15,866 bases of DNA, from positions 1 to 15,866 of the forward strand of contig JBGQMB010000022.1 of NCBI GenBank assembly GCA_041500405.1. Reading direction: 5' to 3'. A program made the position numbers and the translations under genes. Of the stretch, positions 1-15,866 are shown piece by piece. Source of the DNA: Candidatus Micrarchaeia archaeon. Lineage in GTDB: Archaea; Micrarchaeota; Micrarchaeia; Anstonellales; J096. The notes beneath the pieces were generated by a model, which did not search any database, was not told where the DNA came from, and saw nothing but the letters and a program-made list of their open reading frames with translations. The first letter of the stretch is position 1, and each line of letters opens with the position of its first letter.

Positions 1-188
1 AACTCACAGCACTGGCAGAGAGAAGATGAAGAGGGCTCGCCGCAGTTTTTGCATGAGACGAGCTTGCCCGAGCGACTCTTCAGGTTTGGGAGAAGCGAGA
101 GGAAGGCGTTGGTGACGCGGAATTTTGTCCCGGGCGCGTCTTCCTCCAATTCATTCAGGAACACGCGCACGTGGTTGCGGAAGGCATC
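1..188 (-). pseudogene. 3' fragment of TtuA/NcsA (TIGR00269/Ctu1-like) tRNA 2-thiolation protein; no start, runs off the window edge
   Basis: Not in the ORF track. Manual translation from 188 downward gives DAFRNHVRVFLNELEEDAPGTKFRVTNAFLSLLPNLKSRSGKLVSCKNCGEPSSSSLCQCCE. The R..vr..Ln.lE...PG.K segment and C-terminal CxxCGEP..xCxxC zinc ribbon are typical of this family. Upstream the frame hits a stop within about 15 codons and lacks the CPY motif and PP-loop. Confidence 0.75.
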
Positions 189-625
189 GGGCTGGCCTGC
201 GAAGATGACTTCATGCACGTGAATCCCTGATCACCATAGCTGGAGCAGACATAGGTATTGTTGTCAAGCAGGAACATTTCGCTGGAAACTGTCATCCCTG
301 ATACGACTATGTTTGTGTCAGTCCTTTGCTTGTCCCCTTTCTTGTACATTATCATCGTAGCCGGCGTGGCCGCAGTTCCCTGGCCTATGGTGAAAGTGTA
401 AGTCACTTTGTAGTTGGGCTGCCCTGCGCCAGCGAAAAGCGAAGCAAGCTGGCTTGCTGCGTCGTTTGATCCTCCGCCGTTCTGCGTCTGGTTTTGCGTG
501 GCGTTCGGGGTTGTCACCGGTGTCGTGGTTCCGTTTGACTGGTTGATTTGGCTTCCTCCGCCAAGGCATCCTGCAAGCAGGACCGCTGTTGCTAACAATG
601 CGAATAATACTAGTTGCGTTTTCAT
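155..625 (-). CDS. Secreted lipoprotein, C-terminally truncated paralog of the 674-1345 protein
   Basis: Signal peptide with lipobox LLAGC, Thr/Asn/Gln-rich linker, then YKVTYTF...YKKGDKQRTD...TYVC...FTC, which aligns by eye with YTATYII...YVDGKAGNARVD...TYSC...VAC of the neighbour. AAGGTG RBS at 631-636. Lacks the roughly 100-aa C-terminal half of the paralog. Confidence 0.7.
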   Translation of the reverse strand: MKTQLVLFALLATAVLLAGCLGGGSQINQSNGTTTPVTTPNATQNQTQNGGGSNDAASQLASLFAGAGQPNYKVTYTFTIGQGTAATPATMIMYKKGDKQRTDTNIVVSGMTVSSEMFLLDNNTYVCSSYGDQGFTCMKSSSQASPMPSATTCACS

Positions 626-658
626 ATTTGCACCTTAAGCCGTTGTGGCTGCACAAGG

Positions 659-666
659 TTTAAAAA
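659..666 (-). promoter_or_regulatory. Putative TATA box for the 155-625 gene
   Basis: TTTTTAAA on the minus strand about 35 nt upstream of the ATG. It could also serve as the T-tract terminator of the upstream gene. Confidence 0.4.
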
Positions 667-673
667 GAATAAG

Positions 674-1345
674 CTATTGCAGTTTCGCAGGAAGCGTGAA
701 TATGGCGTCCGGAACACTCATATTCAGGCTCGTTATGGCCATCCTGGAGAACGGCGACCAAAATTCAAGCAGTATGCCGTCTTCGGAGAAGCATTGCCCG
801 AATTCAGCATCCTTGCTCATCATGGCAAAATCAACCGCATCCGGAATGTCGCTGTTTCCGTCCCTCATCGTGACACTGAAGCATTTTGCGCTGATGTTCA
901 ATATCATGCGGTCCGGAATCTTCTGGACCTTGTAAAAGTCAATGTTTTCCTCAAGCGTTGACGCAAAATCCGTGTCATCCGAAACGTTTTGGGATGCCAG
1001 GGCGCACGCAACGGTTCCATTTTGCGTCTGGCAGGAGTAGGTGCTGTTTCCTATCTTGAAGGCCGAGCCTGATTCGTTGCCCTGCCTGATGTCCACCCTT
1101 GCGTTTCCGGCCTTTCCGTCAACATAATATGTCTCCTCTATCGGCGATTCGTTGACAAGCACGGAATAATTGATAATATAGGTCGCGGTATATTCCACGC
1201 CCTTGCCCATATATGATAAGTCTTTTATCTCCTGAATGGCATTTATGCTTTCAGTGTCATTTGCGCCGCTTGGCTGGCTGTTGGAGGCAGTAAGGCATCC
1301 GGACAGCAGGATTGCGGCGCATAGCATTGCAATAAGCATTCTCAT
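674..1345 (-). CDS. Secreted lipoprotein, possible LolA/DUF4412-like beta-sheet domain
   Basis: Lipobox LLSGC after a hydrophobic signal, several N-x-S/T sequons, paired Cys, alternating beta-strand pattern and C-terminal VPDAIFTLP, similar to the 'pd..F..P' ending of LolA-like families. ATG at 1345 preferred over TTG at 1351. Confidence 0.7.
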   Translation of the reverse strand: MRMLIAMLCAAILLSGCLTASNSQPSGANDTESINAIQEIKDLSYMGKGVEYTATYIINYSVLVNESPIEETYYVDGKAGNARVDIRQGNESGSAFKIGNSTYSCQTQNGTVACALASQNVSDDTDFASTLEENIDFYKVQKIPDRMILNISAKCFSVTMRDGNSDIPDAVDFAMMSKDAEFGQCFSEDGILLEFWSPFSRMAITSLNMSVPDAIFTLPAKLQ

Positions 1346-1378
1346 AGACAAAACACTGAGTCCATAGCGCTGACAAGG

Positions 1379-1386
1379 TATTTAAA
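1379..1386. promoter_or_regulatory. TATA box in the divergent gap, possibly bidirectional
   Basis: TATTTAAA (TTTAAATA on minus) lies about 30-35 nt from both the gatD start and the lipoprotein start. Confidence 0.55.
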
Positions 1387-1416
1387 GGTTGGGGGAAACA
1401 ATGATATGGGATTGTG

Positions 1417-2664
1417 ATGAGAAGAGTGCGGCTCAAGTGGAAAGGCACAGAATTGCGCGGAATACTTGTCAATGAGGAAAAGGGATTCAAGACAATAAAG
1501 CTTGACACTGGCTATAACATAAATGTCAGCAACAAGGAGATAAAGGATATTGAGCTCGGGGAAGCTGTTGACATAAAGCTCGGCGAGGGAAAGGACGAGG
1601 GAGACGGGGACATTGCGATATTGGGGTGCGGCGGCACTATAGCGTCGGAAGTGGATTACAGCACCGGCGCGGTGTTCCCAAGGATGACGCCCGCGTTCCT
1701 TAAGGCGTCGTTTCCTGAGCTGGAGAATATCTCATCAGTAAAGACCAGGATGCTTTTTAACATCTTCAGCGAGGACATGAACGCCTGGCACTGGGCAAAG
1801 ATGGCGGAAAGCGCATATGATGAGCTAAAGGACGGCAAGAAAGGCGTCGTGCTCATGCATGGCACGGATACCATGCACTATTCCGCTGCCGCGGTCGCAT
1901 TTGCGCTTGAAGACCTCAATGCGCCCGTCGTTTTCGTCGGAGCGCAAAGGAGCTCGGACAGGCCGAGCAGCGACAACAAGATAAATCTTCTAAATGCGGT
2001 TTTTTCCGCGACCCAGAACATAGCTGAAGTCGGGATATGCATGCACGCAACGGTTGACGATTCTTTCTGCCATTACCACAGGGGCGTCAAGGCAAGGAAG
2101 ATGCACAGCTCAAGGCGCGACGCATTCAAAAGCATCGGCATACCGCCGCTTGCGAAAGTGGATTTCAGGAACGGGACGTTTGAGGAGCTGCACCCCTACA
2201 GGAAAAGGTCCGGGGCAAAGCCGAAGCTGAAGAACAGGTTCAGCGACAATGTCGCCCTGGTTTATGTTTATCCTGGCATCAGGAAGGAAATGATATCCAG
2301 GCTTGGCAAATACGACGGTGTGGTGCTTGCCGGGACAGGGCTGGGCGTCATACCCACAAACCCGGGCAAGGACAGGCACGCAACCCCTATCCTAAAGGAG
2401 GCAAAGGCGCTTGTTGATTCAGGAATCCCGGTCATTGTGACATCCCAGACCATATATGGAAGGGTAAACCACGATGTATACTCCGCAAACAGGCTTGTCC
2501 GGGAAGCGGGCATGATGGGAAACGGCCTGGACATGACTCCGGAAACGGCATACATAAAGCTATGCTGGGCGCTCGGACAGGAGAAGAACGCAAAAAAGGT
2601 CAGGAAAATCATGGAAACCAACCTCGTCGGGGAAATCAGCGAAAGGTCGGCGCTTTCCGACTAA
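1417..2664 (+). CDS. gatD: Glutamyl-tRNA(Gln) amidotransferase subunit D
   Basis: N-terminal IKLDTGYNI domain and asparaginase-like motifs GGTIAS, HGTDTM, GAQRSSDRPSSD, KMHSSRRDAF, MTPETAYIKL, NLVGEISERS. Start is ATG 1417 or GTG 1414. Confidence 0.96.
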   Translation: MRRVRLKWKGTELRGILVNEEKGFKTIKLDTGYNINVSNKEIKDIELGEAVDIKLGEGKDEGDGDIAILGCGGTIASEVDYSTGAVFPRMTPAFLKASFPELENISSVKTRMLFNIFSEDMNAWHWAKMAESAYDELKDGKKGVVLMHGTDTMHYSAAAVAFALEDLNAPVVFVGAQRSSDRPSSDNKINLLNAVFSATQNIAEVGICMHATVDDSFCHYHRGVKARKMHSSRRDAFKSIGIPPLAKVDFRNGTFEELHPYRKRSGAKPKLKNRFSDNVALVYVYPGIRKEMISRLGKYDGVVLAGTGLGVIPTNPGKDRHATPILKEAKALVDSGIPVIVTSQTIYGRVNHDVYSANRLVREAGMMGNGLDMTPETAYIKLCWALGQEKNAKKVRKIMETNLVGEISERSALSD

Positions 2665-2703
2665 GCGGAAGGGATTAAAACATATCAGGGCAAATCTCCC
2701 CTA

Positions 2704-3258
2704 ATGGACATATCCGAGCTTCAGGACATAGACGCAAAGGAGAAGGAGGGTTCCGCGCTCCACAACGTCCCGGCCGACTTCTATCCAAAGCTAAAGGCCA
2801 TGATAAAGGCTAAAAGGGAGGCCATGGACCCGGACAAGACCATAACAATAAGGGAATACGAGAACATACTCATGCTGACAAGCAGGATAATATCACGGAG
2901 AATTTCAAAGATATCCTTTTTCGCCTCAAGGGAAATGGAGGCGCACAACATGACCATGGAGGAATTCGGGCTTTACACGTCCGTGGCTGCTTCAGCCAAG
3001 GAGCTCAGGGAGTCTGTGTACGGCGGAAATGCCATAAGCCAGGCGCCTAAAACAGAGGAAAAGAATCCCGAGCCTGCAAAGGAGGAGAAAAAGGATGAAA
3101 CGCCAAAACGCAGGATAAGGATAATAAAGTTCGTTGATGCTTATAGGGGCCTTGACAACAAGGAATACGGCCCCTTCAATATAGGCGTTGTGCTTTCCGA
3201 GATGCCGCAAGACGAGGCAAAGTGGCTGCTTGAAGAAGGCTACGCCGAAGGGGTCTAG
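2704..3258 (+). CDS. DNA replication factor GINS (Gins51/Gins15 type, A domain-linker-B domain)
   Basis: Helical N-domain (L..V..DFY, EYEN...I..RRISKI, NMT.EE..LY), charged linker and C-terminal B domain (IRII..VDAYRGLD.KEYGPF..G....MP..EAKWL.EEGYAE). Confidence 0.88.
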   Translation: MDISELQDIDAKEKEGSALHNVPADFYPKLKAMIKAKREAMDPDKTITIREYENILMLTSRIISRRISKISFFASREMEAHNMTMEEFGLYTSVAASAKELRESVYGGNAISQAPKTEEKNPEPAKEEKKDETPKRRIRIIKFVDAYRGLDNKEYGPFNIGVVLSEMPQDEAKWLLEEGYAEGV

Positions 3259-3260
3259 CA

Positions 3261-4451
3261 ATGGGCAACGCGGCATTGGAATCCCTTGAATCGCTCATTT
3301 TCTCCAGGGCAGGGGACGTATTCTCCGCCAACAGCGACCTTGAAAGCGCCGCTTCATCCTACGGCTCGGCCGCGGAGTTCGCAGCATCGCCTTATAACAT
3401 GGAAAAGGCAGGCATAGCGTATTACAGGCTTGCCAAAAGCATCGGCAACGCCGGAAAGGCAAGGACGTACGCGGAAAAGGCCGAGACGCTTTTCAGGAAG
3501 GCGGCGGATATCGACCCTTCGCGCATAGACTCGCACTATTACCTTGGCATGATATACAGCGAGATGGGCGACATAAACAAGGCCGCCGGCGAGTTTTCCG
3601 TGATATACGACAGGGCAAACGAGGTTTCCGACAGGGCAGTGATGTCGCTCATAGAGTCATATATTTTCATAAAGGAGACAAGGTATGAAAAGGAATCCGA
3701 AGCCTATTCCGCGCTTGAGGATCCCTTCCTTGCGAGCTTTTACGAGTTTGTCAAGAAATACGCGATAGGAACAGACATTGAGAGAGCGCTCAAGGCCAAG
3801 CACAGGACAGATAACCCGTACAGCGCCCTTGCGGCCGAGATAAACTCGCTTTACAGGACATATTTCATGGATGAGGAAATGCGCAAGAGGATACCGAACC
3901 CCGTTTCGCGCTTCGCAGTGATGATATCAGCCATGTTCAGCAGGGAAGGGTCAGAAAAGGACGCGATAGCCATTTTTTCCAAGCCTGAAACCGCGGACCT
4001 GAGGAGGCTTCCTCCTTACACCAGGGGAATAATGACAAGCTTCCTTTCGCGGTTTGGGCTCACTCCAAGCTCTTTCAAGATGCCGTTCATGATACAGAAG
4101 GACATCCGCACGGTTGAGAAGCTAATGGCGCTCATATCGGACATGCGGGAAGAAAAGCTGGACAGGCGCGGCATAAGGCGCAGGCTTGCGGAGCTTATGG
4201 ACCTTCTTCCAGCGAACCTGAGGCAGGCGTACCTGAATTTCTTCGAGTCAATTGAGTCCAAGTCGTTTGACGAGATATACAACGGGCTTTCAAAGCTCAG
4301 GATGGGCCTTTTCGAGTCAATATCAAAGAGGCTGAGGGCATTCTACCCAAGGACAGAGGCCTCGCGCCTTTTCAGGCTGGTTGTCGCCTCCCTTAAGATG
4401 AAGGAAGAGGACAAAATAAAGATAATAGACAGGATGGACAGCGCGGATTAG
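3261..4451 (+). CDS. Tetratricopeptide-repeat protein with uncharacterised helical C-terminal region
   Basis: TPR signature AETLFRKAADIDPSRIDSHYYLGMIYSEMGDINKAAGEF. Starts 2 nt after the GINS stop and has host-like codon usage. Confidence 0.75.
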   Translation: MGNAALESLESLIFSRAGDVFSANSDLESAASSYGSAAEFAASPYNMEKAGIAYYRLAKSIGNAGKARTYAEKAETLFRKAADIDPSRIDSHYYLGMIYSEMGDINKAAGEFSVIYDRANEVSDRAVMSLIESYIFIKETRYEKESEAYSALEDPFLASFYEFVKKYAIGTDIERALKAKHRTDNPYSALAAEINSLYRTYFMDEEMRKRIPNPVSRFAVMISAMFSREGSEKDAIAIFSKPETADLRRLPPYTRGIMTSFLSRFGLTPSSFKMPFMIQKDIRTVEKLMALISDMREEKLDRRGIRRRLAELMDLLPANLRQAYLNFFESIESKSFDEIYNGLSKLRMGLFESISKRLRAFYPRTEASRLFRLVVASLKMKEEDKIKIIDRMDSAD

Positions 4452-4460
4452 GTGCAATGT

Positions 4461-5483
4461 CTAGCCGCCGGGCTGGTATCTCAGGTCATTTTGGACGTAT
4501 TTGATGCAGCTGTCGCGCGCCTCGTCGTTAATGAGCTTCCTGCATATGGACATGTTCCTGGTGACAAGGCCCAGGCACTGCAGCCTGTACTGCTCGTCAG
4601 ATATATGGTTGCATGCGTCCTCGTCGTCGTTGGAAATCCCGTATCCCTGGATGCACAGGTCTATCTTCGTTTCCTTGCTCTCAATGGCGCAGCTGAGATC
4701 GCACTCCATGTTTTGGCATTCATGCCAGTCATTGAGTATTTCTGCGCGGCAGATGTATGTGTCAAGTATGCGCATGCGCCCGCTGCAGGCGGAAATGTTG
4801 CCTGTCATTTCTGCGACATCTATAAGGCAGTTCTCCTCAATCCACATGGTGTCGTTGAAGTATCCCCTCAAGCCTTTGCAGACATTGGGATCGTTTTCAA
4901 CAACTGCAAGGTCTCGGATGCAATCATAAAGGAGGGATGCGTTGGGCTCTGATCTTGAAACGTACTTTCGCTGCGGAATGAACGCCGAACAGTTTCGCGC
5001 GACCGCGTCAGCTATCGCCGGAGGCGCGTCATTGGCGTTGTAAATCGTGATGTTGGTCTTTGCCATTATTATTCCCAAGGAACCCCTTATCGCGACAACC
5101 TGTATAGTATAGTTCCCTGCGGCAAAACCATGATACTGCTGGATTCCCATTTCAGTGACTGCGGCCGGGGGCGGCTGCGCGGTGAAATTCTCGTTGACAG
5201 GGACAACAACGCTTCCGTCTAAGCTGACAAGCCTGAAGCCGTAAACGGTCCCGTTCGGCAGGCCCCGCTGTACAGGATAGAACCACTGCTGGGACTCAAC
5301 CAAGGTAATGTTCCTGTTGTTGGTATCAACAACATAAACAGTGACATACGGGCGGATGGATTCAGAGAATGTGAGATTGTATGCCGCCGGCGGGGCCTGA
5401 AACGCGTCAAGGATGCCGCAGCATCCTAAAGCGAGTGCTAACAGGACAATTGAAACCGCAACCAGCGGGCTTTGCAAAGCCAT
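4461..5483 (-). CDS. Membrane-anchored or secreted protein with beta-rich N-domain and C-terminal Cys-rich helical repeats
   Basis: Signal/lipobox-like LLALALGCC, N-glycosylation sequons and about five C....(A)....D...C..I repeats. Start reassigned to ATG 5483 because a TTTTAAA box sits at 5506-5512 and the ATG at 5543 is box C' of the sRNA. Confidence 0.75.
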   Translation of the reverse strand: MALQSPLVAVSIVLLALALGCCGILDAFQAPPAAYNLTFSESIRPYVTVYVVDTNNRNITLVESQQWFYPVQRGLPNGTVYGFRLVSLDGSVVVPVNENFTAQPPPAAVTEMGIQQYHGFAAGNYTIQVVAIRGSLGIIMAKTNITIYNANDAPPAIADAVARNCSAFIPQRKYVSRSEPNASLLYDCIRDLAVVENDPNVCKGLRGYFNDTMWIEENCLIDVAEMTGNISACSGRMRILDTYICRAEILNDWHECQNMECDLSCAIESKETKIDLCIQGYGISNDDEDACNHISDEQYRLQCLGLVTRNMSICRKLINDEARDSCIKYVQNDLRYQPGG

Positions 5484-5516
5484 AATCCGATTTTTGGGCA
5501 TTCTGTTTAAAACTGC

Positions 5517-5574
5517 TGCCTCAGACCGCACGTCACTCATCATGAATCAGAGATCACCTTTGTCATCATGGGCA
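5517..5574 (-). ncRNA. Box C/D 2'-O-methylation guide sRNA (double guide)
   Basis: Minus strand reads tgcc-c-ATGATGA-caaaggtgatct-CTGA-ttc-ATGATGA-gtgacgtgcggt-CTGA-ggca. This gives perfect boxes C, D', C' and D, two 12-nt guides and a 4-bp terminal stem. Both guides are complementary to conserved 16S rRNA segments. Confidence 0.95.
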
Positions 5575-5596
5575 AGGATAATGTTTGGGCGAACAA

Positions 5597-5603
5597 TATA
5601 TAA
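5597..5603 (-). promoter_or_regulatory. TATA box of the C/D sRNA
   Basis: TTATATA located 23-29 nt upstream of the sRNA 5' stem, matching archaeal TATA-to-TSS spacing. Confidence 0.7.
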
Positions 5604-5708
5604 GCATAAATGCGCAGCTTTCTGCTTTCTTCTGAACCCAAGGGCTCAGAAGTAGCTTCTTTTGGGGTGAAGCAAAAGTAGTTTTCTTTCCGCAGGAGCT
5701 TTCTTTTT

Positions 5709-5740
5709 CTAAAAGAAAGGGACTCTCTGAAGAAAAAGGA
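5709..5740 (-). terminator. Oligo-T/pyrimidine-rich terminator region after the membrane-protein operon
   Basis: Minus-strand TCCTTTTTCTTC and CCCTTTCTTTT tracts immediately after the stop at 5741. Confidence 0.45.
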
Positions 5741-6808
5741 TCAAACTAGCCTGAAAATTCCCCTGCCAATCTCGGAAAGCCTTCCGCCCAGGACCGACGT
5801 GGTTATCTGGATGAATGTCATCATTATGGCGAACGCCGCGAACGGCGTCAGGCACATCGTAATCATCGTCGATGAGATGGCGTCTATGAAATAGCCGGAA
5901 ACGCCCCCCAGGATGTATTTCACGGTAAACACGGCCACGCGCGCTGACGTATATATGAAATTGAACGGAAGCGCCACCGGGTTGTCCAGCGCTATGCCGA
6001 ATGAATCCTCGGCGCTGCCTATGCCGGCAACGTCGTTCAGCTCGCCGGAAACCTTGCAAAGCTGGTCGCTGTCATGGTAAAAGTTCCCAAGCATCATCAT
6101 GTATGCTATGGGAAACACAAGCATCGCTCCGATGCCCATCGCTATAAGGAAAGCCCCTGATGTCCTTGTCGGCGCAAACGCCCGCAGGCCTATGCCAACG
6201 GCTATCAGGACCGGGCCAAATGCGTTCATGAACGCAAGCACCTTGACAGTGAAAACCAGCAAAATGTACGCATTGAGCGACTGCAGGTAAAGGTTTTGGA
6301 ATGTCGTGACGAATGCGTCCGTAGGCGCCCCCGTAATATCAAGGTTGGCGCCATGTATGCCGTAAAGGCCGCTGAACATCGAATAAAACATTATCATGGA
6401 CTGCATGTACTTTTCCATGCACCCGCGCACGTTTTCGCTGTAAAGTATCTCCGCGACAATCTGGGAGGGAGAGACTGAGCAGCCTATGATGTTGTGGGCG
6501 CATGAATCTATCTCTGATTGGAAGGCCTGGTCCCCAAACGACATCTGATGGTATTCCATCACGCTCTGTGCGTACAGCACGCCGAAATAGTTGCCGAAAG
6601 CCAGGATCGGAACGAACAGCAGGACTGCAAGCGCGACGTTGAGCGCGGCCTCGAGCAGCTCGCCCTTTACCATCTTTTCAGCTTCCGCCAATTGGAAAAA
6701 CTTTGAGACCTGGTAAAGTATCGCCGCCCCTATCACGCCGATTATGGAAAGTATTATTGTTACTGTCTGCCATGAAAGTGTTGCCGTTACTGCCTGCCAT
6801 TGATCCAT
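5741..6808 (-). CDS. Polytopic membrane protein, paralog 6 of 6 (CedA/VirB6-like motifs)
   Basis: Multiple TM segments. Family motifs ILYQVSKFF...KMVKGELLE, GIGLRAFAPTRTSGAFLIAMGIGAMLVFP and C-terminal LGG......IFRLV. Confidence 0.8.
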   Translation of the reverse strand: MDQWQAVTATLSWQTVTIILSIIGVIGAAILYQVSKFFQLAEAEKMVKGELLEAALNVALAVLLFVPILAFGNYFGVLYAQSVMEYHQMSFGDQAFQSEIDSCAHNIIGCSVSPSQIVAEILYSENVRGCMEKYMQSMIMFYSMFSGLYGIHGANLDITGAPTDAFVTTFQNLYLQSLNAYILLVFTVKVLAFMNAFGPVLIAVGIGLRAFAPTRTSGAFLIAMGIGAMLVFPIAYMMMLGNFYHDSDQLCKVSGELNDVAGIGSAEDSFGIALDNPVALPFNFIYTSARVAVFTVKYILGGVSGYFIDAISSTMITMCLTPFAAFAIMMTFIQITTSVLGGRLSEIGRGIFRLV

Positions 6809-6809
6809 G

Positions 6810-8168
6810 TCATATCAGCCTCGAAAGGTTGGACACGTCTATTTCCTCGCCGAGCGTGGACGACATGTACTTGACCCCGTTTATCAGGATTATGCTTACT
6901 ATGAGGGGATATATTGTGCCTCCGAAGCACAGCACCCCTCCGCCCGAGGAAAGCACCATTATCTGGAAAACTACTGCAATGGAGGATAAAAGCATGGAGA
7001 AAAGCTTTGCAATGAACCACGGCTCGTTGGCCACGCTCGCCGTTGTCTCATAACGTGTCCCGCCGTCTGGTGTTTCAGCTGTTGCCTCATTGAGATGGGT
7101 ATCCTGCAATGACGCCGTCTCGGCATTGGCCATGGACAGCGCCGCAAACCTGCCCGAAAGCTCGCTCATGCCGTTTTCCAAGATATGGGTGTTCGCGCAT
7201 ATTTCCGTGCCTGGCACCTTAAAACAGCCTTGCTGAAGGCCGGCTGAGCCGCTTATGTCATAGTAAAACGGGAAATAGCCCTTTGCTATCACGCTATGCC
7301 CTATGGCGAACATGAACGGCACAAGGATGCCCATTCCGAACGTGAGCGCTATGATGGTTCCGCCTATGCGGCGCGTGGGCGGGAAGAAACGCAACACCAG
7401 GCCCAGCGGAAGCAGATATACCATGAAGCCATATGTTACAAATTCGTGAAGATATGCCATCAACGATGCCAGCGCGGATGTGACAACAATCGCCATGCCG
7501 GCGGTTGACGACGTTCCGAGCGTGGCATCCTCGCTTGCGGCCCCGAACCCCCCTGCGGACTGCACAAACACATTTTGGACCACCTGTATCCTGAGTATCA
7601 GGTTCTGGCCAACGGCATTGACAAGGTAAAGGCCGATGCTGAACGGCGTTAGGGATGCCAAGATGTCCTTTGGATAGGCAAATGCGGCCTCGTATGTCGT
7701 GGTTCCGGGCTCAAACACGTTGTAGCACCCTATTACCTTCATCATCGGAAGAAGGATTATGAGGACCACGAATATGGTTATGCCCATCTCAAGCAGCTCG
7801 TTCTTGGCATATTCAACCCATTTCTTGTTGTCCATTATCTTCCCGAGGATGAAAACGAACGCAAGGAACATCGCGCCGGCAACGGCCGCAAGCGCAGAAA
7901 GCGAGAAAATCTCGGCCTTAAACACAACGGTGTCAAGAAGAGAATTTCCGGTGGAGGCGCACATCGCATCATTCATGAGCGCATGCCCAGGGAGAGGAAG
8001 CACTGATGCCGCCACAGTAGACATTATTTTGTCCATAAGGCTTGCATATGCATCGGACACTATGCCAAAAGAGCCGGAGCCAAATGGGTCCGCCTGCGCG
8101 AATGCCGCGCATGCCATAGCCAGGAAAACCGCCGACGCCACAAGCCACTTTCCCTTTGCCATCATCAT
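6810..8168 (-). CDS. Polytopic membrane protein, paralog 5 of 6, with signal peptide
   Basis: Signal peptide ending AFA|Q. Motifs FILGKIMDNKKWVEYAKNELLE, LPLGLVLRFFPPTRRIGGTIIAL...VP and C-terminal LGEEIDVSNLSRLI. TGATG overlap with the upstream gene; alternative start GTG 8171. Confidence 0.8.
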   Translation of the reverse strand: MMMAKGKWLVASAVFLAMACAAFAQADPFGSGSFGIVSDAYASLMDKIMSTVAASVLPLPGHALMNDAMCASTGNSLLDTVVFKAEIFSLSALAAVAGAMFLAFVFILGKIMDNKKWVEYAKNELLEMGITIFVVLIILLPMMKVIGCYNVFEPGTTTYEAAFAYPKDILASLTPFSIGLYLVNAVGQNLILRIQVVQNVFVQSAGGFGAASEDATLGTSSTAGMAIVVTSALASLMAYLHEFVTYGFMVYLLPLGLVLRFFPPTRRIGGTIIALTFGMGILVPFMFAIGHSVIAKGYFPFYYDISGSAGLQQGCFKVPGTEICANTHILENGMSELSGRFAALSMANAETASLQDTHLNEATAETPDGGTRYETTASVANEPWFIAKLFSMLLSSIAVVFQIMVLSSGGGVLCFGGTIYPLIVSIILINGVKYMSSTLGEEIDVSNLSRLI

Positions 8169-9481
8169 CACAGTATCTTCATGAATGCGCTCAGCTCTAT
8201 CTGCGTCCCCAGTATCCCGGACAGCTCCCTTGCGAACATGAGAGTCGCGAATATGTCAATGGCTGTCAATATCATGCCGTAAAGCGCTATCAGCTTGACC
8301 AGGAAAAGGATTACCCCGTACGTGCCCTGGAACAGCGTTGTTGCCATGAACGTGACGTATGCCAGCACCCAGAATGACGAGTATTTGGACATTACTGTCA
8401 CAAGGTTGACCATCCCCCCTGTCGCTTTTGCGAACCATGCGGAGATGGCCGGCATGTTCTTGGTGAAAAAGTCTGGCATGCCGGATTTCACAAGCGGCAC
8501 GACAGCGGCCGTGCCCCCCAAGGTCATTTTCAGCATAAGCGGTATGGCCGCGAACTTCATGTACATTGCCGCGGAACTGAGCACATTTGTGGAAAATGTT
8601 TCTGAATCAAGCCCCATGTCCACGTTGAATATGGCATAGTTCATTGTGAGCATTATGGGATAGAAGAAATGCAATGCTATGCAGAGCGCAATTATGCCGT
8701 TGCCCGCGCCTTTGCCTATGCCGAACCCCCTAAGGAAGAACCCGAGCGGGAGCATCACGTAGAACATTGACGAGCGGACGAAGCACAGCAGGCCCAGCTT
8801 CGTTATGAATTCCCCGACAACGAGGTTGGAGTATGTGCTCAATATGGTCACGAGCGTTACCACGGGGCTCAGTATCTTGTCAAGGCTTATGCTCATCATC
8901 CTGCTCCCGACCTGGGACAGGACGTCAAGCGGTATGGTGATATTCATCATGAAGTGCATCATCCAGTTCATGACCATCATGAAAAAGTAGCTGTTTACAG
9001 TCAGCGAAATCACCGTAGAGACATATTCCATGCCCCTTAGCAGGGGTATATAGTCCGGCCCGCCGGACCCGAAATACGCTAGCGCAATGAGCACTATGAT
9101 GATTATGCTGACCAGCGAGTCCGTTATCTTGAGCGAGATGAAGCTGGATGGCTGGACGCCTGACGTGTCCTTGCGCAGCATCTTGCCGATGAAATACAGG
9201 ATGACGGAAAGCAGGAAAGACACCAAAACCGCCATTATCGAGGACTGCACCAGCGAAAGGCTATACCAATCCGAAATGCCTCCATAAGAGGCTGCGGGCG
9301 TGCACATGCCTATCGAGCCCGCCAAAACGATGAATGTGCTTTTGCCGATATAGTTGTCTATCACGCTCTGGAATAGGTGGGATATGAAATTATCCGAGTC
9401 TTCCGCTGCCGCCTCCTGCGCAAAGGCTGCGCAGGCCGCGAAAAGCGCGAACGCAACCAAGACAATTCCCTTTTTCATCAT
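8168..9481 (-). CDS. Polytopic membrane protein, paralog 4 of 6, with signal peptide
   Basis: Signal peptide ending AFA|Q. Motifs LPLGFFLRGFGIGKGAGNGIIAL...YP and C-terminal LGTQIELSAFMKIL. ATGA overlap with the upstream gene. Confidence 0.8.
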   Translation of the reverse strand: MMKKGIVLVAFALFAACAAFAQEAAAEDSDNFISHLFQSVIDNYIGKSTFIVLAGSIGMCTPAASYGGISDWYSLSLVQSSIMAVLVSFLLSVILYFIGKMLRKDTSGVQPSSFISLKITDSLVSIIIIVLIALAYFGSGGPDYIPLLRGMEYVSTVISLTVNSYFFMMVMNWMMHFMMNITIPLDVLSQVGSRMMSISLDKILSPVVTLVTILSTYSNLVVGEFITKLGLLCFVRSSMFYVMLPLGFFLRGFGIGKGAGNGIIALCIALHFFYPIMLTMNYAIFNVDMGLDSETFSTNVLSSAAMYMKFAAIPLMLKMTLGGTAAVVPLVKSGMPDFFTKNMPAISAWFAKATGGMVNLVTVMSKYSSFWVLAYVTFMATTLFQGTYGVILFLVKLIALYGMILTAIDIFATLMFARELSGILGTQIELSAFMKIL

Positions 9482-10833
9482 ATCAGCCTCGTAAGCCCTG
9501 CCAGCTCAACGTCTCCGCCGAGCAGCGGGGAAAGCCCCTTTATGGCGCCTATCAGCGCAACAGCGACAATGTACAGCACAAGCCCCATAAATATCCATAC
9601 ATTTGTCAGCTCGTCAACCAGGATGAACACCAGCGGGCTTATGTGCGTCTGGGTTATCTGCGTGTTGTCGTTTGTCCTGAAATCAAAGCTGAGAAAGGCT
9701 TGCGCGGTGTTCGGGAATATGAAGCCGGCTGCCATGACCAGCGATGTGTACGCGCCGGCAACCATGCTCGCCGCCATCGCTATGGTCTTTCCCGTGAGCG
9801 TTTTTCCGGCGTCCGAAAGCATGCCATTCAGCACGTCCTGCAAAAGGCTGTTGGAGCTGCTGTCAGTGATGACATTTTCTTTGTTTATGTCAACGCCTCT
9901 GCTCGCAAACTCGCTGTTGACTGTGGAAATGCCGGAGTCCATGTTCACAAGCGCGGTTTCGAATGGATTGCCTGTCTGCGTGTCCCTGAAAATGTTGTCA
10001 ATCTTGCCAACGTCTCCGTTGAAGTCATACACGTCAATGTCCGTCGGGACAAACCTGCTGATGCGGAATTCCTTCCCGTCGTCTGAATACTTGTTGTTTT
10101 CGGCGACAGGCAGGCTCAGGTATATCGCGTCGGCCACGGACAGCATGAACGGCAGGAAATAGTACGACGCAAGCGCTATTGCTATGAACAGGCCGCCGAG
10201 CTGTCTCGTGGCAGGCACTATCCTAAGCAGGAAACCAAGCGTCAGCATCGGAAGGAACCCGAAAACAAGGAAACGGTAAAGGGCAAGGAACCCCCCGCAC
10301 ACCATCATCGTCGTTGACAGAAGGCCGGATACGAACTTAAGCATTTCCAAAGCCGGCACAGTGAACGCATACACAAGGCTGTTGCTTATTTTCGTCCCGG
10401 ATGCCGCGACAACCCCTTGGCCTGCCGAAGAGAACATGGACTTGGCCAGCGAAAGGTAGAAGCTCATCCTAAGCAGGTTCTGCTGGATGTCGAGCGTCTC
10501 CTCCGTCAGGCTCCTAAGATAGGCTTCGCCCACAACGATGTGGCACATGCTGTCATCGACAATGGCGTTCCCGCACAGTTTTTCGTACCTTATCGGGTCC
10601 ACATCATGCACCATCGATGCAATAAGAAGCGGCTCCAGCAGCAAAAGGACGATGAGCAGGAGGAACGGCAGCGCCATCTGCGCGATTTCCTGCCTTGCCC
10701 ACGCCTCCATCTTCTTGTTTTCGAAGAATCTGGAGAGCATGAAGAATATCGCGGCCAGCGCGACCCCTATCCCCACCAAGATTGCGGTATATGGGAGAAT
10801 ATTGGAATGCAGCGTTTCTATTGGATTTATCAT
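9478..10833 (-). CDS. Polytopic membrane protein, paralog 3 of 6
   Basis: Motifs FFMLSRFFENKKMEAWARQEIAQ, LTLGFLLRIVPATRQLGGLFIAI...LP and C-terminal LGGDVELAGLTRLI. Large Asp/Asn-rich loop. ATGA overlap with the upstream gene. Confidence 0.8.
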   Translation of the reverse strand: MINPIETLHSNILPYTAILVGIGVALAAIFFMLSRFFENKKMEAWARQEIAQMALPFLLLIVLLLLEPLLIASMVHDVDPIRYEKLCGNAIVDDSMCHIVVGEAYLRSLTEETLDIQQNLLRMSFYLSLAKSMFSSAGQGVVAASGTKISNSLVYAFTVPALEMLKFVSGLLSTTMMVCGGFLALYRFLVFGFLPMLTLGFLLRIVPATRQLGGLFIAIALASYYFLPFMLSVADAIYLSLPVAENNKYSDDGKEFRISRFVPTDIDVYDFNGDVGKIDNIFRDTQTGNPFETALVNMDSGISTVNSEFASRGVDINKENVITDSSSNSLLQDVLNGMLSDAGKTLTGKTIAMAASMVAGAYTSLVMAAGFIFPNTAQAFLSFDFRTNDNTQITQTHISPLVFILVDELTNVWIFMGLVLYIVAVALIGAIKGLSPLLGGDVELAGLTRLI

Positions 10834-11993
10834 AGCAGCACCCCCGTCTCAGATATGCTGAAATTCAGCTGTTTTGAGATTGCTGTCGTGAAAGACAGCC
10901 CCAGCATGAACGCAAACGTCGGTATAATCAATCCTGCGATGACGAACGCCCCCAAGTGCGAGGCCGGAATGAGGACAGAGAATATCGCAAATGCCATCTG
11001 TATGCTGAAAATCCAGCTCATTGCCGCGACCCCCACATTAGAAAGCACCTTGAATCCCGGGCTATTGGCGAGGTTTTGGATCCAGCCGAGCTTGCTGAAC
11101 GCAGTGCCCACGCCTACCGTGTTAAGTATGTCCTTCGCGAAGCTTGCGCCGACCGTTATGGCAAGCGGCGCCATTATGACATATGCCGTGCCGAAGTATG
11201 CCGCTTCCGCCTCCAGCTTCCATTCCGTCTCCGAAATGTCGGTCCTCAGCACGCCAGGGACCTTGTGCTGGTATTCTATGTCATCAATCGCCCTCATCAT
11301 GAGAAGGTACGCGACCGGCATCATTATGCCCATGCCTATGGCTATTGCTATCAGCTCGTTGCCGAAGCTGCGCAGGAACGGCACAAAGCGGAAAAGGATG
11401 CCAAGCGGAATCAGCAGGTTGTATGCAAGCGCGCCTATGATGTCCAAGCCTATTACCTGCGCCGCAAGCGTCGGGGCTATCATGGAATAAAGATAGATAA
11501 GCGTGTCAAGGCCCTTGATGTACATGCCTATGCCCGGGAATGCGGGCAGGGTGTAGCCGAGCGATTTCGGCCCTGTGGAGATTTTATCTGATCCTGAATA
11601 CAGCAGCAGGAGGAACTTGGTCTTCAGGAGGTTAATTTCCATCGGTATCAGGCGGTAATACAGCACATGGCTCAGCTTGGACGATATTGCGCCGGTCAAT
11701 GAAAGCTGCTCCCCTGTTATATCTCCGGAAGAGACGGACGGAAGGCCCGCTATGCTGTTTGTGTTGAGCCAGGCATAGGCAACGCTAAGCAGGGCGCTGT
11801 AAACCACGAACATTGTGACAAAGATTATGGCGTTCATCACGTATTCCGAGGTTTCCATGCTTGCCCAGGCTTCAAGGTCCTTGTTGCCGGACGATTTTCC
11901 AAGCATCCTTGCCAGCACGATTGCGACCAGCATGATTCCAAACACTAGCCCCACATAGGGATTGAGCAGGCCGTAGCCAAGCAGGAGCGCCAT
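10830..11993 (-). CDS. Polytopic membrane protein, paralog 2 of 6
   Basis: Motifs ARMLGKSSGNKDLEAWASMETSE and IPLGILFRFVPFLRSFGNELIAIAIG...MP. Starts 1 nt after the upstream stop. Confidence 0.8.
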   Translation of the reverse strand: MALLLGYGLLNPYVGLVFGIMLVAIVLARMLGKSSGNKDLEAWASMETSEYVMNAIIFVTMFVVYSALLSVAYAWLNTNSIAGLPSVSSGDITGEQLSLTGAISSKLSHVLYYRLIPMEINLLKTKFLLLLYSGSDKISTGPKSLGYTLPAFPGIGMYIKGLDTLIYLYSMIAPTLAAQVIGLDIIGALAYNLLIPLGILFRFVPFLRSFGNELIAIAIGMGIMMPVAYLLMMRAIDDIEYQHKVPGVLRTDISETEWKLEAEAAYFGTAYVIMAPLAITVGASFAKDILNTVGVGTAFSKLGWIQNLANSPGFKVLSNVGVAAMSWIFSIQMAFAIFSVLIPASHLGAFVIAGLIIPTFAFMLGLSFTTAISKQLNFSISETGVLL

Positions 11994-11994
11994 C

Positions 11995-13332
11995 TTAGAG
12001 CACCTTCGTGAGACCCAAAAGGCTCTTGTCGCCCGCCAAAACGTCCGCCAAAATCCTGTATGAAGTTACGCATATCAGCAGGTCCACAACAGTTGTGAAC
12101 ACCAGCAGCCCAAGCTGGTTCATCATTATGGTGCCCTGCACCATCACGCTGTTGAACGCGAATGATATCAGCGCGAACCAGCTTATCGAAGTCAGCATCA
12201 TAAGCCCTGCTATTATATTGACCAGGAACTGGCCCGCTATCATGACAACGGGCGCCTCTCCCAACAAAAATGTGAGCGCGAAGTTTATGCCGCCTGCTAT
12301 AGACGAGTACCCTATGGACTTGCCAACAAGCACGCCAAGGTACTTGCCTGGCGCAAGGAAAAGCTCCCTGCTTTCCAAATCGGCCATTGATACGGATGCT
12401 TTTGCGCTCCCTTCGCCAAGGTTCGCGACCGTGGTTTCATCCGGGATGTCGATGTTGGAGGTTGTGGATGCCGAAGCGGCGTCTGAAACCATGCCGCCGC
12501 CATAGGCCCTTTCAAGGTTGCCTGTGCTGAATGCGGAATAGTAGGACGACGGGTCCATGGTATTTGACGTTATGTCCGCATATGTTATTGCCGGCACAAA
12601 GCTTGCGACGTACGAGCCGAACGCAACCGAAAGGGGATACACGAAATAAAGGACCAGGGAAAGCGCAATAAGGCTTGAGCCGGTCCTCTTGGTTATGTAA
12701 AGCCCCCTCAGGAACAGGCCTAAGGGGAAAATGAGCGTCATTGCAGGGAGGGCAAAGTCCAGTATCGACTTCCTGAGGATTGTGACCAGCATCACGTCTA
12801 TGCATGTCCTTATCAGGGTGTTGTAGATGCCGTTTATCATCCCGAACATCTCGTCTGTTGAAACGTTTATGCTGATTGAGCCTAGCGCAATTGAGGAAAC
12901 CCCTCCCCCTGTCAGCATCAGCGGAATCTGCACGCTTGTCATCTGGACTATGGTCTGAATCACAAATTCGCTCAAAATCATGCTCGTGTAAAGCGACTGC
13001 GCCTTTGAGAAATAGTCTGCCATTATGACGTTTGCCAGCTTTATGTGCGGCATTGCCGCTGCCGCGGAATTGCTTGCGTCCAGGCCCACAAGGGAGTAAA
13101 TGACGACCTCAAACAGCGCATTGCCAACTAAGATGAAGACGAATATTGCGATTGTCTCGAAAACCGTGAAAAGGACCGCTTTTGCCCTTGACTCCGTTAT
13201 CCTGTCATTCAGGATTTTCGCGTACATGTAGTATATCAGCGCAAAGAAAAACCCAATCCCGAAGCTTGCCCCAAGGAACAACAGGGTATCATGTTGGAAC
13301 ATTATGCTTGAAAACGTTGGGACGTCGCTCAT
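11995..13332 (-). CDS. Polytopic membrane protein, paralog 1 of 6
   Basis: Motifs YYMYAKILNDRITESRAKAVL, FPLGLFLRGLYITKRTGSSLIAL...YP and C-terminal LAGDKSLLGLTKVL. AAAGGT RBS-like element upstream. Confidence 0.8.
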   Translation of the reverse strand: MSDVPTFSSIMFQHDTLLFLGASFGIGFFFALIYYMYAKILNDRITESRAKAVLFTVFETIAIFVFILVGNALFEVVIYSLVGLDASNSAAAAMPHIKLANVIMADYFSKAQSLYTSMILSEFVIQTIVQMTSVQIPLMLTGGGVSSIALGSISINVSTDEMFGMINGIYNTLIRTCIDVMLVTILRKSILDFALPAMTLIFPLGLFLRGLYITKRTGSSLIALSLVLYFVYPLSVAFGSYVASFVPAITYADITSNTMDPSSYYSAFSTGNLERAYGGGMVSDAASASTTSNIDIPDETTVANLGEGSAKASVSMADLESRELFLAPGKYLGVLVGKSIGYSSIAGGINFALTFLLGEAPVVMIAGQFLVNIIAGLMMLTSISWFALISFAFNSVMVQGTIMMNQLGLLVFTTVVDLLICVTSYRILADVLAGDKSLLGLTKVL

Positions 13333-13342
13333 CGGTATACCT

Positions 13343-13366
13343 TTAAATATTTTATAAATAAAGCTT
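13343..13366 (-). promoter_or_regulatory. AT-rich promoter with TATA box for the six-gene membrane operon
   Basis: Minus strand AGCTTTATTTATAAAATATTTAA, with TTTATAAA at 13351-13358, shortly upstream of ATG 13332. Confidence 0.6.
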
Positions 13367-13389
13367 ATTAAAGGTTGTGGTGTGCCGGC

Positions 13390-13650
13390 TCATTTTATGA
13401 CGAAGTCCGGCTCTATCTTTCTCCAATCGCTGTGCATGAAATGCCATAGCTGTTTTGAAAGGGAATCGTAGACCAGGCTGGTCTTTGCCGCGTATTCCGT
13501 TGGCCTGTCTATTTCCACCAGCGGATAGCGGTACGTCCACTTTATCCTTTCCCTGAAAGGGTTGCGCTCCACCAGTGCAAGCCTTTTTTCCTGTGCCTTC
13601 CTCTTTTCGCACCAGGAAACTATCTCGTCTATCTCAGCCTTTGTTGGCAT
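13390..13650 (-). CDS. Small soluble hypothetical protein (86 aa)
   Basis: MPTKAEIDEIVSWCEK...DWRKIEPDFVIK. GGAGGGA RBS before ATG 13650, short overlap with the dUTPase stop, and a globular-looking sequence. Confidence 0.7.
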   Translation of the reverse strand: MPTKAEIDEIVSWCEKRKAQEKRLALVERNPFRERIKWTYRYPLVEIDRPTEYAAKTSLVYDSLSKQLWHFMHSDWRKIEPDFVIK

Positions 13651-14155
13651 GGGAAGTCCCTCCCTTCTGCTCAAGGTTCTTGTAAACGCCCTCGTAAAGC
13701 TTTTCAGCCGCGCTTTCCATCCTCAGGAAATAGATTTGGCCTACCCGTGCGTGCTCCTTGAGCCTTATCCCGGACGGGTTTTCAACAACAAGAAGCATCT
13801 CGACCTTTCCCTCGAAGCCAGGGTCCCAGAGCCCTGTTATGAGATAGGCCCCGTTCCTTATCAGCGTTGTCCTTGTCAGGCAGAATCCTGCAGCGTCCGC
13901 AGGCACCTTGAACCTCTCGTTGAGCGTGATTTTGTACGCGCCTTTTTTCAGCTCAAGCCAGCTGTCCCTGAAATCAATCTTTTTGCAGTCCGCCATCTTC
14001 CTTTCCTTGTTGTCAAAGTCAACCGCGCCCTGCGAAAGGAACTCGTAAACCGACTCAAGCGTCAGGTCAAACCCGGCCTGCTGCCTTTGGACATTCGCGT
14101 CCCTCATGTTGTGGATTATGCCGTGCTCCTCCACCTTTTTAGTGGTGATTATCAT
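13634..14155 (-). CDS. dut: Trimeric dUTPase (dUTPase/dCTP deaminase superfamily, archaeal type)
   Basis: Motifs AGFDL, RTTLIRNG, GLWDPGFEG, RVGQIYF and YEGVY. No dCTP-deaminase-type TLE glutamate motif is evident. Confidence 0.82.
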   Translation of the reverse strand: MIITTKKVEEHGIIHNMRDANVQRQQAGFDLTLESVYEFLSQGAVDFDNKERKMADCKKIDFRDSWLELKKGAYKITLNERFKVPADAAGFCLTRTTLIRNGAYLITGLWDPGFEGKVEMLLVVENPSGIRLKEHARVGQIYFLRMESAAEKLYEGVYKNLEQKGGTSHANKG

Positions 14156-14613
14156 AGCTCATCACGGGCGTAGAAGACATCGTCCGTAATCCTTTTGTAC
14201 GCGAATATCTCGTCCGCCTTGAAGAACCTCTTTATCTCCTTTTCGGCTGTTTCCGCGCTGTCGCTTGCGTGCGCGAGGTTCTTTTGCTGGCTTATTGAGA
14301 AGTCGCCCCTTATTGTTCCGGGTTCCGCCTCCCTGCCGTTGGTCTTGCCGAGCATCTTCCTTACGACGTTCACGGCATCCTTGCCCTCCAATATCATCGC
14401 TATCATGGGCTTTGCCGTCATGTATTCCTCGATGTTCGGGTAAAACGGCTTGCTGGCAAGATGCGCGTAGTGCTCCTTTGACATCTCCTTTGACATCCTG
14501 AGCATCTTGAGCGCCACGACCTTGAATCCCTTCTTTTCGAAGATTGATGCGACCTCGAACGCGAGCCCCCTGTCTATTGCATCGGGCTTTATCAGAATTA
14601 CAGTCCTTTCCAT
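14152..14613 (-). CDS. ndk: Nucleoside diphosphate kinase
   Basis: MERTVILIKPDA, EHYAHL..KPFY, PGTIRGDF and the catalytic His in NLAHASDS. Confidence 0.98.
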   Translation of the reverse strand: MERTVILIKPDAIDRGLAFEVASIFEKKGFKVVALKMLRMSKEMSKEHYAHLASKPFYPNIEEYMTAKPMIAMILEGKDAVNVVRKMLGKTNGREAEPGTIRGDFSISQQKNLAHASDSAETAEKEIKRFFKADEIFAYKRITDDVFYARDEL

Positions 14614-14618
14614 TGGAA

Positions 14619-14825
14619 TCAGCCCTTTTCAGCCTTTTTTCCCTTGTTTATTTCCCTGAACTCCTTGTACGCCCTTGTCCATTTTGTCTTGATTCCGGAG
14701 CGTTTCAGCTTCAGGTGGTTGCGCTTGCATTTTGAGGAGCAGAATGCCATTGTGCTTCCGTCCACCTTGATGAAAAGCACGCCCGTGCCCTTCTTCAATT
14801 CATTGCCGCAGAATATGCACTTCAT
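14619..14825 (-). CDS. rpl24e: 50S ribosomal protein L24e
   Basis: MKCIFCG...GTG.LF...DG....FCSSKC.......R......WT. GAGGAG RBS before ATG 14825. Confidence 0.97.
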   Translation of the reverse strand: MKCIFCGNELKKGTGVLFIKVDGSTMAFCSSKCKRNHLKLKRSGIKTKWTRAYKEFREINKGKKAEKG

Positions 14826-14827
14826 GG

Positions 14828-15046
14828 TCATCTCCTCGCCCTAATCTCCTTGGCTTCCCTTTCGGTCTCCCTAAGGACAATGAGCATGCCGTTGAAAACA
14901 GGCCCCTTTACGTTCCTCAGGATTACCCTTCCCTTGTCAGGGCCGTCAAGGACCTTAGTGAGACATTGATAAATCTCGCCGTAGACCCCGGTCTTTCCCT
15001 TGACTTCCACGATTTCCGCGAGGAAGCCAACGTCTTCGCCCGCCAT
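14828..15046 (-). CDS. rps28e: 30S ribosomal protein S28e
   Basis: G.TGVYGE..Q...KVL.G.DKGRVI.RNVKGPV..G....LRETEREA. AAGGTGA RBS before ATG 15046. Confidence 0.97.
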   Translation of the reverse strand: MAGEDVGFLAEIVEVKGKTGVYGEIYQCLTKVLDGPDKGRVILRNVKGPVFNGMLIVLRETEREAKEIRARR

Positions 15047-15048
15047 AG

Positions 15049-15417
15049 TCACTCACCTTTCTTCTCGGGCTTAGGCAACCTTTTGCTTATGCTTGAGAGA
15101 AGGTCGTTTCCTGACCCGGCCTCTACGACTGCTATTGATGAGCATCCGACCTTGATTCCGGAAGCCTCGCCGAGCTCCTTTTTCGTGTTCACGTGGCCGA
15201 AGGAAATCCCCTTCTCCGCGCAGAGCTTTGGCAGGTGCATCACGACCTCGGGCGGCGTCACGTCCTGTGCGATGACAACAACCTTGGCGATGCCCCTTTC
15301 GATGGCTTTCGTTACCTCGTTCACGCCCCTCCTGACCTTTCCGGTGCCGGAGGCTACTTTCACTAACTCGAGCAAATCCTTTTTCACTTCCTCTGGTGTT
15401 TCATATTTTTCTGCCAT
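15049..15417 (-). CDS. rpl7ae: 50S ribosomal protein L7Ae (also core protein of box C/D and H/ACA sRNPs)
   Basis: GKVRRGVNEVTKAIERGIAKVVVIAQDVTPPEVVMHLPKLCAEKGI...KKELGEASGI. ATG 15417 follows the GAAGGTGG RBS. Confidence 0.98.
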   Translation of the reverse strand: MAEKYETPEEVKKDLLELVKVASGTGKVRRGVNEVTKAIERGIAKVVVIAQDVTPPEVVMHLPKLCAEKGISFGHVNTKKELGEASGIKVGCSSIAVVEAGSGNDLLSSISKRLPKPEKKGE

Positions 15418-15468
15418 TTCATCCACCTTCCTTCATAGGAATGAGTGGATAAGGGATGTTGGGAAACG

Positions 15469-15476
15469 TTTAAATA
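15469..15476 (-). promoter_or_regulatory. TATA box of the rpl7ae operon
   Basis: TATTTAAA on the minus strand, predicting a TSS near 15445-15450. Confidence 0.6.
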
Positions 15477-15496
15477 GCTATTGCCTTGGGCGGCTT

Positions 15497-15558
15497 TGCA
15501 CCCAAAGTGGCTAAAGGAGGCGACTAAAAGTGCAGAATGAGGACTTTAGGTGCAGAAT
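15497..15558. repeat. Three copies of an ACTWWRRGTGCA motif (two direct, 20 nt apart, and one inverted)
   Basis: gactaaaagtgcagaat (15522-15538) and gactttaggtgcagaat (15542-15558) match at 14/17 positions. tgcacccaaagt (15497-15508) is the reverse complement of actttaggtgca (15543-15554) at 11/12. Confidence 0.55.
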
Positions 15559-15591
15559 CTAATTATGCTAGTAAAAATGAGGTGTTTAAAT

Positions 15592-15801
15592 ATGGAAAAA
15601 CAAGAGTATAAGACGGAAGAAATGGAAGAGGATACGGAAAAGGATAAAAACATTGAGGATAAAGAAAAAGTCATGCCACCAAGAAGAAGACTCATAAAAC
15701 TTAGAAAGCCTAAGCTGAAAAAGCCTAAAATAAAAAAAATCAAAATAAAAAAGCCTAGACTTGGAAAGTCAATATTTGATGTAAGAAGATGGAGATGGTA
15801 A
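15592..15801 (+). CDS. Small bipartite acidic/basic protein (69 aa)
   Basis: GAGGTG RBS at 15579-15584 before ATG 15592. Glu/Asp-rich N-half and Lys/Arg/Pro-rich C-half (RRRLIKLRKPKLKKPKIKKIKIKKPR). Confidence 0.55.
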   Translation: MEKQEYKTEEMEEDTEKDKNIEDKEKVMPPRRRLIKLRKPKLKKPKIKKIKIKKPRLGKSIFDVRRWRW

Positions 15802-15866
15802 TTTACGGCAAGTCCTCACCATCATAATATCACTAAAATATTAGATAAGCTAGTAAAGAACTACTC

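Follow-up and report, generated by a model that had tools for sequence, protein, structure and literature searches.

The 16S rRNA nucleotide C1402 (E. coli numbering) is 2′-O-methylated in bacteria by the protein RsmI, and yeast snR70 and human SNORD43 are guides for Cm1402 that pair with their target without interruption. Among archaea, uninterrupted pairing through CCC1402–1404, with the same nucleotide at the N+5 position, characterizes Ignicoccus sR11 (PMC5389701) as well as the Thermoplasmatota and Desulfurococcales sRNAs presented below. The D guide of Pyrobaculum sR25 (Lui et al. 2018, PMC6009581) is directed to 16S C1368, which corresponds to E. coli C1402, and carries a mismatch at N+5 that is conserved in six species, which the authors take to indicate that the interaction is beneficial without modification. 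A second related system is N. equitans sR13 (Dennis et al. 2015, PMC4644070; Seistrup et al. 2016, PMC5389701), which pairs with 16S positions 1405–1415 and 1531–1540 and guides Am1408 and Am1534; both methylations were measured, and no mismatch is reported for it. A role in the timing of 30S folding has been proposed for sR13 (PMC4644070; PMC5389701), and it has been put forward as an RNA-based substitute for the RsmA/Dim1 checkpoint (PMC5389701). RiboMeth-seq in the same study detected Cm1402 in N. equitans, for which no guide was identified, and Cm1533 in I. hospitalis.

The sRNA described here is encoded within a 15,866-nt stretch of DNA, hereafter the window, which represents contig 22 of a Micrarchaeia archaeon assembly (916 kb, 60 contigs, 86% complete; genome G000). 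Like sR13, it is a DPANN double guide whose two guides bracket helices 44 and 45: one occupies the upper end of helix 44, on its 5′ strand, and its partner the anti-Shine-Dalgarno tail. The register is distinct, however, since the window sRNA addresses 1398–1409 (C1402) and 1529–1537 (C1533), has a conserved mismatch at N+6, and its methylation sites are predicted, whereas those of sR13 were measured. With sR25 it shares the 16S strand, and the sR25 core GACGGACGG (PMC6009581) recurs unchanged in the guide variant of nine Micrarchaeota genomes of family f16. The sR25 mismatch, an A opposite C1402, is located at N+5 rather than N+6, and the D′ guide of sR25 targets 16S C1328 (their numbering) instead of the 3′ tail; the sR25 hosts are Thermoproteota hyperthermophiles, and the two RNAs are comparable by their 12-nt guides only, as the D′ guides differ.

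A double-guide box C/D sRNA on the minus strand of the window

The relevant features of the window are as follows.

5516–5575, minus strand: whole box C/D sRNA with its inferred terminal stem (ends inferred)
5563–5569, minus strand: C box AUGAUGA (DNA ATGATGA)
5551–5562, minus strand: D′ guide CAAAGGUGAUCU (DNA CAAAGGTGATCT), pairing with 16S AGAUCACCU, N+5 at C1533
5547–5550, minus strand: D′ box CUGA (DNA CTGA)
5544–5546, minus strand: D′–C′ loop UUC (DNA TTC), 3 nt, replaced in relatives by inserts of up to 139 nt
5537–5543, minus strand: C′ box AUGAUGA (DNA ATGATGA), whose ATGs create a spurious long start of the open reading frame (ORF) 4461–5543
5525–5536, minus strand: D guide GUGACGUGCGGU, 10/12 pairs with 16S 1398–1409, N+5 at C1402
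5521–5524, minus strand: D box CUGA (DNA CTGA)
5595–5603, minus strand: TATA-like element ttatatatt, 25 nt upstream of the C box, a putative promoter element
15100–15375, minus strand: gene for L7Ae, the K-turn-binding core protein of C/D RNPs (PF01248, E 1.8e-25, 88.3 bits)

Read on the minus strand, positions 5521–5569 have the complete box layout of a textbook archaeal box C/D sRNA, with an RUGAUGA C box near the 5′ end, a CUGA D box near the 3′ end, internal D′ and C′ boxes and two spacers of 12 nt each. This agrees with the original prediction, which had called a box C/D sRNA at this position with a D guide complementary to ACCGCACGUCAC; at 5525–5536 the plus strand indeed reads ACCGCACGTCAC and the minus strand GTGACGTGCGGT. 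By eye, UUGCC (5575–5571) and GGCAG (5520–5516) can form a K-turn-closing terminal stem of 4–5 bp that leaves C5570 unpaired, and G013, a genome of the same genus, has the same stem. In the G013 copy the upstream catttatgcttatatatt element is kept and the downstream flank is different, so that the sRNA looks like a separate gene. The host encodes all three core proteins, namely L7Ae in the window itself and, from profile searches of the genome, fibrillarin (E 6e-80) and Nop5 (E 7e-43). Judged from the sequence, window positions 5516–5575 (minus strand) thus probably encode an independently transcribed double-guide box C/D sRNA that docks on the 16S rRNA.

At gathering score, a search of the window against Rfam returned no hit, placing the sRNA outside any curated Rfam family, and a permissive search retrieved generic C/D families below cut-off only (sR1 at 28.0 bits with a cut-off of 45, sR2 at 28.2 bits with a cut-off of 42). 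Our literature search found no earlier description of box C/D sRNAs in Micrarchaeota. The sRNA is a new, uncurated member of the box C/D class, and its mismatched decoding-site guide has published precedent. With a strict pattern, only five C/D sRNAs are found in the host genome. A search for sequencing runs listed ten from sediment DNA and none of RNA.

The downstream ORF 4461–5543 (minus strand) begins at the ATG of the C′ box, but a likelier start is the ATG at 5501 in the same frame, after which the N-terminus is hydrophobic and, by eye, resembles a signal peptide. Neither ORF 4461–5501 (346 aa) nor the neighbours 5741–6808 and 6810–8171 were assigned to a Pfam family.

The D guide is mismatched to a canonical decoding-site strand

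The D guide can be laid on 16S 1398–1409 (own nucleotides 1361–1372) with 10 of 12 positions in Watson-Crick pairs, arranged as five plus five around a U·C mismatch at N+6 (C1403), directly adjoining C1402; a G·A non-pair follows at guide position 12 (A1409). Among the 16S rRNA, the 23S rRNA and the 37 tRNAs of the host (7207 nt) this is the best match of the guide, and the N+5 rule points to C1402, as had been proposed. The mismatch at 1403 had been noticed before and is real, although it was taken to be the sole discrepancy, the second one at position 12 having been missed.

To account for the mismatch, the original prediction suggested that the 16S rRNA of this organism carries C1403A, which would make the guide match at that position and would place a mismatch in the target of the universal primers 1391R/1392R. 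However, the only full-length 16S copy of the assembly (C9:2828–4321, 1413 bits) reads ACCGCCCGUCAA / CACACACCGCCCGTCAAGTC / CACACACCGCCCGUCAAGUC along the decoding strand, with canonical C1402, C1403 and C1404 and an A at 1409, which is the very outcome that had been named as speaking against the idea: a canonical cognate rRNA and a guide that is simply mismatched. The decoding strand is also canonical in G002, G013, G014 and G015. A phylum-wide search with the pattern GCACACACCGNNNGUCA matched 179 of 401 genomes; among the 150 listed 16S rows (34 further rows lie outside the list), 130 have CCC, 20 have CCU and none has A at 1403. Moreover, each of the 62 genomes with a U in the guide at this position that has a listed 16S row has C1403. 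The guide sequence alone speaks for C1403A, and for the assembled rRNA gene this reading can be discarded with near certainty, together with the primer mismatch derived from it. The odd base is in the guide, and the rRNA is canonical.

In the CCU rows a decoding-site base of high conservation varies naturally: C1404U (CCGCCUGUCA) occurs in 20 of the 150 listed 16S rows, for example in G004, G018, G142, G172 and many genomes of family f13.

Could the D guide be meant for another RNA? In a scan of the whole assembly its sole perfect complement is the sRNA gene itself, as is also the case in G014, G293, G294 and G360, and the perfect 12-nt target elsewhere that had been raised as a counter-indication is thus absent from the host assembly. 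With up to one mismatch, the scan returns a single further site (C10:12338, 11/12 matched), which is antisense to an ORF, and about 0.4 such matches would be expected by chance in 1.8 Mb. A wobble-tolerant 10-mer scan, in which the D guide hit well over a hundred sites and the D′ guide dozens, was uninformative. The other candidate, nucleotides 1053–1064 of the 23S rRNA (ACCGUACGUUGG), offers eight Watson-Crick and three G·U pairs without a mismatch, including a U6–A pair, at −15.6 kcal/mol, equal to the 16S site. The N+5 position would be a G·U pair there, however, and the 23S segment is variable: in a comparison of the host with ten relatives that have U opposite C1403 (three of them also with U at position 8), full pairing is retained in only 3/11 (G000, G013 and G119). 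Nor does the 23S site covary with the guide variants GGA, AGG, GAG and GGG, whereas the invariant guide positions 9–11 match the invariant 16S nucleotides U1406–A1408. A true target outside the 16S rRNA is very improbable.

Taken by itself, a match of this quality says little. When 3000 random 12-mers were compared with the rRNAs and tRNAs of the host (7207 nt), 497 reached 10/12 Watson-Crick pairs including N+5 and 216 reached nine contiguous pairs, and single guide matches are therefore weak evidence. By contrast, none of 3000 random guide pairs placed both hits within 150 nt of each other on one RNA. Relative to the strict published criterion of nine contiguous Watson-Crick pairs including N+5 (PMC4644070), the D guide falls short with its five plus five pairs around the U·C mismatch. 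Set beside a relaxed rule for double guides (at most one mismatch, partner site within about 100 nt), it has a G–C pair at N+5, a partner site 122 nt away and the extra non-pair at position 12.

The D′ guide pairs with the 16S rRNA 3′ tail

The second guide, whose match had been overlooked before, forms nine contiguous Watson-Crick pairs with AGAUCACCU (own nucleotides 1483–1491, E. coli 1529–1537), placing C1533 at N+5. With 122 nt between them, the two targets lie on either side of helices 44 and 45, and only the D′ guide has the uninterrupted run of at least nine pairs spanning N+5 that is regarded as methylation-competent by Dennis et al. 2015 and Lui et al. 2018. Going by this pairing, it rather likely directs Cm1533, although in most relatives the D′ pairing extends over 7–8 bp only. 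The GGUGAUC core of the D′ guide is found in 57 of 59 distinct members, and the heptamer formed part of no search pattern. In the host family the 16S rRNA has A1529, opposite which the D′ guide places its last U.

With respect to the tail itself, own nucleotides 1478–1494 (on contig C9) read GGAUAGAUCACCUCCA in the host family (5/5 read), the usual form being CUGGAUCACCUCCU. In 50 of 57 members the D′ guide has an A at position 10, facing C1538, where a G would lengthen the duplex to cover the complete Shine-Dalgarno complement; the A resembles a second conserved block to further pairing. In the orthologues from genus g5 (L008–L010) the D guide is kept and the D′ guide is another sequence of 11 nt, CACGUACGACU, for which a search of the rRNAs gave no convincing target, the best being seven contiguous pairs at 16S AGUCGUA (1493–1499).

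The non-pair is conserved across Micrarchaeota

We searched 401 genomes for the D-guide family with guide positions 3, 6, 8 and 12 and the positions of the breaks left free, and found the sRNA in 82, whereas a reversed control pattern gave no hit, a distribution that is not due to chance. The sRNA is present in 9/16 genomes of family f1, 53/76 of f6, 9/21 of f16 and 0/94 of f12. A hand tally of the 82 guides gave the following.

U opposite C1403: 62/82 genomes, 58 of them with the exact core UGACGUGCGG
A opposite C1403: 3/82 genomes
A opposite C1402 itself: 9/82 genomes, all in family f16
A opposite C1404: 4/82 genomes
GGG kept, mismatch at C1400: 4/82 genomes
Fully complementary guide: 0/82 genomes

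A non-pair is therefore located opposite C1402–C1404 in 78 of 82 genomes and opposite C1400 in the remaining four, a conservation of the kind seen in sR25, here at N+6 and not at N+5. The core UGACGUGCGGU is identical in 58 genomes. Seven families of the order gave hits, and these genomes represent at least six of them, plus f35 outside the order. Among named genome contigs, a guide with U opposite C1403 occurs in 93 stretches, of which 80 were read; 59 of these also have the C box and the GGUGAUC D′ guide, nearly all of them titled Micrarchaeota or one of its orders, while about 11 of the stretches come from bacteria and match by chance. The guide core is kept amid freely diverging flanks and inserts, and guide positions 9–11 are invariant in 57/57 members, matching the invariant U1406–A1408 of the 16S rRNA.

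Where the rRNA changes, the guides change with it. G004 has U1404 in its 16S rRNA and an A at guide position 7, and a second sRNA of the lineage (see below) has the guide sequence GAUGAC where the 16S rRNA has GUCAUC (G000 and G013) and GGUGAC where it has GUCACC (G002 and G014). Since the guides of this lineage track the 16S rRNA, the persistent non-pair is not sloppiness. The same observations bear on the idea of a decaying or orphan guide, in which the mismatch would reflect neutral drift in a reduced genome. Guides from genera g2–g6 do contain two or three non-pairs, with energies down to −11 kcal/mol, and other guides of the host genome likewise pair imperfectly with their targets. However, UGACGUGCGGU is retained in 58 genomes and in 59 further named metagenome-assembled genome (MAG) contigs that have GGUGAUC in the D′ guide, against a background of diverging flanks and inserts, and a single mismatch fixed so widely is not expected from drift, which makes decay a very improbable explanation.

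Uninterrupted guides do exist in other archaea. A search for the uninterrupted core GACGGGCGG gave 25 hits (L209–L233), 21 of them archaeal. One of these is from a Micrarchaeota MAG and the other 20 are from euryarchaeal MAGs, mostly Thermoplasmatota, DHVE2 and Aciduliprofundum; these D guides form 9–10 bp centred on C1402 and belong to canonical C/D sRNAs. In a 14-mer scan of genome contigs, one Desulfurococcales MAG sRNA with a perfect guide was found among the matches listed, the rest being swamped by chance hits in bacteria of high G+C content. Unlike these Cm1402 guides, the window-type sRNA was never seen with GACGGGCGG in the 82 genomes.

Further observations concern the members of the family. 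On the contig L251, titled Pirellulales bacterium, there is an sRNA of the Micrarchaeota type that is complete and has both the insert and GGUGAUC in its D′ guide; the contig is probably a mis-binned archaeal contig. In most f6 relatives (L019–L047 and L234–L313) the 3-nt D′–C′ loop is replaced by an insert, typically of 74–139 nt. The fold predicted for it by RNAalifold from 26 members (alignment A1) has an outer helix and two hairpins, one with a conserved GUCA loop and one of GGG/CCC; in the alignment of the whole sRNA, 14 of 30 predicted pairs show compensatory changes, all inside the insert. The inserts share the conserved motifs CUAAGC and GGCCAC and have no Rfam hit, and the motifs have no complement in the host rRNAs at up to one mismatch.

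A second sRNA bridges the same two 16S regions

Outside the window, the host genome contains a second C/D sRNA (C21:76–123, plus strand) that bridges the decoding site and the 3′ tail. Its D guide GAUGACUUGACU forms 11 contiguous pairs with 16S 1405–1415 and predicts Am1408, as for Neq sR13, and its D′ guide GAGGUGAACCU pairs with UCACCUC at 1532–1538 (−11.5 kcal/mol). Within the order, 58 of 141 genomes have an sRNA of this type (f1 17/18, f2 35/42, f6 2/64), and it covaries with 16S position 1414. It is a closer counterpart of Neq sR13 than the window sRNA.

In N. equitans RsmA/Dim1 is lacking, whereas the host of the window has it: a full-length PF00398 match is located at C2:1286–1909 of the host genome (E 9.6e-46), and 19 of 19 genomes of the host family give a PF00398 hit, strong and full-length in 16. 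A replacement of RsmA/Dim1 of the sR13 type was therefore rejected for the host.

Methylation, pairing and release

On the pairing, the chance that the D guide directs Cm1402 with a mismatch next to the site is slightly below even. The G–C pair at N+5 in 73 of 82 genomes, together with the Cm1402 measured in N. equitans, favours a Cm1402 guide that tolerates a neighbouring U·C mismatch. Efficient methylation, however, reportedly depends on an ideal A-form geometry close to the modified nucleotide (Appel and Maxwell 2007, cited in PMC7089733), which counts against Cm1402, and where the mismatch falls on C1402 itself, as in nine genomes and in Pyrobaculum, methylation is ruled out.

It is also quite conceivable, albeit the less favoured outcome, that the D guide acts by pairing only, as a non-methylating placeholder or chaperone on the P-site strand with the D′ guide on the 3′ tail, the mismatch serving to block Cm1402 or to allow release. 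The break within or next to CCC1402–1404 is universal, with no perfect guide in 82 genomes, and falls on C1402 itself in nine genomes and in all six Pyrobaculum sR25 members. In addition, the second sRNA (C21:76–123) likewise spans from the decoding site to the 3′ tail, and double guides of this kind have been suggested to act as chaperones or checkpoints (PMC4644070; PMC5389701). Set against this, the G–C pair at N+5 in 73 of 82 genomes would be unnecessary if methylation were selected against, and Cm1402 exists in N. equitans and, at below 50%, in I. hospitalis (PMC5389701).

A further class of function would leave one cytidine unpaired for a stand-alone base-modifying enzyme, in the manner of snR4, snR45 and SNORD13. 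SNORD13 pairs with the 3′ region of 18S rRNA. Box C/D snoRNAs with an unpaired cytidine guide ac4C formation by Kre33/NAT10 (PMC5464676; PMC9670809), and the host genome has two genes for RsmB/F-type m5C methyltransferases. A search for the NAT10/TmcA-type acetyltransferase domain (PF13718) in the 86%-complete host genome, however, gave no hit, and the unpaired cytidine varies by lineage (1400, 1402, 1403 or 1404), so that no single base is consistently exposed; guidance of a base modification appears highly improbable.

For the double-guide sRNA as we read it, the sequence of events could be envisaged as follows. The sRNA, together with L7Ae, Nop5 and fibrillarin, would dock on the 16S rRNA as it is being made, at two elements of its 3′ minor domain that are single-stranded and contact mRNA, with the D guide on the decoding-site strand at 1398–1409 (C1402 at N+5) and the D′ guide on the 3′ tail with the anti-Shine-Dalgarno sequence at 1529–1537 (C1533 at N+5). 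The mismatch may be kept because a perfect, G+C-rich duplex of 11–12 bp would be too stable to be released from the strand that later forms the decoding site.

The computed duplex energies, −15.8 kcal/mol for the real D guide and −23.9 kcal/mol for a perfect one, with all natural mismatch variants between −11 and −17 kcal/mol, fit selection for a releasable duplex, although the fit is imperfect. Four of the six other variants are found at −15 to −17 kcal/mol, and guides with a GGG core are computed at −15.0 (genus g2) and −11.0 kcal/mol (genus g3). The idea of tuned stability is weakened by the Thermoplasmatota sRNAs and the one Micrarchaeota sRNA that have a perfect GGG core at about −22 kcal/mol, and by guides with U opposite C1403 in MAGs whose isolate codes, judged from titles only, resemble those of hot springs.

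Implications for 30S assembly in Micrarchaeota

The immediate consequence is that a false lead is removed, as the decoding site contains no exotic base and creates no primer blind spot. The window sRNA and its relatives instead represent a candidate guide class for Cm1402, a modification for which no sRNA was identified in N. equitans (PMC5389701). A broader view, which we regard as speculative and rather unlikely, is that archaea as distant as Micrarchaeota and Pyrobaculum keep a deliberately imperfect P-site guide, which in combination with an anti-Shine-Dalgarno guide would act as a reversible mask of the mRNA-binding elements, an assembly checkpoint selected for pairing strength and not for methylation. 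A genome with about five guides keeps two sRNAs that bridge the decoding site and the 16S 3′ tail, and one of them avoids perfect pairing with the ribosome's most conserved CCC in all 82 carriers. Micrarchaeota may thus offer a testable case for the view that, in some archaeal C/D RNPs, selection during 30S assembly acts on binding and release and not on the methyl group.

Follow-up and report, generated by a model that had tools for sequence, protein, structure and literature searches.

A dual-guide C/D box sRNA of Micrarchaeota with a conserved guide predicted to direct methylation of C1533 in the anti-Shine-Dalgarno sequence of 16S rRNA

The minus strand of positions 5521-5569 probably encodes a genuine dual-guide archaeal C/D box sRNA of the Micrarchaeota (DPANN), the D' guide of which is predicted to direct methylation of C1533 in 16S rRNA (E. 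coli numbering). These coordinates, like all those given here without a contig, refer to the window, by which we mean the whole 15,866-nucleotide stretch of DNA that was analysed. Read from 5569 down to 5521, the minus strand presents in order AUGAUGA, CAAAGGUGAUCU, CUGA, UUC, AUGAUGA, GUGACGUGCGGU and CUGA, a layout made up of full consensus C, D', C' and D boxes, two 12-nt spacers and a 3-nt linker. The D' guide corresponds to AGATCACCTTTG on the plus strand at 5551-5562 and to CAAAGGUGAUCU in the minus-strand reading. The elements of the locus, together with the L7Ae gene found in the same window, are as follows.

5596..5603, minus strand: TATA-like box TTATATAT, starting 34 nt upstream of the C box
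5571..5574, minus strand: 5' half of the terminal stem, UGCC, pairing with GGCA at 5517-5520; the stem is the sole element in the centroid fold
5563..5569, minus strand: C box AUGAUGA, from the sequence and from sub-threshold Rfam C/D matches
5551..5562, minus strand: D' guide CAAAGGUGAUCU, positions 1-9 of which pair with 16S A1529-U1537; predicted 2'-O-methylation of C1533
5547..5550, minus strand: D' box CUGA, from the sequence
5544..5546, minus strand: D'/C' linker UUC (3 nt), from the sequence
5537..5543, minus strand: C' box AUGAUGA, the first AUG of which is the nominal start of the ORF at 4461-5543
5525..5536, minus strand: D guide GUGACGUGCGGU, with 10 of 12 pairs to 16S A1398-A1409 and C1402 at N+5
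5521..5524, minus strand: D box CUGA, from the sequence
5517..5520, minus strand: 3' half of the terminal stem, GGCA, from the centroid fold
15049..15426, minus strand: L7Ae gene (PF01248, 88.3 bits at 15100-15375), about 9.5 kb from the sRNA gene

Searched at the Rfam gathering thresholds, the sRNA locus returned no match, and it thus lies below the threshold of every curated C/D family. When the region 5480-5620 was scanned by E-value, 29 of the 30 matches fell on the minus strand at about 5519-5573 and were to C/D families; the best of these sub-threshold matches were sR2 (28.2 bits, threshold 42) and sR1 (28.0 bits, E = 8.4e-6, threshold 45). Except for the 4-bp terminal stem UGCC/GGCA, the RNA is predicted to be unstructured, with a minimum free energy of -13.8 compared to a mean of -17.2 for shuffled sequences (z = +1.21). 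The locus resembles the archaeal C/D sRNAs described by Dennis 2015 (PMC4644070) in its box consensus, its 12-nt spacers, its use of the N+5 rule, the L7Ae/Nop5/fibrillarin machinery on which it would rely and the chaperone idea taken up below. All three core proteins are encoded in the genome: fibrillarin (PF01269, 266.4 bits), Nop5 (PF01798, 145.5 bits) and L7Ae (PF01248, 88.3 bits). A strict C/D scan of the same genome (916 kb in 60 contigs, 86% complete) yielded five sRNAs; a looser scan added none, and the reversed-genome control gave 0. The sRNA is probably transcribed from a TATA-type promoter of its own: 22 of 33 homologues have an A/T hexamer of this type that starts 24-42 nt ahead of the C box, in most cases at 28-34 nt, and the TATA block is kept in the sister genome G001. 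Of ten sequencing runs recorded as containing this DNA, none is listed as an RNA run.

Two further observations concern the anatomy of the homologues. In genome G006 (L071, G006:C7) the sRNA directly follows a tRNA-like 3' end (GGTTCGAATCC...) and is without a TATA-like box, an arrangement which suggests that it may there be co-transcribed with the tRNA. Many homologues (e.g. L065, L066, L082, L084 and L134) carry an insert of 9-37 nt between the D' and C' boxes, several of these inserts appearing stem-loop-like by eye (e.g. GGC-UUCG-GCC); a linker of only 3 nt is found in the RNA of the present genome and in genus g5.

The sequence-only reading had proposed that the D' guide pairs with the 3' end of 16S rRNA through eight Watson-Crick pairs and one G-U pair, with C1533 at the N+5 position. 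Alignment to the genome's own 16S gene, present in a single copy on the minus strand of G000:C9:2828-4321 and ending in ...GCGGAUAGAUCACCUCCAAAAAC (tail AGAUCACCUCCA), confirmed the complementarity: the guide forms nine contiguous Watson-Crick pairs with AGAUCACCU (A1529-U1537), counted from the base adjoining the D' box. The G-U pair fell away and an A-U pair stands in its place, since the whole lineage has A at 1529. The fifth pair, a G:C at the C of GAUC, places the predicted site at C1533 as had been put forward, the E. coli numbering having been checked against the alignment ruler of Dennis 2015 (supplement 3) and the fragment numbering of Seistrup 2017. Guide positions 10-12 (A, A and C) face C, C and A and are unpaired; a G at position 10 would pair with C1538. 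Through its D' guide, the sRNA has the at least 9 bp, with the N+5 position paired, by which a guide is recognised. Taken by itself, this match is suggestive and weak as evidence: within the 7,481 nt of the genome's own rRNAs and tRNAs, at least nine anchored pairs were obtained with 612 of 20,000 shuffled guides and with 839 of 20,000 random 12-mers, that is, in about 3-4% of cases by chance.

The comparison with related genomes carries more weight, and it is conservation across genomes that raises the pairing above chance. BLAST of the locus against 40 relatives found the sRNA in the same genus, in the same family and in other families. When 401 genomes of the phylum were scanned with the pattern TGATGA-N3-6-GTGATCY-CTGA, 36 contained it, compared to 0 of 401 for the reversed pattern used as a control; G216 and G061, both flagged as unpublished, were counted among the 401 as non-matches only, and the genomes compared are relatives of one another, such that the counts are non-independent. 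The pattern was present in 12 of 16 genomes of family f1, 6 of 9 of f15, both genomes of f7, 5 of 76 of f9 and 2 of 30 of f6, and in this guide register in 0 of 94 and 1 of 83 genomes of the two largest families sampled, f13 and f14. Absence of fibrillarin was considered as the reason for the f13 and f14 gaps and rejected, as the protein was found in 390 of the 401 genomes and in 91/94 and 81/83 members, respectively, of these two families.

In the parsed homologues the D' guide core xxxAGGUGAUCU is kept while the D guide varies. Homologous sRNAs conserving the D guide and losing the D' guide had been named as the outcome that would speak against an anti-Shine-Dalgarno (anti-SD) guide, and the reverse was found, the D' guide being the more conserved of the two. 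Thirty homologues were fully parsed, 21 against their own 16S and 9 against a class consensus 16S. The run of contiguous pairs from position 1 was 10 in nine of them, 9 in fourteen, 8 in one, 7 in four, 6 in one and 0 in one, so that 23 of 30 have nine or more contiguous pairs with the 16S tail; five of the homologues with shorter runs form 10-11 of 12 pairs with a single A.C mismatch. The tail itself reads AGAUCACCUC in 44 of 44 16S genes recovered from relatives (29 + 15), and because the target is invariant, compensatory change is unavailable as proof for the D' guide.

The same guide reaches beyond the phylum. A scan of one genome per species with the pattern TGATGA-N3-5-AGGTGATCY-CTGA returned 87 stretches, 80 of which were analysed. 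Among these matches listed, 42 of 48 archaeal and 0 of 32 bacterial ones were complete C/D RNAs; all 32 bacterial matches lacked the second half, and their number is close to a chance estimate of about 26. Outside the Micrarchaeota, complete C/D copies with the same guide were found in at least three Bathyarchaeia, one Heimdallarchaeota, one Promethearchaeati, two Njordarchaeota, two Undinarchaeota and one Woesearchaeota. In a fourth Bathyarchaeia record and in both Desulfurococcales records among the matches listed, the guide adjoins CUGA and no complete C/D parse was obtained. Judged by this distribution, the anti-SD-directed guide, with its predicted methylation, is a real and conserved feature.

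The footprint of the D' guide was next set against the Shine-Dalgarno (SD) motif that the genome uses. AAGGUG elements had been noted in the window as ribosome-binding sites that would fit a variant 16S tail, GAUCACCUU (CACCUU). The sites are real, and the motif derived genome-wide is AGGUG(A); the variant tail had to be abandoned, as the genome's own 16S and the 16S of 44/44 relatives read AGAUCACCUC. The motif was derived from 799 crude long ORFs, 773 upstream windows and two controls. AGGTG occurred 47 times upstream compared to 4 and 7 times in the controls and GGTGA 36 times compared to 5 and 4; GGAGG was not enriched in the upstream windows (20 vs 14 and 19). The distance from GGTG to the start codon peaked at 5-7 nt. 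AAGGTG (35) was found more often upstream than GAGGTG (15), in agreement with an A-rich background (A 0.32, G 0.22) and with no gain for G, and AAGGUG sites pair with CACCU through AGGUG, the extra A being background that forms no pair. The working anti-SD is UCACCU (1532-1537), and the CC that follows it is unused. Given the SD motif AGGUG(A), the footprint of the guide is that of the functional anti-SD: its nine pairs cover UCACCU exactly, with C1533 inside, and mRNAs and D' guide alike cease pairing at U1537. A mature 16S 3' end near U1537 is one possibility that might account for this shared limit.

Some incidental features of these sequences were noted in the course of the comparison. The 16S genes of 44/44 relatives read AUAGAUCA, with A at 1529, as compared to CUGGAUCA in the seven archaea aligned by Dennis 2015. 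The hexamer most enriched within the 18 nt upstream of the first start codons of long ORFs was TTTAAA (27 vs 1), which suggests that many transcripts have short leaders or none, or that starts were mis-set. GATC words are scarce in G000, where AGATCACC occurs 5 times compared to about 28 expected and GATC is found in 7 of the 773 upstream windows, a hint that GATC is avoided, possibly in connection with restriction-modification.

The second guide of the sRNA had been assigned to the base of h44, so that one RNA would clamp both flanks of the 3' minor domain. In the present genome, the D guide forms 10 of 12 pairs with 16S A1398-A1409, with C1402 at N+5, a U opposite C1403 (N+6) and a G opposite A1409. 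An alternative site in 23S rRNA, ACCGUACGUUGG, is matched about as well in this genome (8 Watson-Crick and 3 G-U pairs), and in G092 this type of D guide pairs with the 23S site at 12/12 positions; family f7, however, has the same type of D guide and a 23S rRNA without that site. Across the phylum, 28 of 30 homologues have a D guide that is a near-complement of 16S 1398-1409, and the other two, from genus g4 (G005 and G009), have an A1408-type guide instead. All 28 h44-type guides contain at least one internal mismatch, in many cases at N+5 or N+6: a U faces C1403 in the D guide type of the present genome and in families f5, f7 and f9, an A faces C1402 itself in eight type-b homologues (six of f15, plus G285 and G323), and an A or U faces C1400 in genus g5 and others. 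The two genomes G003 and G007, with U1404 in their 16S, have an A in the guide where it faces this base, as does G020 for its U1400; this covariation is weak, since in G239 that guide A is present although the C it faces is unchanged. Looking at the homologues as a group, we conclude that the h44 base would be the ancestral address of the D guide, while its ability to methylate appears doubtful. Of the proposed clamp, then, the address on h44 holds up as near-complementarity in 28 homologues, and what tells against it is the internal mismatch in every one of them and the rival site in 23S rRNA.

Nearly all of the D guide mismatches in these 28 homologues arise where a C in the target meets an A or U in the guide, and a fully complementary D guide would be very G-rich (GACGGGCGGU); a possible reading is that the mismatches tune duplex stability in mesophiles. 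The decoding-centre cytosines are themselves changed in some Micrarchaeota 16S genes, C1404U occurring in G003, G007 and G220 (loci L033, L037 and L100) and C1400U in G020 and G254 (L034 and L095).

The closest known system is sR13 of Nanoarchaeum equitans. In the accessible part of Seistrup 2017 (NAR 45:2007, PMC5389701), sR13 is described as a dual guide addressing 16S 1531-1540 (the anti-SD) and 1405-1415 (the h44 base and decoding site); it guides formation of Am1534, and both sR13 methylations were seen by MALDI-MS and RiboMeth-seq. The sequence in supplement 1 of Dennis 2015 (PMC4644070) has the A1408 guide as D' and the anti-SD guide as D. The sRNA reported here is likewise a DPANN dual-guide C/D sRNA with an anti-SD guide, its other guide being a putative, near-complementary one to the h44 base, and it differs from sR13 in several respects. 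Its register is shifted by one, with C1533 in place of A1534 as the target; the slots are swapped, the anti-SD guide being D' here and D in N. equitans; its partner guide addresses the C1402 region with mismatches rather than A1408; and its host has kept RsmA/Dim1, which N. equitans is without. The sRNA of genus g4 (G005 and G009), with its A1408 partner, has the same two targets as sR13. Cm1402 is recorded in N. equitans with no guide assigned to it in the available text of the same paper (PMC5389701).

The nucleotide predicted here to be methylated has been measured as such in Ignicoccus hospitalis, where, in the part of Seistrup 2017 that is accessible (PMC5389701), Cm1533 is placed in the anti-Shine-Dalgarno sequence and attributed to 'a presently unknown sRNA'. 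The last 16S block of supplement 3 of Dennis 2015 (E. coli 1513-1542, seven species) bears no sRNA label, with the proviso that the text copy may have lost labels. Relevant to the Ignicoccus modification are the two Desulfurococcales records among the matches listed, in which a GGGAGGUGAUCU guide adjoins CUGA with no complete C/D parse. An I. hospitalis sRNA, IHOsR305 (Dennis 2015, supplement 1, row 323), contains GGGAGGTGATCA, which is complementary to that organism's own 16S tail; IHOsR305 might be the guide for Cm1533, although its boxes are degenerate.

The idea that the two guides of one sRNA act as rRNA folding chaperones was put forward by Dennis 2015 (PMC4644070). In the accessible sections of Seistrup 2017 (NAR 45:2007, PMC5389701), sR13 is proposed to span h44 and h45, to time their folding and to substitute for the missing checkpoint exerted by RsmA/Dim1; RsmA/KsgA/Dim1 is described there as acting on A1518/A1519 in the h45 loop and as gating the entry of 30S subunits into translation. 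The clamping, chaperone and masking roles offered by the sequence-only reading restate what is in print, for sR13, in that part of the paper. The protein enzyme addresses the same 3' minor domain as the sRNA, differs from it in methylating bases, and coexists with it here. RsmA/Dim1 is encoded in the present genome (PF00398, 154.6 bits) and matched in 38 of 38 sRNA-bearing relatives, with more than 125 bits in 34 of the 38. A role of the sRNA as a substitute for missing RsmA/Dim1 was rejected for this lineage on account of the presence of the enzyme; since both occur in the same genomes, the sRNA supplements the enzyme and does not take its place. In the accessible literature searched, subscription-only work lying outside its scope, only Seistrup 2017 was found to link a C/D sRNA to the anti-SD, and no publication was found to cover both 'Micrarchaeota' and 'box sRNA'; the accessible passages of Lui 2018 and Tomkuviene 2017 include none on 'Shine' or '3 end'. 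What is new here is a candidate guide for C1533, its occurrence in the Micrarchaeota lineage and its coexistence with RsmA/Dim1.

Could the complementarity to the 16S tail be fortuitous, the D' guide being an orphan or decaying and merely SD-like? The 3-4% of shuffled or random guides that form an anchored 9-bp match and the unpaired state of positions 10-12 are what such an account can draw on. It is nonetheless extremely improbable, as no fewer than 12 families of the phylum, and archaea of other phyla besides, have kept the guide core, the control with the reversed pattern gave 0/401, 32 of 32 bacterial matches among those listed lack the second C/D half, and the free guide positions 8 and 9 are complementary to the target in most homologues. 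We regard it as very unlikely, too, that the D' guide serves another target in 23S rRNA, a tRNA or an mRNA, or that it is the ribosome-binding site of the downstream ORF. Candidates for another target exist in tRNA-Cys (nine Watson-Crick pairs and one G-U pair, with two mismatches) and in an 11-nt match at G000:C3:9666, but the former is broken at guide positions 7 and 10 and the latter is antisense to a coding frame, and no 23S site was found for this guide. A better-matched target in 23S rRNA or a tRNA had been foreseen as the finding that would displace the 16S tail, and none turned up in the genome's own 23S, 5S and 38 tRNAs. Genome-wide, the 9-mer occurs three times, namely in the antisense of the sRNA gene itself, in the 16S tail and on the antisense strand of an epimerase-like coding frame. 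The case for a ribosome-binding site is that the ORF at 4461-5543 (minus strand, 360 aa) has the AUG within the C' box as its nominal start, 11 nt after GGUG. This spacing falls outside the 5-7 nt optimum of the genome, however, and in the sister genome G001, where the downstream DNA differs, the same AUG opens a frame of only 18 aa; on these two grounds the D' guide was rejected as the ribosome-binding site of this ORF. The AUG of the C' box is thus not a conserved start codon, and because it opens only 18 codons in the sister genome, the true start of the ORF probably lies further downstream, e.g. at MPKNRIMALQ..., which would give a signal- or membrane-like N-terminus.

A reading that overlaps with the preferred one, and that seems unlikely as the principal account, would make an assembly checkpoint or anti-SD mask the main selected role of the sRNA, with methylation secondary, or absent at the D guide. 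The 5' strand of h44 and the anti-SD tail would be held at the same time, such that folding of h44/h45 is delayed and docking of mRNA on immature 30S subunits is blocked. Consistent with this, combinations of an anti-SD guide with a guide to the h44 base recur in separate DPANN lineages, the two guides occupying different slots. In the Micrarchaeota, D' is the anti-SD guide and D is of the C1402 type in 28 of 30 homologues and of the A1408 type in 2 of 30; among the matches listed, the Woesearchaeota RNA has a C1402-type D' and an anti-SD D guide, and the two Undinarchaeota records have an A1408-type D' and an anti-SD D guide, which is the layout of N. equitans sR13. That all 28 h44 guides are internally mismatched, those of the eight type-b homologues at C1402 itself, that the guide footprint equals the functional anti-SD, and that the hypothesis is in print for sR13 in the accessible part of Seistrup 2017, all speak in its favor. 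Against it, the genome encodes RsmA/Dim1 (154.6 bits, and above 125 bits in 34 of 38 relatives), the protein checkpoint for which sR13 was proposed to substitute, the anti-SD guides of Bathyarchaeia and Asgard archaea among the matches listed have other partners, and a 23S site pairs about as well with the D guide of the present genome.

The preferred reading, a C/D box sRNA that guides methylation of C1533, can be cast as the following sequence of events, in which expression of the RNA, methylation of C1533 and any timing or chaperone effect are all inferred. The sRNA would assemble with L7Ae, Nop5 and fibrillarin into an sRNP, and its D' guide would bind the single-stranded 16S tail at A1529-U1537, thereby placing fibrillarin on C1533 for 2'-O-methylation inside the UCACCU anti-SD. 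The D guide may address the 5' strand of the h44 base at A1398-A1409 with a built-in mismatch that would permit binding without efficient methylation. With both guides engaged, the sRNP would span h44 and h45 and cover the anti-SD. The selected benefit might then lie either in the methyl group, through stability of the tail or strength of the SD:anti-SD duplex, or in occupancy, through timing of h44/h45 and by keeping immature 30S subunits off mRNA. The coupling of anti-SD and h44 guides recurs in four DPANN lineages in different slots, which argues that the combination itself would have been selected. The boldest extension of these observations is an RNA-based gatekeeper of the 30S subunit across the DPANN, in which a perfect SD-mimic guide on UCACCU and a deliberately mismatched, non-methylating h44 guide would work beside RsmA/Dim1; we rate it as improbable. 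Were it true, nascent 30S subunits would be kept from docking onto mRNA until release, and the arrangement would have arisen anew or been reshuffled in Micrarchaeota, Woesearchaeota, Undinarchaeota and Nanoarchaeum.

With the sRNA described here, Cm1533, which was measured in Ignicoccus but had no known guide, would gain its first candidate guide family. The sRNA also indicates that anti-SD guide RNAs are not an oddity of the hyperthermophilic Nanoarchaeum: several other archaeal phyla have them, as do sediment Micrarchaeota in which C/D sRNAs number only about five. The coexistence with RsmA/Dim1 weakens the published rationale of replacement for such sRNAs, and the system offers a testable case in which ribose methylation and sRNP occupancy of the anti-SD can be weighed for their effect on translation initiation or 30S maturation.

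One more sRNA of the same genome touches on this region of the ribosome. A second C/D sRNA, which lies outside the window on the plus strand of G000:C21:76-123, has a D guide, GAUGACUUGACU, that forms 11 of 12 pairs with 16S CGUCAAGUCAUC and has at N+5 A1408, whose methylation is guided by sR13 in N. equitans, so that three of the ten guides of this genome are aimed at the 16S 3' minor domain. The 11-nt D' guide of the same RNA finds its best match in the T-arms of tRNAs (GGGUUCAACUC).
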